Shown here: positions 1 through 64,000 of the stretch, piece after piece | Layout: every line of letters starts with the position of its first letter | Numbering within the stretch: the first letter of the stretch is position 1 | Origin: Candidatus Daviesbacteria bacterium | GTDB lineage: Bacteria > Patescibacteriota > Microgenomatia > Daviesbacterales > UBA10151 | DNA length: 64,000 bases | NCBI GenBank assembly: GCA_030699125.1 | Contig: JAUYKM010000009.1 | Coordinates: forward strand, 6,358 to 70,357 | Direction of reading: 5' to 3' | Notes under the pieces: generated by a model | Database searches by the model: none | What the model saw: only the letters and a program-made list of their open reading frames with translations | Told to the model about the DNA's origin: nothing | Made by a program: the position numbers and the translations under genes

Positions 1-342
1 GCTAAAACGCAAGGTCTGGGAGGAAATTTAATTAAAAATAAAACTAAGCTGGGGAAAATAAAATTTGCTTTTTTATCAACTAGATTTGCTAAGAGTCTTC
101 CCACAACTGCCGATGATGTTGATTTACTGGTGGTAGGAACCATAGTGTTGCCAGAACTTCAATCTATCATTTCTGATGAACAAGCCAAGAGGGAAGCAGA
201 AATTAATTATTCTTTTATGGATGAGGCAGAATTTAAATTTAGGGTGAGAAGAAGGGATGGCTTTATCTTAAAAGTATTAATGCAACCTAAGGTGATGTTG
301 ATTGGAGATGAAGATGAACTTTTAGAAGGGGTAATAATTTAA
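1..342 (+). CDS. C-terminal fragment of a gene that starts upstream of the window (hypothetical protein)
   Basis: Frame 1 is open from base 1 to the stop at 340-342. The track ORF at 130..342 is the tail of this frame. Confidence 0.4.
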   Translation, partial: AKTQGLGGNLIKNKTKLGKIKFAFLSTRFAKSLPTTADDVDLLVVGTIVLPELQSIISDEQAKREAEINYSFMDEAEFKFRVRRRDGFILKVLMQPKVMLIGDEDELLEGVII

Positions 343-347
343 TAAGA

Positions 348-1649
348 ATGTCAAGATTATTACTTTGGATAATAATTGCCGTTACCACAATTTTCTCTCT
401 GCTGATTAATATTCCCAACTTCCCATCAATTGAGATTTTGGGAAAAGAATATGGCATAGACTTTCCTCTTAGATTAGGACTTGATCTTCAGGGAGGAACT
501 CAATTAATTTTGCAAACCCAAATGGATCAAATTGAAGCTTCTCAAAGAGATGATGCTTTGGAAAGTGCCAAAGAAGTGATTGAGAGGAGGGTTAATTTAT
601 TCGGAGTTTCTGAAGCAGTTGTACAAACATCCAAAGTGGGAGAGGATAGAAGAATTTTGGTGGAATTGCCCGGCTTAAAAAATGCCACTGAGGCTGCCCA
701 GTTAGTTGGTAAAACAGCTCAGTTAGATTTCAGAGAACTTCCTGCTACTTCATCTGCATTGGAAGCAACAGGCTCAGCTTATCTTTTGCAGATCATTACG
801 GAATCTGTTTCTACAGAGTTAACTGGTGCGGATTTGCAATCTGCCAGAGTGGTTTTTGGAGCTACCAACCAACCAGGATCTGGACCCCAAGTTGAGATAA
901 TCTTTACTCTGGAGGGGGCCCAAAAATTTGCTGAAATTACCAAAAAGAATACAGGGAAGCCTTTGGCCATTTTTTTGGACGATCTTTTGATTTCTGCACC
1001 AACGGTGCAACAAGAAATTGTGGGAGGTAATGCTGTGATTACAGGGCAGTTTTCTTCCGATGAAGCTAAAAATTTGGCCATTCAACTAAATGCCGGAGCT
1101 TTACCTGTACCGATTAAGATTTTGGAACAAAGGTCAATTGGCCCCACCTTGGGACAGGAATCAATTAACAAAAGTTTGGTAGCAGGCGGCATTGGACTGA
1201 TGGTAATTCTTTTATATATGGGGGTATATTATGGTGTGCTGGGGATAATAGCAGATTTTGCCTTAATAATTTACACACTAATTATTTTGGCAATTTTTAA
1301 GACTGGTTTATTTATTATTCCTCCCATTACTTTAACCTTGGCAGGAATTGCCGCACTTATTTTATCAATCGGGATGGCAGTTGATGCCAATATTTTAATC
1401 TTTGAAAGAATGAAAGAAGAAATTAGATGGGGAAAGAGTAAATCTTTAGCATTGGAGTTAGGATTTAAAAGGGCTTGGTCCTCAATCTGGGCTTCCAATG
1501 TATCGTCACTCATAACGGCAACCATCCTTTATGGGATGGGACAATCAGTTGTTCGCGGATTCGCAATTACCTTAACAATTGGTGTTTTGGTATCGATGTT
1601 TACTGCCGTTGTAGTAACTAGAACTTTTTTAAAACTTTTGATCAAATGA
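348..1649 (+). CDS. secD: Protein translocase subunit SecD
   Basis: 433 aa. N-terminal TM, then the periplasmic domain motif GLDLQGGTQLIL, then a C-terminal 6-TM bundle. Followed by secF in the same orientation. Confidence 0.9.
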   Translation: MSRLLLWIIIAVTTIFSLLINIPNFPSIEILGKEYGIDFPLRLGLDLQGGTQLILQTQMDQIEASQRDDALESAKEVIERRVNLFGVSEAVVQTSKVGEDRRILVELPGLKNATEAAQLVGKTAQLDFRELPATSSALEATGSAYLLQIITESVSTELTGADLQSARVVFGATNQPGSGPQVEIIFTLEGAQKFAEITKKNTGKPLAIFLDDLLISAPTVQQEIVGGNAVITGQFSSDEAKNLAIQLNAGALPVPIKILEQRSIGPTLGQESINKSLVAGGIGLMVILLYMGVYYGVLGIIADFALIIYTLIILAIFKTGLFIIPPITLTLAGIAALILSIGMAVDANILIFERMKEEIRWGKSKSLALELGFKRAWSSIWASNVSSLITATILYGMGQSVVRGFAITLTIGVLVSMFTAVVVTRTFLKLLIK

Positions 1650-2521
1650 CTAAATTTAAAACCAGGAAACCACATTATGAATATTTAAGGAAAAAATGGG
1701 TTGCCAAACATAGAAAGATTCAAGAGGATTTATGGGAGAAACATGGTGAATCTTTGCGGAAAATGGCTATCGGTGGTTTGGGAGGATTATTACTTCTGTC
1801 AGCTCCGCAAAATCAACCTTTGCCGGAAGGTGTTTTAATTGCTACAAGAGATGATGTAGTTAAAGATATTGATCAAAATATATTATTGGCTCAAGATTTA
1901 AATCAGGAGTTACCTCCTGAGGTCAGATCATTAAGTCCTGAGGAGGAGGAAAAGATATTGGATGCATTATCTAAAAATTTTGGGTTCTCTGTTAAGAGTG
2001 AACTAAAGGGGGTAAGGCTTAATAGAAATTATGGACTGATTGGAGGGGAGCAACATCTGTATCGCTATCCAGGGGACAGCTTGCAAGCTCATGCCGATAA
2101 TGCTACAGATTGGGCCATGTATGGTTCATCGGGAATTGCTCCGGGGCTTGGAGCCTGGGGTTACTTTGCTCCCTCTAAGGATGAATTTAGTGAAATCGAT
2201 AAAGAAAGAGAAAGATATTATTTGGCTATTCAAACTTTTTTGGCCCCTGGTTTTTCGGAAAATGTGGGAAAATATAGGGACTTTTTTAAATACAGAAAAA
2301 TGCTGGTGGTGAACTCCAAAACAGGACAAAGTGTAGTTGCAGTAGTAGGAGATGCCGGGCCAGCTGAGTGGACAGGGAAACATCTAGGAGGTTCACCAGA
2401 AGTGATGCATTTTTTAGGTTTGTCAGAAGGACCCAGAAAAGGTCCGGTACTTTATTTTTTTATTGACGATCCGAATGATAAAATTCCCCTAGGTCCTGTT
2501 AGGGTGAAAAGGAGTGCATAG
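1646..2521 (+). CDS. RlpA-like double-psi beta-barrel (DPBB) domain protein, putative septal lytic transglycosylase-like protein
   Basis: The C-terminal segment LVVNSKTGQSVVAVVGDAGP...HLGGSPEVMHFLGL matches the RlpA/3D-domain pattern V.V.N..NG.SVVVRVNDRGP...IDLS. Sits between secD and secF. Confidence 0.45.
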   Translation: MTKFKTRKPHYEYLRKKWVAKHRKIQEDLWEKHGESLRKMAIGGLGGLLLLSAPQNQPLPEGVLIATRDDVVKDIDQNILLAQDLNQELPPEVRSLSPEEEEKILDALSKNFGFSVKSELKGVRLNRNYGLIGGEQHLYRYPGDSLQAHADNATDWAMYGSSGIAPGLGAWGYFAPSKDEFSEIDKERERYYLAIQTFLAPGFSENVGKYRDFFKYRKMLVVNSKTGQSVVAVVGDAGPAEWTGKHLGGSPEVMHFLGLSEGPRKGPVLYFFIDDPNDKIPLGPVRVKRSA

Positions 2522-2864
2522 CAATAAAATTATGAAACAATTTTATTCCCATCTTATTGAAATAGAATCATTAATTGTAGAGCTTGATAAATTGGATTTG
2601 GCTGATGAACAAAAAAAGCATTTAGGTGAATTAATAGATTCCAGTTTGCATCATACTATTTTAGATGCGGTTCTTTCGGAATTATCTGAAGATGATAAAA
2701 GAATATTCATAAAACATTTAGAGGAAGGTGATCATCAAAAAATCTGGCAATTTTTAAATGAAAAAATAGAAAATATTGAAGATAAAATAAAGAAAGCTGG
2801 GGAGAGTCTAAAAGAGGAATTGCATAAAGATCTAAAAAGAGCAAAGAAAGAGAAAAATTCATGA
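2514..2864 (+). CDS. Small charged coiled-coil hypothetical protein
   Basis: 116 aa and rich in K/E. Its start overlaps the previous stop and its stop overlaps the secF start, which is operon-like coupling. Confidence 0.4.
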   Translation: MHSNKIMKQFYSHLIEIESLIVELDKLDLADEQKKHLGELIDSSLHHTILDAVLSELSEDDKRIFIKHLEEGDHQKIWQFLNEKIENIEDKIKKAGESLKEELHKDLKRAKKEKNS

Positions 2865-3745
2865 AATTAATGCGATTTAAACTATGGTATTTTATATTCT
2901 CATTACTGATAATTTTGCCCGGTCTTTATTTTTTAATAACGTCCGGTTTAAGGCTTGGTATTGATTTTACTGGTGGGTCACTTCTTGAATATAAATTTGG
3001 TGAATCAGTTTCAACAAACCAAATAAAAGATGAATTTTCAAAGGGAGGTGTTGAGATTGGACAAATCTCCCAAACCTCAGAGAATTATTTTATTATCCGG
3101 ACTAAACCGGTTGAACAGGAAAATTTGAATAATTTGAAAAAGGAACTCAATGACAAATTTGGCAGTTTGGAAATCAGGAGAGAAGAAAATATTGGTCCAA
3201 CCATTGGTCAAGAAATCACCAATAAGGCAATGATTGCCATTGGGTTGGCCTCACTGGCCATAGTTTTATACATCTCCTTTACCTTTAGAAAAGTACCCAA
3301 ACCCCAATCATCGTATAGATTTGGGATTGCTGCAGTTTTGGCGCTTTTGCATGATATTTTAATTGTGGTGGGAGTTTTTGCCATTTTAGGCAAATTTTTA
3401 TCTGTGGAGGTAGATATTCTTTTTGTGACAGCACTTTTGACCATTATCGGATTTTCAGTTCATGATACTATCGTGGTATTTGACAGAATTAGGGAAAATC
3501 TTTTAAAAAATGTGGGGAAAAAATTTATTGATGTTGCCGATGTATCCATAATACAGACGTTAACCAGATCCTTAAATACCTCGCTTACAGTGATTTTTGT
3601 ATTATTTCCCATGCTTCTTTTTGGAGGTGAATCTTTAAGGTGGTTTACATTTGCCCTTTTGGTGGGAATTATCTCCGGAACTTATTCCTCTATCTTTAAT
3701 GCGACAGCATTACTGGTCTGGTGGGAGGAACGCTTAGGTCATTAA
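2861..3745 (+). CDS. secF: Protein translocase subunit SecF
   Basis: 294 aa. N-terminal TM, GIDFTGGSLLEY motif and a C-terminal SecDF TM bundle. Confidence 0.9.
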   Translation: MKLMRFKLWYFIFSLLIILPGLYFLITSGLRLGIDFTGGSLLEYKFGESVSTNQIKDEFSKGGVEIGQISQTSENYFIIRTKPVEQENLNNLKKELNDKFGSLEIRREENIGPTIGQEITNKAMIAIGLASLAIVLYISFTFRKVPKPQSSYRFGIAAVLALLHDILIVVGVFAILGKFLSVEVDILFVTALLTIIGFSVHDTIVVFDRIRENLLKNVGKKFIDVADVSIIQTLTRSLNTSLTVIFVLFPMLLFGGESLRWFTFALLVGIISGTYSSIFNATALLVWWEERLGH

Positions 3746-4182
3746 ACTTTTAGACGGCTAAGTTTATAAATTGCATAAAAAGTAGGAATCTGTAGTAAGA
3801 AATTAAATAGCGTTTTCATTAATGCTGGATGCCAGTCGGGTTGTATAAAAAATCCACTGAATTGATCTAAAAAATTAAGTATCTGTTTGTCTAGCAGAAA
3901 TCCATATAGAATTATTAGGTTCCAAGATATTAATATATACCAAAATAAAAATAGCCAAAATTTTGGGGATAGAATTTTCTTTTTGAATGTAAAAGAATAC
4001 AAACCTATTATTGATATTACCTCTGATGTATATATCGACCAATCGAAAGCATTGAATTTAGCAAGCCCGATACGAGATCCAATTATCAGAAAAAGTGAGG
4101 CAATTAATAGGCTACCTAATGAAAACCAAAAGTATAGTTTCCAAAATAATAAGTTGCTAATAAGCCTTTTTAAAGTAGCCAT
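3742..4182 (-). CDS. Hypothetical integral membrane protein
   Basis: 146 aa with several hydrophobic helices. No recognisable domain. Confidence 0.35.
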   Translation of the reverse strand: MATLKRLISNLLFWKLYFWFSLGSLLIASLFLIIGSRIGLAKFNAFDWSIYTSEVISIIGLYSFTFKKKILSPKFWLFLFWYILISWNLIILYGFLLDKQILNFLDQFSGFFIQPDWHPALMKTLFNFLLQIPTFYAIYKLSRLKV

Positions 4183-4191
4183 ATTTTAAAT

Positions 4192-5562
4192 TTAATCTAT
4201 ATGCTGAATTTTTTCAAGTAAATAATCTCTCTTATTCTTTGTAGAATCTTCTAAGACTTCCTCAAAAAGTTTTTGGAGGATCTCTCCCACTTTTGGGCCG
4301 GGCTTAATGTTTAAAACTTTCATCACATCATGGCCATCCACTTTTAAATCAGCAATGGAAAATGGTTTTTTCAAAACTTGTTTAATTTTTTCTTTAAATT
4401 TTTCCATCCTCCATGATGTTTCTCTCTGTGTTCCTCCACCTAATCTATCACCAACTCGAAGAGCCATCATATCTTCGATATTTTCCAACCTCACATTTTT
4501 TATAAAACGCCTGATGGCAGAATCTGTTTGATCTTCATTAACAGAAAACATATGCCACCTGATTAATCTATAGAGCTTTTCAGTTTGTTTTTTAGATAGA
4601 TTAAATCTTTTGGCAATCTTCCTAGCTATATTTGCGCCCACCACATCATGTTGATAGAATGTGACATTGCCATCCTCTTGAGTGGAGACTGTATCAGGTT
4701 TACCAACATCATGGAGCAAGGCGGCAAATTTGGTAAGAGGATCATCTGATGGAGCATATTTGAGAGTAAGTAGGGAGTGTTCGCCAATATCATAGACTCT
4801 GTCATGTTTTGGTCCCTCCTGTTTAAGACCAAAACACCCCTCAAGTTCCGGCAAAATAATTTGCAGTATCCCCGCCTCCCTAAGTTTAACTATACCTATG
4901 TATGAACTGCTAGATGCAAGAATCTTGAAAAGTTCATCCCTGACTCTTTCATTGGCGATTTCTTTTAAAAGATGGGCATTTTTTGTGATAGCTGCAAAAG
5001 TTTTTTTCTCTATATCAAAACCCAATTCTGTGGCAAATCGAATGGCACGAATAAGACGTAGGGCATCTTCTTGGAACCTTTTCTGTGGATCACCCACAGC
5101 TCTAATGATTTTGTCTTTAATATCATCTTGACCATGGAATGGATCAGTTAATTGGATCCCCCGATTAAATCGGGGGATGACAGAGGCGGCAATGGCATTA
5201 ATAGTAAAATCCCTGCGAGCTAAATCTTCCTCAATATTATCTGTCCAGGAAAGCTTATCCGGATGACGGTGATCTTTATATATTCCCTCTTTTCTCATGG
5301 TGGTGATTTCAAAAATTCCATCACCACTATCAAACCCAACTGTACCAAACTTATTATCATAAAATCCCTCAGGAATCACTTTTAAAATCTCCTCCGGTTT
5401 TGCATCAGTGGTAAAATCCCAGTCCTTGACCTGCTTTTTCGTTAAAAGATCTCGGACTGCCCCTCCCACTATGTAAATTTGAAAGTTGGCTTTTTGAAAT
5501 TTATCTAAAATATTTTTTACTCTGGAAGGTAGTGTATAATCGTTCATGATTTCATCATTCAC
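4192..5562 (-). CDS. cca: CCA tRNA nucleotidyltransferase (polymerase beta-type head plus HD domain)
   Basis: IVGGAVRDLLTKK..DWDFTT nucleotidyltransferase head, RRDFTINA motif and a downstream HD-domain LHDVGKP. Confidence 0.85.
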   Translation of the reverse strand: MNDEIMNDYTLPSRVKNILDKFQKANFQIYIVGGAVRDLLTKKQVKDWDFTTDAKPEEILKVIPEGFYDNKFGTVGFDSGDGIFEITTMRKEGIYKDHRHPDKLSWTDNIEEDLARRDFTINAIAASVIPRFNRGIQLTDPFHGQDDIKDKIIRAVGDPQKRFQEDALRLIRAIRFATELGFDIEKKTFAAITKNAHLLKEIANERVRDELFKILASSSSYIGIVKLREAGILQIILPELEGCFGLKQEGPKHDRVYDIGEHSLLTLKYAPSDDPLTKFAALLHDVGKPDTVSTQEDGNVTFYQHDVVGANIARKIAKRFNLSKKQTEKLYRLIRWHMFSVNEDQTDSAIRRFIKNVRLENIEDMMALRVGDRLGGGTQRETSWRMEKFKEKIKQVLKKPFSIADLKVDGHDVMKVLNIKPGPKVGEILQKLFEEVLEDSTKNKRDYLLEKIQHID

Positions 5563-5617
5563 TTCTTGTAACGCGTTGCGTTATAATCGTTCATGTTGTA
5601 ATTGTATCTTTAAGTGT

Positions 5618-7222
5618 ATGAAATGGAAAGTATTACCCAAAAAGTCCGATGATTTAGTGGAGCAGTTACTGGCAAACAGGGGAATTAAAACTACTCAAGA
5701 AAAAGAGCAATTTTTTCATCCCAAAATTTCAGATTACGAGAAGGATATTGATATTGCCGGAATAAAAAAGGCACAGGAAAGAATAAAAAAAGCAATAAAA
5801 AATAATGAACTAATTATTGTTTATGGAGATTATGATGTAGATGGAATATGCGGCTGCGCTTGTCTTTATAAAGCACTAACTTCAATTGGAGCAAAAGTTT
5901 TGCCTTATATTCCACATAGAGAAAAAGAAGGATATGGATTATCAAAAATAGGATTGGAGTCGGCTAAAAATTCTGGCGCCCGGTTAATAATAACTGTTGA
6001 TAATGGCATAGTTGCCAATCCTCAAGCAGACTATGCAAAAATTTTAGGCCTGGATTTAATTATTACTGATCACCATATTCCGGCAAAAATTAAACCGGAC
6101 GCTTATGAAATAATTCATTCTACCAAGATGTGTGGAGCCGCTGTTGGTTGGTGTCTTATCCGAGGATTAATAAAAAAGGATTTGGCAACAGAATTGTTGC
6201 AATTTGTTTGCCTTGCCACCATCTGTGATGTGATGCTTCTTTTGGAAGTTAATAGAGCATATGTTTCGGAAGGTTTGAAAATTTTAAACCGGACAACTAA
6301 TTTAGGATTATTATCTTTAATCAATGAATCAGGATTAAGACTTGGGAATATTGGTTCTTATGAGATAGGTCACGTTTTAGGGCCAAGATTGAATGCTATG
6401 GGAAGATTGGAAAATGCCATGGATTCATTAAGACTTCTTTGCACCAAAGATCCTCAAAGGGCCAGAAATTTGGCAAGACTTTTGTGTAAGACTAATACCA
6501 GTCGCCAAAAAATGACCGAAGAAGCAGTTGAAGAAGCACATGTTTTAGTGAATAAAGGAATCAGTGTACAGGTATTACATTCTAAAAAATGGTCCATGGG
6601 AATTGTGGGACTGATTGCTGGAAGAATTGCCGAAAGCTACTCTCGTCCTACCATAGCAATTTCAGTGGGAGAAACTGTTGCTAAGGGATCAGCCAGATCT
6701 GTTAATGGAGTAAATATAGTTGAGTTTATCAGAAATTTTTCCGATATTTTAATTGATGTGGGAGGGCATCCGCAAGCTGCTGGTTTTTCGCTGGAGTCTA
6801 AAAATGTGACAATCTTTAAAAGAAGAGTAGAAGAATATATTTTGGAATTACCTGAAGAAGGAGAAAAAGTTTTAGAAATAGATGCAGAAGTTGAAACTAA
6901 ACAAATTAGTAAGGGTTTAATTGAACAGATATCTAAGTTTGAACCATTTGGTGTTAAAAATCCTAGGCCCATTTTTGCAACTTATAAAATGCAAATTTCA
7001 GATATTAGAACAGTAGGATTGGGGAAACATCTAAAGTTTAAAGCGAATAATATAGACGCTATTGCCTTTGGCATGGGGGAGATGGAATCGCTACTGGCTA
7101 ATGGGCAGCAAATTCACCCTGAGCGAAGTCGAAGGGTAGATTTGGCTTATACACCAGAAATTGATAGTTACAATGATTTTGAAAAACTACAACTAAAAGT
7201 AAAGGATATTCGCATTAGTTAA
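5618..7222 (+). CDS. recJ: Single-stranded-DNA-specific exonuclease RecJ (DHH/DHHA1)
   Basis: DHH motifs YGDYDVDG and ITDHH, plus a DHHA1 GGH motif. The track ORF starts at 5546 and overlaps cca, so I prefer the internal start MKWKVLPKK at 5618. Confidence 0.8.
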   Translation: MKWKVLPKKSDDLVEQLLANRGIKTTQEKEQFFHPKISDYEKDIDIAGIKKAQERIKKAIKNNELIIVYGDYDVDGICGCACLYKALTSIGAKVLPYIPHREKEGYGLSKIGLESAKNSGARLIITVDNGIVANPQADYAKILGLDLIITDHHIPAKIKPDAYEIIHSTKMCGAAVGWCLIRGLIKKDLATELLQFVCLATICDVMLLLEVNRAYVSEGLKILNRTTNLGLLSLINESGLRLGNIGSYEIGHVLGPRLNAMGRLENAMDSLRLLCTKDPQRARNLARLLCKTNTSRQKMTEEAVEEAHVLVNKGISVQVLHSKKWSMGIVGLIAGRIAESYSRPTIAISVGETVAKGSARSVNGVNIVEFIRNFSDILIDVGGHPQAAGFSLESKNVTIFKRRVEEYILELPEEGEKVLEIDAEVETKQISKGLIEQISKFEPFGVKNPRPIFATYKMQISDIRTVGLGKHLKFKANNIDAIAFGMGEMESLLANGQQIHPERSRRVDLAYTPEIDSYNDFEKLQLKVKDIRIS

Positions 7223-7239
7223 TTTCTGTTTCTGGTTGT

Positions 7240-7446
7240 TTATCTATAATTTAATGACTTACCAGTACTGATATCCATAAATCGTCCTGGCGCAACTCGT
7301 ACGACAGATCTAGTCGGATCTAAGTTTATAGGTTGAGTCACTTTTTGAATAACTTGTTGCTTTGTTGCTTCCTCTGGTTTTCTACCAACTTGACTTTTCC
7401 TAGAAACAAATCCCATAACTCCTCCGGTTTGTTCTAACTCTAGCAT
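7240..7446 (-). CDS. Small hypothetical protein (68 aa), island gene P1
   Basis: Strong SD: the reverse complement reads ATGAAAGGAGGTGAATAATA-ATG. Preceded by its own promoter and a leader with two hairpins. Confidence 0.45.
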   Translation of the reverse strand: MLELEQTGGVMGFVSRKSQVGRKPEEATKQQVIQKVTQPINLDPTRSVVRVAPGRFMDISTGKSLNYR

Positions 7447-7478
7447 TATTATTCACCTCCTTTCATATTCTTTCCACT

Positions 7479-7500
7479 AAAAAACCTCCCATTTGGGAGG
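7479..7500 (-). terminator. Hairpin plus U-run (CCUCCCAAAUGGGAGG-UUUUUU on the minus strand) in the leader of P1
   Basis: Perfect 6-bp GC stem followed by six U. Near-identical copy at 8188..8210. Confidence 0.5.
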
Positions 7501-7605
7501 CTTAAATTTTGCAAAAGGTTTTAAATAAACCTTATGACAAAACGCCTCCCTTCCGGGAAGTAATAATTCCAATAATTTGTATACTTTTATTTTTCACGTT
7601 TTTAG

Positions 7606-7635
7606 ATATTAACATGAATAACCAATTGCTGTCAA
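7606..7635 (-). promoter_or_regulatory. Sigma70-like promoter for P1 (TTGACA-17-TAATAT on the minus strand)
   Basis: -35 at 7630-7635 and -10 at 7606-7611 with a 17-nt spacer, just downstream of the P2 stop. Confidence 0.4.
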
Positions 7636-7640
7636 AAAAA

Positions 7641-7982
7641 TTATTTTGTTTTCCTTAGTCTTTGACGATAAGTTTGGATTTCTGTCATTAGAGTTGTAAG
7701 TGTAAGTCTTCCATATTGCTCAGGTTTACTACCCCAACAAACTACTCTTTCTAAAACTTCAGCCATTCTGTCTACAGCATTGAATGGGTTTTCTATATGA
7801 ACAAATCCTTCTGGCTCTGCTCCTTCAGCATGAGGAGTATTTGCCAAAGCACTATACGCTATTCCATTTGCTCTGTTTACAATAATTCCAGCATGGGGTT
7901 CGCCTTTTTTGGCAATAGACTTCATTCTTCTTTTAATCAATTGGATTTCCTCCAATCCTATTCCTTTAATTTCTTCTACCAT
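7641..7982 (-). CDS. Small hypothetical protein (113 aa), island gene P2
   Basis: SD GAAAGGAGGTG lies 7 nt upstream of the ATG. Translationally close to P3, with a 16-nt gap. Confidence 0.5.
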   Translation of the reverse strand: MVEEIKGIGLEEIQLIKRRMKSIAKKGEPHAGIIVNRANGIAYSALANTPHAEGAEPEGFVHIENPFNAVDRMAEVLERVVCWGSKPEQYGRLTLTTLMTEIQTYRQRLRKTK

Positions 7983-7998
7983 TTTTAAACACCTCCTT

Positions 7999-8187
7999 TC
8001 ATTTTTTTCTTATATCTCTCGCATCAAAATCGGGAATCCAACCACGTTGTCCGTTAAGAGATCTTTCCAGTGCATATCTTCCTGCTACAGATCTTGGATC
8101 ATTCCCACATTCTTCTAACATTTGCAAATATCTTTGGCTAGGTTGCTGACAAAATTGTAAACTGGTTTCTAATTCTCTCATTGCCAT
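7999..8187 (-). CDS. Small hypothetical protein (62 aa), island gene P3
   Basis: The ATG sits 3 nt after a terminator-like hairpin whose 3' arm, GGGAGG, is the SD. Confidence 0.45.
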   Translation of the reverse strand: MAMRELETSLQFCQQPSQRYLQMLEECGNDPRSVAGRYALERSLNGQRGWIPDFDARDIRKK

Positions 8188-8210
8188 AAAAAAACCTCCC
8201 GTTTGGGAGG
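8188..8210 (-). terminator. SD-sequestering hairpin plus U7 immediately 5' of the P3 start codon (attenuator-like)
   Basis: Minus strand reads CCTCCCAAACGGGAGG-TTTTTTT-ATG. Copy of the 7479..7500 element. Confidence 0.5.
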
Positions 8211-8361
8211 TCTACTTCCTTTCTCTTTTAGAAGTTTATCTAAAAGGACCTCCCGGAAAGATCTCCCAAAAGGAGATCTAAATTAAGGAGATTAATTAAA
8301 ATATTTGAACTGTTGATCATTTTAATAAAAAACTACAAGCCAGTGCTCATAGAATAAATAA

Positions 8362-8391
8362 ATTATAAGGGCAGTTAAGGCAGTTTGTCAA
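8362..8391 (-). promoter_or_regulatory. Sigma70-like promoter (TTGACA-17-TTATAAT on the minus strand) driving the P3-P2 leader
   Basis: -35 at 8386-8391 and -10 at 8362-8368 with a 17-nt spacer. Overlaps the 3' end of P4. Confidence 0.45.
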
Positions 8392-8581
8392 CTGATTGAT
8401 TATACAGTACTTTATAAGGGCTATACACCTCATTTATTCCATTCCACTGGAAGGTAGCAGTGAAGCCATTTCTTGGATTAGTATAAGTTACAACCTCATT
8501 GTGCTGATGACCTAAAGGACTATTTTTAGGAACTCTTGGTTCTGTATAATTTCCAACATCTTTTATAGCTTCAAGTGTCAT
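8375..8581 (-). CDS. Small hypothetical protein (68 aa), island gene P4
   Basis: SD AGAAAGGAGGAG lies 8 nt upstream of the ATG. Divergent from aspS. Confidence 0.45.
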   Translation of the reverse strand: MTLEAIKDVGNYTEPRVPKNSPLGHQHNEVVTYTNPRNGFTATFQWNGINEVYSPYKVLYNQSVDKLP

Positions 8582-8778
8582 ATTTATCTCCTCCTTTCTT
8601 CAACTAAAAACCCCCGCTTGATATAAGTCGGAGGTCGATATTAAGTTGATTTTTTACCAAAACCAACCTCCGCTTAAGCGAAGGTAAAGAAGAAGTTAAA
8701 ATTTCTTCTTTGGTTTTGCATGAAGAATAATTTATCAGCAAAATCAAGCCTTGTCAAGAGTAAAGTTTTACTGCTATT

Positions 8779-10128
8779 ATGCAAGATATGCAGAATCGCA
8801 CGTTAATTTTGGATTGTAAAGAAAAAATTGGTCAAGATGTAGTCATCTGTGGATTTGTTCAAGTCAGACGTGACCATGGAAAAATTTTATTTCTTGATGT
8901 TGCTGATAGATCTGGAATTATTCAGGTCGTTTTAGGTGGAGGTAAGGGAACTGATTTAAGGCCTCAAGATGTAGTTAAAATTTCTGGCAAGGTTAATAAA
9001 AGACCAGAACATATGGTCAACAAAAATATCCCCACTGGTGAAATAGAAATTTATTCGGAAAAGTTGGAAGTTTTATCAAAAGCGCAGGAATTGCCATTTG
9101 ACATGGGAGGAAAAGATTTAGATCTACAACTCCCAACACTTTTAGATTTCAGGTCCTTAACTTTACGTCACCCAAAAGTTAAAGCAATTTTTAAAGTTCA
9201 AGCTGCAATTTTGGATGGATTCAGAAAAGCCGCAAAAGATTTAGGGTGTACAGAAATTATAGCCCCTACTATTGTGGCCGGGGCCACAGAAGGAGGAGCA
9301 GAGGTTTTCAAAATTGATTATTTTGAACACAAAGCTTATCTTTCCCAGTCCCCTCAACTTTATAAACAAATGTTAGTTCCTGTATATGAGCGGGTTTTCA
9401 CAATAGCCAAAGCTTATAGAGCTGAACCTTCTGTTACAACAAGACATCTAACAGAAGCAACTCAAATGGATGTGGAAATGGGTTTTGTGGAATTTGAAGA
9501 TTTGCTGGATGGTCTGGAGGGAGTTGCTACCAAGATGTTAAAAATAGCAGAAGAAGAGCAATCGGAAGATTTAAAAGAATTCGGTGTTGAAAAAATTGCT
9601 TTTGGCGGAATTCCAAGACTGACATTAAGAGAAGCTCAGGAGGTAATAAAAAAAGAATTTGGACGGGATAATACCAAAGAGAAGGATTTAACTCCGCAAG
9701 ATGAAACAGATCTTTGTAAGTGGGCTTTACTAAAACATAAATCTGACTTTGTAACAGTGACTCATTTTCCAACTTCTGCTAAGCCGTTTTATACAAAACC
9801 AGATCCAAAGGATCCGGAGTATTCGCTTAGTTATGACTTACTTTTTAGAGGAGTGGAAATTTTAAGTGGTAGTCAGCGTATTAATGATTATCAGCAACTT
9901 TTGGATAGTATAAAAAAACGTGGAATGAATCCTGAAAATTTTGAAATGTATCTACAAGCTTTTAAGTATGGTATGCCTCCAGAAGGTGGATTTTCTTTCG
10001 GATTAGAAAGAGTCACCATGCATGTTTTAGGCTTGGCAAATATTAGACAAGCATCTCTTTTTCCCAGAGATATGGAAAGAGTGGATATAAGATTAACTCA
10101 AAACTCAAAACTCAAAACTCAAAAGTGA
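8779..10128 (+). CDS. aspS: Aspartate--tRNA ligase, archaeal/eukaryal type (possibly non-discriminating Asp/Asn)
   Basis: 449 aa class IIb. ATEGGAEVF, QSPQLYKQ, EMYLQAFKYGMPPEGGFSFGLERV and LFPRD match archaeal-type AspRS motifs. Confidence 0.75.
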   Translation: MQDMQNRTLILDCKEKIGQDVVICGFVQVRRDHGKILFLDVADRSGIIQVVLGGGKGTDLRPQDVVKISGKVNKRPEHMVNKNIPTGEIEIYSEKLEVLSKAQELPFDMGGKDLDLQLPTLLDFRSLTLRHPKVKAIFKVQAAILDGFRKAAKDLGCTEIIAPTIVAGATEGGAEVFKIDYFEHKAYLSQSPQLYKQMLVPVYERVFTIAKAYRAEPSVTTRHLTEATQMDVEMGFVEFEDLLDGLEGVATKMLKIAEEEQSEDLKEFGVEKIAFGGIPRLTLREAQEVIKKEFGRDNTKEKDLTPQDETDLCKWALLKHKSDFVTVTHFPTSAKPFYTKPDPKDPEYSLSYDLLFRGVEILSGSQRINDYQQLLDSIKKRGMNPENFEMYLQAFKYGMPPEGGFSFGLERVTMHVLGLANIRQASLFPRDMERVDIRLTQNSKLKTQK

Positions 10129-11045
10129 GAACCTACCTTTATTCTACTGGATTAATTTTGATAGCCATTATTATTATCCTCACCATCCCTGTGGTAGTCA
10201 ATCTGACAGAAGAAACTTTAATCAGTTTTCAGATTCCCAAGAATAATTCTGCAGTTGCCGGCATTCAAAAATTTAATACTCTGCCCGTATCTCAAAATTT
10301 GCCTTTCCCTCAAAGTAGTGCTCGGGCAATTTTGATAAAAGATTTAGCAACAGACAGCATTCTATACCAGAAGGATATCAATATTCCTTTGCCACCTGCT
10401 TCTACTACTAAGGTGATGACAGCCTTGGTGGCTTCTGAATATTTTAAACCTAACTCAGTTTTAACTGTGATGGATGGAGCCCAAATTGATGGTTCTAAGG
10501 TGGGTTTATTTGAAGGAGAAGACTTAAATTTCAGATCGCTTCTTTATGGGATGTTACTTTCTTCAGGTAATGATGCAGCCTTTACCATTGCTGAAAACTA
10601 TCCGGGTGGAATTTTGGGATTTATCTCTTCCATGAATAAAAAAGCAGCTGGCCTTGATTTAAAAAACACTCATTTTGATAATCCGGCAGGTTTTGATAGC
10701 CCCAATCAATATTCCTCAGCTTCGGATTTAGCCAAAATTACCCAAGCTGCCTTGAAAGATTCTCAACTTGCCCGGATTTTTGCCACCAAAGAAACAGAAA
10801 TTGTTTCATTAGATAAAAAATATAATCATACATTGGTTAATTTAAATAGACTGCTGTCTCAAGTAAAAGGGGTATTGGGTGTAAAAACCGGCAAAACTGA
10901 AGCTGCCAAAGAAAATCTGATTACTTTGGTGGAAAGAGAAAAACATCCAATTTTGGTAGTGATATTGGGAAGCGATGATAGATTTGGTGAATCAACAAAT
11001 ATTATTGAATGGACGTATTCTAATTATCTTTGGCCAGATCCTTAA
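10125..11045 (+). CDS. D-alanyl-D-alanine carboxypeptidase (peptidase S11, PBP5-like)
   Basis: SxxK (ASTTKVM), SGN (SSGNDAA) and KTG (VKTGKT) motifs. N-terminal TM. Confidence 0.8.
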   Translation: MRTYLYSTGLILIAIIIILTIPVVVNLTEETLISFQIPKNNSAVAGIQKFNTLPVSQNLPFPQSSARAILIKDLATDSILYQKDINIPLPPASTTKVMTALVASEYFKPNSVLTVMDGAQIDGSKVGLFEGEDLNFRSLLYGMLLSSGNDAAFTIAENYPGGILGFISSMNKKAAGLDLKNTHFDNPAGFDSPNQYSSASDLAKITQAALKDSQLARIFATKETEIVSLDKKYNHTLVNLNRLLSQVKGVLGVKTGKTEAAKENLITLVEREKHPILVVILGSDDRFGESTNIIEWTYSNYLWPDP

Positions 11046-11046
11046 T

Positions 11047-12036
11047 TTAATCTTGGATAGCTGAAACATAAGAAACAAATTGAGGACCCTCAAATATATA
11101 AATCGGCAAAAGATACGCCGAATATTCATCAGTTAAATAATATCCCAATGAGACGGAAGTGATTGAGACTTGCGACTTGTCCGGTTCAATAACCACTACC
11201 CCTCTTCCTAATTTTAAATCTTCAAACGCTTGTTGAGGAAGTTTAGTCGGGTATGTGGCAAAAGTTGTTTCATCAATTTGCCAGGTAATTAAGTTTATAG
11301 AAAGATAATTTGCCAGTTCCCGGGCAGATCCTTTGACAGTAGCATTTACCAAGGATTTATTAAAATCCGGAGTATAAATTGTTCTTCCATCAATAGCGTT
11401 AGGCCATAAAGAGATTTGGGCATGGTCGGCCTCATTTTTTAAAGCAATTACTTTTGCCTCCTCTCCAATATTTTGGTTGGGAGTATCAAGACTATTAAGC
11501 ATTTTTTTAAAATCGTTTATTAGTTGTTCATCCGGATCCAATCCCTCACTATCTTCAGGCAAGATATTATTGGTAAATTTAAAATTTCCGCTATCCAGAT
11601 CAACTGTTAATGTTTTCCCCAAATCCTCAAAACGATACTGAGTTTCAGATAAAATTTGAGGCTCAGAGACAATATTTAATTTTTGAGCCAAAAATTTGCT
11701 TTTATCCGGAGCAAGCAAAGTGGCATAAGGCTTGGGAATAAAAAAAACCTTAATCAGTTTATCAAATCCTGGATCCTCTCCTAGAGTGGGTAAGTTGCCG
11801 GTGACAGTATCTATGGAATAGCTAAAATTGGAACTGGAAACTGAGGCTTTAGGAAAATTTGGCTCTGGTAGTTTCCCAAAAAGCAGATCTGCTTTTTCTT
11901 CTGGTGGGAGAATTTGGGAAATATTATAATTGGTCCAAATTCGGTAACCTAAAAAGCCTGAAATGGCCAGGATTAAAAAGATAATAGAAAAAAATATCAG
12001 CTGTTTAACTATAATGGCAGTTTGAGTTAGAGTCAC
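11047..12036 (-). CDS. Hypothetical membrane-anchored or secreted protein
   Basis: 329 aa. N-terminal TM (IFFSIIFLILAISGFLGY). No recognisable domain. Confidence 0.45.
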   Translation of the reverse strand: MTLTQTAIIVKQLIFFSIIFLILAISGFLGYRIWTNYNISQILPPEEKADLLFGKLPEPNFPKASVSSSNFSYSIDTVTGNLPTLGEDPGFDKLIKVFFIPKPYATLLAPDKSKFLAQKLNIVSEPQILSETQYRFEDLGKTLTVDLDSGNFKFTNNILPEDSEGLDPDEQLINDFKKMLNSLDTPNQNIGEEAKVIALKNEADHAQISLWPNAIDGRTIYTPDFNKSLVNATVKGSARELANYLSINLITWQIDETTFATYPTKLPQQAFEDLKLGRGVVVIEPDKSQVSITSVSLGYYLTDEYSAYLLPIYIFEGPQFVSYVSAIQD

Positions 12037-12061
12037 ACATCAATTATACTATTCCCATCAT

Positions 12062-13369
12062 ATGGAAGTTAGAGTCAGATTGGCGCCATCACCAACCGGT
12101 TCACCTCACATTGGCACTGCCTGGCAGGCGCTTTTTGATTATGTCTTTGCCAAAAAAATGAGTGGTAAGTTTATTTTAAGGCTTGAGGATACTGATCAGG
12201 CAAGATATGTTCCCGAGTCTGAAAAAGAAATTTATGAAACCTTAAAATGGTTAGGCTTTGAATATGATGAAGGACCGAATATAGGAGGACAATTTGGACC
12301 TTATAAACAATCGGAAAGATTAGAAATTTATAAAAAATATGCAGAAGAATTAAAGGAGAAAAATTTAACCTTAGAAGATGAAGGAGCCATCAGGTTTAAA
12401 ACTAAAAAGATAGGAGAAACTAAATGGCATGATCTGGTGGGGGATAAAGATATTATTTTTCCCAATAACACCCAGGAAGATTTTGTGATTATAAAATCAG
12501 ATAGTTACCCCACCTATAATTTTGCCAATGTAGTAGATGATCATCTAATGGAAATAACTCACGTTATTCGCGGCAATGAATTTATATCTTCCACCCCCAA
12601 ACATCTGATGTTATATCAAGCTTTTGGTTGGACTCCACCCCAGTTTGCCCACTTACCTGTCTTGGTGGGAGCCGATCGGGCCAAACTTTCCAAAAGACAT
12701 GGGGCTAAAGGAGCTTTGGAGTATAAAAAAGATGGATATCTAAAAGAGGCCATTATCAATTTTTTAGCCCTGTTGGGTTGGTCTCATCCTGAGGAAAAAG
12801 AAATTTTTTCTTTGGAGGAAATGATTAAAGTATTTGATTTTAAACAATTTAACCCATCCTCTGCTTTCTTTGATGAAACAAAATTGGAATGGCTTAATGG
12901 TGAATACATTAGGAATATGTCTAATGAGGAACTAGAGAAGAGATTGGATGATTTTTTAGTAGACCATCCTGCCAAAGGAAAATTAAAATCGGTTATTCCT
13001 CTTGTTAAAGATAGAATAAAAAAATTATCAGATTTCGTACCCTTAACTGACTTTTTGTGGGAGAGTCCTGAATATGATAGAGAAATATTTGAAAGTTTAA
13101 AAATTCAAGATTTAAGATTAATGATGGATAAAGTTATTCAAGAGCTGGAAAATATGCAAAAACCTTGGAATGCCAAAAATTTTGAGCAAGTTTTCAGAAA
13201 ACTGGCAGAGCAAGAAAAAATCTCAGTAACTCAGATGTTTCAACTGCTCCGGGTGGCCATTTCTGGCCAATTGGTTACTCCGCCCCTTTTTGAAAGTATC
13301 CAAATTCTAAAGGAAGAAGAGACTATAAACAGGGTAAAAGAAGCTATAGGGTTTGTTACTTCTTCCTAA
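12062..13369 (+). CDS. gltX: Glutamate--tRNA ligase
   Basis: HIGH variant PSPTGSPHIGTA and KMSKS variant KLSKRHGA. 435 aa. Confidence 0.85.
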   Translation: MEVRVRLAPSPTGSPHIGTAWQALFDYVFAKKMSGKFILRLEDTDQARYVPESEKEIYETLKWLGFEYDEGPNIGGQFGPYKQSERLEIYKKYAEELKEKNLTLEDEGAIRFKTKKIGETKWHDLVGDKDIIFPNNTQEDFVIIKSDSYPTYNFANVVDDHLMEITHVIRGNEFISSTPKHLMLYQAFGWTPPQFAHLPVLVGADRAKLSKRHGAKGALEYKKDGYLKEAIINFLALLGWSHPEEKEIFSLEEMIKVFDFKQFNPSSAFFDETKLEWLNGEYIRNMSNEELEKRLDDFLVDHPAKGKLKSVIPLVKDRIKKLSDFVPLTDFLWESPEYDREIFESLKIQDLRLMMDKVIQELENMQKPWNAKNFEQVFRKLAEQEKISVTQMFQLLRVAISGQLVTPPLFESIQILKEEETINRVKEAIGFVTSS

Positions 13370-13400
13370 ATTTGCTATTTTGTGGTAGAATTGTTCCAAT

Positions 13401-13754
13401 ATGGAAGACGGACGTTGGCTTAGATTTTTAACTATCGGTCTTGTACTGACAGCCCTGGTAGTGGGGTATTTTATTGTCACCGGCAGATTTTCTGCCAGAC
13501 AGGAGAACGTGGTTGAGGAGCAGCAACAAACAGAAGTCGCTCAAACTGAAAATGCTGAAGAAGAGGTTTTGGGAGAGGATGCGCAAGTGTCTCAAGCATC
13601 TCCTACTCCCAAATCTGCATATGATGCAATTGCCCAAAGATCCAAAGGCGGGGTGGAGGAATTGCCAAAAACAGGATTCCCTCTATATCTTTGGAGCGTA
13701 ATTTCCGTATCAGCCCTCATTGCCGGCTGGGGCCTCCGCAAATTCCCTAATTAA
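13401..13754 (+). CDS. Small cell-surface protein with a C-terminal LPXTG-like sorting signal
   Basis: N-terminal TM, an acidic Gln/Glu-rich middle, and a C-terminal LPKTG followed by a hydrophobic stretch and an RKFPN tail. Confidence 0.5.
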   Translation: MEDGRWLRFLTIGLVLTALVVGYFIVTGRFSARQENVVEEQQQTEVAQTENAEEEVLGEDAQVSQASPTPKSAYDAIAQRSKGGVEELPKTGFPLYLWSVISVSALIAGWGLRKFPN

Positions 13755-14072
13755 AATATCAGTTAGTTCTGGTCGATTATATTGGAAATTATTATTTAGG
13801 GATTATTTAAGATATTTCCAGTAACTGAATAAATTAACTTAATTTGGATAATCAATAAAACTACAGTAACTACAAGAAAAATTAAAGCATATTTTGACCA
13901 GTGAAACTTTTTCTTAAAAATATCAATTACTATACTTATTATTAACATAATTACACTCAAAGGTATTGCCCAAGGTGTTATATGGGAAAGTATTATGGTA
14001 ACTGATAATGGAATATCTATTTGAATTTATTATACCAGAAGTTCTAAATTTTTTGTGCTAAAATTGACACAT

Positions 14073-14146
14073 TGCGGGATCGTCTAATGGTAGGACAACA
14101 GGCTCTGAACCTGTTTATCTTGGTCCGAATCCAAGTCCCGCAGCCA
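14073..14146 (+). tRNA. tRNA-Gln (anticodon CUG)
   Basis: Folded by hand. Acceptor TGCGGGA/TCCCGCA with U1-A72, D-stem GTCT/GGAC, anticodon stem ACAGG/CCTGT, loop CTCTGAA, T-stem CTTGG/CCAAG, discriminator G and an encoded CCA. Confidence 0.85.
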
Positions 14147-14327
14147 AGATTACGAAATCCTGATGTTTCAAGCTAACCAACACCCGGTGTTGACAAAAGT
14201 GTTGACAAAATCATCTTATGACACACATGGTATGTAATTTTAATGGTGTGGGTTAATATACCCAGTAATTTTTGCAAAAGGATTGAATTTGCCACCTGAA
14301 ATTATGAAGTTATGATACACTGGACAA

Positions 14328-14642
14328 GTGATAAATCCAGAAATAGCTAATAAGTGGATTTTGAGAACAAGAAAAGGATTTGATGTGACTATAGACTCTA
14401 GGGATAGTATGGAAGGCCTATCTTGGGATATATTACGAAAATGGCAAAAAGAATTTCAAGAGGATTTTTGCAAAGATTGCATAAATTTCGACTTAGATAG
14501 ACAATATTTTATTAACAAAGACCACCCAAATAATCTACAGGATTGTATTTCTCATTGGACAGATATTGTTGGGGTATGTTGGAATTTTAAACACCGGGTA
14601 ACCGGGGAAAGCATTGATCAACTATTACGGAGTTTTAAATAA
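14328..14642 (+). CDS. Hypothetical protein (104 aa, Cys/His/Trp-rich)
   Basis: ORF followed by a GC hairpin terminator. Confidence 0.35.
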   Translation: MINPEIANKWILRTRKGFDVTIDSRDSMEGLSWDILRKWQKEFQEDFCKDCINFDLDRQYFINKDHPNNLQDCISHWTDIVGVCWNFKHRVTGESIDQLLRSFK

Positions 14643-14668
14643 TCTAAATCTATCAACCCACAAAAAAA

Positions 14669-14690
14669 CTCGCGCGAGGCGAGTTTTCTT
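14669..14690 (+). terminator. Intrinsic terminator built from a GC-rich CGAGGCGAG-family palindrome (CTCGCGCGAGGCGAG followed by TTTTCTT)
   Basis: Stem CTCGC/GCGAG, then a T-run. The same motif is inserted inside two CDSs elsewhere in the window. Confidence 0.5.
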
Positions 14691-14805
14691 GCAAACTTGC
14701 TATTATACAAGCAACAAAATTTATAACAGAATGAAATTTTCCCGTCAAGTATAACAAACCGGATCATCTATTTACTATTGGGTTTTTACTATTTAAAATG
14801 AGTCT

Positions 14806-15261
14806 ATGGTGGTTTATCTGGCAACAGATCATGCAGGGCTTGAATTAAAAGAAAAAGTTAAAAAATTTCTGCAAGATTCAGGGTATGAAGTGGTAGATTG
14901 TGGTGCACATCAGCTTGATCCAGAAGATGATTACCCTGATTTTATCTCCAAAGCTGCCGAAGCCGTTTCTAAAAATCCGGATTCTAAGGCCATAATCTTG
15001 GGAGGTTCAGGCCAGGGAGAAGCAATGGTTGCCAATAAATTCTCAGAAGTGAGGGCTGTTGTTTATTATGGTGGACAACTGGAGATGCCAGAATTAACCC
15101 GTCAACATAATGATGCCAATATTTTATCATTGGGAGCCAGATTTGTTACGGAAGAAGATGCCCTGAAAGCTGTTAAATTATTTTTGGATACTTCTTTTAC
15201 CAATGAAGAAAGACACATCAGAAGAATTAAGAAGATTAAAAAAATAGAAGAGTCTCACTAA
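14806..15261 (+). CDS. rpiB: Ribose-5-phosphate isomerase B
   Basis: 151 aa LacAB/RpiB fold. VVYLATDHAGLELKEK N-terminus. Confidence 0.85.
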   Translation: MVVYLATDHAGLELKEKVKKFLQDSGYEVVDCGAHQLDPEDDYPDFISKAAEAVSKNPDSKAIILGGSGQGEAMVANKFSEVRAVVYYGGQLEMPELTRQHNDANILSLGARFVTEEDALKAVKLFLDTSFTNEERHIRRIKKIKKIEESH

Positions 15262-15908
15262 TGGTTCAAATCTTACCCACGATATTTGCTAAAACTGAAG
15301 AAGATTACAAGAAACAAATCCATCAGGTAGAATTAAGCGGTGCCTTTAAAGATGGATGGGTTCAAATTGACCTGATGGACAATAAATTTGTTCCCAACTT
15401 AAGTATTGATCTTGATATAGTGGCAAAATACCCTATTAATTCACGAAAGGAAGCACAACTTATGGTGGCAGAGCCCCAAAATTGGATTGACAGATTAGCT
15501 ATATTAGGATTTGTGAGAATTATTTTTCCAATTGAAATAGGAAATACTGACCAACTGATAGAAAAAATAACAGTTCATCAAATTCAGGTAGGCTTATCAA
15601 TTAATCCTGATACTGATGTTGATAAACTGTTTGAGTTTCTTGATAAAATAAACTTAGTGTTGGTAATGGGAGTTCACCCGGGTTTTCAAGGCCAGAAGTT
15701 CATACCGGAAACTTTAGATAAAATTAGAAAGCTGGCAGATTTAAAATCAAAATATAATTTTCTAATTGGAGAAGATGGGGGAATCAACCCTGAGACAGTG
15801 AAGGGTTTAGTAGAAGCAGGAGTGGATAATTTAGCAGTGGGCTCGTATCTTTTTAAAGGGGACATTAATGAAAATTTAGAGAATTTATGGGGAGTAATTA
15901 ATGGATAA
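15261..15908 (+). CDS. rpe: Ribulose-phosphate 3-epimerase
   Basis: QIDLMDNKFVPNLSI, a VMGVHPGFQGQKF-like segment and EDGGINPETV. 215 aa. Confidence 0.8.
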   Translation: MVQILPTIFAKTEEDYKKQIHQVELSGAFKDGWVQIDLMDNKFVPNLSIDLDIVAKYPINSRKEAQLMVAEPQNWIDRLAILGFVRIIFPIEIGNTDQLIEKITVHQIQVGLSINPDTDVDKLFEFLDKINLVLVMGVHPGFQGQKFIPETLDKIRKLADLKSKYNFLIGEDGGINPETVKGLVEAGVDNLAVGSYLFKGDINENLENLWGVING

Positions 15909-16548
15909 TCAAAATAGTTTGAAAGCAGAAAGTATAAGTAGAGTGGCTATTTTTGGCTATGCTGATGCCAAAGAAGGAGATGAACTTTTTACTTCGGTGG
16001 TGGAGGTGACCAAAGCGCTGGCTCAGACCGGCTATATCGTGGTGGACGGAGGAGGACCGGGAGTAATGATGGCTGCCTCAAGAGGAGCAAAACTGGGCGG
16101 AGGAAAGGTGATTGGGGTGACTTTTTATCCCAAAACCGCTATGAATTTTGAAGGTAGAGATCCCAAAAATGAAATTGATGAGGAGGTAATAACCCACTCT
16201 TATGTTGAAAGAACCTTGCGGCTTTTAGAAAGAGGACAAACTTTTGTTATTTTTAATGGAGGCACCGGGACCATTTCGGAATTTGGTATGGCCTGGGGAT
16301 TGGCCAGATTATATTTTGGTCATCATAAACCGCTAATTTTATATGGACAATTTTGGCCCCAGGTTATAGAAACTCTTAAGAAAAATATGAAAATCAGAGA
16401 AGAGGAACTCATGGTTTTTAAATATGCCAATTCCCCTCAGGAAGTGCTAAGTGCTATAGTAGAATTTGAAAGAGAAATTAAACAGGGAATTCATAAACAT
16501 TTAAGAATTGTGGGGGATACCCAAGGGGAAGGGTCCTTTACCCTGTAA
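15901..16548 (+). CDS. LOG family (TIGR00730) Rossmann-fold nucleotide-binding protein
   Basis: VVDGGGPGVMMAASRGA and GGTGTISEF motifs. Confidence 0.7.
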   Translation: MDNQNSLKAESISRVAIFGYADAKEGDELFTSVVEVTKALAQTGYIVVDGGGPGVMMAASRGAKLGGGKVIGVTFYPKTAMNFEGRDPKNEIDEEVITHSYVERTLRLLERGQTFVIFNGGTGTISEFGMAWGLARLYFGHHKPLILYGQFWPQVIETLKKNMKIREEELMVFKYANSPQEVLSAIVEFEREIKQGIHKHLRIVGDTQGEGSFTL

Positions 16549-16551
16549 CTT

Positions 16552-17409
16552 ATGTCAATTACTGCCCAAGATATTCATAAATTAGAAGAGAAGGCCGTTT
16601 TAATCCGGGAGGATATCATCAGGATGCTTCTGGAAGCTGGATCAGGTCATAGCGCCGGACCTTTAGGCATGGCTGATGTTTTCACTGCTTTATATTTTAA
16701 TATCTTAAAACATGACTCGGCCAAGCCGGATTGGGAGGAGCGGGATATGCTGGTATTATCCAACGGCCATATTTGTCCGGTTTGGTATGCCACCCTGGCT
16801 CACGCCGGTTATTTCCCTATTACGGAACTAAAAACATTGAGAAAGCTGGGTACTAGGCTGCAAGGACATCCTCACAGAGGGGCTTTACCTGGAGTAGAAA
16901 CAACTTCAGGTCCTCTCGGCAGTGGATTATCTCAAGCTTGCGGAATGGCTCTGGGACTGAGGATGGATAACTCCAGAAGATGGGTTTATTGTTTAATGTC
17001 TGACGGAGAGCAGGATGCCGGAAATACCTGGGAAGCAGTTTTATTTGCAGGAAAATATAAACTAAATAATTTAACTGCCATTATGGATAGAAATAATATC
17101 CAAATAGATGGGTTTACAGAGGATATTATGCCTTTGGAACCGATTAAAGAAAAATATGAGGCCTTTGGCTGGCATGTTCTGGAAATAGACGGACACAATA
17201 TGGAGGCTATTATTAATGCCTGCAATGAAGCCAAAGCTATTGTGGAAAAGCCGGTTTTAATCATTGCCCACACCATCCCAGGTAAAGGAGTTGATTTTAT
17301 GGAATATAAATTTGAATGGCATGGTAAACCACCGAATGCAGAAGAGGCCAAAAAAGCTTTATCAGAGTTAAGAACCCTGCAAGGTAAGATTAGGAGCGAG
17401 CATGAGTGA
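16552..17409 (+). CDS. Transketolase, N-terminal (TPP-binding) subunit
   Basis: GSGHSAGPLGMADV, GHPHRG and MSDGEQDAGNTWEA motifs. Split-transketolase architecture. Confidence 0.85.
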   Translation: MSITAQDIHKLEEKAVLIREDIIRMLLEAGSGHSAGPLGMADVFTALYFNILKHDSAKPDWEERDMLVLSNGHICPVWYATLAHAGYFPITELKTLRKLGTRLQGHPHRGALPGVETTSGPLGSGLSQACGMALGLRMDNSRRWVYCLMSDGEQDAGNTWEAVLFAGKYKLNNLTAIMDRNNIQIDGFTEDIMPLEPIKEKYEAFGWHVLEIDGHNMEAIINACNEAKAIVEKPVLIIAHTIPGKGVDFMEYKFEWHGKPPNAEEAKKALSELRTLQGKIRSEHE

Positions 17410-18385
17410 TCCACATCTTAATCCAAAATTGTTTGATGAGGATTGCGAACAAGTACCCTCCAGGAATGGTTATGGGGAAGGATTGGTTTTGGCTGGGGAG
17501 GAAAATAAAAATGTAGTGGCACTTTGTGCAGATTTAACTGAAAGTACAAGAACTCAAGCTTTTAAGGATAAATTTCCCGATAGATTTGTGGAAATGGGGG
17601 TAGCTGAACAAAATTTAGCCACCATTGCCTCTGGTATGGCTGCTGTTGGTAAAATCCCTTTTATTACCTCCTATGCCATGTTTTCTCCCGGCAGGAATTG
17701 GGAACAAATTAGAACCACCATCTGTTATAACAACCAGCCGGTTAAAATTATCGGTTCCCATGCCGGAATTTCTGTAGGTCCGGATGGAGCCACCCATCAA
17801 GCCCTGGAAGATATGGCTATTACCCGAGCACTTCCCAATATGGTAGTAATTTGTCCTGCTGATACAATTGAGGCCAGAAAAGCCACACTAGCAATTGCTC
17901 ACCTTGCCAAACCCTGTTATATTAGACTTTCCAGAGAGAAAGTGCCGGTAATTACCACAGAGCAGACTCCTTTTGAAATTGGCAAAGCTGAAATTTATCA
18001 CGAGGGTAAAGATGTAGCCATCATTGCTTGTGGCCAAATGGTATATAGAGCCTTAATAGCTGCGAAGGCATTAGAATCGCACAAAATTAGTGTTCGAGTA
18101 ATAAATTGCCACACTATTAAGCCTTTAGATAAAGATACTATACTAAAAGCTGCAGAAGAATGTGGGGCAATTGTAACTGTGGAAGAACATCAAATCCATG
18201 GAGGTTTAGGTTCAGCTGTGGCTGAGGTGGTATCACAAAATTTCCCGGTGCCTATAAAAATTATCGGAGTGGAAGATAGATTTGGTGAGTCTGGTGAACC
18301 AAATGAACTATTGGAAAAATTTGGACTAACTAAAGAAGCAATTGTCAAGGGTGTAACTTATGTTTTAAGAATGAAAGGAAAATAA
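17402..18385 (+). CDS. Transketolase, C-terminal (pyrimidine-binding) subunit
   Basis: FVEMGVAEQNL and SHAGISVGPDGATHQALEDMA motifs. 4-nt overlap with the upstream half. Confidence 0.85.
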   Translation: MSDPHLNPKLFDEDCEQVPSRNGYGEGLVLAGEENKNVVALCADLTESTRTQAFKDKFPDRFVEMGVAEQNLATIASGMAAVGKIPFITSYAMFSPGRNWEQIRTTICYNNQPVKIIGSHAGISVGPDGATHQALEDMAITRALPNMVVICPADTIEARKATLAIAHLAKPCYIRLSREKVPVITTEQTPFEIGKAEIYHEGKDVAIIACGQMVYRALIAAKALESHKISVRVINCHTIKPLDKDTILKAAEECGAIVTVEEHQIHGGLGSAVAEVVSQNFPVPIKIIGVEDRFGESGEPNELLEKFGLTKEAIVKGVTYVLRMKGK

Positions 18386-18523
18386 ATGGGCTGTGGATTA
18401 TGTAGTGAAACAATAGCCTCTTTGGCAACTGGCTTTATTTTTTTATTTTCTTTTATCTTCTCTATATTAACTCAACTCTTGGCAGCATCTATTGTTTGGT
18501 TAAAAGAAAAAATGTTACACTGA
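18386..18523 (+). CDS. Possible 45-aa hydrophobic mini-protein
   Basis: The ATG directly abuts the transketolase stop. One predicted TM (FIFLFSFIFSILTQLLAASIVW). Below the ORF-track length cutoff. Confidence 0.2.
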   Translation: MGCGLCSETIASLATGFIFLFSFIFSILTQLLAASIVWLKEKMLH

Positions 18524-18533
18524 ATTTATAGAC

Positions 18534-19202
18534 ATGGAGACAAATTTTAAGATTCTAATTTTATTCTATTCATTTACAGGGAATACTGCCAAACTTGCCA
18601 AATATATAGCTGAGGGAGCAAAAGAAATTGATGGGGCGGAAGTTGTTATTAAACAGGTGCCGGAACTCGTGCCAAGTGAAGTGATTGAAAAAAATCCTGA
18701 TCTAAAAAAAGCCAGAGAATCTTTTGCCGATATTCCTATTGCTGAATTGGATGATTTAATTTCAGCTGATGGGGTGGCTTTTGGCACACCAGTTCATTTT
18801 GGCTCTTTTGCATCGCAACTTAAACAATTTATAGACCAACTTTCTCCCATTTTTGTTAAAGGTACCGTGGTAGGTAAACCTGCTGCTTTTTTTACATCTG
18901 CCGGCAGTATGCATGGAGGAGAAGAAGCAGCATTACTTTCTTTAATGATCCCGCTTCTTAATTTAGGAATGTTGCCGATTGGTGTACCTTATCCTATTCA
19001 GGGTGAGGGGTCGGACTTTGATGCAGGTTCTCCATATGGAGCAATTTATGTATCAGGACATAAAGGTGAGAAGGAGATTTCAGAGGCAGATAAAAAAATT
19101 GCCAGAATTTTAGGTAAAAGGTTATCTGCCATGTCAAAGGTGATTAAATATGGTTGTGTCTCTTTCCCCGAATGCCAGATTTTATCCACTAAATACGATT
19201 AA
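18534..19202 (+). CDS. Flavodoxin-like NAD(P)H:quinone oxidoreductase (WrbA family)
   Basis: KILILFYSFTGNTAKLA flavodoxin signature. 222 aa. Confidence 0.7.
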   Translation: METNFKILILFYSFTGNTAKLAKYIAEGAKEIDGAEVVIKQVPELVPSEVIEKNPDLKKARESFADIPIAELDDLISADGVAFGTPVHFGSFASQLKQFIDQLSPIFVKGTVVGKPAAFFTSAGSMHGGEEAALLSLMIPLLNLGMLPIGVPYPIQGEGSDFDAGSPYGAIYVSGHKGEKEISEADKKIARILGKRLSAMSKVIKYGCVSFPECQILSTKYD

Positions 19203-19230
19203 GGAAAAATTAACTTTCCTAATAACCCAT

Positions 19231-19258
19231 TTGACAAATTCCCCCAGGGGGATATAAT
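19231..19258 (+). promoter_or_regulatory. Sigma70 promoter (TTGACA-16-TATAAT) with an embedded GC palindrome TCCCCCAGGGGGA, a CsoR-type operator candidate
   Basis: Perfect -35 and -10 hexamers. The 13-bp palindrome fills the spacer. ATG at 19270 gives a near-leaderless transcript. Near-identical architecture at 20732..20760. Confidence 0.55.
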
Positions 19259-19269
19259 CCCTTCAGATT

Positions 19270-20022
19270 ATGTCGTTAGTCTTAACTGAGTTTGAACACT
19301 CTCGAGTTATTCTTCCTGTTATTCATCCTCAATCAGTGGATCATGCGGCTGAAAATATAGAAGTTGCACAAAAATCTGGCAGTGATGGTATATTTTTATT
19401 TTGTGGGAATGGTAGTACGGAGCAGTCACTGGAAGATTTTTTGGCCGTATATGCAAAGATCCACAGGCAATATCCAGGTTATTTTATAGGTGTTAATTTA
19501 CTTGATTGGCCAGTAAGATGGAACGATCAAAATCCAGCGTCAAGTTTGCCTGCTTTGAGTGATTTTTTCAGTAGGCTACTCTATTTAAGGGTACCAGCCG
19601 TTTTCGTTGAAAATTCTAAATTTATAGAAAATAGTATAGAACAACCCTATATAGAGGTGATAAATCAAGCTCGTCAATACTCAGGCGTCCTGTTGTTTGG
19701 AGGAGTTGCTTTCCATGACCCAGGAACTCATGGATATAATCTTGCTTCAGTTAATGCAAAACATTCAATGGATGTAGTAATGACAGGTGGAGTTGAGAGA
19801 GGAACTCCGCCGACTCTGAGTAAGATGTATTCTCTAAGCGAACCGCTTGGTGATCATCCACTGGGGATATCAAGCGGCATATCACCTCTTAATATCTTAG
19901 ATTATCCAATGGCTAAATTTTTTTCGGCTAATACTCATATAGTAACTCCCGGTACAGAAGATCTTAATCCACACTTGCTGGGTACGATGGTGGGATTAGT
20001 TCGAAAATATCTGGATCGTTAA
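19270..20022 (+). CDS. Hypothetical TIM-barrel-like protein, weak BtpA/SgcQ-family resemblance
   Basis: Only loose pattern similarity (ILPVIH, GSDGIF, YFIGVNLL). Sits under the operator-containing promoter. Confidence 0.3.
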   Translation: MSLVLTEFEHSRVILPVIHPQSVDHAAENIEVAQKSGSDGIFLFCGNGSTEQSLEDFLAVYAKIHRQYPGYFIGVNLLDWPVRWNDQNPASSLPALSDFFSRLLYLRVPAVFVENSKFIENSIEQPYIEVINQARQYSGVLLFGGVAFHDPGTHGYNLASVNAKHSMDVVMTGGVERGTPPTLSKMYSLSEPLGDHPLGISSGISPLNILDYPMAKFFSANTHIVTPGTEDLNPHLLGTMVGLVRKYLDR

Positions 20023-20039
20023 TTTAACCAAGCTACGCC

Positions 20040-20678
20040 TTATTTTTTACTTGGAAAAAACGCTACAATAAGTCTTAGTAAAACCACAAGCGCCGTAAAA
20101 CCAAAGGTAATTTGTCCAACTATTCTTTTGATAACTAAAACTCCATTTTGTGATTCAACTAAGTAAAAATGTAAAACTGCCAAAATTAATGCCAAATATG
20201 CTGTTGATTGGATAATCTTCCAAATCTTTGGACTTAAAGAATTCAAAGCCAGCTTGTTAGAGGTTAAAGTAACTGCCAAAAGTATTACTAAAGAAGCCAG
20301 TCCAGCCAGTAAGCCAAAATATTTGGGACTGGTTGGATCAAATAATTTGGCTAAGTCATAATTAACATAGAAAATATAAATTAGTATGGTATGAGCTAGG
20401 GCAATAAAAAAGCTTAAGATCCCCCAAAATTTGCGGTTGGCTTTTAAAGCATTTAGGGCAGGAAAAAATCTGCTGGCAGGCCCAATAAGTAATGTGAGAG
20501 ACAAAAGAGCAATCGCCAAAAGTCCAGTGGTTTTCACCATTTCCTTTGGATTGAACTGGCCAAAGTTATAAAATTGGAAATACAGCCAGAAAAGAAGAAA
20601 CGGTACCCCGAAATCAATTAATCTTTGAGTCATATTTTTATCTTCAGAGTAATTATAAGGATGAGCTTTATTTTTCAT
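20040..20678 (-). CDS. Ferric-reductase-like (MsrQ/YedZ-type) heme-binding membrane protein
   Basis: Six hydrophobic helices with conserved His in TM (LAHTILIY, LAVLHFYLV). The track ORF extends to 20738, where it would overlap the csoR promoter, so the internal start at 20678 is preferred. Confidence 0.45.
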   Translation of the reverse strand: MKNKAHPYNYSEDKNMTQRLIDFGVPFLLFWLYFQFYNFGQFNPKEMVKTTGLLAIALLSLTLLIGPASRFFPALNALKANRKFWGILSFFIALAHTILIYIFYVNYDLAKLFDPTSPKYFGLLAGLASLVILLAVTLTSNKLALNSLSPKIWKIIQSTAYLALILAVLHFYLVESQNGVLVIKRIVGQITFGFTALVVLLRLIVAFFPSKK

Positions 20679-20731
20679 TTTTATAACTAATCTCAAGGTA
20701 ACATATATGGGCGAATTAATCAAAAACATGC

Positions 20732-20760
20732 TTGACATATCCCCTATGGGGGGATATAAT
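20732..20760 (+). promoter_or_regulatory. Sigma70 promoter (TTGACA-17-TATAAT) with an embedded palindrome ATATCCCCTATGGGGGGATAT, a CsoR operator candidate, leaderless csoR
   Basis: Perfect hexamers. The GC palindrome sits in the spacer. csoR ATG at 20770 is about 9 nt after the -10. Confidence 0.6.
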
Positions 20761-20769
20761 GTATTGGTT

Positions 20770-21039
20770 ATGTATAGACCAAAAAATACACAAGAACGAA
20801 TTACTCATCGGTTACAGATTGCCCAGGGACATCTTAAAAAGGTTCTTAATATGGTGGAAAACGGGGAATATTGTATTGATGTAATCCATCAATCCCAGGC
20901 AGTCCAGGCAGCTTTGAAGGAGGCAGATTCTTTGGTTTTGGAAAACCACCTGAAAGGTTGTGTGGTTGACCATATTAAAAAAGGTGAATCAGATGCGTCT
21001 ATTGCAGAAATCATGAATGTTTTTAAGAAAAACAAATAA
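20770..21039 (+). CDS. csoR: CsoR/RcnR-family metal-sensing transcriptional repressor
   Basis: RLQIAQGHLKKVLNMVENGEYCIDVIHQSQAVQAALKEA...HLKGCV matches the DUF156 CsoR helix bundle, with the Cys-His-Cys ligand positions present. Confidence 0.75.
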   Translation: MYRPKNTQERITHRLQIAQGHLKKVLNMVENGEYCIDVIHQSQAVQAALKEADSLVLENHLKGCVVDHIKKGESDASIAEIMNVFKKNK

Positions 21040-21042
21040 TTT

Positions 21043-21543
21043 ATGAGTGACAAAAAAATTATTATTGGCTTTGTGGTCTTAACCCTTTTAATACTGGGGG
21101 GTGGAGTTTATGTGTTAAGCGCCATCTCTACCAGTCCTACTCAAGTTACTTCCTCACAAAACGCCAAAGTATCTTTAGATGAAAAGACTTATGATTGGGG
21201 TGAAATTCCCTATAGTGGTCCGGATGCCACCAAAACATTTATTATTAAAAATACCGGCACTGATGTATTGAAACTTACCAATGTTAAAACTTCCTGTGCC
21301 TGTACTAATGCCAGAGTCACTATTGATGGCGAGGTGAGTCCCAGCTTTGATATGCATACCACCTCTTCCTGGGTAGGTGAAGTTCCTCCAGGTAAAGAGG
21401 CGCAACTGACTGTTATTTTTGACCAGGATTTTCATGGACCCACCGGAGTGGGAGCGGTAGAGCGTTTGATATCAATTGAGACTAATGATGCAGCCAACCC
21501 AAAATTGGAATTTTTATTGAAAGGAACGGTAGTTAAACAATGA
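21043..21543 (+). CDS. DUF1573-like membrane-anchored protein with a CxC motif
   Basis: N-terminal TM and a beta-rich domain with TSCACTNA. Confidence 0.5.
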   Translation: MSDKKIIIGFVVLTLLILGGGVYVLSAISTSPTQVTSSQNAKVSLDEKTYDWGEIPYSGPDATKTFIIKNTGTDVLKLTNVKTSCACTNARVTIDGEVSPSFDMHTTSSWVGEVPPGKEAQLTVIFDQDFHGPTGVGAVERLISIETNDAANPKLEFLLKGTVVKQ

Positions 21544-22472
21544 AGACAAAGAAGATAAAAGGGATTCTATCTAAAGCCGTGCCTTTGTGGATGGTGTTAC
21601 TGGTAGTTTTAAATTCCACCCTGGTGATGGGTGTAGCTCAATATTATCTGATTAAACAGCAACTTCAGAAAGATATCAAAGAACTTTCTAAGAGTCTAGA
21701 TCCTGCTCAAATGGCGGCTGCATTAAAGCAGGAAGTTTTACCCCAGAAAGGTTATATGACTTCTTTAAAATGGAAGGATTTGGGTAAACAATTGGTGGAG
21801 GCCGGGGCAATTGACAAACAAAAGTATGAACAAATCTTTACCTATCAATCAGATGGGGCAGATCATATGAAATATATGGATGGATCTTGGGATGAGAATA
21901 TCATAATCAACGAGGCAAATGGCCGTTTTTTAGTTAATACTTTTTGGGCCTTGGGGTTGGTTAACAAATCCAAGGTGCTGGATGAGGGACCAATGAGGCA
22001 ACAGGGTATGGATACTGCCAATTTAGCCTCCACTGCCGGCTGGACTTTAGGCTCTAAGGGAGCCATGGAGCTTTACTCCTCAGTCTCCATTATTCCCTTG
22101 ACTGATGAACAGCAGGATTTAGTTAAAAGGATTGCCGAAAACGTTTTCCGTCCTTGTTGCGGCAATTCCACTTACTTTCCCGATTGCAATCACGGCATGG
22201 CAGCTTTAGGTTATATTGAACTGGCAGTTTCAAGCGAGCTTTCGGAAAATCAAATTTATAAAGATCTTTTAGCATTTAATTCCTTTTGGTTTCCGCAAAA
22301 TTATGTGGATATGGCTGTTTATTTTGACAAGCAAGGGACTAAATGGAAAGATGTTGATCCAAAACTGGCTTTGTCCTCTGCTTATTCATCATCTCAAGGC
22401 GCGCAAAGAATAAAACAATCCGTTCAATCTGTTCCCGGGGTTGGTGGAAGCACAGGAGGTTGTGGAACATAA
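21540..22472 (+). CDS. Membrane-anchored Cys-rich hypothetical protein
   Basis: N-terminal TM. CCGNSTYFPDCNHG cluster and a C-terminal GGSTGGCGT tail. Overlapping start and stop with its neighbours. Confidence 0.45.
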   Translation: MKTKKIKGILSKAVPLWMVLLVVLNSTLVMGVAQYYLIKQQLQKDIKELSKSLDPAQMAAALKQEVLPQKGYMTSLKWKDLGKQLVEAGAIDKQKYEQIFTYQSDGADHMKYMDGSWDENIIINEANGRFLVNTFWALGLVNKSKVLDEGPMRQQGMDTANLASTAGWTLGSKGAMELYSSVSIIPLTDEQQDLVKRIAENVFRPCCGNSTYFPDCNHGMAALGYIELAVSSELSENQIYKDLLAFNSFWFPQNYVDMAVYFDKQGTKWKDVDPKLALSSAYSSSQGAQRIKQSVQSVPGVGGSTGGCGT

Positions 22473-23309
22473 ATGGAAAATATCTTTTTTCAAACCTCGC
22501 TGATTGCCGCATTTGTGGCAGGGATGGTAGCCTTATTTGCCCCCTGTTGTATTACCTTTTTATTACCCGCGTATCTTGGCAGCGTTTTTAAGGAAAAAGA
22601 AAAAGTGATTTTAATGACTTTAGTTTTCGGTGCGGGAATTTTTGTCACACTTATGCCGGCAGTTTTAGGAGTGGCTTTGATCTCTAAAGCGCTTTTCCGC
22701 TACCATGATTTTATTTATATTCTGGGTGGGGTAGTTATGATTGGAGTTGCCGTAACCACTTTTTTGGGTATAAAGCTGCCAATGCCAAATCTGCCCGGGA
22801 CAAATATCGGGAGCAGGACAGATGTTTTGTCAATTTTTATATTAGGGATTTTTTCCGGTATCACCAGCGCCTGTTGCGCTCCGGTTTTGATCGGGATTTT
22901 AACTTTGACTTTTCTCTCGCCCAGTTTTTTTGGGGCCATTTTGATAGGAGGAATGTATGTTTTAGGTATGGTAATACCGCTTCTGATTATCTCCATTTTC
23001 CTGTCCGGAAAGATGTCAAAAATGGCTCTTTTAAGGAAACCGTTTGCTGATTTAAATTTTTTTGGAAAAACTTATGTAGTGGTAGTAAGTAATCTTGTGG
23101 CCTCAATAGTATTTTTAGTCACAGGTTTGGCGGCCCTGGGGTTGACAGTTTCGGGCAGGCTTTCTGCTGAAAATATGGATATATTCACCAAAACAATTAC
23201 AAACACATTAAATAATGTAAATGGTATTTTTGGCACAAATCCTCTGCTTAATGTTTTGTTCCTGATTACAGTAATCGCTCTTATTTATTGGGCTGCCAAA
23301 AAGCTGTAA
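22473..23309 (+). CDS. DsbD/CcdA-like polytopic thiol-disulfide membrane protein
   Basis: Two intramembrane Cys pairs (FAPCCITF and SACCAPV) across about 8 TM segments. Confidence 0.45.
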   Translation: MENIFFQTSLIAAFVAGMVALFAPCCITFLLPAYLGSVFKEKEKVILMTLVFGAGIFVTLMPAVLGVALISKALFRYHDFIYILGGVVMIGVAVTTFLGIKLPMPNLPGTNIGSRTDVLSIFILGIFSGITSACCAPVLIGILTLTFLSPSFFGAILIGGMYVLGMVIPLLIISIFLSGKMSKMALLRKPFADLNFFGKTYVVVVSNLVASIVFLVTGLAALGLTVSGRLSAENMDIFTKTITNTLNNVNGIFGTNPLLNVLFLITVIALIYWAAKKL

Positions 23310-23333
23310 GATTAAGTTAAGGGGGTGATAAAA

Positions 23334-23480
23334 ATGATGGGTTATGGAAACTGGGGATATGGCTATAGTGGAATGATGGGTGCAGGTTTTGGGATTTTAG
23401 CAACAGTTTTTTGGCTGGTGATTTTAATTGACCTGATTCTTTTGGGCGTTTGGCTTTGGAAGCAGATTCAGAAGAAATAA
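23334..23480 (+). CDS. 48-aa Gly/Trp/Tyr-rich single-TM mini-protein
   Basis: SD GGGGGTGA lies 6 nt upstream. MMGYGNWGYGYSGMMGAGFG followed by one TM. Not in the ORF track. Confidence 0.3.
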   Translation: MMGYGNWGYGYSGMMGAGFGILATVFWLVILIDLILLGVWLWKQIQKK

Positions 23481-23490
23481 TTAAGGTTTT

Positions 23491-23850
23491 ATGAGTATAG
23501 ATAAAGTTTTAGTTATTATTTTTGGGCTTATCGGAGTAATTTTTACCTATTGGTTCTTTTTGATGAAAAAAGAAAAGGAGGTGGAAGCAGTGGGTGAAGT
23601 GGATATTAAAGTAAGCGGTGGATATTCGCCGGAGGTAATCTCCGTACCTTTGGGTAAAACTACCAGGATAAATTTTTTAAGGACTGATCCAACTGACTGT
23701 TTATCAGAGGTGGTTTTGGGTGATTTTAAAATTAAAAGGCAGTTGCCTTTAAATGAGAAAGTAACAGTAGAAATTACCCCGCAAAAGGCGGGGGCGTTTG
23801 GATATTCATGCGCTATGAACATGTATCATGGCAAGATAATTGTTAAATAA
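23491..23850 (+). CDS. Membrane-anchored cupredoxin-like small protein
   Basis: N-terminal TM. C-terminal motif [16 protein letters not shown], which also recurs at the C-terminus of the 26162..27181 ORF. Confidence 0.5.
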
Positions 23851-23867
23851 GCAGAGCTTGCGATGCT

Positions 23868-26165
23868 TTGCATCTAAATATGGCAGAAATAAAGAAAACA
23901 TTTCCCATAAAGGGTATGTACTGTGCATCATGTGTACGGGTTTTGGAGAAATCCTTAAGTAGAGTTGAGGGTATTTCTAATTGTGTAGTAAATCTGACAA
24001 CAGAGACAGCAAGTGTTACATATGATCCAAAAAAAGTGACAGATAATGATTTGGTATCTGCTGTGGCGAATGTTGGCTACAAAGCAGGGTTGGAGAGTGA
24101 GTTAAAAACAGAAGATCAGCAAAAAATAGAGAAGGAAAAAGAACTAAAAGATTTACGAAATAAAGTTATTATCAGTTTATTTTTGGGGGCATTAATTCTT
24201 TGGGGAAGCTTTCCGGGTCTTATGAATATTGCCCCACTTTTTTTAATAAACTCATGGGTACAACTGCTTTTAGCGATACCGGTTCAATTTTGGGCAGGCT
24301 GGGAATTTTACAGGGCTACAATTCCTGCCCTGCGACACAGAACTGCCAATATGGACACACTGGTGGCCATAGGTACTACCGTTGCTTTTTCCTATTCCGC
24401 TGTCGTGACTATTTTTCCTCAACTGGTGGAAAGTATTGGAGTAAAACCAGAGCCCTACTTTGATGTTTCCACTATTATTATCGGATTAATTTTACTAGGA
24501 AGATATTTTGAAGCCAAAGCTAAAGCAGGTACTTCAGAGGCTATTAAAAAGTTAATAGGTCTGCAGGCTAAAACTGCCAGGGTGGTAAGGAATGGCTCGG
24601 AAGTAGATATCCCGATAGATCAGGTAGTGATTGGAGATACTATCAGGGTCAGGCCAGGTGAAAAAATTTCGGTTGACGGAGAAATTTTAGAGGGTCAGTC
24701 ATCTATTGATGAGTCCATGGTAACAGGAGAAAGTATCCCGGTTGATAAGGTTAAAGGCGATTTGGTAATTGGTGCCACTATCAACAAAACAGGAACCTTT
24801 TTATATAAAGCCACCAAAGTGGGAGCAGATACAATGCTTTCACAAATTATTAAATTGGTACAAGAGGCTCAAGCCAGCAAAGCCCCGATACAAAGATTGG
24901 CTGATTTAATTTCTTCATATTTTGTACCGGTAGTTTTAATTTTGGCCATTGCTACATTTGTAGTTTGGTATGTAATTGGTCCTGCCCCTTCATTTTTGTA
25001 TGGTTTGCTTAATATGGTGGCTGTTTTAATAATTGCCTGTCCTTGTGCCATGGGCTTGGCAACTCCAACAGCTATTATGGTGGGTACAGGAATTGGGGCG
25101 AACAAAGGAATATTGATTAAGGATGCTCAAAGTTTGGAAACTGCTCATAAAATAAACACTGTTATTTTTGATAAAACAGGGACATTAACTAAGGGAAAGC
25201 CGGAGGTGACCGACGTTGTTCCATTCGTCATTGCGAGGAGGAACGCGACGAAGCAATCTTCCAAATCAAGATTGCCACGCGAACTAAAGTTCGCTCGCAA
25301 TGATGTTTTGGTATTAGCAGCATCTTTGGAAAAGGGATCAGAACATTCTTTAGCAGAGGCAATTGTTAATAAAGCCGAGCAAGAAGCACTTAACTTCAGC
25401 AAAGTCGAAGCATTTAAAGCCATTCCAGGGCATGGGGTAGAAGGTATTGTTGATGGGAGAAAAGTGGTTCTGGGAAATAGAAAGTTGCTGGAAAAGAATG
25501 ATGTTGACTTTACTCCGATTATTCGAATAATTGAACAACTGGAAAATGAAGGCAAGACAGTGATGATGTTGACCGTGGATGGGAAATTAGCAGGCCTTAT
25601 TGCTGTGGCTGATACTATTAAAGAGACTGCCAAAGAAGGAGTGGAAGCGCTCTATAAAAAAGGGATAGAGGTAGTTATGATTACCGGAGACAACCAGAGA
25701 ACTGCCAATGCTATTGCTAAAAAGCTGGGTATAAAAAGAGTTTTGGCAGAAGTTTTGCCTGATCAAAAAGAGGCGGAAGTAAAAAAGATTCAGACAGAAG
25801 GAAAGAAAGTAGCTATGGTGGGAGATGGAATAAATGATGCTCCGGCTTTGGCTGCTGCAGATGTTGGGATTGCCATGGGTACTGGAACTGATGTGGCCAT
25901 AGAGTCGGCAGGAATTACCTTGATAAATAAAGATTTAACATCTGTGGTATCAGCAATAGAGCTTTCCAAAAAAACCATGAGAACAATAAAACTAAACCTT
26001 TTTTGGGCTTTTGGTTATAATATTATATTAATACCGGTTGCTATGGGAGCGCTCTATCCATTTTTCCATATACTTTTAAATCCAATCTTTGCTTCAGTTG
26101 CTATGGCATCCAGTTCTATATCTGTAGTTTCAAATTCACTGCTTTTAAAAAGGGTTAAACTATGA
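23868..26165 (+). CDS. copA: Copper-translocating P1B-type ATPase
   Basis: N-terminal [16 protein letters not shown] motif [18 protein letters not shown] and [10 protein letters not shown]. Carries a 78-bp in-frame GC-rich palindromic insertion at 25227-25304. Confidence 0.9.
25227..25304 (+). repeat. Two inverted copies of palindromic mini-element family A inserted in frame in copA
   Basis: GTCATTGCGAGGAGGAACGCGACGAAGCAATC and, inverted, GATTGCCACGCGAACTAAAGTTCGCTCGCAATGAT. Matches 55996-56028 and 56173-56198. Confidence 0.7.
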
Positions 26166-27181
26166 TTAATTTGTGGCTCATATTTATAACCGGTTTAACT
26201 GTTGGGGGCTTAACTTGTCTGGCAGTGCAGGGAGGACTTTTGGCCTCAATTATTGCGGCCAGGGAAGAAGATGATATCGAACGCGGTAACAGGCGTAAAC
26301 ACACACTCTGGGCAACAATTGCCTTTCTAGTAACTAAGTTGATTGTTTATACTTTTTTAGGTTTTATCCTGGGGGCTTTTGGAGGGGCATTAAATATTTC
26401 TCCCAAAGTCCAGATTGCCATGCAATTTTTAGCAGGACTATATATGGCTTTCATTGCGCTAGATTTGTTAAAAGTCCACCCTATCTTTAGATACGTAGTC
26501 ATCCAGCCCCCCAGATTTTTAACCAGGATAGTAAGGAATCAATCCAGGAGTAAGGATCTTTTTGCCCCGGCCGCTTTAGGTGCTATGACAATTTTTATTC
26601 CTTGTGGTACAACTTTGGCAATGGAGGCTTTGGCAATCTCATCCGGTAATGCAATTTTGGGTGCAGCAGTTATGTTTTTCTTTGTTTTGGGCACTATACC
26701 TGTATTTTTTGGGGTGGGTTTTTTAACCACAATATTGGGTGATAATTTTCAGGGCAGATTTTTAAAAATTGCAGGGCTGACTGTACTTTATTTAGGTGTT
26801 ATCTCAGCAAATGGCGCTTTAGTTGCAGCAGGATCACCTGTTAGCTTGCCATCTATAACAATTGACCTAAGTGGCAATGGTAGATATTCAGCGCAGAACC
26901 AGATTGATATTTCCGTTGCACAAAACCCCCAAATTACTATTACATCTTCCGGCTACAGCCCAAACTATATCAGAGTAAGGCAAGGTAAAACAGTCAACTT
27001 AACGCTTAAAAGTATCAATGCTTTCAGCTGTGCTTTAGCTTTTAGGATTCCCTCTTTGGGCATCAGTAAGAATCTGCAGCCAAATGATGTGCAGCAAATC
27101 AGCTTTGTTCCCACTCAACCAGGCCAAATCCCATTTAGCTGCTCTATGGGGATGTATCGGGGGGTGATTGAGGTAATATGA
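26162..27181 (+). CDS. Polytopic membrane protein fused to a C-terminal cupredoxin-like domain
   Basis: About 6 TM with a conserved Cys in TM1 ([11 protein letters not shown]). The C-terminal soluble domain ends in [12 protein letters not shown]. Confidence 0.45.
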
Positions 27182-27396
27182 GGAAGAGAAAATTCAAAAT
27201 TACGGATATGCACTGTAGCTCTTGTGCTTTAACCATAGATTTGGATTTGGAAGATTTGGAGGGAGTGAAATTTGCCAGGACCAGTTATGCAAAAGGAGAA
27301 ACTGAAATAGAATTTGATTCTGAAAAAATTACTGATCAAGTTATTTCAGAAACTATCAAAAAATCAGGCTATTCTGCAATTCCTCTTGAAACTTAA
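27178..27396 (+). CDS. copZ: Heavy-metal-associated (HMA) copper chaperone
   Basis: 72 aa with a ferredoxin-like HMA fold. Metal-binding loop MHCSSC. Confidence 0.75.
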   Translation: MRKRKFKITDMHCSSCALTIDLDLEDLEGVKFARTSYAKGETEIEFDSEKITDQVISETIKKSGYSAIPLET

Positions 27397-27424
27397 TAGT
27401 AAAATAGCCGATACTTAAATAGTT

Positions 27425-28414
27425 ATGTCTTTTGATTTAATTTCCATTGGTGACACAGTAGTTGATACATTTATTCCATTAGAGGATGCCAAAGTTTTAA
27501 GTGATGATGGACAGCGGATGTTGGCAATGCGTTATGGGGATAAAATTCCAGTAGGACCCTCCACATCTTTGGTAGCAGGAAATGCTGCTAATAATGCAGT
27601 TGGAGGGGCCAGATTAAATCTTAAAACTGCCATCTATACTCATGTGGGTGATAAAGATGATGAAGAATATGATCAAAGAATTGTTTTAAAATTTAAACAA
27701 GAAAAGATCGAAACCAAATATATTACCCATGATAAAAATTTACCTTCTAATCATCACATAGTTTTAAATTTTAAAGGGGAGAGAACCATTTTAATTTATC
27801 ATCAACCTTGGCAATACTCTCTGCCGGATTTTGATTCGGCCAAAAGAGTTTATTTTACTTCCCTAGGTCCAACATTTACTAAATCAAATATTGTAGGGGA
27901 GCTAATAAATTACTTGGAAAGAACTGGAGCCAAACTTCACTACAATCCGGGTACGTTTCAAATTAAAGCAGTGGTAAAAAAATATCCCAGGCTTCTTTTT
28001 TTAACAGAAGTATTTATTGTAAATGCGGAGGAGGCAAAAATAATTTTAGGATTTGATGAATCTGCCAAAATTGATATTAAAAAATTACTAAAAGGGTTGT
28101 TGGGATTAGGTCCCAAAAGAGTAGTTATTACAGATGGGGGAGAAGGGTCATATGGGTATGAAGGAGAACAGTATTATCATTTGGAAGTTTTTCCAGCTAA
28201 ACTTTTAGAAATGACAGGGGCAGGGGACGCTTATGCCACAGGAGTTTTAGCTGGATTTTTTTATGGAAAAGATTTAGTTGAGGCGATGAGATGGGGAGCA
28301 GCCAATGGAGCCTCAGTGGTGGAACAAATCGGTCCCCAGGCAGGATTGTTAACCTATGAGGGTATGCAGGAAAAACTAAAAGAAAATTCTCAAATTGTGG
28401 CAAAAGAAATTTAG
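27425..28414 (+). CDS. PfkB-family carbohydrate/nucleoside kinase
   Basis: GG dipeptide region and a C-terminal GAGDAYATGVLAG anion-hole motif. Confidence 0.75.
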   Translation: MSFDLISIGDTVVDTFIPLEDAKVLSDDGQRMLAMRYGDKIPVGPSTSLVAGNAANNAVGGARLNLKTAIYTHVGDKDDEEYDQRIVLKFKQEKIETKYITHDKNLPSNHHIVLNFKGERTILIYHQPWQYSLPDFDSAKRVYFTSLGPTFTKSNIVGELINYLERTGAKLHYNPGTFQIKAVVKKYPRLLFLTEVFIVNAEEAKIILGFDESAKIDIKKLLKGLLGLGPKRVVITDGGEGSYGYEGEQYYHLEVFPAKLLEMTGAGDAYATGVLAGFFYGKDLVEAMRWGAANGASVVEQIGPQAGLLTYEGMQEKLKENSQIVAKEI

Positions 28415-29115
28415 CTTGAAGGTAGAGGTATAAAAGATAATTCATTTTGAACATCAATTCCTGAATCATTTCCCGAGAAAAATCTTCTTACTACATAAGA
28501 AAAGTTTGATGCCAGTCTTTTTATTCCATCAGGAATACGGGTAGGACAGAAAGCAGATACTTTAGCCATATCCAACAGACTTGTTTGACTGTCAATGCTA
28601 CTATGTGAGGGCGAGATCATTCGCATCATTCTATCCATTACATCTCTTTTTTTCAAATAATCCATATAATCAGGATTATATTGGGTGATTGTGCTCAGAA
28701 CTGATGTCGAATAATTACCAAGTTTAGATTCATTAATTCGTATATCAACTTTTTTAGCAATACCGGTTTGTTCAAATGTTTTAAGATCATAAATCTCACT
28801 TTGTTTCCAATCTGCCACTTTTACCATTACAGCCGGCATCCTTTCCTTGAGACCTGAGGTATATGCAGTAATTGGGCTACTAATGAAGAGCTCATCATTT
28901 ATAATATCTCGTGCAGTTAACACTTCAGTTTGATTTGGCGGGTTACATATTATAAAAATCTCCATTACCCCAGTTCTACTTATAAGTTGAGGTTTTTGAG
29001 CCTCCCGTTCAGCATGAGCCCAGCCTAGTCCAACCCCACCTAAAAGTAAAAGCGCTGCGCCTGTTTCTACAAATTTTCTTACTGGGATTCTCTCCATAGA
29101 ACTATTATATAACAT
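28411..29115 (-). CDS. Hypothetical exported protein
   Basis: N-terminal hydrophobic signal (AALLLLGGVGLGWAHA). Confidence 0.4.
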   Translation of the reverse strand: MLYNSSMERIPVRKFVETGAALLLLGGVGLGWAHAEREAQKPQLISRTGVMEIFIICNPPNQTEVLTARDIINDELFISSPITAYTSGLKERMPAVMVKVADWKQSEIYDLKTFEQTGIAKKVDIRINESKLGNYSTSVLSTITQYNPDYMDYLKKRDVMDRMMRMISPSHSSIDSQTSLLDMAKVSAFCPTRIPDGIKRLASNFSYVVRRFFSGNDSGIDVQNELSFIPLPSS

Positions 29116-29196
29116 ATATTTAATTAATTCTCAATATTTCTAGATTAAATAGTTAAAAATGTAGCAAGAGTGAATAAATAATGGTAATGTAAAAGT

Positions 29197-30165
29197 ATGA
29201 CTAAAGTTGTTGTTACCAGGAAAATTCCGGGGAATGGAGTAAAAATGCTTCAGGATGCAGGGTATGATGTGGTAGTTTCACCTCATGATAGACCACTGGA
29301 GCGGCAAGAACTTTTAAATTTTATTCAAGGAGCAGATGGGGTACTATCTCAGCTGACGGATAAAGTTGATGAGGAGTTTATTAATGCCTGCGGCCCAAAT
29401 TTAAAAATTGTGGCCAATTTTGCAGTGGGTTTTGATAATTTAGACACCCCTACCCTAACGTCGCACAATATTGTTGCTACCAATACCCCGGATGTGTTAA
29501 CTGAGGCTGTAGCTGAACATACTTTTGCTTTAATTTTGGCAATCGTGAGGAGAATACCTGAAGCTGATAAATTATCCCGTTCCGGTTCACCTCCAGCATT
29601 TGGCCCGGAAGTGCTATTGGGGACGGAACTTAAGGGAAAGGATTTAGGTGTATTGGGACTGGGCAGAATTGGTTCCAGGGTGGCAGAGCTGGGATATGCC
29701 ATCGGTATGAATGTTATTTATTTTGATAATAATAAACAAAACCAGGAATTGGAGCAGAAAGTTGGTGCGAAGGCAAGAGAATCTGCGGAAGCAGTTCTAA
29801 AAGAAGCAGATGTAGTTTCTATCCATGTACCCCTTTTGGATTCTACCAGACACCTGATTAATGCTGAGAAGCTGCAAATGATGAAACCGACAGCTTATTT
29901 AATAAATACCTCCCGTGGACCGGTGGTGGATGAGGCAGCTTTAGTGGAAGCCCTAAAATCTGGAACTCTTAAGGGAGCAGCCTTGGATGTATATGAAAAA
30001 GAACCTCAGCATGCCCCGGGATTGGATGCATTAAACAACGTAGTACTAACCCCTCATATTGCCTCAGCCACAAATGAGGCCCGCTCCGCCATGGGAGAGC
30101 TGGCAGCCAAAAATATTATAGCCGTCCTTTCTGGACAGCCCCCCTTAACCCCTGTTAAAGTGTAG
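29197..30165 (+). CDS. D-isomer-specific 2-hydroxyacid dehydrogenase (glyoxylate/hydroxypyruvate reductase-like)
   Basis: NAD-binding GLGRIGSRVA and a catalytic R..E..H arrangement (TPHIASAT). Confidence 0.8.
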   Translation: MTKVVVTRKIPGNGVKMLQDAGYDVVVSPHDRPLERQELLNFIQGADGVLSQLTDKVDEEFINACGPNLKIVANFAVGFDNLDTPTLTSHNIVATNTPDVLTEAVAEHTFALILAIVRRIPEADKLSRSGSPPAFGPEVLLGTELKGKDLGVLGLGRIGSRVAELGYAIGMNVIYFDNNKQNQELEQKVGAKARESAEAVLKEADVVSIHVPLLDSTRHLINAEKLQMMKPTAYLINTSRGPVVDEAALVEALKSGTLKGAALDVYEKEPQHAPGLDALNNVVLTPHIASATNEARSAMGELAAKNIIAVLSGQPPLTPVKV

Positions 30166-30170
30166 TTAAG

Positions 30171-30722
30171 ATGGATTTTTGGAAAAAATGGAAATATCCG
30201 TACCTGACTGCTGTCCTAATAAGCATTTTCGTGGCCATTATTTTGGCACAGAATCAAGCTTTTAAAGATTGGTTGCTTAACTTGGGCTCCTTGGAATATA
30301 TTGGTGCAATTATTGCCGGTATGCTGTTTGTATCTTCCTTTACTGTGGCAATATCAACAGTGGTCATTGCCATCATGACCCAAAATATTCACCCTATGGC
30401 TTTGGCGTTAATTGGTGGGGTGGGAGCTGTGATGGGCGACTATTTGGTTTTTAAACTTGTTAGAAGTCATTTGCAGGAAGAGTTGGCCATGCTTTTTGGA
30501 AAGCAAGAGACATCGCACATAAAACATCTGCTTCATTCAAAATACATTGCCTGGACGCTACCGATCATTGGTGTTTTTATTATTGCCTCCCCCTTACCTG
30601 ATGAGATGGGGGTTTCCTTACTAGGTATCTCTAAAATCTCAGAGGCAAGATTCATTCTGATCTCTTATATTTCAAATGCTGTGGGAATTTTAATGATTGC
30701 CTCAGTTGCTAAGGTGATATGA
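30171..30722 (+). CDS. Hypothetical integral membrane protein
   Basis: 183 aa with 4-5 TM. Confidence 0.4.
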   Translation: MDFWKKWKYPYLTAVLISIFVAIILAQNQAFKDWLLNLGSLEYIGAIIAGMLFVSSFTVAISTVVIAIMTQNIHPMALALIGGVGAVMGDYLVFKLVRSHLQEELAMLFGKQETSHIKHLLHSKYIAWTLPIIGVFIIASPLPDEMGVSLLGISKISEARFILISYISNAVGILMIASVAKVI

Positions 30723-30729
30723 TGAGAAT

Positions 30730-30945
30730 ATGTTAAATAGATTTTTAGAGTTTTTTATTGTCGGACTTATCTTAGGGGTTCTAGAGGATTTGATTGCCAT
30801 TTCACTGGCCACAGAGAAAGAGATTGATTTAAGAGTGTTCGTGATCGCCTTTTTTGTGGCATTTCCTTTCGCTGTTTTTTCAGAATTAATTGTAGATCAT
30901 GATAAATTTAGAAAATTAATGAGTAGGTGGTTTAAACGATCTTAA
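30730..30945 (+). CDS. Small hypothetical membrane protein
   Basis: 71 aa with two hydrophobic helices. Confidence 0.3.
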   Translation: MLNRFLEFFIVGLILGVLEDLIAISLATEKEIDLRVFVIAFFVAFPFAVFSELIVDHDKFRKLMSRWFKRS

Positions 30946-31091
30946 CAGAATTCACAGGCCGCTTTTGGTTGGTCTTTTCTGTTACAACAGGTTGAGCAGC
31001 AATATTCATTTCCTTCTTTAGTATATGACTGACCCGGCTTGATAACTTTGCCGCACCTGTGACATCTATGTTCTTTGGTGTCTTTGGCCAT
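30942..31091 (-). CDS. 49-aa Cys-rich YHS/TRASH-like metal-binding mini-protein
   Basis: MAKDTKEHRCHRCGKVIKPGQSYTKEGNEYCCSTCCNRK... follows the CxxCG..I...Y..G..Y.FCS..C pattern of YHS/TRASH domains. Lies directly downstream of the P-type ATPase on the same strand. Not in the ORF track. Confidence 0.45.
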   Translation of the reverse strand: MAKDTKEHRCHRCGKVIKPGQSYTKEGNEYCCSTCCNRKDQPKAACEFC

Positions 31092-31153
31092 ACTTTTGAT
31101 AGTAAACTAAATAAATAATTTCTGTCAACCACGTTCATGTAAACTGAACGTGG

Positions 31154-33721
31154 TCAACTTTTTCTAAATAGATTAAAGATAGGTGTGACAACGAGCATAC
31201 GCATAATAAATAGTAAGAATATACCTACTCCCAAAAGTAGTCCCCAATCCATAAGAGTTAATGGATGGACTTTAAAAAGTTGCTGTAAAGTTACCCCGGC
31301 GAAGGAGATTGGCAGATACAAAATTAAAAGTTGTAAGATCAGGGAACCTGTTATTGCCAAGACTAGAAATGGATTGGAGAAAAAGGGTAGTTTGTACTCT
31401 GAGCGGATGGCTACAATCCTTAACATTTCATAAAAAACAATGGCGGTAAAAACCATAGTTTGTTCATAAATGGGATCTTTTTGATAGATAAAGAAGATCA
31501 AAAGAATCGCAATGGTCAAAAGAACACTAACCGCCATTAATGGTCCTAAAAATCTGCCTCCGGCAATTTCTTCCCTGAATTTTTGCGGGGGAAGATCCAT
31601 AATATTTTTTCTGGGTGGATCAACCCCCAAAGCTATGGCTGGTAAACCATCAGTGACTAAATTAATCCATAAAAGGTGAATTGGCAAAAGCGGTAGATGT
31701 CCTCCTCCTAAAATAACTGCCAAAGATATGACCAAAACTTCCATGATATTTGAAGAGAGTAAATAATTAACAAATTTTCTGATGTTATCAAAAATGGCCC
31801 TACCCTCTTTGATAGCCTCAACAATTGTCGAGAAATGATCATCCAGTAAGACCATATCAGAGGCTTCTTTGGCCACATCTGTCCCGGTAATACCCATGGC
31901 TACCCCAATATCAGCAGCCTTTAGGGCTGGAGCATCATTAACCCCATCTCCTGTCATGGCCACCTGGTGCCCGTGTGCTTTCAAAGCTTTAATAATTCTG
32001 ATTTTGTGTTCCGGGTTAACTCTGGCATAAATTGCAATTTGCTCCACCTGCTCTTTTAATGCTTCATCGGATAATTTATCCAAGTCTTGACCGGTGATAT
32101 TTTTACCCTCAATGCCAATTTGGCTGGCAATAGCCTGCGCAGTTAAGAGATGATCACCTGTGATCATAACCACCCTGATTTGCGCCTGTTTCTGACAAAC
32201 CTCGATTGCCTGTTTCACCCCTTCTCTTGGTGGATCAATCATCCCGACAAGCCCTAAGAATGTGAGGTTTTCTTCTTTTTCGGAAGAACCATAAGCAATA
32301 GCCAATACTCTTAAAGCTTTCCTGGCCATTTCATCATTTGCTTTAAGAATCTTCATCTTTTGCTCCTCAGTCAAATTTGAACACTTTCCCAAAATAACTT
32401 CAGTGGCCCCCTTACTAATTAATATTTGCCCTTCTTTGTTTTTTACTATTACTGACATCATCTTTCTGTCAGAAGAAAAAGGGATCTCAGAAATTCTTTG
32501 ATAAGTTTTTAAAATTGTTTCTTGGTTTAAACCCGAATCTACGGCTGCCTGAATTAAGGCAGCCTCTGTTGAATCACCAATTATTTGGCCCGCTTCGCCG
32601 CGAGGCGAGCCCCCATTTATTCTGGCATTAGAGGCAAGTAAACCAAAGGTTAAGATTTTTTCTTTATTCTCCCCGAAGATCTCTGTTACCTTCATTACCC
32701 CTTCAGTTAAAGTTCCTGTTTTATCAACGCAAATTACATCTGTTGATCCCAGTGTTTCTGCAGCTGCCAAATGTCTAATCAGAGATTTTTGTTTAAGTAG
32801 TCTCCTGGTTCCTAAGGCTAGGGAAATAGTCACCACCACCGGTAATCCTTCCGGAATAGCTGCTACAGCTAAAGCTATAGCCGAAATTAAAGAATCGAGT
32901 ACATTTTGTCCAAACCCAGTCTGACTGGGTCCAAACAAAAATTGTTCAATTCCAATTAAAGCTGCAATAACAAGTACAATCCTGCCAATTAATTTGCCCA
33001 GATTGTTAAGTTTAAGCTGTAAAGGAGTGGGTGGTTCTATCTCTTGGGAAACCAAATGGGCAATTTTACCAATCTCAGTGCTCATACCTGTGGATATGAC
33101 AATGCCGATACCTCGACCCGCAGCAATGTTGGTACCTGAAAAAAGCATATTTTTCCGCTCAGCCAAAATTACATCTTCAGCTAAAGTGTCAGGATCTTTA
33201 GTCACCGGAGTCGACTCCCCGGTGAGTGAGGCTTCATTAGTTTCCAGACTAAAGGCTTGAATAATTCTAATATCAGCAGGAATTTTTTGTCCTTCCTCTA
33301 AAACAATCAAATCGCCGGGTACTAAATTGGAACTGGCAACCTGCTGGATCACTCCGTCTCTGTAAATACTGGCTTGAACCGTCACCAGTTTTTTAAGCTG
33401 TTTGATAGTTTTTTCAACCCTGTATTCCTGGATAAAACCGACAATGCCGTTTAAAATAACAATTGCCAAAATCAAGGCTGCATCTAAAGTTTCGCCCAAA
33501 ATAAGAGATACTGAAGAGGCTATTAGCAGAATAATAATAAGAAAGCTTCTAAATTGAGAAAAGAAAATCTGAAAAGCACTTTTACCTTTTTCCTCTTGTA
33601 AAATATTTAGACCATATTTTGTAAGTCTTTTTTCTGCCTCTTGAGCTGTTAAGCCTTTTTGTTGATCAGTTTGTAGTTCTTGTATGGTCTGCTCAACTGA
33701 TTTCAGATATGCCTTTTCCAC
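31154..33721 (-). CDS. P2-type cation-transporting ATPase (Ca2+/Mg2+-type)
   Basis: TGES, ICVDKTGTLT, PEGLP (type II hallmark) and MTGDGVNDAPALK. Contains a 29-bp GC-rich in-frame insertion encoding GGSPRGEAGQ. Confidence 0.85.
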   Translation of the reverse strand: MEKAYLKSVEQTIQELQTDQQKGLTAQEAEKRLTKYGLNILQEEKGKSAFQIFFSQFRSFLIIILLIASSVSLILGETLDAALILAIVILNGIVGFIQEYRVEKTIKQLKKLVTVQASIYRDGVIQQVASSNLVPGDLIVLEEGQKIPADIRIIQAFSLETNEASLTGESTPVTKDPDTLAEDVILAERKNMLFSGTNIAAGRGIGIVISTGMSTEIGKIAHLVSQEIEPPTPLQLKLNNLGKLIGRIVLVIAALIGIEQFLFGPSQTGFGQNVLDSLISAIALAVAAIPEGLPVVVTISLALGTRRLLKQKSLIRHLAAAETLGSTDVICVDKTGTLTEGVMKVTEIFGENKEKILTFGLLASNARINGGSPRGEAGQIIGDSTEAALIQAAVDSGLNQETILKTYQRISEIPFSSDRKMMSVIVKNKEGQILISKGATEVILGKCSNLTEEQKMKILKANDEMARKALRVLAIAYGSSEKEENLTFLGLVGMIDPPREGVKQAIEVCQKQAQIRVVMITGDHLLTAQAIASQIGIEGKNITGQDLDKLSDEALKEQVEQIAIYARVNPEHKIRIIKALKAHGHQVAMTGDGVNDAPALKAADIGVAMGITGTDVAKEASDMVLLDDHFSTIVEAIKEGRAIFDNIRKFVNYLLSSNIMEVLVISLAVILGGGHLPLLPIHLLWINLVTDGLPAIALGVDPPRKNIMDLPPQKFREEIAGGRFLGPLMAVSVLLTIAILLIFFIYQKDPIYEQTMVFTAIVFYEMLRIVAIRSEYKLPFFSNPFLVLAITGSLILQLLILYLPISFAGVTLQQLFKVHPLTLMDWGLLLGVGIFLLFIMRMLVVTPIFNLFRKS
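32587..32615 (+). repeat. GC-rich mini-element (CGAGGCGAG family) inserted in frame in the P-type ATPase
   Basis: GGCCCGCTTCGCCGCGAGGCGAGCCCCC within AT-rich coding sequence. The same core appears at 14669-14683 and 52861-52890. Confidence 0.6.
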
Positions 33722-33784
33722 TGTACATCCATTGTAAACAACTCTTCAATTGTTAAATAGATGGAAAATGTGTACCATTAAGTT

Positions 33785-34060
33785 ATGGAAGAAGAAGTAC
33801 AACCCAAGCCAATTTTTCTGCCGGTTATTTCTGATGAGACCAGGCAATATCTTTTAGAAGAACTCGGATTGGATAAAGATGAAAAGACCCGACAGATAGT
33901 CTCCAGTCTAACCGGCGAAAGAGGTGTAAACCCTTATATGGCCATAGATGATTGGATGATGTCGGTATTCAGTAGACTGGCTGATTACAATAAAGCATTT
34001 GTGGAGATTCTAAGTTCAGTATTAGAAAAAAGATATGTGAATGTTAATGGGGGGGGGTGA
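33785..34060 (+). CDS. Hypothetical protein; may be the 5' part of a gene split at a G9 tract
   Basis: Ends VNGGG* inside GGGGGGGGG (34049-34057). Confidence 0.35.
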   Translation: MEEEVQPKPIFLPVISDETRQYLLEELGLDKDEKTRQIVSSLTGERGVNPYMAIDDWMMSVFSRLADYNKAFVEILSSVLEKRYVNVNGGG

Positions 34061-34458
34061 TAGGTGATTATGCAGACGCAGCTTCAAAAGGGATGGCAGT
34101 TGTCGTACAAGCTTATCAGATTGACAGCGGCAGAAACTTATTTTCCCGAGTACAAGATTTAAGTGAGGAAGATCTGTCTGAAATGGGAAAAATTATGGAA
34201 GAGGTTATCCTACCAACTAACACAGATGTATCTCTTCTGAGGCGTGTCCTAAGCACTCCCAGAATTCCTGAACAGCATCTAAATTTGATATATTGTGTTA
34301 ATAAAACTGCAGAAGGAGCAATAGCCTTAGATGATAGAGAATTCAAAGAGGGAGCAGCGGCTATGTTCAGAATACTTTCTTACTTAGCCCCAAAACTATA
34401 CCCAAATCCTTCACAAACTCCGGAGCAACCTCTACCGCCTCCCTCAACAAATCCATAA
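34057..34458 (+). CDS. Hypothetical protein; may be the 3' part of a gene split at a G9 tract
   Basis: GTG start inside the G-run. Frame offset relative to the upstream ORF. Confidence 0.35.
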   Translation: MIGDYADAASKGMAVVVQAYQIDSGRNLFSRVQDLSEEDLSEMGKIMEEVILPTNTDVSLLRRVLSTPRIPEQHLNLIYCVNKTAEGAIALDDREFKEGAAAMFRILSYLAPKLYPNPSQTPEQPLPPPSTNP

Positions 34459-34561
34459 AACGAACTATCCAACATGGGAGGTTGATTAGGTTGACACCTA
34501 GGGAAAATTTTACTACCATTTTCTTATTGACTCTTGAAGGGGACGGTCCTGAGGTTTATTG

Positions 34562-35236
34562 TTATATCAATCTAAACTTAGCATTCTTTTTATATCTTCT
34601 TCTCAAATATTTCTTTTGGGCTCTGGTTGAAAATTTATTCGTTCCCAAAACCGCCTCTTCCTTTTCAAATAATTTTTCAATTTCTGAGAAATCTTGTTTA
34701 AGCCCATCATAAATAAATTTTTCATATTGTTTTTGCGACTTTTTTGTTTCTCCAACCAGACGGATGATATCTTCATCAAGGAAATAAAGCGATTCTTGAC
34801 CCACAGCCTCTCTGATACTGCTATATGGATATTTCATTGGGTCCTTAATTAGCCCTGCTTTGACTGGATTGAGATAAATGTATTGAGAAAGCTGGATAAA
34901 ATAAGGATCGCTTTCAATTAGAATACTTTTAAACCTATTTTGAAAAACAGGACCATAGTGATTATAAGTACGGTTAAAATACATGGAATAACTGGTTGTT
35001 AGGGAGGACATAATTTTTGAGATGGGGATTTTACGAGTATGGATAGAGATATGAAAGTGGTTTGGTATCAGACAAAAAGCGTATATGGAATGGTCATATT
35101 TACTTTTTAAACGATAAAGCTTATTTAAGAAAAAATGATAATCTGCCTCTTTTAGAAATACAGGCTGCTTATTAATACCCCTATTAAAAACATGATAAAA
35201 AGCATTTTCAAAAACAAATCTTGGCCCTCTAGGCAT
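34562..35236 (-). CDS. Y1 HUH tyrosine transposase, IS200/IS605 TnpA-like or REP-associated (RAYT)
   Basis: HUH motif NHFHISI and catalytic Tyr in YIYLNP. Flanked by inverted GGGACGGTCC hairpin repeats at 34529-34553 and 35283-35300. Confidence 0.7.
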   Translation of the reverse strand: MPRGPRFVFENAFYHVFNRGINKQPVFLKEADYHFFLNKLYRLKSKYDHSIYAFCLIPNHFHISIHTRKIPISKIMSSLTTSYSMYFNRTYNHYGPVFQNRFKSILIESDPYFIQLSQYIYLNPVKAGLIKDPMKYPYSSIREAVGQESLYFLDEDIIRLVGETKKSQKQYEKFIYDGLKQDFSEIEKLFEKEEAVLGTNKFSTRAQKKYLRRRYKKNAKFRLI

Positions 35237-35337
35237 TAAATAAACTATGACATTTTTAGGTTGCTATGCCAAGCTTTATGAGGACCGTCCCTAAGCGATA
35301 TTGCGCTCAGTATGTATGATATGTGTAGAATGGTATA

Positions 35338-36108
35338 GTGAATATTTTTGAAGTGCTGGCTCATGAAGGGGAAGAAGTTGTCGAGGTAGTTGTTCTCAGA
35401 CTGGATGAGGTTATCCGTACTAACTCCATCAACTATACTATCTGGGCTTTTGTGGCTCTGGCTGCTTTGACTTTTTTATCAATTATCTTAAAAAGATGGC
35501 CCTCTTTGAGGATTTTTTTATTTTTAGGCTTTATTCTGGTAATTCTTGGCAATACTCTTTACTTAATTGGTTCCACTCTTTATTTAAATAAGGAGTCTCA
35601 GAGCGGCGGTCCTGTTCACTATCATGCAGATTTTGAAATATATAGATGTGGACAGAAAATTGATTTGAAGGATCCTGAAGGATTATCCAATAAAGTAGGT
35701 ACCAATGTTATTCATGAGCATGGAGATGACAGGATTCACATAGAAGGAGTGCTTTTGGATAAACATGATGCCTCTTTAGGTCATTTTTTTGCAGAATTGG
35801 GGGGGAGTATGGATGGGAATCATCTTACTGTATCAACTAACAAAAGTCTTCTGACTTTACAAAATGGAGACTTATGCAACGGCCGGCCGGCGCTCTTCCA
35901 AGTTTTTGTTTATCAAACCAAAGGTGAACGTTATTTCCAGCAAAAAATAACTGAAAACCCGGAAGATTATATTATTTCTCCTGAGGGTAACATTCCACCG
36001 GGTGATTGTGTAATTTTAGAATTAGATGCTCTTAAAGACAGAACAGATAAATTGTGTGAACAATACTTATTAAAGAAGGAGACTGGAGAAATTAACAATG
36101 GGAATTGA
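35338..36108 (+). CDS. His-rich membrane-anchored protein, possible metal-binding protein
   Basis: Two TM, then HYHADFEIYRCG...HEHGDDRIHIEG. Confidence 0.4.
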   Translation: MNIFEVLAHEGEEVVEVVVLRLDEVIRTNSINYTIWAFVALAALTFLSIILKRWPSLRIFLFLGFILVILGNTLYLIGSTLYLNKESQSGGPVHYHADFEIYRCGQKIDLKDPEGLSNKVGTNVIHEHGDDRIHIEGVLLDKHDASLGHFFAELGGSMDGNHLTVSTNKSLLTLQNGDLCNGRPALFQVFVYQTKGERYFQQKITENPEDYIISPEGNIPPGDCVILELDALKDRTDKLCEQYLLKKETGEINNGN

Positions 36109-36808
36109 AATACATTTGCCAACTCTGGGACTGGTGGCAGGATCTGCTGCCATTGATTCAATAAACCCTTGTGCCATAGGGGTGTTGATTTTGATGATTT
36201 CTGTAATTATGGCCGGAAAAAAATCTTTGCAGAGAATGCTATTTTTGGGAAGTTTGTATATTTTTTCTATTTTTATTACCTATCTTCTGGCAGGCCTAGG
36301 AATACTTTATTTTTTGGCATCAATCCCTCTTTTTGTAACAGAATATTTATCGATCGGAGTAGGAGGATTAATAATCCTTTTTGGATTGGTGGAAATCAAA
36401 GATTTTTTCTGGTACCAAAAAGGTTTTTCTCTGGGGGTTCCCACAGTTTTTACAGATAAGATTCACAGACTTGCTTATAATACTACTGTTCCCGGAGTAA
36501 TGCTTTTGGGGGCATTTGTGGCAGGAGTAGAACTGCCTTGTACCGGAGCACCGTATCTGGCTATCATCACGGTTTTATCGCTTAATTTTAATATGGCAGC
36601 CTTTTTGATGCTGATTTTATACAATATTATTTTTGTTCTACCGCTTATTGTCATCCTACTTCTTGTGGCTGGCGGATTAAAACTTCATATAGTAAAGAAA
36701 TGGAAACAGGAAGCAAGAGGGTTAATGAGACTGGCCATAGGGTTACTGTTGGTTGGTTTAGGCTGGTTGCTAATTTTGATTGCCAATGGGACAATTAATT
36801 TTGGATAA
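36098..36808 (+). CDS. CcdA/DsbD-family thiol-disulfide transmembrane protein
   Basis: SINPCAIGV and LPCTGAPYL intramembrane Cys motifs in a 6-TM protein. Confidence 0.55.
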   Translation: MGIEIHLPTLGLVAGSAAIDSINPCAIGVLILMISVIMAGKKSLQRMLFLGSLYIFSIFITYLLAGLGILYFLASIPLFVTEYLSIGVGGLIILFGLVEIKDFFWYQKGFSLGVPTVFTDKIHRLAYNTTVPGVMLLGAFVAGVELPCTGAPYLAIITVLSLNFNMAAFLMLILYNIIFVLPLIVILLLVAGGLKLHIVKKWKQEARGLMRLAIGLLLVGLGWLLILIANGTINFG

Positions 36809-36810
36809 AC

Positions 36811-37080
36811 ATGACACATATTGTTAAGAGAAAAGGACATCTGCAGGAGTTTGATGATAGAAAAATATACGGTTCGGTTTATGCTGCTTGTTTAGCATCT
36901 CATACAGATGAGGAGATGGCAGAAGCCACAGCCAATTTGGTAACTAAAGAAGTAAAACAGTGGATGGGAGATAAGAATCAAGTCACTAGCCACGAAATTT
37001 TTAATAAAGTAACTGATGAGTTGGAACACTTAAATAAAGAAGCTGCCTTTATGTATAAAACCCACCGGGATTTGTCTTAG
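36811..37080 (+). CDS. Stand-alone ATP-cone domain protein
   Basis: VKRKGHLQEFDDRKI...EEMAEATANLVTKEV matches the ATP-cone (NrdR/RNR N-terminal) fold. 89 aa. Confidence 0.55.
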   Translation: MTHIVKRKGHLQEFDDRKIYGSVYAACLASHTDEEMAEATANLVTKEVKQWMGDKNQVTSHEIFNKVTDELEHLNKEAAFMYKTHRDLS

Positions 37081-37808
37081 TGAACGTAAACTCTGGTGCC
37101 GGGATTTTCGGCTGTAGCGCGGATTACATTTTGTCCCGCAGGTACTACCGGACCTGCCCATTCAAAAATTTGAGCAGCATAATTTAGCGGTTCATTAACA
37201 CAACCGTGGCTCATGGGTTGACCAAAATTGTTGTGCCAATAAGCTCCATGTATGGCGTAGCCTTTATAGAAAAACATGCTGTGGGGTACATTGGGCAGAT
37301 AATAGTAGGTTCCCAGATCCTTTGATCCACCTGACATTACTTGTGAGCGGGTTTTATACCAAATATAAAAAGTACCCTTAGGGGTGGGAGCCCATTTACC
37401 TCCTGAAATGGGATATTCCATCACCACCACATTGCCTTCCCAAGCTCTTAATCTTTGTTCATCCAAAGAAACTTCGATCCATTTTTCTTGACCAGAAGTA
37501 TTAGTAGTCCCCAAAACTACCTGGTCCTGAGGTTGATTTATTGATTGATAATAGCTGTATGCTAAAGAAGTCTTGGGATAATCAATAGGCTCGTTATTAA
37601 AAATAGCCGTGCCTTCTTTTTCATCAAAACTTCCATCTGAAGATAGAATCTGATCTTCTGTACAACAAGAACTGGTGGGATCATTGGCAATCCCTAATTT
37701 ATAAACCAGATCACGCCTGATTGTTTGAAAATTGAAAAGGATATATGAAAGTACGGTAACTATTAAAAGTAATGGCAGTAGTCTGTGAAGCATAAGTCTT
37801 CCGCCCAA
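37077..37808 (-). CDS. L,D-transpeptidase (YkuD family)
   Basis: Catalytic SHGCVN motif and conserved HGAYW upstream. N-terminal TM. Confidence 0.75.
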   Translation of the reverse strand: MGGRLMLHRLLPLLLIVTVLSYILFNFQTIRRDLVYKLGIANDPTSSCCTEDQILSSDGSFDEKEGTAIFNNEPIDYPKTSLAYSYYQSINQPQDQVVLGTTNTSGQEKWIEVSLDEQRLRAWEGNVVVMEYPISGGKWAPTPKGTFYIWYKTRSQVMSGGSKDLGTYYYLPNVPHSMFFYKGYAIHGAYWHNNFGQPMSHGCVNEPLNYAAQIFEWAGPVVPAGQNVIRATAENPGTRVYVH

Positions 37809-37888
37809 TTAGCGGATCATGCTTCCGTCTTAAGCACAATAATATTGTGAGCCAAATTTGATATGGACGTCAAGAGGCATTTTTTATT

Positions 37889-38863
37889 ATGATGAAAAGC
37901 CCTATGAAAAAATACCTTATTCTTGCGATACTACTGATAATATTTGATTCACTATTGATTTTTGATACTATTCATAAGTTTAACTCTGAGTTAGCTTCCC
38001 CTCTAACAAAAAGAGGGAAAATTCTAGGAACTAATATTTGGATACCAAATATGAATTTGGTGGTTCAGGCCTCTGATATGGAGATTAACGCCAAAGGAGT
38101 CCTTTTTATAGATAGTATAAATGGCAAAGTATTCTTCTCTAAAAATCCACACCAAAAACTACCTATTGCCTCTTTGGTGAAAGTGATGACAGTTTTGGTG
38201 GCTTTGGAATACAAAGATTGGGAAGATGAGTATTTAGTGAGTGATGGTGCTGCCGGGATGGAGCCGGATAAGATGCTTCTTATTCCCGGGGAAAAACTGA
38301 CGCTTGAGGAGTTGTTATACGGAATATTTTTAATCTCTGCCAATGATGCGGCAGAGGTGATAGCTGAGGGAACCCTTCGACCCATTCGAATGACTCAGGG
38401 CAAGCAAGCTCAGGGCAAGCAAGGGGATAGAGAGGAATTCATTCAACTGATGAATGCCAAAGCTAAACAATTAGGTATGCAAAATACTTATTTTGTTAAT
38501 CCCACCGGACTGGATGAAGATAGCGGAAATTCATATTCCACAGCTTATGATCTGGCAGTTTTGACCAGATATTTAGTTAAAAATTATCCTGAAGTGGTGG
38601 AAATTTCTCAAACAGAGCACATTATTTTACCGGCAACAGCCACCCATCAGGATTATGATATGTATTCCGGGATAAATTTATTAACTACCTATCCGGGGGT
38701 AGTGGGATTTAAAACAGGATATACCCCGGAGGCAGGATTAACATTAATTACTTTGGCCAGAAAGAATGGGCAGGAAGTTTTGGGGGTACTTCTGGGCTCG
38801 GAAAACAGAAGAGAAGAAGCCAAAGAACTTTTGGATTATAGTTTTAAAAAGCTGGGAAGTTAA
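37889..38863 (+). CDS. D-alanyl-D-alanine carboxypeptidase (peptidase S11), second paralog
   Basis: ASLVKVMT (SxxK), SANDAA (SxN) and KTGYT. Contains a 12-bp tandem duplication (QGKQAQGKQG). Confidence 0.8.
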   Translation: MMKSPMKKYLILAILLIIFDSLLIFDTIHKFNSELASPLTKRGKILGTNIWIPNMNLVVQASDMEINAKGVLFIDSINGKVFFSKNPHQKLPIASLVKVMTVLVALEYKDWEDEYLVSDGAAGMEPDKMLLIPGEKLTLEELLYGIFLISANDAAEVIAEGTLRPIRMTQGKQAQGKQGDREEFIQLMNAKAKQLGMQNTYFVNPTGLDEDSGNSYSTAYDLAVLTRYLVKNYPEVVEISQTEHIILPATATHQDYDMYSGINLLTTYPGVVGFKTGYTPEAGLTLITLARKNGQEVLGVLLGSENRREEAKELLDYSFKKLGS

Positions 38864-39507
38864 TTATTTAAAATTGCTGATAATTTTTGGACTCCATTGT
38901 AAGCACAATCCGGTATTATTTTTTTATCTGGACCACCCCAACCAAACCAACCTCCCCTTAAAATATGATATGTAAATGCGCTAAATTCAGGTAATGAAAT
39001 CTCATACATATGCTCAATTTCAATATTTACACCCTTTCGTCTGAATGGATTTTCCGAATAATTATGGATAGATACTCCAAGAGCCTCACTATAAGAGGCA
39101 GTTAAATTTCTGGCAAGCTCATCAGATAATTGTTTCTCTTCCAGGGCTTTCTTAAGATCATCCGCGATTTGTGGCGCATATGATAATCTTCTGATATGGA
39201 TATCTTCAGATGATTCCTGAACTTCTTCAGTAGTTGTTAATTCGGTTTCAGAAGAGGGATCCTGGTAATGAATTACCCTTAAGCCAGCAGTTTCAGATCT
39301 CAATAGCCTTGCAAGATTTTGGACAGTAGATTTTTGGGTAGCATCCACATAATTATAAGTTTGTATTATGGCACCAGTGGAAAATTCACAGAACTGTGGG
39401 ACAGATATAGCAGGTAAATCATCACTAAGACGGATTCTGGTATTGTCAAAGACAAAGCCAAAATTTTCCACATGACCTCTATTGAGAGTTTCCAAAATAA
39501 GACTCAT
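38860..39507 (-). CDS. Hypothetical protein
   Basis: 215 aa. No recognisable domain. Confidence 0.4.
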   Translation of the reverse strand: MSLILETLNRGHVENFGFVFDNTRIRLSDDLPAISVPQFCEFSTGAIIQTYNYVDATQKSTVQNLARLLRSETAGLRVIHYQDPSSETELTTTEEVQESSEDIHIRRLSYAPQIADDLKKALEEKQLSDELARNLTASYSEALGVSIHNYSENPFRRKGVNIEIEHMYEISLPEFSAFTYHILRGGWFGWGGPDKKIIPDCAYNGVQKLSAILNN

Positions 39508-39546
39508 AGTAGTATTTTAACACATTTAAAGGAATTTGCAAGTTAT

Positions 39547-39575
39547 TGTGAATTTGTAAAGATGATGGTTTATAA
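39547..39575 (+). promoter_or_regulatory. Candidate sigma70 promoter (TTGTGA-17-TATAAT) preceding a structured region
   Basis: Hexamers at 39547-52 and 39570-75. Confidence 0.35.
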
Positions 39576-39741
39576 TCGTAGCAGAAAACCCCGCTTTCTT
39601 AAAGCGGGGTTGAATGCGTAGCGATTACAGCCTTCCGCGGATGGGCACGGTGGTATATCAAATTAAGGTTTTCTGCTACTTCTTGTAAACTTATTAAAGA
39701 AAACCGCGGACTTACAAATCGCGGAAGTTTATACTGGTAGT

Positions 39742-39879
39742 ATGATCAGAAAAGTTAAAGAAGGGTATAGGGTGGTGGCGGAAAGTGGACGTAACATGGG
39801 GACATATCCAACAAAAGAGCAGGCGGAAAAAAGATTAAGGCAGATTGAAATGTTTAAACATATGAGGAAAAGGAAATAA
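39742..39879 (+). CDS. Possible 45-aa highly basic mini-protein
   Basis: MIRKVKEGYRVVAESGRNMGTYPTKEQAEKRLRQIEMFKHMRKRK. Not in the ORF track. Confidence 0.2.
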   Translation: MIRKVKEGYRVVAESGRNMGTYPTKEQAEKRLRQIEMFKHMRKRK

Positions 39880-39940
39880 GAGATGGACATCCATCAGTAG
39901 AAATACCGTTGGAGGATGTAATAGAGGTTAAACCTTTAAG

Positions 39941-41368
39941 CTAAATTATCAACTTACATGAACTGATCCAGGGTGAGATACCTTCTTGAGTTGGGAAAAC
40001 AAGTAGGTTATAGTTATTTTGGTTCGGTGGAATAATCAATAAATTAACTTTGACCTTTTCTCCTGATTTAATAACACGAGGCAATGCAGACGTAATTGGT
40101 GAGTCAAATAATTTTCCCTCGCGTGTAAAAACCTCCCTGAGGTTTAAATTTAGATACCCTCGTGTACCGGTAGTAAGCCAATCAACTTGAGAATTATTCA
40201 TAAAATACAACTCCAGTACTTCATAACCAAGGAGATTTTTTTTGCCAATATACTCAAGTGAACATTTTCTTTCCGAGAATATATACTCTCTATTCTTGAG
40301 ACCTTTGGAAAAATTAATAAAATTGTATACCCCTTCAAGTTGCGGTCCCGCTACAAGCTGTCTGATAATCGGGTTATCCTTAAAATCCCACAATTTCTCA
40401 GTAGAGCCATTTACATCCTTGGGATAAAAATCCCAAAAAGCCCTGGGGTAATAAAATATACCAATTGCTTGTACAATAACAGAGTATATGACGATAATTG
40501 TCAAAATTACTTTAAATAGAATACTTTTATTAAAAATATATAAAAAGTAAACCAGAATTATGGCAGATACAGTAGCATCAGCCAAAAGTCTGCTACCCCA
40601 GGAATGTCCTCCCCACCATTCTCCCCAGAATGAATTTAATAATATAACCCCCAGAAGATTGAAGAAATTCAGATAATAGATATTTTTCTGAAGAGTAGGT
40701 AATTGACCAATTTTTTTATAAAATAGAGGTGTAAGACAAGCGAGAATAAAAAGAGGTGTATAAAAAACCACCCCCCTTGCAGGTGATAAGAATAAGCCAA
40801 TCGCATTTTTTATAAAGGTTGTTTTTCCGTATACGCTGACATGGTCAAAATAACCCCCAAAAGGTGAACCATAAAGATATATATTGAATGAAGCTAACAA
40901 TATTAACCCGCCAACTAGAATGGTTAAATATGATACAAATTTTTTCTTATCTAGCTGATAAAGCAACCGAAGCAGTAATCCTCCATATATAAGAAAATGA
41001 GGTCTGGTCCAGATACTTAATAACGAGGCAAGAGAGGAGATAATGAAAATTTTGGAGATTAGAAAAAGCTGACTTACGGTCATAAATAAATTGGCAATTC
41101 CATGTTGCCATAAATATTGGCTGCTTATGGAAAATGTTTGCGTAGCAAATGCAAATATAAAAGCGAAAGCTATACCTGTTTTAATGCTTTGAGAGAGTTT
41201 AAAAATTAATAAAAAGAACAAAACTACATTTAAAGAGGCAAAAGTTGACGCGCTAATTTTCTCTAAAGTAAAAGACAGGTTAAAAAGATATCCTGGCTGC
41301 ATTCTTTCATTTGAATTTAATAATGCATAAAATGGCAGATAAATAGGTGCTGAAATTAAACCAGGCAA
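39941..41368 (-). CDS. Polytopic membrane protein, putative GT-C glycosyltransferase (ArnT/PMT-like); possibly frameshifted at the 5' end
   Basis: More than 10 TM helices. A 55-aa TM-containing ORF (41446..41613, minus strand) lies just upstream in another frame. Confidence 0.4.
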   Translation of the reverse strand: MPGLISAPIYLPFYALLNSNERMQPGYLFNLSFTLEKISASTFASLNVVLFFLLIFKLSQSIKTGIAFAFIFAFATQTFSISSQYLWQHGIANLFMTVSQLFLISKIFIISSLASLLSIWTRPHFLIYGGLLLRLLYQLDKKKFVSYLTILVGGLILLASFNIYLYGSPFGGYFDHVSVYGKTTFIKNAIGLFLSPARGVVFYTPLFILACLTPLFYKKIGQLPTLQKNIYYLNFFNLLGVILLNSFWGEWWGGHSWGSRLLADATVSAIILVYFLYIFNKSILFKVILTIIVIYSVIVQAIGIFYYPRAFWDFYPKDVNGSTEKLWDFKDNPIIRQLVAGPQLEGVYNFINFSKGLKNREYIFSERKCSLEYIGKKNLLGYEVLELYFMNNSQVDWLTTGTRGYLNLNLREVFTREGKLFDSPITSALPRVIKSGEKVKVNLLIIPPNQNNYNLLVFPTQEGISPWISSCKLII

Positions 41369-41445
41369 ATAAGGGTAAGTTGATATATAGTGACCTTTTG
41401 GTTTTTGGAAGAAATAAATTGAGTTAGGCTCTTGAGCATATAGTT

Positions 41446-41613
41446 TTATAACTCATCAAAATAAAATCCATGACCTAAAAATAAATTAAATGGTAAAAGC
41501 CTTGACGGTGTGGTATCTCCTTTGCCAGTTGTATATAAAGGACTAAAATTTAAATTATAGATAATAAAACTAAGCAAAAATAAAGCTAAACAAATTTTTA
41601 AAGTTTTCCCCAT
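41446..41613 (-). pseudogene. Detached N-terminal fragment (55 aa, signal/TM) of the downstream GT-C membrane protein
   Basis: MGKTLKICLALFLLSFIIYNL... ends 77 nt before the main ORF start, in a different frame. Confidence 0.3.
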
Positions 41614-41695
41614 AATTTAAGCGTGGCGAGAATTACTCAGCGAAGCGCTAATTTAAGTAGTCTATCATAAGAAAATCCATTTAATAACTTCGGGA

Positions 41696-42178
41696 TTAAA
41701 ATAAAGGAGGATTGGCAGGCGTGAACCGTCCTTTACAGATTTTCTTCCCCTCAACAATCAAATTATCAAAAGCCATTTTCACCTCCTGATCCCCAAAAAG
41801 ATCATTAATAGAGAAGGCATATAGATACAGATGGACATCACTAACAGTATATCCACTAGAAGATAATGGAATCCAACTACTTATTACCGAATCATAATAA
41901 TAACCAGTTTCTACATTCTCAATTCTTGTTAAACGTAGTTTTCCAGAAAGGTCATTTGTGCCAATTACTGCGCGATTTGGATTGGTAAGATAGACTTCGG
42001 GTATAGCTGGATCAAAGCTGGGACTCGATTCATTTTGTCCCCAACTCATTCTTATAATTTCTGCAAACTCATCTGGTCCAGTAGCTATACCCATTCTAAC
42101 GCCATTCCTAGCCGGCCACTCAAGTAGTTGATAATCAACTTGTATATCAAAATCTCCATTTAATACACAGGCACTCAC
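41696..42178 (-). CDS. Hypothetical protein
   Basis: 160 aa with a GTG start per the track. No signal peptide. Confidence 0.35.
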   Translation of the reverse strand: MSACVLNGDFDIQVDYQLLEWPARNGVRMGIATGPDEFAEIIRMSWGQNESSPSFDPAIPEVYLTNPNRAVIGTNDLSGKLRLTRIENVETGYYYDSVISSWIPLSSSGYTVSDVHLYLYAFSINDLFGDQEVKMAFDNLIVEGKKICKGRFTPANPPLF

Positions 42179-42529
42179 ATATTCTCCTATAAAACCAAAA
42201 GGATCCGTGGAATCTGCTGGGATATTAATTTCTAGCCTGTTATTAACCTCAGTGATTGTTGGGCCACCAAGTTCAAAACTAAACTATTTGGATGGATCTA
42301 ATTTGTTATCGTCAAAGTTGTCAGATAAAGTTGCATTGGCTATCGCTAAGCCAGGGATAAGTAAATATACAGCTGTTAGTAATACTAGAGTAGCATATAT
42401 TTTGTATAACATTGTTAATTATTTACTAAATAATTATTCACATAATCTAAGTCCATTTTGCAACCCCCTAGAATTTTTATTATCTAAAAGCATGACAACG
42501 TGTAGTGTTTATATAAGGTTGCTGAGATC

Positions 42530-42811
42530 TTGTGGGTCAGACGAAACTTGTGGTACTTTAGGAATATGCCCAAAAAAGTTTTTGTAATGACTTTGATTTT
42601 AAGTGTGGTAGTAACTTATGGAGTAGCAGTAATGGATGCGATACAAAGAAACAGTCTTTTGGCTGGCAAAATAGGTTTTCCTTTAAGATTCAGTTCATCG
42701 TATTTCTTTAAAGAGAGTACAGATTTTCTGATGCTTTTCATAGATATAGCTTTTTGGTTTGCGGTTATCTTGGTGATCTGGTTTGGCATAAGAAGACTGC
42801 TTAATAAATAA
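42530..42811 (+). CDS. Small hypothetical membrane protein (likely start MPKK at 42566)
   Basis: Two hydrophobic helices. Confidence 0.3.
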   Translation: MWVRRNLWYFRNMPKKVFVMTLILSVVVTYGVAVMDAIQRNSLLAGKIGFPLRFSSSYFFKESTDFLMLFIDIAFWFAVILVIWFGIRRLLNK

Positions 42812-42818
42812 TTATTCG

Positions 42819-45227
42819 CTATCTTAGATCGTGGGGTATAATTACCTCGAATTGTTGGTAAGTAGAATTGCCGGCTAAATCTTGGACAAATATTCTAATA
42901 ATATATTTTCTGCCATCTTTATCTTCATCATTTCTGGCAGCTGGTAATTTGATGATTTGATTATATTCCCTTTGGTAATAAGTAGTGATTAATGGTTCCG
43001 CTAAATCATACTCATCGTCAACTACAATAGTTGTTAAATAAGGATTCTCGTCTACAACATTTCCGATCACATTAACATCAACCATTTTTCCATTTGGCGG
43101 CCAGATAGTTTTTGGATTGACATCAAAAGAAATTTGGGGAGAAGTATGATCATAATTAGCTTCGTCCTCTAAGATACTGAAATGTGTTATCTCAGCATCA
43201 GTTGTACCATCGCCGTTTTCATCAACATGAATGACAGGAGGTTGGATAGCCTGCGTGTCAAAGACAGTATTTGCAGTGGTGTCAACAGAAATTGGTATAT
43301 CCTCATAAAGAATAGTTTGCGTGTTTATATCATCCTCAAATCTTCTGATTTTAAAATCAAAACTGCCCTGATTCATGGCCTCAAAATTGATGGTGTATAC
43401 TCCTTCATCTGGCAGAAAAATAAATTTAGCATCATCCAAACTGTTATAACTTGAGCCCGGGATATTGATTTCAAAATGTCCATCAGAAGTGGGTCCCGTA
43501 TGATTATGATTTGCATTATAGACATGGATATTAACTGGGGAGTGTACCGATAAAGAAGTGCCTCTAAATTTATAAGGTTGGTTGGAAACTCCCTCAGGAA
43601 TCTCATCATTATCTTCCAAAATATTTTTAATTAAATTTAATGCTGGACCATCTATCACTAAATCTCCATGTCTTTGAGAAGTATAATAAAGTTTTGCCGA
43701 ACCAAGGTATGAGAAATTTTTAAATGGGTCGTTTAAAGAGGCGCTATATAACGGTACTGTATCATCTCCATTTATACTAATTACATCTTTCTTAATGCTT
43801 TGAATTCCTAGGAGAGAGGTTGTTTTTTCCTCGATAATTTGTCCCAAAGTGCTTTGACCTGAACCTGCGATATTGATTACCTCAACGCCATTAGTATTGG
43901 AAAGATTAGAATCTATAAAATGAAAAATTTCACTAGGATCAAATAAGGTAGCATTATGACCGAAAAGTGTTAAGAGGTTTTTAATTTGAAAATAACCTAG
44001 TGTTCCATTCTCTGTTCTGTAGGGATAGAGATGCTGATTATCCTCTCCGGAGTAAAAATCAAAGTAAGATTGGGATGGAGCTAATTCAAAACCGCCTATC
44101 ATATTTTGAAGTACATCATTTACTTCCGAAGGGGCAAGCGTTAAACAAAATGGACCAATCTCAAATCTAAGACATCCGCCATATCTTAAGATTTTCAAAA
44201 ACTCCACCGCCCCCAGATGTGGAACACCTAAGGTGAATAATTTGCTGACATTTTGGGCACGGGTTGGATCAGCTATATAATTTCTGGCCACCAGGCCTCC
44301 CATGGAATGGGTCACAATATCTACTTTTTCACTGCCTGTCTGACTTTTTATATCCTCAATCTTTTGATCCAATAAGGGGGCGGTATGAGTTATATCTTTT
44401 CTCCAGTCATATGGAAAAACAAAGAAATCCTGATTTAGGGTATATCCATCATCTATAAAGAAGTTGATAGCTTCCTGATATGCTCCGGCATATAACTGAT
44501 CTGTTAATCCAATATTTGCCTCAGATATTATCCCATCTTCCTTCATCTTTAACACATCAAAATAATCATCTTCTCCCGGCTTGGCAGCCTCCCCCTCATT
44601 TACCCAAACCTTTTCATCTTTTAAGTATGTATGCTCAAAGATTCCTCCGTGTCCGTTATCCTCAGACCAGACAGTATTCTCCATTACTTTTAATTCAGAT
44701 CCTCCAATTCCCGGAATTAAAATTAGAGGAGTTTTAGAAGGAGCAGGAGTTGGGGTGGGTGTAGGTGTGGGAGTAGGTGTTGGATCCGGGGTATTAATAT
44801 TTACCAAATATAACGGGGTGCTGCTACCAAAAGCCCCACAGCCGTCACTTAAGTTTACAGTGATCCTATTTTCTCCCGCTCTGAATAAATTGGTTACATC
44901 AATGGGTATATGTTCAGTTAGAGATTGGCAAAGAGGAGCTGCATAAAAGTGACTAAAGGTTCTGGTTCTACCATCAGGTCCCAGGACTGAGAGATGCACT
45001 ATATCATCAACTAAAGTATTCCCTGATCCATCTGGATTAGAACTTAACAGAATATTCCCTGATTGGTAATTGATAATAAACTCAGTTGTAAAAAAAGTTT
45101 CAAACAAAGAGACCGGAATGGCAGGAATTCCGGTGGTGATGGTATAAGGGATGGTGGATGCAAAGATTGGAGGAGGATTAGTTACTAGCAAAAAAGATAG
45201 TATAAAAAATACTAGAAGTTTTTTCAC
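42819..45227 (-). CDS. Secreted alpha/beta-hydrolase (lipase/esterase-like, GHSMGG nucleophile elbow) with a Thr-Pro repeat linker
   Basis: Signal peptide. PDPTPTPTPTPTPTPAPS linker. IVTHSMGGLVARNYI GxSxG motif. 802 aa. Confidence 0.55.
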   Translation of the reverse strand: MKKLLVFFILSFLLVTNPPPIFASTIPYTITTGIPAIPVSLFETFFTTEFIINYQSGNILLSSNPDGSGNTLVDDIVHLSVLGPDGRTRTFSHFYAAPLCQSLTEHIPIDVTNLFRAGENRITVNLSDGCGAFGSSTPLYLVNINTPDPTPTPTPTPTPTPAPSKTPLILIPGIGGSELKVMENTVWSEDNGHGGIFEHTYLKDEKVWVNEGEAAKPGEDDYFDVLKMKEDGIISEANIGLTDQLYAGAYQEAINFFIDDGYTLNQDFFVFPYDWRKDITHTAPLLDQKIEDIKSQTGSEKVDIVTHSMGGLVARNYIADPTRAQNVSKLFTLGVPHLGAVEFLKILRYGGCLRFEIGPFCLTLAPSEVNDVLQNMIGGFELAPSQSYFDFYSGEDNQHLYPYRTENGTLGYFQIKNLLTLFGHNATLFDPSEIFHFIDSNLSNTNGVEVINIAGSGQSTLGQIIEEKTTSLLGIQSIKKDVISINGDDTVPLYSASLNDPFKNFSYLGSAKLYYTSQRHGDLVIDGPALNLIKNILEDNDEIPEGVSNQPYKFRGTSLSVHSPVNIHVYNANHNHTGPTSDGHFEINIPGSSYNSLDDAKFIFLPDEGVYTINFEAMNQGSFDFKIRRFEDDINTQTILYEDIPISVDTTANTVFDTQAIQPPVIHVDENGDGTTDAEITHFSILEDEANYDHTSPQISFDVNPKTIWPPNGKMVDVNVIGNVVDENPYLTTIVVDDEYDLAEPLITTYYQREYNQIIKLPAARNDEDKDGRKYIIRIFVQDLAGNSTYQQFEVIIPHDLR

Positions 45228-45288
45228 TAATTTTTATTATCCTTAAGCCTTCTTTCCAAATCAACCTCCTTATGATATAACAGGCAAG

Positions 45289-46008
45289 ATGTTTACCAAT
45301 CAGAAAGTTTTAACTTTTGTTTTTATTACTCTCGTTTTTGGTTCTGCCATTTATTTTACCTTTCTAAAATTCAGATATGATGTTATTAGTCCTCCTGCTA
45401 CACCCAGCCCCACTCCCGAAATAAAATTTGTCTTAACTCCCTCTCCCACTGCTTCCTCCCAACCTCAAACTCAAAGGGCTGGTCCACAAGTATCCAGCTT
45501 ACCCCAAGCTTCCCAGCTACCCCTGGCAAATAAAAAATATTTAGGTCAATTCCCTGGCAATTTATCCGAGGAAGAGCTTAAAAATAAAGCTGTAACTCTG
45601 GTCACCACTAAAGGCAATATAGTCATGGAAATTTTTCCTGAGGTCCCTTTGACAGCTTCCAATTTTCTAATTCTGGCCTCCAATGGTTTTTATGATAATT
45701 TAACTTTTCACAGAGTGGAACCAGGAGTTTTAATACAGGGTGGAGATCCTAAAGGAGACGGAACTGGAGACGCGGGGTATACCTTCAAAGATGAACCTGT
45801 CACTCGGGAATATACCAAGGGAATTGTAGCTATGGCCAATAGGGGTCCGGATACCAACTCCACTCAGTTTTTTATTGTGATTTCAGATAACATAGAAATT
45901 TCTAAAAACTATACAATATTTGGAACTGTGCTTTTGGGTATGGATGTGGTGGAAAGGATAACTCCGGGGGATATAATCAAAACCGCGGTGGTCCAACCCC
46001 TTAACTGA
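45289..46008 (+). CDS. Membrane-anchored cyclophilin-type peptidyl-prolyl cis-trans isomerase
   Basis: N-terminal TM and a Pro/Ser/Thr linker, then FHRVEPGVLIQGGDP and MANRGPDTNSTQFFI. Confidence 0.8.
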   Translation: MFTNQKVLTFVFITLVFGSAIYFTFLKFRYDVISPPATPSPTPEIKFVLTPSPTASSQPQTQRAGPQVSSLPQASQLPLANKKYLGQFPGNLSEEELKNKAVTLVTTKGNIVMEIFPEVPLTASNFLILASNGFYDNLTFHRVEPGVLIQGGDPKGDGTGDAGYTFKDEPVTREYTKGIVAMANRGPDTNSTQFFIVISDNIEISKNYTIFGTVLLGMDVVERITPGDIIKTAVVQPLN

Positions 46009-46083
46009 ACTACTCAATATCTTGTATATTGACACAATAGAATACCAATATGTTATGTTGATTATGTTTCGACTTTAATATCA

Positions 46084-46527
46084 ATGCATTGTCCTTTTTG
46101 TGCAAGTGTCCTATCTAAGGTGGTTGATAAACGGGGAGTCGAGGGTCGTGGGGAAATCAGAAGAAGGAGAGAGTGTTTAAAATGTGGTAGACGATTTACC
46201 ACTTATGAAGCTCTGGCTAGTTTAGAGATGATGGTTATTAAAAAGGATGGTAAAAGAGAACTGTTTGTGGCAGATAAGTTAAGGTTGGGACTGATTAAAG
46301 CATTAGAAAAGAGACCAGGTATTGAAAAAACTTCACAAATTGTAAATAAAATAGAGGTGAGAATTAGGACTAGAGGTTTGAAGGAAATTCAATCACAAGT
46401 TTTGGGTAGATGGGTTTTGGCGGAGTTGAGAAAAATAGATCAGGTGGCTTATTTGCGTTTTGCCTCGGTTTACAGAACATTTTCCGGACCGGGGGATTTC
46501 AGAAAAGAACTGGAGGCATTAAGTTAA
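46084..46527 (+). CDS. nrdR: Transcriptional repressor NrdR
   Basis: MHCPFCAS...CLKCGRRF zinc ribbon followed by an ATP-cone. Directly upstream of the RNR. Confidence 0.8.
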   Translation: MHCPFCASVLSKVVDKRGVEGRGEIRRRRECLKCGRRFTTYEALASLEMMVIKKDGKRELFVADKLRLGLIKALEKRPGIEKTSQIVNKIEVRIRTRGLKEIQSQVLGRWVLAELRKIDQVAYLRFASVYRTFSGPGDFRKELEALS

Positions 46528-46532
46528 ATCTT

Positions 46533-49199
46533 ATGAAAAAAACAAAAACCAGACAAAACAAACCAATCTTACAAATTATGGCCATGCCAAAAAGGTTTGG
46601 CAGGAAAAAAACTAATGGTGAACATAAAACTAATGGTCACGGGGTAGACGGCAGAGGATTTGAAGACAGATTCATTCCCAGGTATAAAAAAATGCCCCCA
46701 GTGCCCAAAGATTTGCCTGTTCCTACTTTTTCCGAATCATCCAATAAAATTTTACAGGAGAGATATCTTCTTAAAGGCGGGGATCTTAAGGTGGTAGAGA
46801 GTATCTCTGATCGGTTTTGGCATATTGCCTATGATATTGCCTCGGGAGATTTTGATTTTGGCTATAGTGAGAGTGAAGTTTATAAAAATGCTTTGGAATT
46901 TTATACCATGATGGTCAGGCAACAGTTCCTGCCCAATTCCCCCACCATTATGAATGCAGGTAAACAAAATGGTCTGCAGTATTCTGCCTGTTTTGTACTT
47001 CCGGTGGGAGATTCTTTACCGGAAATTTTCGATTCAGTAAAGTACGCAGCATTAATCCACCAGACAGGCGGTGGAACCGGATTTGCCTTTTCCCGCCTTA
47101 GACCTGCTGGCTCAGTAGTCCGCACCACCGGCGGAGTGGCTTCCGGGCCGGTATCTTTTTTACGGGTCTTTAATGCTGCCACTGAATCTATCAAACAGGG
47201 CGGTACCAGGAGAGGTGCTAATATGGGGATTTTAAGAATTGATCATCCTGATATTCTGGAATTTATCAGATGCAAAGCAGAGTTGGATGATATGAATAGG
47301 CCGGTTTTTGAAAAAATTGCTCCGCTTTTGCCTGATGATAAGGCCAAAAAATATTTTAAAACCATGCTTTTAGATAAGCAGATCTCCAACTTTAATATCT
47401 CCTGTGCAGTTACAGAAAAATTTATGGAGGCTTTGGAGGCAGGCGAAAATTATGACTTGATCGATCCTCACTCAGGCGAGGTGGTGGGGCAATTAAATGC
47501 CAAAGAGGTTTTTGATGAAATAGTGGAGAGAGCCTGGTCTACCGGTGATCCGGGATTAATTTTTATAGACAGAATTAATGATTCTCCGGCCAATCCGGTG
47601 CCCAAATTAGAAACTATTGAGAGTACCAATCCTTGTGGCGAGCAGCCTTTGGCTCCCTGGGATGCCTGTAATTTGGGTTCCGTTAATTTAGGTAAGTTTG
47701 TCCGCCAGCTGGCGGATGGCAGCTCTGATGTGGACTGGGAGGGATTGAAAGAGGTAACTCGCAAAGCAGTTCACTTTTTAGATAATGTAGTTCAGACCAA
47801 CCCTTATACTTTAAAACAAATTTATGATGAAGTTCACCAAAATAGGAGGATTGGTTTGGGGGTGATGGGTTGGGCAGATATGCTTTTCAAGCTGAAAATT
47901 CCCTATAATTCTGATCAGGCTTTGGAGTTGGCAGAAAAGGTGATGAGTTTTATCAACAATGAGGGTCACAAAATGTCAGAGGAGCTTTCGAAAGAAAAAG
48001 GATCTTTCCCTAGTTGGGCCAACTCAATTTATGCAGATTCTAAATCTTCTGCCTTTAAAAATAGAGCTTCTGTGTATGCTTATCAGGGGGGAAAACCGAT
48101 TAGAAATTCCACTGTCACCACCATTGCTCCTACCGGTACTATCTCCATTATCGGAGATTGTTCATCCGGAATTGAGCCTGTTTTTGCTCTTGCCTATATT
48201 CATAGGGCAAAATCAGTGGGGGATCAGTACAGGGTTTTGACCATTGCCAATGAGACTTTTGAGGAGATTGCCAAAGAAAAGGGTTTTTATTCTCCAGATT
48301 TGGCCCAAAAAGTTTTAGAACACGGTTCTGTAACAGGGTTATCGGAGGTGCCGGATGAGTGGCAAAAAGTTTTTATTACTGCACCGGAGATTGACCCGAT
48401 CACACATGTTAAAATGCAAGCCATCTTTCAAAAACATACAGATAATGGAGTCTCTAAAACTATTAATCTGCCTAACTCTTCTACGGTTGATGACGTGAGA
48501 ACTGCTTATTTGATGTCTTATCAGACCGGCTGTAATGGTATCACCATCTATAGGGATGGTTCCAAAAGTACCCAAGTTTTAAATGTCTCATCTACTTTGG
48601 AAAAGAAACAGACGGAGGAGTCAGCAGAAGCGGCACCAATTGCCCAAAGGCCCATGATACTTCGGGGCAGAACTTATAAAGTGGCAACACCTGTGGGTGA
48701 GGCGTATATTACCATTAACAGAGATGAAAACGAACAGCCCTTTGAAGTCTTTGTGACTGTGGGTAAGGGCGGGATGCATACTATGGCAGATGCGGAAGCC
48801 ATGGGAAGACTGGTTTCTCTTTCTTTAAGGCTAGGTAGAAATGGCGGATCAACTGATCCTCGGGAGGTGGCTCAAAAGATTGCTTCTCAGCTGAAAGGAA
48901 TTGGCGGAGCTTCATCTGTAGGATTTGGGAAAAATAGGGTGATGAGTTTGGCTGATGCTATTGCTAAGGTGTTGGCTGAGGATTTGGCAGTTTCTGCTGA
49001 TGTAGAAGTGGTGGAACAAGTGCCCTTAAATCTGACTAATGGAGAAGCCAAAGAGGTTAATTCTGAGTCTGTTTCTGATCCGGCTACCAATTACCAACTA
49101 GCTACTAATGTAGATTTATGTCCGGAGTGCGGTTCAGCCTCATTTGTGATGGAAGAAGGCTGTAAAAAATGCCACTCCTGCGGATATTCCATGTGTTAG
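46533..49199 (+). CDS. nrdJ: Class II (adenosylcobalamin-dependent) ribonucleoside-triphosphate/diphosphate reductase
   Basis: TNPCGEQPL active-site motif and a C-terminal Cys-rich zinc ribbon. The track ORF starts at 46410 inside nrdR, so the ATG at 46533 is preferred. Confidence 0.85.
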   Translation: MKKTKTRQNKPILQIMAMPKRFGRKKTNGEHKTNGHGVDGRGFEDRFIPRYKKMPPVPKDLPVPTFSESSNKILQERYLLKGGDLKVVESISDRFWHIAYDIASGDFDFGYSESEVYKNALEFYTMMVRQQFLPNSPTIMNAGKQNGLQYSACFVLPVGDSLPEIFDSVKYAALIHQTGGGTGFAFSRLRPAGSVVRTTGGVASGPVSFLRVFNAATESIKQGGTRRGANMGILRIDHPDILEFIRCKAELDDMNRPVFEKIAPLLPDDKAKKYFKTMLLDKQISNFNISCAVTEKFMEALEAGENYDLIDPHSGEVVGQLNAKEVFDEIVERAWSTGDPGLIFIDRINDSPANPVPKLETIESTNPCGEQPLAPWDACNLGSVNLGKFVRQLADGSSDVDWEGLKEVTRKAVHFLDNVVQTNPYTLKQIYDEVHQNRRIGLGVMGWADMLFKLKIPYNSDQALELAEKVMSFINNEGHKMSEELSKEKGSFPSWANSIYADSKSSAFKNRASVYAYQGGKPIRNSTVTTIAPTGTISIIGDCSSGIEPVFALAYIHRAKSVGDQYRVLTIANETFEEIAKEKGFYSPDLAQKVLEHGSVTGLSEVPDEWQKVFITAPEIDPITHVKMQAIFQKHTDNGVSKTINLPNSSTVDDVRTAYLMSYQTGCNGITIYRDGSKSTQVLNVSSTLEKKQTEESAEAAPIAQRPMILRGRTYKVATPVGEAYITINRDENEQPFEVFVTVGKGGMHTMADAEAMGRLVSLSLRLGRNGGSTDPREVAQKIASQLKGIGGASSVGFGKNRVMSLADAIAKVLAEDLAVSADVEVVEQVPLNLTNGEAKEVNSESVSDPATNYQLATNVDLCPECGSASFVMEEGCKKCHSCGYSMC

Positions 49200-49288
49200 T
49201 TTCTCTTATATCATTCAAAATATGAAAAAAAATAATTACCTGTTATGAATTTCAAAATAATGTAAGTGATTCTATATGGAAGTTCTCA

Positions 49289-49618
49289 ATGAGTTCCCCA
49301 ATCCCAGAAATCTCAACCCCTGAAGCTACGGTTTTTTACGCATGGAAAGGAAATTCAGATACATCTCAAACTGATGTTACAGATGTTACTGTAGTTCGTT
49401 GTAGGGTCGATAATGATCCAAAACCACTTAACTTTGATATGTGGACGGTTAGCTCAACGGGGACAGTATCCGTTCTTGAAATCAAAGAGATAGAAAAATC
49501 AGAAATCCCGTATCATTGGATTAATAAAATTCCAGATGTATTGGAAAACGATGCTCCTCAATGGGTTAAAGATGTGATAGAAGAAAAACTTAATTTATTG
49601 AGAAAGATTAAAAAATAA
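49289..49618 (+). CDS. Hypothetical protein
   Basis: 109 aa. No recognisable domain. Confidence 0.35.
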   Translation: MSSPIPEISTPEATVFYAWKGNSDTSQTDVTDVTVVRCRVDNDPKPLNFDMWTVSSTGTVSVLEIKEIEKSEIPYHWINKIPDVLENDAPQWVKDVIEEKLNLLRKIKK

Positions 49619-49737
49619 AAATACCTGCTGATTTATATGTTAAAATCTTCTCGTGGATTCTAAAAAAGGATTAATGATTATATCTATTGATGAAGAGAAG
49701 AGGAAGATAACGGTTGTTTGAGCCTTAAGAAAACCAA

Positions 49738-50508
49738 ATATCCGCAGGTGTCAATACAGATACACCCCAAGGGTGTACATACAATATAAACTTTACTCCT
49801 CCTCCAACAACTGATGTTTTATTAGTTCTAACTTTTGGGCGTATTCCACACGTTCAAGAACAAATTCCTTATAATCTTCGGGGGATTTAAAAAAATTTAG
49901 GATTTCTTCTTTAGCGCAAAAGCCATCTTTTACCAGTCCAACATATTCCGGATATGAAGACCAACGATAATCTTTTAAATCCTTCACTAGAAGTGATGCA
50001 ATCGGGTTTAAGTGAATATAACGTGAGACATGAATTAACTGTTCATCAGATTCAATTAAAACAGCTTTGAATTCCCCCTGTAATAAAGGCCCAACTCTTC
50101 TGTACTTAACATTGTAGTATTTGGTATAGCTATTGCTAAGTTTACTGATAAATTCAGTAATTCCGCCATCTTTAAGTTGTCTAATAAGAAGATGGAAATG
50201 GTTTGGCATTAGACAATAGCAGATAATGTCCACGATTTTTTTGTTTGAATCGGGTTTAATAATAGAATTTGGTGAGAATCTGGAGAATCTTGGCTTGGGT
50301 CCTAATAATTGGTAATAGGTGATCGTCTTAATAAATCTTGAATAATCCCAATTTTTTTCAAATATTCTTCTTTTCTCTACACCTCGGTTATAAATATGGT
50401 AAAAATGACCGTTAACAAATGGAAAAATTCTGGAAGGCATTTGAACCTATCGTACTCTCAATATCCGCAGGTGTCAATACAAAAACACCCCAAGGGTGTA
50501 CATACAAT
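49738..50508 (-). mobile_element. IS200/IS605-like element: a Y1 transposase flanked by 48-bp near-identical direct subterminal repeats carrying a GTACACCC-AA-GGGTGTAC hairpin
   Basis: Repeats at 49738-49785 and 50461-50508 differ at 3 positions. Same-strand hairpins at both ends fit the IS200/IS605 LE/RE architecture. Confidence 0.6.
49793..50440 (-). CDS. Y1 HUH tyrosine transposase (IS200/IS605 TnpA or RAYT-like)
   Basis: HUH motif NHFHLLI and catalytic Tyr in YIHLNP. Paralog of the 34562..35236 gene. Confidence 0.7.
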   Translation of the reverse strand: MPSRIFPFVNGHFYHIYNRGVEKRRIFEKNWDYSRFIKTITYYQLLGPKPRFSRFSPNSIIKPDSNKKIVDIICYCLMPNHFHLLIRQLKDGGITEFISKLSNSYTKYYNVKYRRVGPLLQGEFKAVLIESDEQLIHVSRYIHLNPIASLLVKDLKDYRWSSYPEYVGLVKDGFCAKEEILNFFKSPEDYKEFVLERVEYAQKLELIKHQLLEEE

Positions 50509-50536
50509 GTCAGATAAGGTTTGTTAGAATGGGCAC

Positions 50537-51079
50537 ATGAGTGACATCAATGAAGATCAGGGGTTGGTTATTTTATATACCGGGGAAGGGAAGGGGAAGA
50601 CTACGGCGGCGTTGGGTTTGGTTTTGCGGGCCACCGGATACGGCAGGAAGTGTTTAATTATCCAGTTTGGCAAGATTTGGTTTACGGGGGAAATCTCTGG
50701 AATAAAAAAATTAGAGCCTTTGGTAAAAATAATTCAGGGAGGTAAGGGATTTGTTAAGATTTTAGGGGATAAATTACCTCTTTCTGAGCACAAAAAAGCT
50801 GCCAAAGAAACCTTTGAACTGCTGCAAAAAGAAATGACATCAGGTAAGTGGGATGTGATAGTGGCAGATGAAATTGTGGGAGCTGTTTCCTCTGGTTTAC
50901 TGCCAATTAGCAAAGTGATAAGATTAATTAAGGAAAGATTGGAAGGATTAGATCTGGTTTTAACCGGTCACCATGCTCCTAAAAAATTAATTGATCTAGC
51001 TGACTTGGTTACTGAGATGAAACCGATCAAACACCCTTTTGAGAAGGGAATTTTAGCAAAACAGGGTATTGACTTTTAG
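50537..51079 (+). CDS. cobO: Cob(I)alamin adenosyltransferase (CobA/CobO/BtuR family)
   Basis: P-loop GEGKGKTTAALG and ADEIV. 180 aa. Confidence 0.8.
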   Translation: MSDINEDQGLVILYTGEGKGKTTAALGLVLRATGYGRKCLIIQFGKIWFTGEISGIKKLEPLVKIIQGGKGFVKILGDKLPLSEHKKAAKETFELLQKEMTSGKWDVIVADEIVGAVSSGLLPISKVIRLIKERLEGLDLVLTGHHAPKKLIDLADLVTEMKPIKHPFEKGILAKQGIDF

Positions 51080-51108
51080 CACTCGCTGTGATACTCTGCT
51101 AAATTATA

Positions 51109-53577
51109 ATGACTGATTTTATTAAACCATCATTATCTTCACAATCGCCGATTAAGCTCAAACCAACCATGGCCGTGGGGCCTTTAAGGGATACAGTAAT
51201 TTTTCCTGGCAATTCCGTACCAATTATTTCCGGCAGACCTAAGTCCAAAGCTGCCCTGGATGCTTCTTGGAATTCTGATAAATTGATTGTTTTTGTCACT
51301 CAAAAAAATTCCAAAATTGAGGATCCCAGCGAAAAAGATTTATATAAAGTAGGCACAGTCTGTTTGATCAGGAGAGTGGTAAAAAATCCGGAGGGTGAAT
51401 ATACCCTTCAGGCAGAAGGATTATCCCGAGTTTATTTAAAATCCTTTACCCAGACCCAAGCCTATCTTGAGGCAGAAATTGAGGAGATCCCCGAGCTTTA
51501 CGAAAGATCAGAACAAACAGAGGCCCAGGTTCGAACAGTCAAAGAACAAGTTAAAAGATATCTGGAGCTTGGCGGCAATCCCTTCTTTGATCAGAGTGCT
51601 TTTACCAACTGGTCCATCTTTACCTACACAGATGATCCCAACCAGCTGGTTAACTCAGTTGCGCAAGTAATTGATTTTAAAACCATAGATAAGCAGCAGA
51701 TTTTGGAAATGGTATCTGCGCAGGAGAGACTACAAAGATTATCCGAGCTTTTAGCCAAAGAAATTAGAGTGATGGAGATTTCCCAAAAAATTTCTTCTCA
51801 AACTAACGAGAGAGTTTCCCGTATGACCAAAGAGGCTATTTTGAGAGAACAGATGAAAAGCATTGAAGAAGAGTTAGGGGAAGGATCAGAAAATCAGGAG
51901 ATTCACGAATTTGAGTCAAAAATTAAAAAGAGCGGCATGCCAAAAGAGGTGGCGGAACGGGCCAAGAAAGAGCTATCCAGATTAGCCAAGATGTCATCTT
52001 ATAATCCTGAGGCAGGCTACATTAGAAATTATCTGGAATGGTTGACTGATTTAGTTTGGAAAATGGGGAAAAAGGCCAAAATTAATCTTAAAATTGCTGA
52101 AAATATCTTAGATGAAGACCATTATGGATTAAAAAAAGTTAAGGAAAGGATTCTGGAGTATCTGGCTGTTCATAAACTGGCAGGCAAAATGAGAGGACCA
52201 ATCCTTTGTTTTGTGGGACCCCCAGGAACAGGGAAAACATCCATTGGTAAATCCATTGCCAGAGCCTTGGGAAGGAAGTTTGTCAAAGTTTCTTTGGGAG
52301 GCATTAGGGATGAGGCGGAAATCCGCGGCCATAGGAGAACTTATGTGGGATCCATGCCAGGCAGAATTATTCAGGGAATAAAACAGGCAGGGGCAGTTAA
52401 TCCGGTTTTTATGCTGGATGAGATTGACAAATTAGGTTTGGATTATCGGGGTGATCCATCAGCCGCATTACTCGAAGCATTGGATCCGGAGCAAAACGAG
52501 GGTTTCTCTGATCACTACCTGGAAGTGCCTTTTGATCTGTCTAACGCCATGTTTATTACCACTGCCAATATTTTAGACACCATCCCTCCAGCTCTAAGAG
52601 ATAGACTTGAGGTAATCAGATATCCGGGTTATACAGAAGACGAGAAATTCCATATTGCTAAAAAGTTTTTAATTCCCAAACAGATTGACAATCATGGATT
52701 AAAAACTAACCAGATTGAGTTTAGCGACGAAGCGATATATTCTGTAATTAGAGAATATACTAGGGAGGCAGGGGTGAGAAATCTGGAAAGAGAGCTTTCT
52801 GCGGTGATGAGAAAAGTGGCCAGAAAAATAGCTGAAGGTAATGGAGAGGCCCGCCTGCCCGCTTCGCCGGAGCTTCAGCGAGGCGAGCCGGACGGGCAGG
52901 TGAAAAAGTTTAATCCGGATGATATTCATAAATTCCTAGGTCCTGTTAAATTCTTACCACAGCTGGCTGAGATTGAAGATACAGTGGGTATGACTACTGG
53001 TTTATCTGTGACAGAAGCAGGGGGAGAGATTTTATTTATTGAGGTGACTCTGATGCCAGGAAAAGGTATCTTGCTTTTAACCGGACAATTAGGTGAGGTT
53101 ATGAAAGAGTCAGGACAGGCTGCTATGTCGTATGTCAGAGCTCACTGGAGAGAGTTGGGATTGTCTGAGAGATTTTTCCATAAGGTAGATGTTCATGTGC
53201 ATGTACCTGAGGGAGCCATCCCCAAAGACGGCCCATCAGCTGGTATTGCTTTAACTACAGCCATTGTTTCTGCTTTCAGTAGAATTCCGGTTCATAAAGA
53301 AGTGGCTATGACCGGGGAAGTGACTTTGCGCGGCAGAGTTTTGGAAATAGGCGGATTTAAAGAGAAAGTTTTGGCTGCTCACAGAGCCGGGGTAAGGGTT
53401 ATCATTGCACCTTCAGATAACCAGAAGGATCTGGAAGATATTCCTGACTTTATACAAAAAGATCTAAGATTTGTTTTTGTTAAACACATGGATGATGTTT
53501 TAAAAGTAGCCTTAATTCATTCTCCCAAGCCAGTCCAGCATAAAACAGTCCCCATCACTCCGGCATACCTGGCCTAA
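51109..53577 (+). CDS. lon: ATP-dependent Lon protease
   Basis: N-terminal LON domain, AAA+ GPPGTGKTS and protease PKDGPSAG with catalytic Ser. Contains a 52-bp GC-rich in-frame insertion. Confidence 0.9.
52849..52900 (+). repeat. GC-rich palindromic mini-element (CGAGGCGAG family, with outer CCTGCCCG/CGGGCAGG arms) inserted in frame in lon
   Basis: GCCCGCCTGCCCGCTTCGCCGGAGCTTCAGCGAGGCGAGCCGGACGGGCAGG encodes [17 protein letters not shown]. Confidence 0.6.
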
Positions 53578-53640
53578 AGCCGCTCTTGACTAAGTGAGGG
53601 AGGGTATTGTAAATTCTAATGAGCTGCCGCCAATTTTTTC

Positions 53641-55653
53641 ATGGATTTTATTATAAGTAACACATTAAATATTATCTGGGCCTCTGTTTTGGCAGCTATT
53701 GTTTATGGAGTCTGGTTAATTGTCAATGTTTTAAACAAAGATGCCGGAGATGAAAAAATGCAGGAGATTGCCTCCGCCATCCAGATTGGGGCAGCAGCCT
53801 ATTTAAGAAGACAATATCTGGTGGTTTCAGTGGTGGCGGCAGTCATGGCAGGTTTAATTTATTACACTCTGGGTCAAAATACAGCCTTAGGTTTTTTAAT
53901 TGGGGCTGTCTTTTCAGCTTTAGCTGGTTTTATCGGCATGAGTATCGCTGTCAGAGCAAATGTGCGGGTGGCTGAGGAGGCAAAAAAAGGGTTATCAGAA
54001 GCTTTTGATCTAGCTTACAAAGGTGGAGCAGTGACAGGATTTTTAGTGGTGGGATTGGCTTTGGCCTCTGTTGTTGGTTTTTACCAATGGAGTGGTGGGG
54101 ATGTTAAAGCTTTGGTGGGATTAGGCTTTGGCGGATCTTTAATTTCTGTTTTTGCCAGACTTGGCGGAGGAATATTTACCAAGGGGGCTGATGTGGGAGC
54201 AGATTTAGTGGGGAAGCTCGAAGCAGGAATACCGGAAGATGATCCCAGAAATCCGGCAGTGATTGCCGATAATGTCGGTGATAATGTGGGCGATGATGCT
54301 GGTATGGCCGCTGATATCTTTGAAACTTATGTGGTGACAGCCATTGCCGCCATTATCCTGGGCCAATTACTTTTTCCGGCGTATGAGAAGATTCTGACTT
54401 TTCCACTCATGATTATGTCAGCAGGCATTTTTGCTTCAATTGGAGGTTCTTTTTTCGTCAAGCTGTCGCTCTCCAATAAAAATATCATGTCTGCCCTTTA
54501 TAAAGGTTTAATTGCCACGGCCATATTTTGCGCTATACTTTTCTACCCCATTACCCAATATATAGTGGGTGATAACGGACTTTATGGGGTAATTAATCTA
54601 TATCTTGCTCAATTGGTGGGGGTAGTGGTGACAGCTGGGATGGTTTTAATTACTGAATACTATACTGGTACTAAATATGCGCCTGTTGTCAATTTGGCTA
54701 TTTCCTCCAAAACCGGTCATGCTACCAATATAATTTCCGGTTTGGCACTTTCCATGCGCTCCACTTTTTGGCCGGTGCTGCTGATTGCTGCAGCAATACT
54801 GATTAGTTTTGCATTGGCCCAGCTTTATGGAGTGGCACTGGCTGTAGTGACTATGCTTTCTTTGGCAGGGATGGTAGTGGCAATTGATGCGTTTGGACCG
54901 ATCACTGATAATGCCGGCGGGATTGCCGAGATGGCAAATTTGCCTGCTAAAGTTCGTGCCGTTACTGATCCTTTGGATGCTGTAGGAAATACCACCAAAG
55001 CTGTAACCAAAGGATATGCCATTGCCTCAGCAGCTCTGGCTGCGATAGTATTATTTGCTGTATACGCTCAGGAGTTCTCTGCATTTGGACGACCACTGCA
55101 ATTTTCTTTATCGGATCCAATGGTTTTGGTGGGGCTATTTATTGGAGGAGCTTTACCTTACCTTTTTGGCTCTTTTGCCATGGAGGCTGTGGGAAGAGCA
55201 GGCGGAGCAGTGGTAGAGGAGGTAAGGCGTCAGTTTAAAACAATCAAAGGAATTATGGAGGGAACAGCCAAGCCGGATTATGCCAAATGTGTGGAAATTG
55301 TTACAGCCTCCGCTCAAAAAGAGATGTTTATTCCTGCTTTAATTCCGGTTTTGGCTCCAATTCTGGTGGGATTTTTATTGGGACCGGTGGCACTGGGTGG
55401 AATGCTGGTTGGTTCTATTGTGACAGGAATATTTGTGGCCATTTCCATGACCACCGGAGGAGCAGCCTGGGATAATGCCAAAAAGTATATTGAGAGCGGT
55501 AAGTTTGGCGGTAAAGGTTCTGAGGCTCACAAAGCGGCAGTAACCGGAGATACTGTGGGAGATCCGTACAAAGATACTGTTGGTCCCGCCATTAATCCCA
55601 TGATTAAAGTAGTTAATATTGTTGCTTTACTTTTAGTGCCTTTTTTAAGATAA
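53641..55653 (+). CDS. hppA: Membrane-bound proton (or Na+)-translocating pyrophosphatase
   Basis: [18 protein letters not shown] and [21 protein letters not shown] motifs. 670 aa with about 16 TM. Confidence 0.9.
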
Positions 55654-55662
55654 TACCTAACT

Positions 55663-56031
55663 ATGGGTGAGCGTTTGCATGATTTTTATCAACAACCAGA
55701 ATATCGGGCATATATGTTAAGGGATGAAAGATTTTTCACAGGTGAGGTTGGGTCAGTAGATCTTGAAGGATTAGATTTGAGAAGTCCTTGGGAAAAAGAT
55801 TGGGAGGAATATAACAAGCCAGTAAGACAGTCGGTAGAAGAATTGTTGGATGATGGGCAAGATTTGATGACTATGACTGAAGCAGAAGTTGATCAAGTTT
55901 ATGAGCAAGTCTTAGCTAGAAGATTAGAAATTGGTCATAGACTCTTTCCTTTTGCAAGTCCAGAAGATTTAGGAAGAAGAGCTACTACTCCTGGTGTCAT
56001 TGCGAGGAACTTTAGTTCCGAAGCAATCTAG
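55663..56031 (+). CDS. Hypothetical protein whose C-terminal 12 codons and stop are supplied by a palindromic mini-element
   Basis: The ...GVIARNFSSEAI* tail is encoded by the family-A element at 55996-56031. Confidence 0.4.
   Translation: MGERLHDFYQQPEYRAYMLRDERFFTGEVGSVDLEGLDLRSPWEKDWEEYNKPVRQSVEELLDDGQDLMTMTEAEVDQVYEQVLARRLEIGHRLFPFASPEDLGRRATTPGVIARNFSSEAI
55996..56028 (+). repeat. Palindromic mini-element family A (GTCATTGCGAG-GAACTTTAGTTC-CGAAGCAATC)
   Basis: Inner perfect palindrome GGAACTTTAGTTCC, outer ATTGC/GCAAT arms. Copies at 25227-25304 and 56173-56198. Confidence 0.65.
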
Positions 56032-56047
56032 AGCCTATTTCAAAACT

Positions 56048-56119
56048 GTCATTCCCGCGTATGCGGGAATCCAATTAACAGATTTTATTAAATGGATCCC
56101 TGCCTTCGCAGGGATGACA
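56048..56119 (+). mobile_element. Cargo-less MITE-like element: two family-B hairpins in inverted orientation (GTCATTCCCGCGTATGCGGGAATCCAATTAA ... GGATCCCTGCCTTCGCAGGGATGAC)
   Basis: Same terminal inverted repeats as those flanking the GIY-YIG gene at 63108-63463. Confidence 0.55.
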
Positions 56120-56172
56120 AAAGAGGTTTTGAAATGACTCCTAGATAATGGAGTGATATATTACATGAAATA

Positions 56173-56198
56173 GATTGCTTCGCTACGCTCGCAATGAC
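56173..56198 (-). repeat. Family A palindromic element, inverted copy
   Basis: GATTGCTTCGCTACGCTCGCAATGAC, just downstream of the response-regulator stop. Confidence 0.55.
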
Positions 56199-56205
56199 AA
56201 AAAGA

Positions 56206-56619
56206 TTATTGTGCTGGATTCTGAGGAGGAATGGGTTGGCCGCCGGAGAGGGCGGTTTTTACCTCTGCTACTACTTGTTCCGGGGTATAGGATGCTTTTA
56301 TTAGATAAGCTTGGGCTCCTAACTCAAACCCTTCTTTAATAACCTCTTCCTGTCCTAAATTGGTTAAAAGTATAGTAATCATACGGGAGTTAGGATTTTG
56401 AGTTTTAAATTCCCTAAGAACCTGTAATCCATTCATGCCGGGAAGCATAATATCCAAAAGCAAAAGATCAAAGATTTGATTTTTCAGCTGATTAATCCCT
56501 TCCTGACCATCTGCTGCCACCGCTACTTCATATCCCTCTCTGGTAAGTTGTCTTTGATATAAATCTCTGATGAACGCTTCATCCTCTACCAATAAGATTT
56601 TCTTTTTCTGTGGATTCAT
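56206..56619 (-). CDS. Single-domain response regulator (CheY-like receiver)
   Basis: KKILLVEDE, phospho-acceptor D in LLLLDIMLPGMNG, and a conserved K in the C-terminal AYLIK segment. Confidence 0.8.
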   Translation of the reverse strand: MNPQKKKILLVEDEAFIRDLYQRQLTREGYEVAVAADGQEGINQLKNQIFDLLLLDIMLPGMNGLQVLREFKTQNPNSRMITILLTNLGQEEVIKEGFELGAQAYLIKASYTPEQVVAEVKTALSGGQPIPPQNPAQ

Positions 56620-56653
56620 TTGTTTTTAAATTGTAACAGAAAGTTTTCATCTT

Positions 56654-58126
56654 TCAATAGTTTAAATAGCCTTGTTGGATAGATTGACCAATAAATTTTT
56701 CCCTATCTAGATTTTGCAAAGTCTCCTGCGGTGCAATTGGTAAACTGAAATAGAATTTAGAACCCTGATTGACCTCCGACTCCACCCAGATTCTGCCGCC
56801 CAACTTATCAATAATTGATTTAGAAATATATAAGCCCAATCCAGTACCTTTACTGGCCTGTTGAGACTTATTGGAAACCCGGAAAAATTTGGTAAAAAGA
56901 TGTGGAATGGCCTCTTTTGGAATACCAACGCCGGTATCCTCAACTGCTGTGACTACTTCAGTGGGCATAACTTTGATAGAGACATTGATCTTTCCACCAG
57001 CATTTGTATAGTTAATAGCATTAGCAATAAGATTATTGATAACCTCAGTAATCCTAATCTGGTCTGCAAATACTTTTGGCAGAGATTCTCGCGGCAGATT
57101 TAAAGTTAAAGAGATGTTTTTCTGTTTGGCCTGATTTTGTAAATCCTCTACTCCTTTTTGAATAATAGGGGTATAGTCAACAATTTCTTTAGAGACAAAA
57201 GTTTGCTCTCGTTCGATCTTATTAACGCTCAATAAATTTTCCACCAATGTATGTAACTGGCGCGCTGAGATAAGCGATCTCTCCAAAAGCTCCAATTCCT
57301 CCCGTAAAACTTTATTTTTATTTTCGTCTATAAAAACTGATAAATAACCGATAATATTGGTCAAGGGAGTTTTAAGCTCATGAGAAGCCATGGAAACAAA
57401 ATCAAATTTCATCTGCTCTAGCTCTTGTTCGCGGCTCAAATCATGCATAATTAATATGCAGTTTAGATTGGTTTGTATACCTTCTGCAATGGGCGCAGCA
57501 ATTAGATTAACTTTAACTTTATTTCCATCACTCCTGATCAGATTAAGGGTTTGGATGGTGTTTGTTTTACAGTAGAGACTGGGTGGTACCTCTTCAGTAT
57601 CAGAGAAAAGGTGAATAAATTGCTCAAGTGGTTTTCCCACCATCTGATCTTGAGATGCCCCAATCATATTTTCAGCCGCTTTATTTACCATAACGATATT
57701 TCTTGACATATCAATTGCTATAATGCCGTCAATAATTGAGGATAAGATGGTAATTAATTTACTCTTGTCAAAAGAAATAATATTTTTATCGTTTTCTAGG
57801 CTTTGGATGGCGTGAGATAGTTTTTCCGCCATTAAATTATAGGAGCGCGCCATCTCTTCAAATTCGTCTCCAGAACGCAAATCAATCCGCATATTTAAAT
57901 TGCCGCTGCTGAAGCTTTCTACTCCCTTCAATAAAGTATCCAATGGGCTTAGTAAAATGAAAAGACTGATAGCAGAAATTAAGGCCACCAGTGTTGCCAC
58001 TCCCACAGAGATAAGGGGATTTGTGGAAGCTGTCAAAATGGCCAAACCACTAGGCAGAAAAATTGCCATCAGAATAATTAAGATCAGTTTTATATGCAGA
58101 ATTCGGTTGTGTTTTTTTTCGGGCAT
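56654..58126 (-). CDS. Sensor histidine kinase (2 TM, HAMP-like linker, PAS, HisKA, HATPase_c)
   Basis: H-box MASHELKTPL, N-box, and G-boxes GTGLGLYISK. Confidence 0.8.
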   Translation of the reverse strand: MPEKKHNRILHIKLILIILMAIFLPSGLAILTASTNPLISVGVATLVALISAISLFILLSPLDTLLKGVESFSSGNLNMRIDLRSGDEFEEMARSYNLMAEKLSHAIQSLENDKNIISFDKSKLITILSSIIDGIIAIDMSRNIVMVNKAAENMIGASQDQMVGKPLEQFIHLFSDTEEVPPSLYCKTNTIQTLNLIRSDGNKVKVNLIAAPIAEGIQTNLNCILIMHDLSREQELEQMKFDFVSMASHELKTPLTNIIGYLSVFIDENKNKVLREELELLERSLISARQLHTLVENLLSVNKIEREQTFVSKEIVDYTPIIQKGVEDLQNQAKQKNISLTLNLPRESLPKVFADQIRITEVINNLIANAINYTNAGGKINVSIKVMPTEVVTAVEDTGVGIPKEAIPHLFTKFFRVSNKSQQASKGTGLGLYISKSIIDKLGGRIWVESEVNQGSKFYFSLPIAPQETLQNLDREKFIGQSIQQGYLNY

Positions 58127-58186
58127 TAGATCTAGCGTACCAGAAGCTTTATATCAGGGTCAAGAAATGTTAGAATTTAGCTTCAA

Positions 58187-58260
58187 GGCGCCATCGTCTA
58201 GTGGTCCAGGACATCAGGTTCTCATCCTGAAAATCGCGGGTTCAAGTCCCGCTGGCGCCG
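58187..58260 (+). tRNA. tRNA-Glu (anticodon CUC)
   Basis: Folded by hand. Acceptor GGCGCCA/TGGCGCC, GTCTAGTGGTCCAGGAC D-arm typical of tRNA-Glu, anticodon stem TCAGG/CCTGA, loop TTCTCAT, T-stem GCGGG/CCCGC. No encoded CCA. Confidence 0.85.
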
Positions 58261-58313
58261 CAATTGACATGATGGATAATTTGAAATAGAATTGCTCAAC
58301 CCTGCTCAAGGAA

Positions 58314-58799
58314 ATGGTCAAACAAATAAAAAGAGCAAGTGCTAAAAGCGAATATTTAACTTCTAAAGGGCTATCTGAAGCCAGAACTGAGCTGGAGCAT
58401 TTAAAGAAAGTCAAAAGAGCGGAAATTGCTCAGAGAATCCAGACAGCCAGAGAATATGGGGATTTAACAGAAAATTCAGAATATGATGCGGCCATGGAAG
58501 AGCAAGCTTTGGTGGAAAACAGAATCTCCGAGCTTGAAGATATTTTAAAAAGTGTTAAAGTAATCTCGGAAAAACATGAGGCTGATTTTGTGGTGATTGG
58601 ATCAACAGTAAAGGTGGAAATGGATGGAGAGGTAGATGAATTTACCATTGTGGGAAGGGTGGAGGCAGATCCTTCCAAAAAGAGGATTTCCAATGAATCA
58701 CCGTTGGGTTCAGCTATATTGGGAGCTAGAAAAGGGGAAGAAGTTGAGGTAACAACACCAATTGTCAGGTATAAATGTAAAGTATTGGAAATAAAATAA
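58314..58799 (+). CDS. greA: Transcription elongation factor GreA
   Basis: N-terminal coiled-coil with the acidic tip REYGDLTENSEYDAA, and a C-terminal FKBP-like domain. Confidence 0.85.
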   Translation: MVKQIKRASAKSEYLTSKGLSEARTELEHLKKVKRAEIAQRIQTAREYGDLTENSEYDAAMEEQALVENRISELEDILKSVKVISEKHEADFVVIGSTVKVEMDGEVDEFTIVGRVEADPSKKRISNESPLGSAILGARKGEEVEVTTPIVRYKCKVLEIK

Positions 58800-58801
58800 A
58801 T

Positions 58802-60154
58802 ATGACATACAGAAAATTTATAATTGAGAAGAAATATTATCAAGAGCTTTCCATCTCGGAAAGACAAATCTTAAAGATTTTAGAAGAGGTAGTCAAGGAG
58901 GTAGGCGAGATATATAGACTTCAACTTAAAGATGGTTTTTATCCAAAAGATATTACCAAACAAGAGTTAGAGAAGGCTAATAAAAATAATCCAGAAATCC
59001 TATCCCCCTTCACCTATGTTAAAAGAGAAAATGGACAGCTTAAAGCGATCCCATACCATAAATTATATGAAGCAAAACTTAAACCCTTAGCAAGTAAAAT
59101 AGAAAAAGCTGCTGCATTTTGTGAAAATAGATTTTTCAAGAACTATCTTCTTGCAAGAGCGAAATCTTTACTTGATGGTAGTTATAGAGAAGCAGATATT
59201 ACTTGGCTAGATGTTAAAAATTCGAAGATAGATTTCAGTATTGGGCCGTTTGAAAGATATCTAGATAAAATACTTTTCATAAAGCGAGTATTCCAAGGAC
59301 ACGTTGGAATTATTAATAAAAATCTAACGATACAGGCGGAAAAGATCAAGGAAACTTTATATAGTAGTGCTAAATTAAGCTATGAAAAATATCATTCCAC
59401 CGATATTCCCAAAAAGGGAGTGAATGTTTTTGTTGAGCAGACGCCGGTAACAGCAGGATACATGTCTGATGTTGTCTTTTCGGGTGAACATTTCCCTTCT
59501 GATTTAGAGATCATGCAACAATATGGCTCCAGAATTTTAATTTATGAGTCACAATTAAAATATAAATTCGATAAACTTCACTATCCAATTTTTAAGATAC
59601 TTTTTGAGAGACGGTTTGCCTCAAAATATTCTAAGGAACTGCTTTATAAAGCCACTGGTTGGACCATTTTACTCTACGAATTGGGCAGGCAACTCCATAA
59701 ATTTTCCAGTGCCAGAGAAAGATTAAAGGAATTATATGGTCCAATTGATGAGGCCAATGGTTTTGCCTCGGGAATTCAACATGCGAAACACCTAGTCGTT
59801 AAAGGATTAATTTTACAAGATGAACTTGAGGCTATCATGATTATCCAAATAACTTGGATGTTTGTCGACTGGTTGCTTAATCTTAAGCAACAAAAAATGT
59901 TTAATTATGTTGCAGGTGATACCATTCTTCTTAATGCTTATCTTAAATCTGGTGCATTGAGAGAGTATGGTGGTATATCCTGGCCTAATTTCTCTAAAAT
60001 ATTCTTTGAAATCGAAGCAGTGGCGGATCAACTGGTTTATCTTCTTCAAAAGGGCAGCTTTAAAGAGGCAGAAAGATTCATTAAGAAACATACAACATTG
60101 GAAAATTTCGAAAGTTTGGGCAGAAATTTAAAATTGATAACCCCAAATATTTAA
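58802..60154 (+). CDS. Large hypothetical protein, zincin-like with a degenerate motif (YELGRQLH)
   Basis: 450 aa. Local similarity to the neighbouring 60210..61574 ORF around the metal-site motif. Confidence 0.4.
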   Translation: MTYRKFIIEKKYYQELSISERQILKILEEVVKEVGEIYRLQLKDGFYPKDITKQELEKANKNNPEILSPFTYVKRENGQLKAIPYHKLYEAKLKPLASKIEKAAAFCENRFFKNYLLARAKSLLDGSYREADITWLDVKNSKIDFSIGPFERYLDKILFIKRVFQGHVGIINKNLTIQAEKIKETLYSSAKLSYEKYHSTDIPKKGVNVFVEQTPVTAGYMSDVVFSGEHFPSDLEIMQQYGSRILIYESQLKYKFDKLHYPIFKILFERRFASKYSKELLYKATGWTILLYELGRQLHKFSSARERLKELYGPIDEANGFASGIQHAKHLVVKGLILQDELEAIMIIQITWMFVDWLLNLKQQKMFNYVAGDTILLNAYLKSGALREYGGISWPNFSKIFFEIEAVADQLVYLLQKGSFKEAERFIKKHTTLENFESLGRNLKLITPNI

Positions 60155-60209
60155 ATTCTTTTCAGTTTATGCTAAAATAGACCTTTCCAAATAGGATAAG
60201 AGGAAAACT

Positions 60210-61574
60210 ATGATACAAGAACTATGTAGATCCTGCCCAGAAAAAACCTCAAGCGGGGTAGTTTTTTTTCCTGGAGTGCTGGAAGAGTTTCCGGGTGATT
60301 TAGGGGAAAAACATATGGCGGTACTGGAAAGTGTCCAGGCAGGTTTCCGAAGACAAAAACAAGTTGGATTTTATCCTCCTCAGATGAGCGAGGAAGAATG
60401 GCAGCGATCAGTTAGAGAAAATACTGATTTGGCTAAGAATAATACCTTAGTTAGAAGAAGCCTTTTAGGTAACAGCTTAACTGCAGTTTCCTATAGAGAT
60501 TTATTGAGAGAAAGTAGTTTTAGAGGAATATTTGATGAAATTGCCGAAGGATTGGTAGATGTAGGCAGAACAGCCCAATCCCTAAGCTTGCCTGATCATA
60601 GTTTGATTGCTAGAGAAGTTAGGGTACTGGCCGATGGTTTTAGGAGTGGGGATACTGATAAGGCAATGGAAGACTATTTAAACTTAAGGCGTCATCCAAA
60701 ATATGGAATTTGGGGTGGATTTTTGGACAGATTGAGTGATAGGGAACGGGCTTTAAAATTTGATTTACAAGCTTGGAGTACAGTTCAAAAGGATTCTTTA
60801 TCGCAAGATTTTAATACATGGATGAGGATAGTCCTTAGAGGTATGGGCAGATATCCAAATAGTGATATTATGATTGTTGATGCAGCCGGTTTTGCAGGGC
60901 TGGGAGCGGTAATGGAGTGGCAGGCTAATACTCAACCGTCACAGCCGGAAATAGGAGAAAGAGTTGGGTATCTGTTAAACTTTTTTGATAATGTTTCAGC
61001 CTACAAGACAAACAAAGATGTAAAGCCTAAATTAGAACAGATTGCTCCTGAGGAGGTTTTTGACAGATTTTCCCGAAACGGTCTTTTAGACAGAGTTAGA
61101 AGAGCAATTACAGCAGGTCACGAGGTGGGACATGCCGCTCATATGATTCCAGAAGGTGCTGATCTTAGGTTAGGTCGTTGGTATCAAGTTTTGAAGGAGA
61201 TGTATTCGGATGCATTTGAACTGTGGTCTGTGCTTAAATATCCAGAGATCGTTATATCAAGAACTCAACTACCATCAGCAGTTTATTTTGATTTGGCCTT
61301 TGACGAATCATCAATTGATAAACGTAGAAAAGAAGATGATATAACTGATCCATATCCATATGCTGCAGCCGCTAAAATTAATACCCTACTTAATGAGAGG
61401 GCAATTACAAGAAGCAGTGATGGTAAATACACCATAAGTGATTTAAATCAAATCCGGGAGGTGATGGATGCCTATCTTAAAGGCTTAGTTGAATTGACAA
61501 ATTATGCAAGTCAATCAGAGCTAGAAAATTTTATTTTGGAACACTCATCTTACCCGGTTGATTTCCTGCATTGA
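60210..61574 (+). CDS. Putative zinc metallopeptidase (zincin, HEVGH motif)
   Basis: HExxH in ITAGHEVGHAAHM with downstream Glu candidates. Amino-acid composition richer in R/A/G than its neighbours. Confidence 0.4.
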   Translation: MIQELCRSCPEKTSSGVVFFPGVLEEFPGDLGEKHMAVLESVQAGFRRQKQVGFYPPQMSEEEWQRSVRENTDLAKNNTLVRRSLLGNSLTAVSYRDLLRESSFRGIFDEIAEGLVDVGRTAQSLSLPDHSLIAREVRVLADGFRSGDTDKAMEDYLNLRRHPKYGIWGGFLDRLSDRERALKFDLQAWSTVQKDSLSQDFNTWMRIVLRGMGRYPNSDIMIVDAAGFAGLGAVMEWQANTQPSQPEIGERVGYLLNFFDNVSAYKTNKDVKPKLEQIAPEEVFDRFSRNGLLDRVRRAITAGHEVGHAAHMIPEGADLRLGRWYQVLKEMYSDAFELWSVLKYPEIVISRTQLPSAVYFDLAFDESSIDKRRKEDDITDPYPYAAAAKINTLLNERAITRSSDGKYTISDLNQIREVMDAYLKGLVELTNYASQSELENFILEHSSYPVDFLH

Positions 61575-61605
61575 ACAATTTAGCTGATTCTCATATACTT
61601 TACCC

Positions 61606-63081
61606 ATGGCTTTGGAGAATTTACAAAAGGAAAGAATTAAGAAGTTAAGAAATATTAAGCGTTTGGGGATAAATCCGTATCCTGCTAAATCCAACCGCAA
61701 GCATACTATTTCCATTGCCCGGAAAATGATGGGTAAGAAAGTGGCTGTGGCCGGAAGGATTAGATCTTTAAGACCTCATGGCAAGATTACCTTTGCCGAC
61801 ATTGAAGATGCCTCAGGCAAAATCCAACTGCTTTTTAGACAAGATTCGTTAAAAGGCGAGAAATATGATTTTTTGTCGAATTTGGATCTTGGGGATTTTA
61901 TTGAATGTGGTGGGGAAATTATTAAGACTCAAGCTGGAGAGATTACGGTTGATATTGATAATTTTTCTCTTCTGAGTAAGTCTTTACGTCCCCTTCCTTC
62001 TTCCTGGTATGGACTAAAAGATGTTGAGGAAAGATACCGCAGAAGGTATGTAGACATGATTATGAATCCTGAGGTCCCCGGTATTTTGGAAAAAAGATCA
62101 AAAATTATTGCCGCCATCCGTGATTTCTTAATTAATAAAAAAAGTTACATAGAAGTTGAATCTCCTGTTTTGCAGCCAATTTACGGTGGGACTCGCGCCC
62201 GTCCTTTTAAAACTCATCACAACAGCCTAGATACTACCTTTTATTTAAGAATATCCAACGAACTTTATTTAAAAAGGTTAATTGTGGGGGGATTTGAGAA
62301 AGTTTTTGAAATTGGACATACCTTTAGAAATGAAGGGATGGATCGGATGCACAATCCGGAATTTACAATGCTCGAAACCATGGAAGCTTATGCGGATTAT
62401 ATGGATAATATGAATTTAATTGAAGAGATGTTTGAGTATGTGGCAAGAGAGGTTTTTAGAACAACTAAGTTAAACTATCAGGGAAAAAGTTTGGAATTTA
62501 AAAGGCCCTGGATTAGAGTCACTTTGACTGATTTGTTTAAAAAATATACCGGCGTTCATTTCTCTGAAATAGATACTTTGGAAAAAGCCACCTCCTTAGC
62601 TAAAAAATTAGGAGTGGAAATAAAGGATTATATGACTGATGGGGAAATCTTACTGGAAATATTTGAAAAAAAATGTACTGATCAGTTAATCCAACCGACA
62701 TTTATTTATGATTATCCGGCAGATTTTTATCCTTTGGCCAAAAGAAAGGAAGATAATTCAAAGTTGGTAGAGAGCTTTGATATATATGTGGCTGGGATGG
62801 AAATGGGAACTAATTATTCTGAGCAGAATGACCCTGAGGAATTAAGGAAAGCTTGGTTGGCAGAGAAAAAGAAAGCCAAAAAGGGCAATCCGGAAGCACA
62901 AAAACTGGATGAGGATTTTTTGCAGGCTTTAGAATATGGTATGCCGCCAACTTCCGGTATTGGTCCGGGGATAGATAGATGGATAATGGTCATGACAGAT
63001 TCTCCCACAATTTATGATGTGATAGCATTTCCTATGCTAAAACCCGAAAAGAAACCGCTTAGAATAAAGGTAAAAAATTAA
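61606..63081 (+). CDS. lysS: Lysine--tRNA ligase, class II
   Basis: N-terminal OB anticodon-binding domain and class II motifs (FRNEGMDRMHNPEFTMLE, GGIGIDR). Confidence 0.9.
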   Translation: MALENLQKERIKKLRNIKRLGINPYPAKSNRKHTISIARKMMGKKVAVAGRIRSLRPHGKITFADIEDASGKIQLLFRQDSLKGEKYDFLSNLDLGDFIECGGEIIKTQAGEITVDIDNFSLLSKSLRPLPSSWYGLKDVEERYRRRYVDMIMNPEVPGILEKRSKIIAAIRDFLINKKSYIEVESPVLQPIYGGTRARPFKTHHNSLDTTFYLRISNELYLKRLIVGGFEKVFEIGHTFRNEGMDRMHNPEFTMLETMEAYADYMDNMNLIEEMFEYVAREVFRTTKLNYQGKSLEFKRPWIRVTLTDLFKKYTGVHFSEIDTLEKATSLAKKLGVEIKDYMTDGEILLEIFEKKCTDQLIQPTFIYDYPADFYPLAKRKEDNSKLVESFDIYVAGMEMGTNYSEQNDPEELRKAWLAEKKKAKKGNPEAQKLDEDFLQALEYGMPPTSGIGPGIDRWIMVMTDSPTIYDVIAFPMLKPEKKPLRIKVKN

Positions 63082-63107
63082 TGACTAAGGATGAAGCATA
63101 TAAATTA

Positions 63108-63463
63108 ATTAGATTATGTCATTCCTGCGAATGCAGGAATCCAATTAACAGATGTATTATTATGTCTATATTTTGGCAAGTGGAATAAATGGCACTTTGT
63201 ATATAGGTGTTACAGATAATTTAGTCAGAAGGGTTTGGGAACATAAACATGATTTGGTAGAAGGATTTACCAAAAAGTACGATATACATGATCTTGTATA
63301 TTATGGGCAACACCAAGACATTAATGAGGCCATTTTAAGAGAAAAACAAATGAAGAAGTGGAAAAGATATTGGAAAATAAAACTGATTAATAAGATGAAT
63401 CCAAAATGGAAAGATTTATATATTTCTATTGTTTAATTGGATCCCCGCCTACGCGGGGATGAC
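63108..63463 (+). mobile_element. 356-bp element with terminal inverted repeats carrying a GIY-YIG nuclease gene as cargo
   Basis: Left end GTCATTCCTGCGAATGCAGGAATCCAATTAA. Right end TTAATTGGATCCCCGCCTACGCGGGGATGAC. Each end is itself a hairpin. A cargo-less copy lies at 56048-56119. Confidence 0.55.
63152..63436 (+). CDS. GIY-YIG nuclease family protein (YhbQ/UPF0213-like)
   Basis: YYVYILASGINGTLYIGVTDNLVRRVWEHK is a GIY-YIG core. 94 aa. Confidence 0.75.
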   Translation: MYYYVYILASGINGTLYIGVTDNLVRRVWEHKHDLVEGFTKKYDIHDLVYYGQHQDINEAILREKQMKKWKRYWKIKLINKMNPKWKDLYISIV

Positions 63464-63469
63464 AGAAAT

Positions 63470-64000
63470 ATGAAGATTAATGATCTTAAAAAGATTTTAA
63501 AGGTATTTCTTACCTTGCAATGGGCCAAGGAGTTGCCCAGGCAGGGATTTATTGCCATGGGGTTTAAAAGAAATGAGGCGGATTCTGTGGCTGCCCATTC
63601 TTTTTCCACTGCCCTCCTAGCTTATTTTTTGGCCAAACAACTACAAAAAGAAGGAAAAAAAATAGATGCAGATAAAGTTCTAAAAATGGGACTTGTTCAC
63701 GATATTGGAGAAACAATAGTGGGGGATGTGGGCACTTTTGTTAAAGGGATGGCAGGAGGAGTATTTAAAAATATAGAAGAAGAGGGGGTAAAAGCTTTAG
63801 TGGATGAATTAGATTCCAAGGATGAGATTATCTCTTTAGTTTCAGAATATAACAGCAGAAAAACTTTAGAGGCAAGGGTGGTTAAGGTTGCAGATAATCT
63901 GGATGCTTTGGCTCAAGCCAAAGGTGTACCTGGGGCAAAAGATGCGTTAAAATATTTTAAGGAGGTCTATCACATTACCCGCTTTGACTGGCACAAAAGG
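63470..64000 (+). CDS. HD-domain phosphohydrolase (YfbR-like 5'-deoxynucleotidase), 3' end beyond the window
   Basis: AAHSFSTALLAYFLA...VHDIGETIVGD H..HD motif. Open to the window end, so not in the ORF track. Confidence 0.6.
   Translation, partial: MKINDLKKILKVFLTLQWAKELPRQGFIAMGFKRNEADSVAAHSFSTALLAYFLAKQLQKEGKKIDADKVLKMGLVHDIGETIVGDVGTFVKGMAGGVFKNIEEEGVKALVDELDSKDEIISLVSEYNSRKTLEARVVKVADNLDALAQAKGVPGAKDALKYFKEVYHITRFDWHKR

Follow-up and report, generated by a model that had tools for sequence, protein, structure and literature searches.

Short palindromic repeats carrying a CGTC tag were described as a REP superfamily that includes the Neisseria dRS3 element together with RPE-4 and RPE-6 of R. 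conorii, with RPE-6 and RPE-4 equated with CGTC-1 and CGTC-4, respectively (Di Nocera et al. 2013, PMC3733652). Intragenic dimers of these repeats encode 20–30 residues, and tyrosine-transposase genes were never found flanked by them (PMC3733652). In 2025, the CGTC-tagged REPs were renamed NTS (CGTCATTCCCGCGMAVGCGGGAATCYRG) and Ssn-related motifs (SRM) (Chenal et al. 2025, PMC11893778). SRMs flank homologs of ssnA, Ssn (cd10448) being a 94-residue single-domain GIY-YIG single-strand DNA nuclease, a type of partner gene that was not yet known for the CGTC-tagged REPs in 2013 (PMC3733652). SsnA binds the hairpin as single-stranded DNA and cuts upstream of it, reportedly about 3 nt 5' of the tag, while transposition by Ssn was offered in the same 2025 paper as a hypothesis only and never demonstrated (PMC11893778). 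NTS are rarely intragenic, with 2% inside genes in N. meningitidis (PMC11893778).

Here, we analyze a 78-bp block at positions 25227–25304 that lies in the reading frame of copA and consists of two inverted hairpin units. The window, that is, the whole 64,000-nucleotide stretch of DNA under study, derives from an uncultured groundwater bacterium, Candidatus Daviesbacteria, of the Candidate Phyla Radiation (CPR). The block belongs to the known family above; new are its CPR hosts, a site in copA that is filled recurrently, and a variant that the published motif does not cover. The features of the window are collected in Table 1.

Table 1. Hairpin units and associated genes, with positions counted from the first nucleotide of the window
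Feature	Positions	Strand	Details
B-type unit, lone	5153..5182	-	10-bp perfect stem; in frame within CCA-adding enzyme gene 4192..5562(-)
copA, host gene	23868..26165	+	Cu+-exporting P1B-type ATPase; 765-codon ORF
A-type unit, left unit of copA insert	25227..25260	+	Tag (C)GTCAT; outer stem ATTGC/GCAAT around a variable centre; then ATCTT
Spacer between copA units	25261..25267	+	7 nt, CCAAATC
A-type unit, right unit of copA insert	25268..25304	-	Inverted; tag mutated to ATCAT
Y1_Tnp (PF01797) ORF	34562..35236	-	E 2.5e-11; NF047646 68.6 bits vs cut-off 80
Y1_Tnp (PF01797) ORF	49793..50440	-	E 1.8e-7; NF047646 52.5 bits vs cut-off 80
A-type unit	55996..56029	+	Provides final 12 codons and stop codon of ORF 55663..56031
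B-type pair, inverted	56048..56118	.	71 bp; NTS/SRM-like (GTCATTCCCGCGTATGCGGGAATCCA ... TGGATCCCTGCCTTCGCAGGGATGAC); nested within A-type pair
A-type unit	56172..56198	-	Inverted partner of 55996-56029; 7 nt from start of response-regulator ORF 56206..56619(-)
B-type unit	63118..63143	+	Left of ssn-like gene
ssn-like gene	63152..63436	+	94-residue single-domain GIY-YIG nuclease; candidate partner of hairpin units
B-type unit	63438..63463	-	Right of ssn-like gene; begins 2 nt past its stop codon

Relation to described repeat families

Both sequence and architecture place the window units in the CGTC-tagged REP/NTS/SRM superfamily. As in NTS/SRM (PMC11893778), they carry a (C/T)GTCAT tag, a hairpin starting with ATT or ATC, and a trailing ATC; the conserved 5' tag HGTC(WY) sits beside the palindrome and gives it an orientation. 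The tag reads C-GTCAT in the left copA unit, C-ATCAT (mutated) in the right copA unit, and T-GTCAT in all others. The B-type units (GTCATTCCCGCG...GCGGGAATCC) are near-identical to the NTS (PMC11893778). The units are short stem-loops, within the 20–50 nt of the family, and the five B-type stems of the window differ by compensatory changes while all pairing perfectly. The window also reproduces the SRM-SsnA arrangement (PMC11893778), with a 94-residue single-domain GIY-YIG gene bracketed by B-type units in a unit-ssn-unit layout (63118–63463). The A-type units of copA, unlike NTS/SRM, have an outer stem of 5 bp (ATTGC/GCAAT) together with an internal loop and an inner stem that varies. The published SRM motif, HGTCWYN(0-2)YYVSBRHN(0-5)WNVSBRGN(0-2)RNCYNB, had 0 matches in the whole window; without its last two positions it recovered three B-type units against 0.2 expected, and A-type units never matched the motif in either its published or its shortened form. 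CPR bacteria, in-frame inserts, and RPEs go unmentioned in the 2025 study (PMC11893778).

The units also resemble the CGTC-tagged REPs of PMC3733652: these, too, are short tagged palindromes, often inverted dimers, sometimes intragenic, and without a tyrosine transposase. They were described mainly from Alphaproteobacteria, whereas the host here belongs to the CPR and the A-type unit occurs in more than ten phyla. The sequence-only reading had likened the insert to Rickettsia palindromic elements, and the comparison is apt beyond analogy, since RPE-4 and RPE-6 belong to the same superfamily by the published classification (PMC3733652). Like Rickettsia RPE-1 and other in-frame MITEs, the units occupy surface-exposed sites of conserved functional genes in frame, and the inserts in both copA and the CCA-adding enzyme gene lie in frame in conserved genes and are missing from orthologs. 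In the latter enzyme, a B-type unit encodes VIPRFNRGIQ in a loop between RDFTINAIA and DPFHG. RPE-1 is about 100–150 bp long, compared with 26–37 nt for the present units, and to our knowledge bears no sequence relation to them. Classical MITEs derive from insertion sequences with DDE-type transposases and combine terminal inverted repeats with a target-site duplication; inverted ends are present here, and on inspection of the sequence none of the window's four elements had a visible direct repeat at its flanks.

Searches of general resources gave little. At gathering thresholds, Rfam returned two tRNAs only for the window, and a permissive Rfam scan of 25100–25420 returned a single chance miRNA match (E = 0.49). 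A full-text literature search for GTCATTGCGAG found unrelated primer sequences only.

The insert in copA

The block has the form GTCATTGCGAGGAGGAACGCGACGAAGCAATCTT-CCAAATC-AAGATTGCCACGCGAACTAAAGTTCGCTCGCAATGAT, with two sets of perfect inverted arms, one of 10 nt (25228–25237/25294–25303) and one of 8 nt (25253–25260/25268–25275), confirming the pair of inverted palindromes first recognized in it. A pattern built from the units, TCATTGCGAG-N4-30-GCAATC, matched the window four times (25228–25258+, 25270–25303-, 55997–56028+, and 56173–56197-) and 100 dinucleotide shuffles of the window not at all, so the further intergenic copies claimed near 55996–56198 are borne out. The right copA unit carries an apical mini-hairpin, CGAACTTTAGTTCG, found elsewhere only in the unit at 55996. 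Similarly, the 12-nt apex GAACTTTAGTTC is confined to these two units, with 0 occurrences in 1.32 Mb of other loci, and its sharing leads us to infer sequence exchange between copies of the same genome.

Of the three forward frames, copA's own is the one that is stop-free across the block, which would thus be translated in frame as 26 residues (CopA residues 454–479). The catalytic motifs of CopA are all intact. The insert begins 12 residues past DKTGTLT rather than directly after this motif, as had been proposed, and its description as GC-rich holds only modestly: GC content is 48.7% compared with 39.2% for the remainder of copA, where 8% of 78-nt windows are at least as high. The AF2 model bears on the surface exposure that had been raised for this region, depicting the insert as coil (pLDDT <50 at residues 456–472) between the P-domain strand 446–452 and the first N-domain helix 477–488. 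In the model, the insert is thus probably a disordered loop joining the P and N domains.

The 90-nt region of copA folds better than its shuffles both as DNA (z -3.3) and as RNA (z -4.0), with a predicted RNA fold of -32.5 kcal/mol. A fold of this strength would suit an insert retained for its function rather than tolerated as a passenger, be it as a single-stranded DNA mark limiting recombination or transformation at the cop locus via Ssn, as an mRNA hairpin tuning copA, or as an adaptive surface loop. Such a single-stranded mark is what NTS have been proposed to provide in Neisseria, where NTS units do modulate transformation (PMC11893778), and about one third of CopA orthologs are occupied at the site by several unit types. 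Against this, many close CopA relatives lack any insert, the lengths and sequences of the inserts are not conserved, the loop is modelled as disordered, and comparable units lie in loops of the unrelated CCA-adding enzyme; the variety of proteins hit was likewise held to argue against functional constraint (Di Nocera et al., PMC3733652). We therefore regard retention for function as improbable.

The copA site across orthologs

The closest CopA orthologs, at 82% identity, show no such block in either protein or DNA. In the closest empty alleles (GTT GTT GGG GAT GTT TTG), GGG stands where the window carries CCATTC plus the element, which makes the window allele a net 25 residues longer; measured against the 30-residue spacing that is canonical in more distant CopAs, it is 18 residues longer. 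The open frame and the 26 encoded residues of the sequence-only reading thus stand, as does the expectation that close orthologs lack the block, whereas the net gain depends on the reference and the indel is not clean.

At least six extra residues occur at the same CopA loop in about 40 of 120 orthologs. The peptides represent several stem variants (VIARS..TKQS..PRFARDD, VIPANAGIQ..RLRGND, SVILSE..ESKD, ILKQVQDD, and LVSEAHPES..WTSQDD), and five of the ortholog inserts were verified in DNA as GTCAT-hairpin-ATC. Overall, the ortholog units at the copA site share one build (GTCAT tag, stem-loop, ATC) in at least five stem variants, and inserts of the same kinds are found in other CopA loops of some orthologs, near residues 239, 566, and 640. 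An odd right arm, CCACGC, is common to all A-type copA inserts, which makes one old insertion with later losses inseparable from repeated insertion. A Fitch count on a neighbour-joining CopA tree gave 48 changes, which points only roughly to recurrent gains and losses at the site, as the tree is weakly resolved and peptide-based classes misfile some canonical loops. A metagenome CopA scan, meant as an unbiased test of in-frame insertion, recovered mostly distant relatives (46–72% identical) whose spacing is the canonical 90 nt, and its 3–4 filled sites, all in frame, are too small a sample for that purpose.

The length of the P-N linker varies among P1B-ATPases, which could suggest that the block is not an insertion, being instead a natively variable loop made palindromic by mutation or template switching, or else an assembly artefact. 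This reading is effectively refuted. The 10-nt tag and 9-nt tail of the copA units are those of the intergenic copies in the window and of units in other phyla, related copA inserts occur in independent assemblies (loci L002 and L007), and the contig of the window is 360 kb long.

Beyond copA, and in agreement with the expectation of further copies, the A-type unit was found in at least 120 genome loci from more than ten phyla. Of 171 A-type units of other genomes, 106 have C and 57 have T directly ahead of GTCAT. Adjacent A-type units mostly converge (31 of 37 pairs), and 37% of long A-type centres contain a stem of 4 bp or more, compared with 12% of shuffles. A count of units inside long ORFs (27/171 in genome loci) was discarded, since chance ORFs are frequent in GC-rich genomes.

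Candidate partner enzyme and origin of the doublet

The inverted-doublet arrangement of the copA units resembles REPINs, and more generally the units share with REP/REPIN elements short hairpins, a conserved 5' tetranucleotide, and a high copy number. By extension, the units could be REP/REPIN elements moved by RAYT-like Y1 (IS200-type) transposases, as the sequence-only reading had proposed for two such genes in the window. Two PF01797 ORFs are indeed present (Table 1), and the best NCBIfam match of both is the REP-associated tyrosine transposase, although both fall below the RAYT cut-off of that model (80 bits). Whereas REPs flank RAYT genes, neither hairpin units nor GC-rich inverted repeats were found within 260 bp of either end of the two Y1 genes, where an inverted-repeat search returned AT-rich, low-identity repeats only. 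In addition, the unit tag is (C/T)GTC rather than the GTAG of RAYT-linked REPs, and CGTC REPs are never beside tyrosine-transposase genes (PMC3733652). What the units do flank are GIY-YIG genes, and mobilization by the Y1 genes is accordingly very unlikely.

Linkage to ssn holds for both unit types. A-type units flank Ssn homologs in other genomes, on both sides in three loci (L074, L209, and L219) and on one side in a fourth (L229); within this window, no ssn gene flanked by A-type units was seen. The window gene is classed as Ssn-like from PF01541, the length of its product, and comparison with an A-associated Ssn, to which this product is only 48% identical. Together, these data indicate that the partner enzyme of the hairpin units is likely a small GIY-YIG nuclease and not an IS200-type transposase. 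A-type units also occur in at least 120 viral contigs; a single Ssn-like ORF was present among these contigs, and it was not flanked by units, leaving the viral-contig scan uninformative on the partner enzyme.

We consider it probable that the copA block is a non-autonomous convergent doublet of the CGTC-tagged REP/NTS/SRM superfamily that became fixed in the P-N loop of CopA and is translated. Each unit comprises a (C/T)GTCAT tag, a stem starting with AT, a loop or inner stem that varies, and lastly ATC. The arrangement of unit, spacer, and inverted unit is what a unit-ssn-unit element, such as that at 63118–63463, would leave after loss of its small GIY-YIG gene. A comparable case may be the pair at 56048–56118, which looks like a deletion derivative because it has the same left inner flank, AATCCAATTAACAGAT, as the ssn element. 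An Ssn-type nuclease would bind the hairpin in single-stranded DNA and cut just 5' of the tag, after which host repair or copying could spread the units. Once in the surface loop that leads from the P domain to the N domain, the doublet would be read as 26 extra, probably disordered residues, and it presumably survives in CopA because its length is divisible by three, it sits in the sole stop-free frame, and the loop is of variable length.

More tentatively, the CPR units, rather than being fossils, might constitute an active self-targeting system, in which Ssn nicks at an intragenic unit and repair from other copies leads to units being swapped, nested, or lost. A few permissive protein loops, for example the P-N hinge of CopA and the turn in the CCA-adding enzyme, may thereby become recurrent landing pads with hypervariable peptides. 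The presence of at least five stem variants at one copA site and the genome-specific apex hint at such activity, and the empty copA alleles, which are seven residues short, offer a further hint in their resemblance to imprecise excisions. We nonetheless regard this extension as rather unlikely.

The findings tie together three apparently separate literatures, those on Rickettsia RPE-4 and RPE-6, on CGTC-tagged REPs, and on the NTS/SRM-Ssn system of 2025, and they extend NTS/SRM-type units to the Candidate Phyla Radiation. Current SRM counts are too low, because the A-type unit falls outside the published motif and yet is spread over more than ten phyla and also occurs in viral contigs. In the small genomes of CPR bacteria, the units pepper housekeeping proteins, in loops of CopA and of the CCA-adding enzyme, and so give rise to protein insertions specific to a lineage as well as to spurious 'hypothetical' ORFs. 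The filled and empty sites provide natural presence/absence alleles for testing the mobilization of hairpins by Ssn nucleases.

An in-frame insertion in the copper ATPase gene

The copA frame encodes a P1B-type Cu+-ATPase (full-length match to A. fulgidus CopA, E = 5e-199); its CPC, DKTGT and GDGxND motifs are among the residues invariant across 60 aligned sequences, and the repressor-cupredoxin-copA order of its copper-resistance neighbourhood (20040-27181) recurs in loci L002, L005, L007 and L008. The 78-bp block inside it reads GTCATTGCGAGGAGGAACGCGACGAAGCAATCTT / CCAAATC / AAGATTGCCACGCGAACTAAAGTTCGCTCGCAATGAT, with inverted arms that are perfect over the outer 10 nt and the inner 8 nt. 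It encodes 26 residues and is open in exactly one forward frame, confirming the sequence-only reading of two inverted palindromic units set in frame. The description as GC-rich holds relative to the rest of copA (48.7% vs 39.2%), but the excess is modest, with 8% of comparable windows there equalling it.

In an alignment of CopA with its 120 best homologs, which share 71-100% identity, the closest relatives (733-735 residues, 82% identical) read VTDVV-G-DVLQLAAS, compared with VTDVVPF(26 aa)VLVLAAS in the window, and the DNA of seven orthologous loci agrees with the protein-level absence of the insert in these relatives. In the 'empty' alleles (GAT GTT GTT GGG GAT GTT TTG; L001 and L008), GGG stands where the window has CCATTC and the element. 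The block is an insertion, present in some orthologs and absent from others. The DKTGTLT-to-SEH spacing is 90 nt in the canonical form of more distant CopAs, 69 nt in the Daviesbacteria 'empty' form and 144 nt in the window; the change therefore amounts to +25 residues relative to the nearest alleles and +18 relative to the canonical form, rather than the clean 26-residue indel that had been looked for. A metagenomic CopA with canonical 90-nt spacing (L150) reads ...GSLDFARDDILAL, and so contains FARDD, with which A-type inserts (those of the window's copA kind) typically end; this may be the remnant of a decayed unit.

The proposed structural check gave an AlphaFold2 (AF2) model (mean pLDDT 70.5) with residues 454-479 as coil, pLDDT <50 at 456-472, and the insert between a P-domain strand (446-452) and the first N-domain helix (477-488). 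The insert occupies a variable, probably disordered loop. A 162-codon antisense ORF also crosses it; this frame is probably spurious, because the palindromic insert leaves one minus-strand frame stop-free too, and units of this kind probably give rise to false 'hypothetical protein' annotations.

Features discussed in the text, with window coordinates
Feature	Position	Strand	Remark
CCA-adding enzyme ORF	4192..5562	-	
B-type unit	5153-5182	-	single, 10-bp stem, in frame in CCA-adding enzyme
Ferric-reductase-like membrane protein	20040..20738	-	
CsoR-type metal-sensing repressor	20707..21039		
DUF1573 protein			within 20040-27181
Cupredoxin-like protein	23491..23850		
copA	23868..26165	+	
Antisense ORF	25145..25633	-	
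copA insert	25227-25304		
Membrane protein downstream of copA	26162..27181		
IS200-like Y1 transposase ORF	34562..35236	-	224 residues
IS200-like Y1 transposase ORF	49793..50440	-	215 residues
ORF ending in A-type unit	55663..56031		
A-type pair	55996-56029, 56172-56198	+, -	
B-type pair	56048-56118		71 bp, nested in A-type pair (55996-56198)
B-type units	63118-63143, 63438-63463	+, -	inverted, NTS-like, bracket Ssn-like ORF
Ssn-like ORF	63152..63436		94 residues

Recurrent use of the CopA loop

At least six extra residues occur at this loop in about 40 of the 120 orthologs, with peptides of the types VIARS..TKQS..PRFARDD, VIPANAGIQ..DSRLRGND, SVILSE..ESKD, ILKQVQDD / MLNQVQHD and LVSEAHPES..WTSQDD; the same kinds appear at further CopA loops in some orthologs (near residues 239, 566-568 and 640). 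Five orthologue inserts, read as DNA, are GTCAT-stem-loop-stem-ATC units with differing but internally complementary stems: A-type pairs (outer stem ATTGC/GCAAT) in L002 and L007, a B-type (NTS-like) pair in L003, a stem ATCCTGAG...GAAGGAT in L005, and a B-type unit plus a ATCCTGAA...TTCAGGAT unit in L006. This variety of stem types argues for several insertion events. All A-type copA inserts have the unusual right arm AGATYGCCACGC..TTCGCTCGC in common, so one old A-type insertion followed by losses is also possible. A neighbour-joining tree with a parsimony count gave 48 changes, a figure that is only indicative.

Other hairpin units and the proposed transposase

Four matches to TCATTGCGAG-N4-30-GCAATC lie in the window, two within copA and two at 55997-56197, against no match in 100 shuffles, which bears out the earlier claim of further copies. 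The left unit of the intergenic A-type pair supplies the final 12 codons and stop of an ORF. The nested 71-bp pair is flanked by an AT-rich inverted repeat, CCTATTTCAAAAC / GTTTTGAAATGAC, whose minus strand bears a GTCAT tag. By its sequence, 63118-63463 is a complete unit-ssn-unit element: its ORF matches PF01541 GIY-YIG (5e-12), and the right hairpin begins 2 nt past the stop codon. Both it and the 71-bp pair contain the inner flank AATCCAATTAACAGAT, as expected if the pair were a deletion derivative of this element. The 12-nt apex GAACTTTAGTTC is confined to two units, the right-hand one in copA and the intergenic one at 55996; it is found neither in L002 and L007 nor in 1.32 Mb of other loci, and is one sign pointing to continuing sequence exchange between copies. 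None of the four window elements, 63118-63463 included, shows a visible target-site duplication.

The unit in the CCA-adding enzyme encodes VIPRFNRGIQ. CCA enzymes of known structure have 6 residues fewer at this site; most orthologs read INAIALSxDGKIVDPF there, and about 14 of 120 carry SVIP[x]3GIQ at the same loop. Together with copA, this case indicates that in-frame units are general in the lineage and no peculiarity of copA. Several loops of Daviesbacteria CCA enzymes (P0245, P0265, P0290, P0299, P0301 and others) also hold palindrome-like peptides (HLRGEETDVT..HLGGE, TSKVGSDSFEV, SAISYQLSDKKQKKSDDRRLTT), which, at the peptide level, suggest further, different small repeat families inserting in frame.

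The two Y1_Tnp ORFs noted earlier are indeed present, but their proposed role as RAYT/IS200-type mobilisers of the copA units is unlikely. Both score below the NCBIfam RAYT threshold, their flanks contain no hairpin unit or GC-rich inverted repeat, the unit tag differs from GTAG, and a 2013 survey found that CGTC-tagged REPs never flank a tyrosine-transposase gene (PMC3733652). We therefore rejected this candidate.

Family membership and possible spread

The window's B-type units are essentially the Neisseria NTS, CGTCATTCCCGCGMAVGCGGGAATCYRG (dRS3 core ATTCCC-N8-GGGAAT), generalised to 'Ssn-related motifs' (SRMs; Chenal et al. 2025, PMC11893778). SsnA is a single-domain GIY-YIG protein of 94 residues that binds only when the hairpin is ssDNA, and its cut falls a few nucleotides upstream of the hairpin; ssnA homologs have the motif nearby in 71% of cases and on both sides in 42% (PMC11893778). 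The same repeats were earlier named 'CGTC-tagged REPs' (Di Nocera et al. 2013, PMC3733652), with intragenic copies mostly dimers coding for 20-30 residues. That study equates CGTC-1 with dRS3 and R. conorii RPE-6, and CGTC-4 with RPE-4, so the comparison with Rickettsia palindromic elements was right in kind.

The A-type unit resembles the SRM in tag and tail but differs in stem plan, and the published SRM motif (PMC11893778) does not match the copA A-type unit. An exact 20-base A-type pattern was found in at least 120 loci of species-representative genomes, the listed matches including Alpha- and Gammaproteobacteria, Desulfobacterota, Chloroflexota, Bacteroidota, Cyanobacteria, Zixibacteria, Planctomycetota, Patescibacteria, Helicobacter and Sporomusa. 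Of 171 units in the listed genome loci, 163 carry C or T immediately ahead of GTCAT, and of 37 adjacent pairs 31 are convergent, like the copA pair. Relatives of the copA element flank ssn genes: A-type units bracket an Ssn homolog in a Planctomycetota MAG (L074) and in two of three further independent loci (L209 and L219), the third (L229) having degenerate units on one side only. By sequence and layout, the copA element belongs to this tagged-hairpin family. A-type units are also common in contigs classed as viral (at least 120 IMG/VR loci, L238-L357), with 4-6 copies per contig in L252, L273, L283 and L314, and their transfer between phyla may go by way of phages or prophages; one Ssn-like ORF, without a flanking unit, is among those listed there.

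We infer that units would spread through a putative Ssn-dependent single-strand DNA step, selection sparing only copies that lie in a permissive loop, keep the frame open and have a length divisible by three; the copA peptide would be a tolerated passenger. The findings add CPR hosts to the CGTC-REP / SRM family, together with an abundant cross-phylum variant, the A-type, that escapes the published motif, and the copA hinge, with its recurrent use by several stem variants, is an added point of interest.

Follow-up and report, generated by a model that had tools for sequence, protein, structure and literature searches.

Introduction

YHS and TRASH modules work with P1B heavy-metal ATPases, and the TRASH signature, as defined by Ettema and colleagues in 2003, is reportedly C-x2-C-x19-22-C-x3-C. 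The known regulators of the P2A Ca2+-ATPase SERCA are transmembrane micropeptides, and bacterial P2A Ca2+-ATPases have, to our knowledge, no described partner that is soluble and Cys-rich. Unannotated small genes abound in the tiny genomes of the ultra-small CPR bacteria and of DPANN archaea.

Among short dispersed repeats, REP elements and REPINs, which RAYT tyrosine transposases mobilize, occur in tens to hundreds of copies per genome. The SDR repeats of heterocystous cyanobacteria (21–27 nt), described by Elhai and colleagues in 2008, are said to look mobile and to be present or absent at orthologous sites. One end of a REP element carries a conserved, unpaired GTAG or CGTC tag, and REPs also occur within genes (PMC3733652).

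We analyzed the region downstream of a P-type ATPase gene in a 64-kb window (the whole stretch of Candidatus Daviesbacteria DNA under study), where the original prediction had placed a YHS/TRASH-like mini-gene behind a palindrome. We consider it probable that two separate things meet at this junction: a gene for an eight-Cys (Cys8) mini-protein that belongs to a membrane module, and an inserted copy of a dispersed palindrome.

Results

The Mini-Gene Is a Conserved Member of an Uncharacterized Family

The mini-gene occupies 30942..31091 on the minus strand. Its translation is MAKDTKEHRCHRCGKVIKPGQSYTKEGNEYCCSTCCNRKDQPKAACEFC (49 aa), exactly as predicted, and the predicted spacing was also exact: the ATG (31089-31091) lies 62 nt past the ATPase stop codon (31154-31156). 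We found no called-gene record for the exact peptide in the public collection. An exhaustive HMMER scan of 1.84e9 representatives returned 6 small relatives, and profile searches extended these to 16 and then 75 proteins. The family comprises about 75 stand-alone members of 42–71 aa from CPR bacteria and DPANN archaea, and the profile searches revealed no fusion to another domain in any of them. Comparison of the mini-gene with its closest relative (the Daviesbacteria orthologue, locus L011) gave a dN/dS of 0.31/1.79 = 0.17, and the other frames of the region are interrupted by stops in L011. The 49-codon ORF is a genuine conserved gene of an uncharacterized family, which bears out the prediction that a real Cys-rich gene lies here.

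The Mini-Protein Has a Predicted Treble-Clef Core with Four Additional Cys Residues

Family alignments gave the consensus CxxCGKxIK...YCCxxCC...CEFC, which ends in the CEFC of the C terminus and contains eight conserved Cys residues (C10, C13, C31, C32, C35, C36, C46, and C49); the window peptide has nine Cys and two His in 49 residues. Residues C10, C13, G14, K15, C35, C46, E47, and C49 are strictly invariant, and I17, K18, G20, C31, C32, C36, and F48 are nearly so. Y30 is a conserved non-ligand residue, alongside G14, K15, I17, K18, G20, E47, and F48. The N-terminal 36 residues contain an L24e/TRASH-type motif (CxxCGxxIxPG...G..[YF]C[SC]..C), and the spacing C10-x2-C13-x18-C32-x3-C36 is one residue short of the reported TRASH signature.

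The predicted YHS/TRASH likeness is borne out in part by the Cys motif, but it did not extend to profile matches. With hmmscan at E <= 10, YHS (PF04945) matched neither the window peptide nor any of 17 family members, and TRASH (PF08394) matched none of the 17; Pfam LIM likewise had no match among them. The mini-ORF is conserved in relatives, but no Pfam family, including YHS/TRASH and metallothionein, matches its product at threshold. The best Pfam match was Metallothio_Pro (PF02069; 13.4 bits against a cutoff of 33 bits, E = 0.092), in which residues 10-46 aligned with profile positions 9-44; just 2 of the 17 family members matched this profile, both below threshold (best E = 0.053).

Similarities to known zinc fingers were all sub-threshold (E 0.002–1) but consistent with each other. 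The best PDB sequence match was eL24 (weak, E = 0.02), the L24e profile matched the family weakly (E about 0.05–0.1), and the CRIP LIM finger matched the family profile below significance (E = 0.0019); further weak sequence or structure matches were to HVO_2753 and the ClpX ZBD. An AF2 model of moderate confidence (pLDDT 75.8) contains a knuckle, a β-hairpin, and a helix (strands at residues 8-10, 23-26, and 29-32; helix at 33-36). Its top Foldseek matches were LIM domains (E about 1, TM about 0.5), and the TRASH domain of ZMYM5 (2das) also matched weakly (E = 3.9, TM 0.50). The motif, the weak eL24 and LIM matches, and the model together suggest that the fold is most likely an L24e/TRASH-like treble clef with four extra Cys residues, arranged as a CxxCG knuckle, a β-hairpin, a short helix bearing CCxxCC, and a C-terminal CxxC. 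The eight Cys residues would probably form two tetrathiolate metal sites, which resembles LIM in the number of ligands. Zn is the most likely metal, and a redox-active or other soft-metal center is possible.

The Neighboring Pump Is a P2A Ca-Type ATPase

The gene at 31154..33721 (minus strand) encodes an 855-aa P-type ATPase with the full P2 set of Pfam domains (Cation_ATPase_N, E1-E2, Cation_ATPase, and Cation_ATPase_C) and the M4 motif AIPEGLP. The best NCBIfam models were those of Ca-ATPases (TIGR01517, 517.5 bits against a cutoff of 507; TIGR01522, 726 bits), and the best PDB match was Listeria LMCA1 (3.6e-168), followed by SPCA1 and SERCA. By its domains, its PEGLP motif, and its relatives, the neighbor of the mini-gene is a P2A Ca-type ATPase, in agreement with the PEGLP-type P2 ATPase that had been predicted upstream. 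From our reading of the alignment and textbook SERCA numbering, we take PEGLP in M4, SSNIMEV in M5, INLVTDGLP in M6, and FYEML in M8 to be SERCA-like ion-site residues. The ion-site ligands are those of a canonical hard-cation (Ca-type) pump, which offers no obvious use for a thiolate protein.

The Mini-Gene Is Syntenic with ATPase and SfLAP Genes

The pairing of the mini-gene with a P2 pump proved to be real and recurrent when it was sought in related genomes: a P2A ATPase gene lies beside the mini-gene in 11 of 14 contexts (ATPase-adjacent loci are the window, L002-5, L007/8, L009/10, L011, L031, L134, and L135/6). These ATPases are 44–82% identical to that of the window, and they are co-directional with the mini-gene in some loci and divergent in others. 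The mini-gene has no adjacent ATPase in L006, L132, or L133, and it was not found at 78 other ATPase loci from other phyla. A gene for an SfLAP/CcdA-like membrane protein is near the mini-gene in 13 of the 14 contexts, and it still adjoins the mini-gene in L133 and L006 despite the missing ATPase; the most constant neighbor is this protein with its VKOR or “256-aa” partner, not the pump. In Giovannonibacteria the genes form a tight operon, VKOR-SfLAP-ATPase-mini. Because ATPase adjacency is not universal, the mini-protein may instead partner with the SfLAP/VKOR pair, or inherited synteny may account for part of the linkage.

The window carries a conserved block of partner genes at 35338..37080 (plus strand), which encode a 256-aa membrane-anchored Cys/His-rich protein (p256; 35338..36108), a 236-aa SfLAP/CcdA-like protein that bears two “PC” motifs (36098..36808), and a stand-alone ATP-cone of 89 aa (36811..37080). 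Partner genes are also near the mini-gene in L002-L005, L007, L009, L011, L031, L133, and L134. Comparison with related loci showed that a window-specific 1.6-kb insert (33785..35236) lies between the ATPase and 256-aa genes, which are adjacent and without the insert in L011. The insert contains ORFs of 91 and 133 aa, which are both missing from all related loci, together with a gene for a RAYT-like Y1 transposase (34562..35236, minus strand; NCBIfam REP_Tyr_transpos, 68.6 bits, below the 80-bit cutoff). On the other side, a gene for a 71-aa small membrane protein (30730..30945, plus strand) is convergent to the mini-gene, and the two stops overlap by 4 nt; this arrangement is kept in L007, L011, and L133. 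A pattern scan marked a terminator-like hairpin with a T-run for the 183-aa and 71-aa genes at 30956..30975 (plus strand), which lies inside the mini-gene, in antisense orientation. The region also encodes an HMA protein and a DsbD_2-cupredoxin protein, and L007 has a P1B ATPase.

The Mini-Gene Has a Predicted Promoter of Its Own

A promoter scan identified a candidate TTGACA-N18-TACTAT promoter on the minus strand (10/12 consensus matches), with the -35 hexamer TTGACA at 31123..31128 and the -10 hexamer TACTAT at 31099..31104, 7 nt upstream of the ATG. The layout TTGAC(A/T/G)-N17-18-TAnnnT was present upstream of every homologue examined (L002-L007, L009, L011, L031, and L135), with 6–11 nt between the -10 element and the ATG in all homologous loci read; in some loci it falls within the 3′ coding end of the ATPase gene. 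This recurrence points to a sigma-70-type promoter that belongs to the mini-gene itself. As the -10 element is 7 nt from the ATG and no Shine-Dalgarno sequence precedes it, the geometry suggests that the mRNA is probably leaderless or nearly so, and that it would be translated independently of the upstream ATPase.

A Palindrome Forms an Insertion Polymorphism at the Junction

At the junction of the two genes lies a 27-nt perfect palindrome core, ACCACGTTCA-TGTAAAC-TGAACGTGGT (plus strand, 31128..31154). The pattern ACCACGTTCA-N7-TGAACGTGGT is unique in the 64-kb window and had 0 matches in 100 shuffles. The original prediction of a 14-bp inverted repeat over the ATPase stop codon was correct as to the repeat and the overlap, the TGA being contained in the left outer arm, but perfect complementarity is limited to the inner 10 bp: the arms as first stated match at 12/14 positions, with two matches and two mismatches in the outer four (31124-31127 / 31155-31158). 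In the minus-strand RNA both mismatches become G-U pairs, and this RNA forms a 14-pair stem (-22.9 kcal/mol, z = -4.0).

Junction alignment and direct-repeat analysis showed that the palindrome and its flanking 6-bp direct repeats occupy 31124..31158. On the minus strand, the GTTGAC at 31158..31153 contains the ATPase stop TGA, and the GTTGAC at 31129..31124 overlaps the mini-gene -35 hexamer, whose first T also closes the right arm of the palindrome. The palindrome is absent from the aligned orthologous junctions of L011 (ATPase 82% identical), L007, and L009, and a model search found it at no other mini-gene locus. It is thus an insertion polymorphism, with a net gain of 29 bp relative to the relatives. 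The same genome, assembled independently, is broken directly past the palindrome. We propose that a palindromic mini-element inserted in this lineage exactly at the GTTGAC of the mini-gene -35 and duplicated it, so that one copy holds the ATPase stop and the other the -35. Neither gene would have been damaged, because the GTTGAC copies preserve both signals. If the palindrome has a role today, for instance as a 3′ hairpin of the ATPase mRNA or by insulating the promoter, that role would be secondary.

The Palindrome Is a Dispersed REP-Like Mini-Element

The identical stem was found in 37 metagenome contigs, with related loops; stems are 100% identical at unrelated loci, and the loop occurs in both orientations. 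Some copies keep the reading frame of type IV pilin leaders (as in MPNRSGFTTFMKTERG|FTLIEL), beside paralogues that lack the palindrome, and others are at the -35 boxes (TTGAC or TTTAC) of rplU, rpsP, and rplS. GTT(N)AC motifs, among them -35 boxes and G|FT pilin codons, are the sites of insertion, and about one third of the copies have no flanking direct repeat. Copy number differs at orthologous sites (1 versus 3 abutting copies in tandem in L116/L123, and 1 versus 2 in L096/L107). Contigs of 0.1–1 Mb contain 1–2 exact copies each. A covariance-model search with filters off detected no second copy in the 64-kb window, and 408 kb of related loci yielded no diverged copies. Among 25 distinct copies the flanking bases differ (GTCA, TAAA, TTTT, and others), and none has a GTAG or CGTC tag. 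Neither of the two RAYT-like genes in the window is flanked by the palindrome, the second being flanked by a different, hairpin-bearing 47-bp repeat, and no Y1 transposase was found in the palindrome-bearing loci. We conclude that the palindrome is a dispersed REP-like mini-element and not a dedicated operator. Selection for function, rather than target preference, could explain why copies recur immediately upstream of -35 boxes.

Discussion

Gene order suggests that the mini-protein is a soluble cytosolic partner of a cation/thiol-redox envelope module, which would consist of the P2A Ca-type ATPase, the SfLAP/CcdA-like protein, and VKOR or the “256-aa” ectoprotein, with or without the ATP-cone protein. 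In this module the mini-protein may serve as a sensor or an adaptor that depends on a metal or on thiols, and we think that it is neither a Cu-type YHS chaperone nor a bulk metallothionein. A YHS/TRASH metallochaperone or sensor, which would either supply the adjacent pump with a soft metal (Cu, Zn, or Cd) or regulate it, seems unlikely to us. Its motif (CxxCGKxIKPG...G..YCC..C) does fit the L24e/TRASH pattern to within one residue of spacing, eL24 is the best PDB sequence match, and HMA, DsbD_2-cupredoxin, and, in L007, P1B ATPase genes are found in the region; however, no YHS or TRASH profile match emerged from the 17 members, the adjacent pump has the O-ligand ion sites of a P2A Ca-type enzyme rather than soft-metal sites, the four extra conserved Cys residues are foreign to TRASH and YHS domains and the C-terminal CEFC to TRASH, and the mini-gene persists without the pump in L006 and L133. 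We give still less weight to a metallothionein-like buffer of the SmtA/BmtA type that would hold Zn or Cd in a thiolate cluster, although PF02069 is the best Pfam match and the peptide is Cys- and His-rich and encoded in a metal-related region. The score is far below the cutoff, just 2 of the 17 members match at all, there are just eight conserved thiols, and the conserved non-ligand residues and the defined β-hairpin of the AF2 model argue for a specific interaction surface and not a sponge. That the ORF is spurious, and the region merely a 3′ UTR or intergenic spacer, is barely conceivable: the ORF is short, its product lacks a called-gene record, and a longer ORF (68 aa) overlaps it in a different frame in the window, but the 75 homologues with invariant Cys residues, the low dN/dS, the broken alternative frame in L011, and the conserved promoter already refute this reading.

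The palindrome invites two further explanations. It might serve the ATPase gene as its intrinsic terminator, or convergent units as a bidirectional one, since it forms a stable hairpin directly past the ATPase stop codon, its plus-strand version is followed by a U-run (CAACTTTTT) and was flagged as terminator-like by the scan, and A-runs and T-runs flank several other copies (L091, L092, and L095). We regard this as improbable. On the ATPase (minus) strand the stem lacks a following U-run (UGACAGAAAUUA) and is not called by the scan, the relatives manage without the palindrome, and the identical sequence lies inside pilin coding regions, where it cannot be a terminator; judged by its sequence, it does not look like a canonical ATPase terminator. 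The chances of an operator are slimmer again. In this view the 10-7-10 repeat, which overlaps the -35, would be the site at which a dimeric regulator controls the mini-gene, perhaps within a regulon that includes pilin and ribosomal-protein genes. The perfect dyad symmetry abutting the mini-gene -35 would suit such a site, and the search for the motif at other promoters, proposed as a check on an operator, did find it abutting the -35 boxes of rplU, rpsP, and rplS in other contigs. It is not conserved at orthologous mini-gene promoters, however, being absent from the closest relatives and from all other mini-gene loci; its stems are invariant at unrelated loci with the loop in either orientation, and target-like direct repeats, in-frame coding copies, and three abutting copies are not operator-like.

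Returning to the reading that we prefer, a Cys8 mini-gene beside an inserted palindrome, we can extend it only tentatively, to a picture that is possible but that we would not bet on, in which the junction links two novelties: one of the smallest mobile DNA elements, and a Cys8 protein that couples a P2A ATPase to a thiol-redox pair. The palindrome would be a mobile element of about 29–30 bp that inserts at GTT(N)AC-like sites in either orientation. Such a target preference could explain why it lands on -35 boxes and in the in-frame Gly-Phe-Thr codons of CPR pilins, and, because it would regenerate its own target, tandem arrays could build up. In CPR bacteria and DPANN archaea, the mini-protein would be an unrecognized soluble subunit or regulator that couples the Ca-type P2A ATPase to VKOR/p256 and the CcdA-like SfLAP protein.

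The mini-protein family is newly defined, with about 75 members, a clear ligand signature, reproducible genomic partners, and no Pfam model, and its partnership with a Ca-type pump, a CcdA-like protein, and VKOR offers a handle on envelope cation/thiol homeostasis in unculturable organisms. The palindrome illustrates that a tidy, operator-looking sequence can be a passenger that sits on -35 boxes and in pilin leaders without breaking them. It bears on the evolution of promoters and surface-protein genes in these lineages, on assembly breaks at such sites, and on the minimum size of a mobile or copy-pasted DNA unit.

The pump resembles its LMCA1, SERCA, and SPCA relatives in domains, motifs, and ion-site residues; what sets it apart from these P2A Ca2+-ATPases is its presumably soluble Cys-rich neighbor, whereas the known SERCA regulators are transmembrane. 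With the TRASH/L24e fingers (eL24, YHS, MYM/zf-FCS, and the archaeal TRASH regulators), the mini-protein has in common the CxxCG knuckle, the “I-x-PG”, the predicted β-hairpin, the [YF]-C-x-x(x)-C at the predicted helix start, four Cys residues at near-TRASH spacing, small size, and metal-related gene neighborhoods. It differs in having no Pfam TRASH, YHS, or L24e match, in its doubled CC..CC and CEFC, which bring it to eight thiols, in being always stand-alone, and in its linkage to a P2A pump and SfLAP/VKOR rather than P1B. LIM domains, which gave the best Foldseek and profile matches, yet below significance, also have eight ligands and potentially two consecutive tetrahedral sites; in contrast to them, the mini-protein has about 40 rather than about 55 residues, all-Cys ligands, and a prokaryotic host, and its sites would share adjacent Cys residues (CC..CC). 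SmtA/BmtA (PF02069) shares its small size, Cys/His-richness, and predicted treble-clef core, but the mini-protein has fewer ligands, conserved non-ligand surface residues, and a sub-cutoff score.

Like REP elements and REPINs with their RAYTs, the palindrome is dispersed, 20–40 nt long, and often found just after genes, and there are RAYT-like genes in the window. Unlike them, it has no GTAG/CGTC tag, is present in very few copies per genome, has stems of 10 perfect bp and flanking direct repeats, lies in frame in pilin leaders, and does not flank the RAYT-like genes. From the cyanobacterial SDR repeats it differs in sequence, host phylum, and targets, but it shares with them the character of a mobile-looking repeat of <30 nt that is present or absent at orthologous sites.

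The Mini-Gene Is Real and Encodes a Conserved Family

The 49-aa Cys-rich frame (30942..31091, minus strand; product MAKDTKEHRCHRCGKVIKPGQSYTKEGNEYCCSTCCNRKDQPKAACEFC), as read from the ORF list and its translation, starts 62 nt after the TGA stop (31156-31154) of the P2-type ATPase gene. A single-peptide query in a word-indexed protein search and an exact-sequence gene look-up with the peptide gave no match, and a peptide scan of genome contigs gave no confirmed relative. When 1.84 billion representatives were scanned exhaustively with HMMER, six small relatives emerged, and profile searches increased this number to 16 and then to 75 proteins, every one of 42–71 aa. None of the 75 carries a precomputed Pfam domain, and a wider profile search found no domain fusion among family members that would point to function. 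The named hosts are Daviesbacteria, Terrybacteria, Giovannonibacteria, Uhrbacteria, and Aenigmarchaeota; one more member (P0004) carries the source name Candidatus Limnocylindrales.

In family alignments, C10, C13, G14, K15, I17, K18, G20, Y30, C31, C32, C35, C36, C46, E47, F48, and C49 are invariant or nearly so, and every member ends in C-E-[FL]-C. Comparison of the mini-gene with its orthologue in L011 (the closest relative, a Daviesbacteria locus whose ATPase is 82% identical) gave a dN/dS of 0.31/1.79. An overlapping 68-aa ORF, which would start at an ATG within the junction palindrome, is not conserved in L011 and is judged spurious because the remaining two frames there are riddled with stops. 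The observation is confirmed and the mini-gene is real. The original prediction is partly right: the gene is Cys-rich and TRASH-like.

A sigma-70-type promoter, TTGACA (31128-31123)-18-TACTAT (31104-31099), ends 7 nt before the mini-gene ATG, with no Shine-Dalgarno sequence between the -10 hexamer and the ATG. All of the homologues that we read have TTGAC[A/T/G], 17–18 nt, TAnnnT, and then 6–11 nt to the ATG. This layout is kept when the mini-gene lies only 10–24 nt behind the ATPase gene and the promoter lies within the ATPase 3' end (L007, L009, L011, and L135), and also in divergent arrangements of the two genes. The conserved geometry indicates that the mini-gene is an independent, probably leaderless transcription unit. 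Both for the mini-gene (window 31089-31128) and for ribosomal-protein genes of related contigs (L096, L099, L114, and L135 are the loci concerned), -10 hexamers stand 6–11 nt before starts that lack a Shine-Dalgarno sequence, which suggests that leaderless mRNAs are widespread in these CPR lineages.

At its other end, the mini-gene shares a 4-nt overlap of stop codons (30942-30945) with a 71-aa membrane-protein gene that converges on it, so the two units have no intervening space that could hold a terminator. L007 shows this overlap too, as does L009, where the partner is an MgtE-like gene. A pattern scan placed a terminator-like hairpin on the plus strand inside the mini-gene (30956-30975).

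A Probable Treble-Clef-Like Mini-Protein with Eight Conserved Cysteines

Searches of Pfam and NCBIfam assigned the mini-protein to no family at threshold; the top Pfam match was prokaryotic metallothionein (13.4 bits against a 33-bit cutoff). Among 17 members searched, none matched the YHS, TRASH, or L24e profile with a cutoff as loose as E ≤ 10, so the suggested membership in the YHS/TRASH family was not upheld. Residues 1-36 do contain an L24e/TRASH-type motif, CxxCGxxIxPG...G..[YF]C[SC]..C. The best match in a PDB sequence search was eL24 (E = 0.02), and the family profile matched the CRIP LIM finger (0.0019), HVO_2753, and several L24e chains (L24e 0.05–0.1). An AF2 model (pLDDT 75.8) contains a knuckle, a beta-hairpin (23-26/29-32), and a short helix (33-36), and Foldseek matched it to LIM domains, the ClpX ZBD, and a ZMYM5 TRASH domain (all at E about 1–4). 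Though weak, these matches are consistent with the motif. As all of these zinc-finger matches by PDB sequence, PDB profile, and Foldseek are below threshold, we assign no family.

We read the mini-protein as a TRASH/L24e-like treble clef with four acquired cysteines, namely the second members of CC..CC and the C-terminal CxxC. Eight thiols would suffice for two Cys4 sites, and both the identity of the metal and its stoichiometry are inferences of ours. We found no sequence support for a split NrdR (a mini zinc finger plus a stand-alone ATP-cone).

The Mini-Gene Recurs with a Cation Pump and a Thiol-Redox Module

The neighbouring 855-aa ATPase (31154..33721, minus strand), identified by Pfam, NCBIfam, and PDB searches, has the domains Cation_ATPase_N, E1-E2, Cation_ATPase, Hydrolase, and Cation_ATPase_C. 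Its top NCBIfam models are Ca-ATPases (PMR1-type, 726 bits; PMCA-type, 517.5 bits against a cutoff of 507 bits), and the nearest solved structures are Listeria LMCA1 (3.6e-168), SPCA1, and SERCA. It carries the SERCA-type ion ligands PEGLP (M4), SSNIMEV (M5), INLVTDGLP (M6), and FYEML (M8), in placements that we take from our own reading of the alignment and textbook SERCA numbering.

The pairing with a P2 pump had been regarded as unexpected, and it recurs. Among 14 distinct mini-gene contexts, the ATPase gene precedes a co-directional mini-gene in the window, L011 (Daviesbacteria), L007/8, L009/10, and L135/6, and is divergent from it in L002-L005, L134, and L031; it is absent from L006, L133, and L132. 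The adjoining ATPases are only 44–82% identical to that of the window, and the mini-gene is absent from 78 other ATPase loci of other phyla.

The most constant neighbour (13 of 14 contexts) is an SfLAP-family membrane protein of 234–236 aa, CcdA/DsbD-like in appearance because of its two “PC” motifs. Its usual companions are a membrane-anchored Cys/His-rich protein of 240–265 aa and an 89-aa stand-alone ATP-cone; in the window, this protein has 256 aa (p256), and the p256-SfLAP (236 aa, two PC motifs)-ATP-cone (89 aa) module occupies 35338-37080; p256 is the membrane-anchored Cys/His-rich member. A mini-like gene comes first in the p256-SfLAP-ATP-cone operon of Terrybacteria, and in L006 the mini-gene immediately precedes the SfLAP gene. 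In Giovannonibacteria, a VKOR homologue replaces the 256-aa protein, and the operon reads VKOR-SfLAP-ATPase-mini with gaps of 10–19 nt (L135:1836-6174). That membership is kept across CPR classes despite shuffled order argues that the mini-protein is functionally coupled to an envelope module for cation pumping and thiol redox, where it could be a putative sensor, adaptor, or thiol/metal carrier. A role as a Cu-type chaperone is unlikely because the neighbouring pump is Ca-type.

The syntenic block of the mini-gene also includes a module for copper or heavy metals: the stretch 26162-27396, 4 kb from the mini-gene, encodes a fusion of DsbD_2 with cupredoxin and a protein with an HMA domain, and in L007 a P1B ATPase gene adjoins DsbD_2-cupredoxin and HMA-domain genes.

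The Junction Palindrome Behaves Like a Dispersed Element

The palindrome ACCACGTTCA-TGTAAAC-TGAACGTGGT (31128..31154) occurs only once in the window and did not occur in shuffles. The 14-bp inverted repeat of the original prediction is real, but the arms given for it are complementary at only 12 of 14 positions. Both mismatches become G-U pairs in the minus-strand RNA, giving a 14-pair stem of -22.9 kcal/mol (z = -4.0).

Of the two roles proposed for this hairpin, that of a terminator is disfavoured by the lack of a canonical U-run on the ATPase strand. Nor is it a conserved operator, as the orthologous junctions of L011, L007, and L009 have no palindrome. The sole Rfam matches in the window were two tRNAs, with none at the junction. 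A search of the window with the half-site gave no surplus of meaningful copies, and its four one-mismatch matches are unpaired. Copies are also few in each genome. A covariance model found one copy in the window even with filters off, and no diverged copies in 408 kb of related loci; marginal matches were dismissed as a coding-sequence coincidence (20941) and an unrelated GC hairpin (39584). The window junction reads GTTGAC/CACGTTCAGTTTACATGAACGTG/GTTGAC-A, so that, relative to the orthologous junctions, the palindrome is a 29-bp gain within a 6-bp direct repeat, of which copy 1 carries the ATPase stop codon and copy 2 the -35 hexamer. In L011, the ATPase stop falls within the -35 hexamer itself.

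A scan of metagenome contigs found ACCACGTTCA-N7-TGAACGTGGT in 37 contigs (L091-L127). Eight of these represent one orthologous site in another lineage, with loops of AGTTACT and similar, A-run/T-run flanks, and crcB nearby, and were set aside as an ordinary terminator matching by chance. The remainder, about 24 distinct sites, come from samples that also gave mini-gene loci and share the loop consensus TG-N-R-AAC in both orientations. Eight sites lie in frame within type IV pilin leader peptides (for example, MPNRSGFTTFMKTERG/FTLIELMVV), where the 30-nt insert duplicates Gly-Phe-Thr codons; pilin paralogues without the insert lie nearby. Other copies adjoin the -35 boxes (TTGAC or TTTAC) of rplU, rpsP, and rplS. 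Examples from the scan are L121:6464-6490 and 7012-7038, L123:8557-8641, L096:1096-1122, and L107:1247-1302.

Copy number varies at orthologous sites: one in the window versus none in relatives, one in L116 versus three abutting copies with a 29-nt period in L123, and one in L096 versus two in L107, the second of which has a changed inner stem with compensation. Direct repeats (GTTGAC, GGTTTTAC, and G(G)TAAAC) flank about two thirds of the sites. Readings as a dif/Xer site, an integron attC site, a CRISPR repeat, or a DNA uptake sequence were considered and judged unlikely on the basis of geometry, copy pattern, and in-frame and tandem insertions. A viral-contig scan with the inner palindrome returned only four unrelated chance hairpins, and in the literature the sequence turned up only in primers and shRNAs. 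In its behaviour the palindrome thus resembles a tiny REP-like or SDR-like unit, putatively mobile or copy-pasted, with a target preference.

The palindrome also seems to break short-read assemblies. This genome was also assembled independently in Logan, where the end of contig L001 (7518-7551) corresponds to window 31123-31158 and breaks exactly after the palindrome plus TTGACA, and several other palindrome-bearing contigs likewise end near their copy.

Two other GC-rich hairpins, both unrelated to the palindrome, are directly followed by TTGA(C/A): GACCCCGATTAAATCGGGGT at the ATPase/mini junction of L009 (5925-5950), which abuts TTGACA (GACCCCGATTAAATCGGGGT-TGACA), and the intergenic AAAACCCCGCTTT-CTT-AAAGCGGGGTT-GAAT at window 39584-39614. 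The placement of hairpins against -35-like motifs may be more general here.

Two RAYT-like Y1 transposase genes are present in the window. One (34562..35236) lies in a 1.6-kb window-specific insert (33785-35236) between the ATPase start and p256, together with 91-aa and 133-aa orphan ORFs. Related loci have nothing equivalent to this segment, and its flanking genes are adjacent in L011, so it is a lineage-specific insertion. The other (49796..50446, minus strand; a score of 52.5 bits with NF047646, under the cutoff) is flanked by direct repeats of ~47 bp (49740-49786 and 50463-50509) that contain the hairpin TACACCC-caa-GGGTGTA, and 49740-50509 looks like an IS200/RAYT-type unit.

Comparison with Known Systems

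The palindrome departs from the definition of REP elements in copy number, in the GTAG/CGTC tag, and in RAYT flanking: neither RAYT-like gene of the window is flanked by it, and none lies near the other copies. As a dispersed palindromic element it is unusually small. The eight-cysteine mini-proteins, probably treble clefs, form an undescribed family with recurring membrane-module partners, and their ligand count of eight thiols is LIM-like.

What the first reader, a model, noticed from the sequence alone, without database searches (positions are those of the whole stretch)
32587..32615. Second mini-element family (CGAGGCGAG core) inserted in frame in the P2-type ATPase
GGCCCGCTTCGCCGCGAGGCGAGCCCCC encodes GGSPRGEAGQ inside the cytoplasmic domain of the P-type ATPase. 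The GCTTCGCC...CGAGGCGAG core recurs in lon at 52861-52890. It also forms the stem of the intrinsic terminator after ORF 14328..14642, at 14669-14690. So the same element serves as a terminator when intergenic and as peptide-coding sequence when intragenic.
Basis: seen in the sequence. Interest (0 to 1): 0.7.

Follow-up and report, generated by a model that had tools for sequence, protein, structure and literature searches.

The report
Tiny GC-rich hairpin insertions inside genes

Summary
The sequences are real. The window comes from a Candidatus Daviesbacteria (CPR) contig of about 38% GC.

- **ATPase copy.** CCCGCTTCGCCGCGAGGCGAG (32589-32609) is a clean 21-nt, 7-aa insertion (SPRGEAG, not 10 aa). 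It sits in the N-domain loop of a P2-type Ca-ATPase and is absent from its closest orthologues.
- **Lon copy.** The lon insert is 51 nt (17 aa) in the linker between the lid and protease domains. A 30-nt copy of the same element (52858-52887) is nested in the loop of a different 21-nt palindrome. The sister lon gene has that outer palindrome alone.
- **The family.** An exact-arm scan found more than 95 copies with unrelated flanks. They occur in many CPR classes and in Nitrospirota, Bacteroidota, Omnitrophota, Planctomycetota and Chelativorans isolates.
  - Lengths fall into classes of 21, 24, 27 and 30 nt.
  - 56 of 95 copies lie inside long ORFs, and all six reading frames are used.
  - There is no target duplication; insertion falls between a purine and a pyrimidine.
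  - Copies often sit in the loops of other palindromes.
- **The terminator.** The hairpin at 14669-14690 is not a copy. It is an old, vertically conserved hairpin, and the shared 11-mer is at chance level.

Best reading: a non-autonomous mini insertion element, tolerated in protein loops. Its mobilising enzyme is unknown. No description of it was found in the literature searched.

The parts
32589..32609 (+). Canonical 21-nt element CCCGCTTCGCCGCGAGGCGAG. The orientation is defined by the CCC end. It is read antisense by the ATPase gene as (G/D)-SPRGEAG.
   Evidence: DNA alignment with the orthologues L001, L003 (filled) and L004, L005 (empty) gives exactly 21 extra nt between GA and Y of an Asp codon, with no target duplication. 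The same 21-mer is found in 13 other genomes.
31154..33721 (-). Host gene: a P2-type (PMCA/LMCA1-like) Ca2+-ATPase of 855 aa. The insert is at aa 370-376, in the N-domain loop just before the GD(S/P)TE motif.
   Evidence: 100% identical to a Candidatus Daviesbacteria protein. Pfam PF13246 spans residues 362-449. The closest solved structure is Listeria LMCA1, whose loop here is of comparable length.
52858..52887 (+). Canonical 30-nt element CCCGCTTCGCCG-GAGCTTCAG-CGAGGCGAG. It has the same arms as the ATPase copy plus a 9-nt loop module. It is read in sense by lon as [10 protein letters not shown].
   Evidence: It is absent from the sister gene in L006, which has the outer palindrome only. The identical 30-mer is found in at least 10 other genomes of several phyla.
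52849..52857 (+). 5' half (GCCCGCCTG) of the outer 21-nt palindrome of the CCTGCC...GGCAGG family that hosts the 30-mer.
   Evidence: L006 has GCCCGCCTGCCGGACGGGCAG uninterrupted, and L007 has neither insert; empty and filled outer palindromes occur in other genomes; the two lon genes are sisters.
52888..52899 (+). 3' half (CCGGACGGGCAG) of the outer palindrome.
51109..53577 (+). Host gene lon, 822 aa (orthologues are 803-812 aa). The composite 17-aa insert is at aa 581-597, in the linker between the AAA+ lid and the protease domain.
   Evidence: Pfam places Lon_lid at 528-578 and Lon_C at 603-803.
14665..14687 (+). NOT a member of the family. This is a conserved terminator-like hairpin, AAAA-CTCGC-GCGAG-GCGAG-TTTT, downstream of ORF 14328..14642. 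It is listed only because the finding claimed it.
   Evidence: folds at -10.1 kcal/mol, z = -2.6. (the shared 11-mer is at chance level). (orthologous hairpins in L127, L128, L131 and L132 have loop variants and compensatory stem changes).

Best explanation
**What it is.** The two intragenic GC islands are copies of one dispersed family of very small (21-30 nt) GC-rich imperfect palindromes. The consensus is CCC-GCTTCGCC-(loop of 0, 3, 6 or 9 extra nt)-GGCGAG, with a fixed T bulge or G.T position that gives the element polarity.

**How it behaves (shown).**
- It enters DNA as a discrete unit, without target-site duplication.
- It inserts between a purine and a pyrimidine.
- It often lands in the loop region of other small palindromes, as in lon.
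- It can later be absent again, cleanly.

**Why copies survive inside genes (shown and inferred).** A copy persists in an essential gene when its length is a multiple of three, the frame used has no stop, and the site is a surface loop or an inter-domain linker. It is then simply translated as 7-17 residues rich in Gly, Pro, Arg, Ala, Ser and Glu. I infer no benefit to the host: it behaves as selfish or neutral DNA.

**Mechanism (inferred).** The element is too small to encode anything, so I infer it is mobilised in trans by a nuclease or transposase that recognises hairpins in single-stranded DNA. That enzyme has not been identified. The terminator at 14669-14690 is unrelated.
For: **The inserts are real.**
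- Orthologue alignments show clean 21-nt and 51-nt indels.
- The lon series is empty (L007), then outer only (L006, the sister gene), then outer plus inner (window).

**A dispersed unit with discrete ends.**
From them, 93 copies in low-GC genomes had unrelated flanks, and the window's two bring the set analysed to 95.
- Lengths fall into classes of 21, 24, 27 and 30 nt.
- The base before the element is a purine in 76 of 76 copies. The base after it is a pyrimidine in 67 of 76.

**Constraint is on the DNA, not the peptide.**
- All six reading frames are used.
- In the frame where the canonical loop gives TGA, the loop carries a variant.
- Synonymous sites inside the ATPase copy are 6 of 6 identical between the window and L003, against 0.53 in the rest of the gene (P = 0.02). 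The adjacent third codon position differs in all three carriers.
- The gene's GC3 is 0.33, yet the insert uses GC-ending codons.

**Gain and loss.** The carriers P0001, P0003 and P0027 are not monophyletic. P0002, the sister of P0001 at 90% identity, and P0004 both lack the insert.

**Selection on reading frame.** 53 of 56 coding copies are multiples of three, against 22 of 32 intergenic copies.

**Nesting.** About 20 of 95 copies sit inside CCTGCC...GGCAGG palindromes, in two registers (TG^CCGG and CCGG^CA). Others sit inside GTCATTCCCG...CGGGAATC hairpins.

**Tolerated sites.** The ATPase insert is in an N-domain loop. The lon insert is in the linker between lid and protease domains.

**Other hosts.** Judged from their translated sequences, the hosts of other copies are housekeeping genes (GyrA, LeuRS, IleRS, ArgRS, transketolase, CopA, FtsK). 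Only LeuRS and IlvD were checked against solved structures. The LeuRS insert is clear against the T. thermophilus enzyme; the IlvD case is ambiguous.
Against: - No mobilising enzyme was found. No gene family recurs next to the copies.
- The IS200-like Y1 transposase in the window is flanked by different repeats.
- The GIY-YIG gene in the window is flanked by GTCAT-type hairpins, not by this element.
- There is no orientation bias relative to local GC skew (50:45) or gene strand (48:47). A strictly lagging-strand, IS200/IS605-type mechanism would predict a bias.
- Copy number is low. The window has 2 copies in 64 kb. There was 1 relaxed copy in 337 kb of unselected relatives and 7 extra in 630 kb of host loci.
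- The same insertion site in three non-sister ATPase genes needs one of three things: repeated precise loss, strong site preference, or recombination. These are not resolved.
Divergence within the family and its total abundance are therefore unknown.
- 'Coding' was called from stop-free ORFs of at least 150 codons. It was not checked by homology, except for the few cases named above.
Confidence: 0.72

Rival explanations
1. The hairpin is a recognition signal rather than a transposon-like element. It would resemble the Neisseria NTS/SRM hairpins cut by Ssn nucleases, or DNA-uptake sequences. Insert-bearing alleles would then spread among relatives by natural transformation and homologous recombination, not by transposition.
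For: - The architecture parallels NTS: a conserved 3-nt 5' tag (CCC), then a hairpin, then a C immediately after it (one search compared with PMC11893778).
- The same genome carries an Ssn-type GIY-YIG gene flanked by NTS-like hairpins.
- Copies nest inside such hairpins.
- The patchy distribution among ATPase orthologues would fit allelic exchange.
- From my own knowledge, CPR bacteria are thought to rely on DNA uptake.
Against: - Density is far too low for an uptake signal, roughly one copy per 30-90 kb.
- It does not match the SRM search motif and has no GTCAT tag.
- No ssn-like gene is flanked by it.
- Recombination cannot explain arrival at non-homologous sites in more than 95 unrelated contexts and in several phyla.
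- P0027 is only about 70% identical in DNA to the window gene, which makes homologous exchange unlikely.
Confidence: 0.12
2. The inserts are by-products of repair or replication. Hairpin tips break or stall, and the gap is filled by template switching to another GC-rich hairpin elsewhere. Palindromes would then grow like Russian dolls without any dedicated enzyme.
For: - Three levels of nesting are seen: GCTNNAGC inside GCTTCGCC...GGCGAGC inside CCTGCC...GGCAGG.
- There are no target duplications.
- There is no associated gene.
- There is no strand bias.
Against: - The same ends (CCC... and ...GAG) recur in 95 copies with unrelated flanks. Random template switching would give ragged ends.
- Identical 24-mers and 30-mers occur in different phyla.
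- The ATPase site is not a palindrome.
Confidence: 0.08
3. The element is a functional RNA or DNA structure used by the host: a terminator or attenuator when intergenic, and a structured or peptide-coding module when intragenic.
For: - Each copy can form a hairpin.
- The 14669 hairpin with its T-run shares an 11-mer with the element.
Against: - The 14669 hairpin is an independent, conserved structure, and the shared 11-mer is at chance level.
- Intergenic copies rarely have T-runs: 4 of 32.
- Sense and antisense orientations in genes are equal, 27:29.
- Hairpin stability is unremarkable for the composition, with z between -0.7 and -1.6 for the bare elements.
- The closest orthologues work without the insert.
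Confidence: 0.04
4. The similarity is chance: GC-rich codon runs in variable protein loops.
For: Both sites are loops of variable length among homologues.
Against: - The two copies share 24 of 24 arm bases.
- The inserts are clean indels made of exactly the canonical 21-mer and 30-mer, which recur elsewhere.
- Shuffles give 0 matches.
Confidence: 0.01

Closest known systems
Rickettsia palindromic elements (RPE; Ogata et al. 2000, as summarised in PMC3184786 and PMC3733652)
   Same: Palindromic repeats inserted in frame into many unrelated housekeeping genes. They are translated as extra peptide segments at tolerated sites, with no known benefit.
   Different: - RPEs are about 105-146 bp and confined to Rickettsia.
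- This family is 21-30 nt, unrelated in sequence, and present in many phyla.
- It also nests inside other palindromes.
REP / REPIN elements with RAYT (Y1 HUH) transposases, including intragenic REPs (PMC3733652, PMC3116915)
   Same: Imperfect GC-rich hairpins of 20-40 nt with a polarity-giving asymmetry. Some copies lie inside genes and encode short peptides. There is no target duplication.
   Different: - It has no GTAG or CGTC tag.
- It is not organised as inverted doublets.
- Copy number is low.
- It is not species-specific.
- The Y1 transposase gene in the window is flanked by a different repeat.
- Most copies are intragenic, 56 of 95.
NTS / Ssn-related motifs (SRM) with single-domain GIY-YIG ssDNA nucleases (Chenal et al. 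2025, PMC11893778)
   Same: A hairpin of 20-50 nt with a short conserved 5' tag and a C after the stem. It occurs in several phyla. An SRM-ssn-SRM unit is present in this very window (63117-63463), and the element is sometimes nested in SRM-like hairpins.
   Different: - It does not fit the SRM search motif.
- It has no GTCAT tag.
- No ssn-like gene is flanked by it.
Small dispersed repeats (SDR) of Nostocaceae (Elhai et al. 2008, Genome Res 18:1484). The paper is not held; it is cited in PMC3116915 and PMC5861425, and its details are from my own knowledge.
   Same: Very small (21-27 nt) hairpin-forming dispersed repeats that appear mobile, nest inside one another, and have no known enzyme.
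   Different: - SDRs were reported only in Nostocaceae (PMC5861425).
- Their sequences are unrelated.
- This family is cross-phylum and is mostly found in frame inside genes.
GC clusters of yeast mitochondrial DNA (PMC4478555)
   Same: Short GC-rich palindromic mobile sequences in a very AT-rich genome. From my own knowledge, some lie inside coding sequence.
   Different: They are organellar and eukaryotic, with different sequence classes. From my own knowledge, several classes have target-site signatures. No homology is implied.

Membership tests
Rickettsia palindromic elements (RPE) | Length about 105-146 bp with an RPE consensus sequence; genus Rickettsia | tested here: not met
   The elements are 21 and 30 nt. 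The host is Candidatus Daviesbacteria.
Rickettsia palindromic elements (RPE) | In-frame insertion into protein-coding genes at tolerated sites | tested here: met
REP / REPIN-RAYT | Imperfect palindrome of 20-40 nt | tested here: met
REP / REPIN-RAYT | Conserved GTAG (or CGTC) tetranucleotide tag at one end | tested here: not met
   There is no GTAG or CTAC in or next to either copy. The only GACG lies in the loop of the outer lon palindrome, not at an end.
REP / REPIN-RAYT | A RAYT (Y1 transposase) gene flanked by the cognate repeat | tested here: not met
   The Y1_Tnp ORF 49793..50440 is flanked by unrelated 48-69-nt direct repeats. No recurrent gene lies next to the copies.
REP / REPIN-RAYT | Mostly extragenic, high copy number, inverted doublets | tested here: not met
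   56 of 95 copies are inside long ORFs. Density is low. Copies are single units.
NTS / SRM-Ssn | Match to the SRM search motif HGTCWY...RNCYNB | tested here: not met
   The regular expression finds no match on either strand of either element.
NTS / SRM-Ssn | A single-domain GIY-YIG (ssn) gene flanked by the motif | tested here: not met
   The window's GIY-YIG ORF (63149..63436, PF01541) is flanked by GTCAT-type hairpins. No GIY-YIG-like ORF lies near the 95 copies. The pattern search used there is only moderately sensitive.
Cyanobacterial small dispersed repeats (SDR) | Dispersed hairpin repeats of 21-27 nt that nest in one another | tested here: met
   This is a resemblance in behaviour only.
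Cyanobacterial small dispersed repeats (SDR) | SDR1-8 consensus sequences; Nostocaceae host | not testable with these tools
   The SDR sequences are not held. The host is not a cyanobacterium.
Intrinsic (rho-independent) terminator | GC-rich hairpin directly followed by a T-run, downstream of a gene | tested here: not met
   For 32589-32609 and 52858-52887: both are intragenic, with no T-run. Across the family, 4 of 32 intergenic copies have a T-run. The separate hairpin at 14665-14687 does meet the definition, but it is not a family member.
MITE | Terminal inverted repeats plus target-site duplication, usually longer than 50 bp, derived from an IS | tested here: not met
   No duplication is seen at any of the three empty-versus-filled site pairs. 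The element is 21-30 nt.

The most novel reading that the evidence does not exclude
This is a cross-phylum family of some of the smallest mobile DNA known (21-30 nt). An as yet unidentified trans-acting machinery that recognises hairpins or single-stranded DNA moves it. It targets R^Y steps, especially the loops of other mini-palindromes, building nested 'Russian-doll' hairpins. Its main niche is the reading frames of essential genes in streamlined CPR genomes, where it continually adds and removes 7-17-residue loop segments. It would then be a general source of protein indels in these lineages.
Probability: 0.35. Interest if true: 0.8.

Novelty: new variant of a known kind. Interest (0 to 1): 0.6.

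Why it matters
- **Protein evolution in small genomes.** It would show that even the most streamlined bacterial genomes (CPR, about 1 Mb) carry selfish mini-palindromes inside essential genes. Many of the odd Gly/Pro/Arg/Ala-rich loop inserts and 'hypothetical' peptides in metagenome-derived proteins would then have a DNA-level origin.
- **A mechanistic question.** A 21-30-nt unit with identical arms in CPR, Nitrospirota, Bacteroidota, Planctomycetota and Alphaproteobacteria implies either a very widespread mobilising activity or frequent horizontal spread. Identifying that activity is a concrete, testable problem, close to the recent discovery of Ssn nucleases.
- **Practical use.**
  - The inserts are markers for strain-level population genetics.
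  - They are a trap for annotation and alignment pipelines.
  - They are a natural map of insertion-tolerant sites in proteins such as Lon, P-type ATPases, aminoacyl-tRNA synthetases and GyrA.

Tried and rejected
- **Rfam scan of the window.** It found only two tRNAs and nothing at the three sites.
- **Y1 transposase as the partner.** Rejected, because its flanking repeats are unrelated.
- **Membership in Ssn/SRM.** Rejected, because the motif does not match and no flanking ssn gene exists.
- **Replication- or transcription-strand bias.** None: 50:45 for GC skew, 48:47 for gene strand, and 27:29 for sense versus antisense in genes.
- **Terminator function.** Rejected. The terminator scanner itself did not call 14669, because the T-run pairs with the A-run.
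- **Recurrent neighbouring genes.** All-against-all BLAST of 86 flanking ORFs gave only two unrelated pairs.
- **Extra diverged copies.**
  - None in the window.
  - 1 in 337 kb of unselected relatives.
  - 7 in 630 kb of host loci.
- **Other GC islands in the window.** 35874-35900 and 47120-47151 are conserved coding sequence also present in orthologues, not inserts.
- **Literature.** Searches by keywords, DNA strings and peptide strings found no description of this family. The Elhai 2008 paper could not be read.
- **IlvD example (L021).** The alignment to solved structures was ambiguous about the insert.
- **High-GC matches.** Matches from genomes of 0.64-0.74 GC with odd lengths were treated as chance. 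The Chelativorans copies are an exception, because they carry the exact canonical 30-mer.
Full report
**Origin of the window.** The ATPase and Lon proteins are 100% identical to proteins of a 360-kb contig of a Candidatus Daviesbacteria MAG (CPR/Patescibacteria, Microgenomates). The window is 35-44% GC, 0.38 overall. Short stretches of about 80% GC therefore stand out.

**Check of the observation.** The quoted sequences are at the stated places.
- ORF 31154..33721 (minus strand) is a P2-type Ca-ATPase. It has the domains Cation_ATPase_N, E1-E2_ATPase, Hydrolase, Cation_ATPase and Cation_ATPase_C, and it reads ...NGGSPRGEAGQIIGD... across the GC island.
- ORF 51109..53577 is lon.
- CGAGGCGAG occurs three times on the + strand against 0.05 expected.
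- CCCGCTTCGCCG occurs twice against 0.01 expected.
- The ATPase and lon copies are identical over both arms (12 + 12 nt). They differ only by nine extra loop bases (GAGCTTCAG) in lon.

**The ATPase insert.** Among 36 orthologues, a 7-residue segment SPRGEAG is present only in the window protein, in P0003 (82% identical) and in P0027 (69%). It is absent from P0002 (about 90%), from P0004 and from about 30 others.
- At the DNA level the difference is exactly 21 nt. Empty sites read GG(A/G) GA(C/T) CAA. Filled sites carry CTCGCCTCGCGGCGAAGCGGG between GA and the third base of the Asp codon.
- On the + strand this is CCCGCTTCGCCGCGAGGCGAG at 32589-32609. Nothing is duplicated at the junctions.
- The insert lies in the N-domain (PF13246, residues 362-449), in the loop before the GD(S/P)TE motif. 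Listeria LMCA1, the closest solved structure, also has a longer loop there.
- In a neighbour-joining tree the three carriers are not a clade. P0002 is the sister of the window protein and lacks the insert, and P0027 branches near the base of the group.
- The six synonymous positions inside the 21-mer are 6 of 6 identical between the window and L003, and 5 of 6 between the window and L001. Third positions in the rest of the gene are only 0.51-0.53 identical (P = 0.02 and 0.12). The next third position, just outside the element, differs in all three carriers.
- So the constraint, or the youth of the insert, lies in the DNA unit and not in the peptide.

**The lon insert.** Thirty orthologues read ...AEGNGE-VKKF.... 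The window has 17 extra residues ([17 protein letters not shown]). The closest relative, P0122, has seven (ARLPDGQ).
- The DNA gives a three-step series:
  - L007 is empty (GAG|GTT).
  - L006 has a 21-nt palindrome, GCCCGCCTGCCGGACGGGCAG.
  - The window has that same palindrome with the 30-mer CCCGCTTCGCCGGAGCTTCAGCGAGGCGAG (52858-52887) inserted between CCTG and CCGG.
- The two lon genes are sisters. The outer insert is most simply shared, and the inner one came later or was lost from L006.
- The composite (52849-52899) falls between the Lon_lid domain (ends at residue 578) and Lon_C (starts at 603).
- The outer palindrome belongs to a second family (CCTGCC...GGCAGG). That family makes its own 21-nt in-frame insert (DLPAGRQ) in the Peptidase_S11 gene of L001. 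The insert is absent from the window, L004 and L007.

- Matches from high-GC genomes have odd lengths and look like chance.
- The low-GC matches are dominated by CPR lineages: Daviesbacteria, Levybacteria, Saccharibacteria, Portnoy-, Giovannoni-, Moran-, Nomura-, Falkow-, Nealson-, Yanofsky- and Komeilibacteria.
- They also include Nitrospirota, Omnitrophota, Bacteroidota and Ignavibacteria, Planctomycetota and WOR-3. Their contig GC fits those phyla.
- Cultured Chelativorans isolates carry the exact canonical 30-mer.
- Nine IMG/VR contigs also carry copies.
- Lengths cluster at 21, at 24 (loop AAT), at 27 (ACTCAG) and at 30 (GAGCTNNAG).
- Flanks are unrelated, apart from three positions: -1 is a purine in 76 of 76, -3 is a pyrimidine in 65 of 76, and +1 is a pyrimidine in 67 of 76.
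- About 20 of 95 copies sit in CCTGCC...GGCAGG palindromes, in two registers (TG^CCGG as in lon, and CCGG^CA). The same loci hold 18 uninterrupted palindromes of that kind.
- Other copies sit inside GTCATTCCCG...CGGGAATC hairpins or, in Chelativorans, inside a larger inverted repeat.

**Coding versus intergenic copies.** Of 95 low-GC copies, 56 lie in stop-free ORFs of at least 150 codons, 32 in ORFs under 100 codons, and 7 are ambiguous.
- All six frames are used: [31 protein letters not shown], SPRxSSGEAG, [11 protein letters not shown] and [10 protein letters not shown].
- In the frame where the canonical loop would read TGA, the loop is a variant (Y, W, L, S or F codons).
- Coding copies are multiples of three in 53 of 56 cases. 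Intergenic copies are in 22 of 32.
- Judged from their translated sequences, the hosts include GyrA, LeuRS, IleRS, ArgRS, IlvD, transketolase, a P1B ATPase and FtsK. Only two were checked against solved structures. The LeuRS insert is clear against the Thermus thermophilus enzyme. The IlvD case is ambiguous.

**The third site.** The hairpin at 14665-14687 (AAAA-CTCGC-GCGAG-GCGAG-TTTT) folds well and shares CGCGAGGCGAG with the ATPase copy.
- When any 11-mer of the two elements is allowed, a match elsewhere in the window is expected 0.51 times (P = 0.34).
- Eighty related loci were fetched through the downstream gene. The orthologous intergenic region keeps the same flanks and the same hairpin. 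It has the loop ACAAG in L128 and L131, compensatory stem changes (CCCGC/GCGGG) in L132, and is identical in L127.
- It is therefore an old, vertically inherited, terminator-like hairpin in which two loop substitutions happen to create the shared string.
- Across the family, only 4 of 32 intergenic copies are followed by a T-run, against 9 of 56 coding copies.

**Mechanism: what is shown and what is inferred.**
- Shown:
  - discrete units with sharp ends;
  - no target duplication;
  - insertion at R^Y steps;
  - a preference for loops of other palindromes;
  - clean presence or absence at orthologous sites;
  - conservation at the DNA level;
  - selection on reading frame.
- Inferred: mobilisation in trans by an enzyme that acts on hairpins in single-stranded DNA.
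- Candidates of that general kind exist in the window. One is an IS200-like Y1 transposase (49793..50440). The other is an Ssn-type GIY-YIG nuclease (63149..63436), set between NTS-like hairpins as described by Chenal et al. 2025 (PMC11893778).
- Neither candidate is flanked by this element. No gene family recurs beside the 95 copies. The element fits neither the REP tags nor the SRM motif.
- There is no bias relative to GC skew or gene strand. This argues against a strict lagging-strand mechanism and against an RNA-level role.
- Copy number is low.

**Comparison with known systems.**
- In-frame palindromic inserts are known from Rickettsia RPEs and from intragenic REPs (PMC3184786, PMC3733652).
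- Very small nested dispersed repeats are known from Nostocaceae SDRs (Elhai 2008, cited in PMC3116915 and PMC5861425).
- GC-rich mobile palindromes in AT-rich genomes are known from yeast mitochondria (PMC4478555).
- Cross-phylum tagged hairpins are known from the Ssn/SRM system (PMC11893778).
- This family behaves like a blend of these but fails the defining tests of each (see the membership table). I found no description of it.

**Verdict.** It is a new variant of a known kind of element, of moderate to high interest. The open question is what moves it.

Noticed in passing
window 63117-63463 (ORF 63149..63436 +): A 94-95-aa single-domain GIY-YIG ORF (PF01541, E = 5e-12). It is flanked by NTS/SRM-like hairpins: TGTCATTCCTGCGAATGCAGGAATCC upstream and GGATCCCCGCCTACGCGGGGATGAC downstream. 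This is the SRM-ssn-SRM arrangement described for Ssn single-strand nucleases (PMC11893778).
   Followed up: partly
window 56047-56083: Another NTS-like hairpin, TGTCATTCCCGCGTATGCGGGAATCCAATTAACAGAT. It is 92% identical to the copy at 63117-63153 and matches the 28-nt Neisseria NTS consensus at about 24 positions. It fails the published SRM search motif only at the last base.
   Followed up: partly
window 49717-50508 (ORF 49793..50440 -): An IS200-like Y1 transposase ORF (PF01797). It is bracketed by 69-nt direct repeats, 84% identical, that contain the hairpin ACACCC-CAA-GGGTGT. Homologous Y1 genes sit at the same place in L007 and next to the ATPase in L003, but are absent from L001.
   Followed up: partly
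window about 38373-38419 (in Peptidase_S11 gene 37889..38863 +): A 15-aa in-frame insert, LRPIRMTQGKQAQGK, containing a tandem CTCAGGGCAAGCAAG x2. It is absent from the orthologues in L001, L004 and L007. It looks like yet another mini-element family inside a gene.
   Followed up: partly
L001:6543-6562: A perfect 20-nt palindrome, CCTGCCTGCCGGCAGGCAGG, which with one adjoining base makes a 21-nt (7-aa, DLPAGRQ) in-frame insert in Peptidase_S11. It is absent from the window, L004 and L007. It belongs to the same family as the outer palindrome in the window's lon.
   Followed up: yes
P0015 and P0097 (ATPase orthologues), alignment A1: Other orthologues carry different inserts about 30 residues upstream: VIASEAKQSQ...IASSSTPRNDN in P0015 and PARPADGPNGEAGVAG in P0097. 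They look like translations of further GC-rich hairpin repeats.
   Followed up: no
window 14655-14800 and L127, L128, L131, L132: The whole intergenic region upstream of ORF 14806..15261 is conserved among relatives. This includes CACAAAAAAA, the hairpin, TTTTCTTGAAAACCTAC and GGTCAAGTAG-ACAAAAT. That is more than a plain terminator would need, so it may be a regulatory region.
   Followed up: no
L062 (LeuRS), about 35 residues upstream of the element: A second insert of about 34 aa, QKISPPARGGEADAPAAAEGVGADGITAGEILNP, is absent from T. thermophilus LeuRS. It is again rich in Gly, Ala and Pro.
   Followed up: no
L014, L050 and L007 (assembly CAYNFQ01): Several MAGs titled 'uncultured Gammaproteobacteria' (binchicken, ERP and SRP TPA assemblies) encode Daviesbacteria-like proteins, for example a Lon 84% identical to the window's. 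Their taxonomic labels seem unreliable.
   Followed up: no
L031 and L034 (Chelativorans xinjiangense): In these isolates the canonical 30-mer lies at the centre of a larger inverted repeat (GACCCATTCCGTGAC...CCGG[30-mer]AATGGGTCCCGGACA). The element is therefore nested in a host-specific repeat there too.
   Followed up: no
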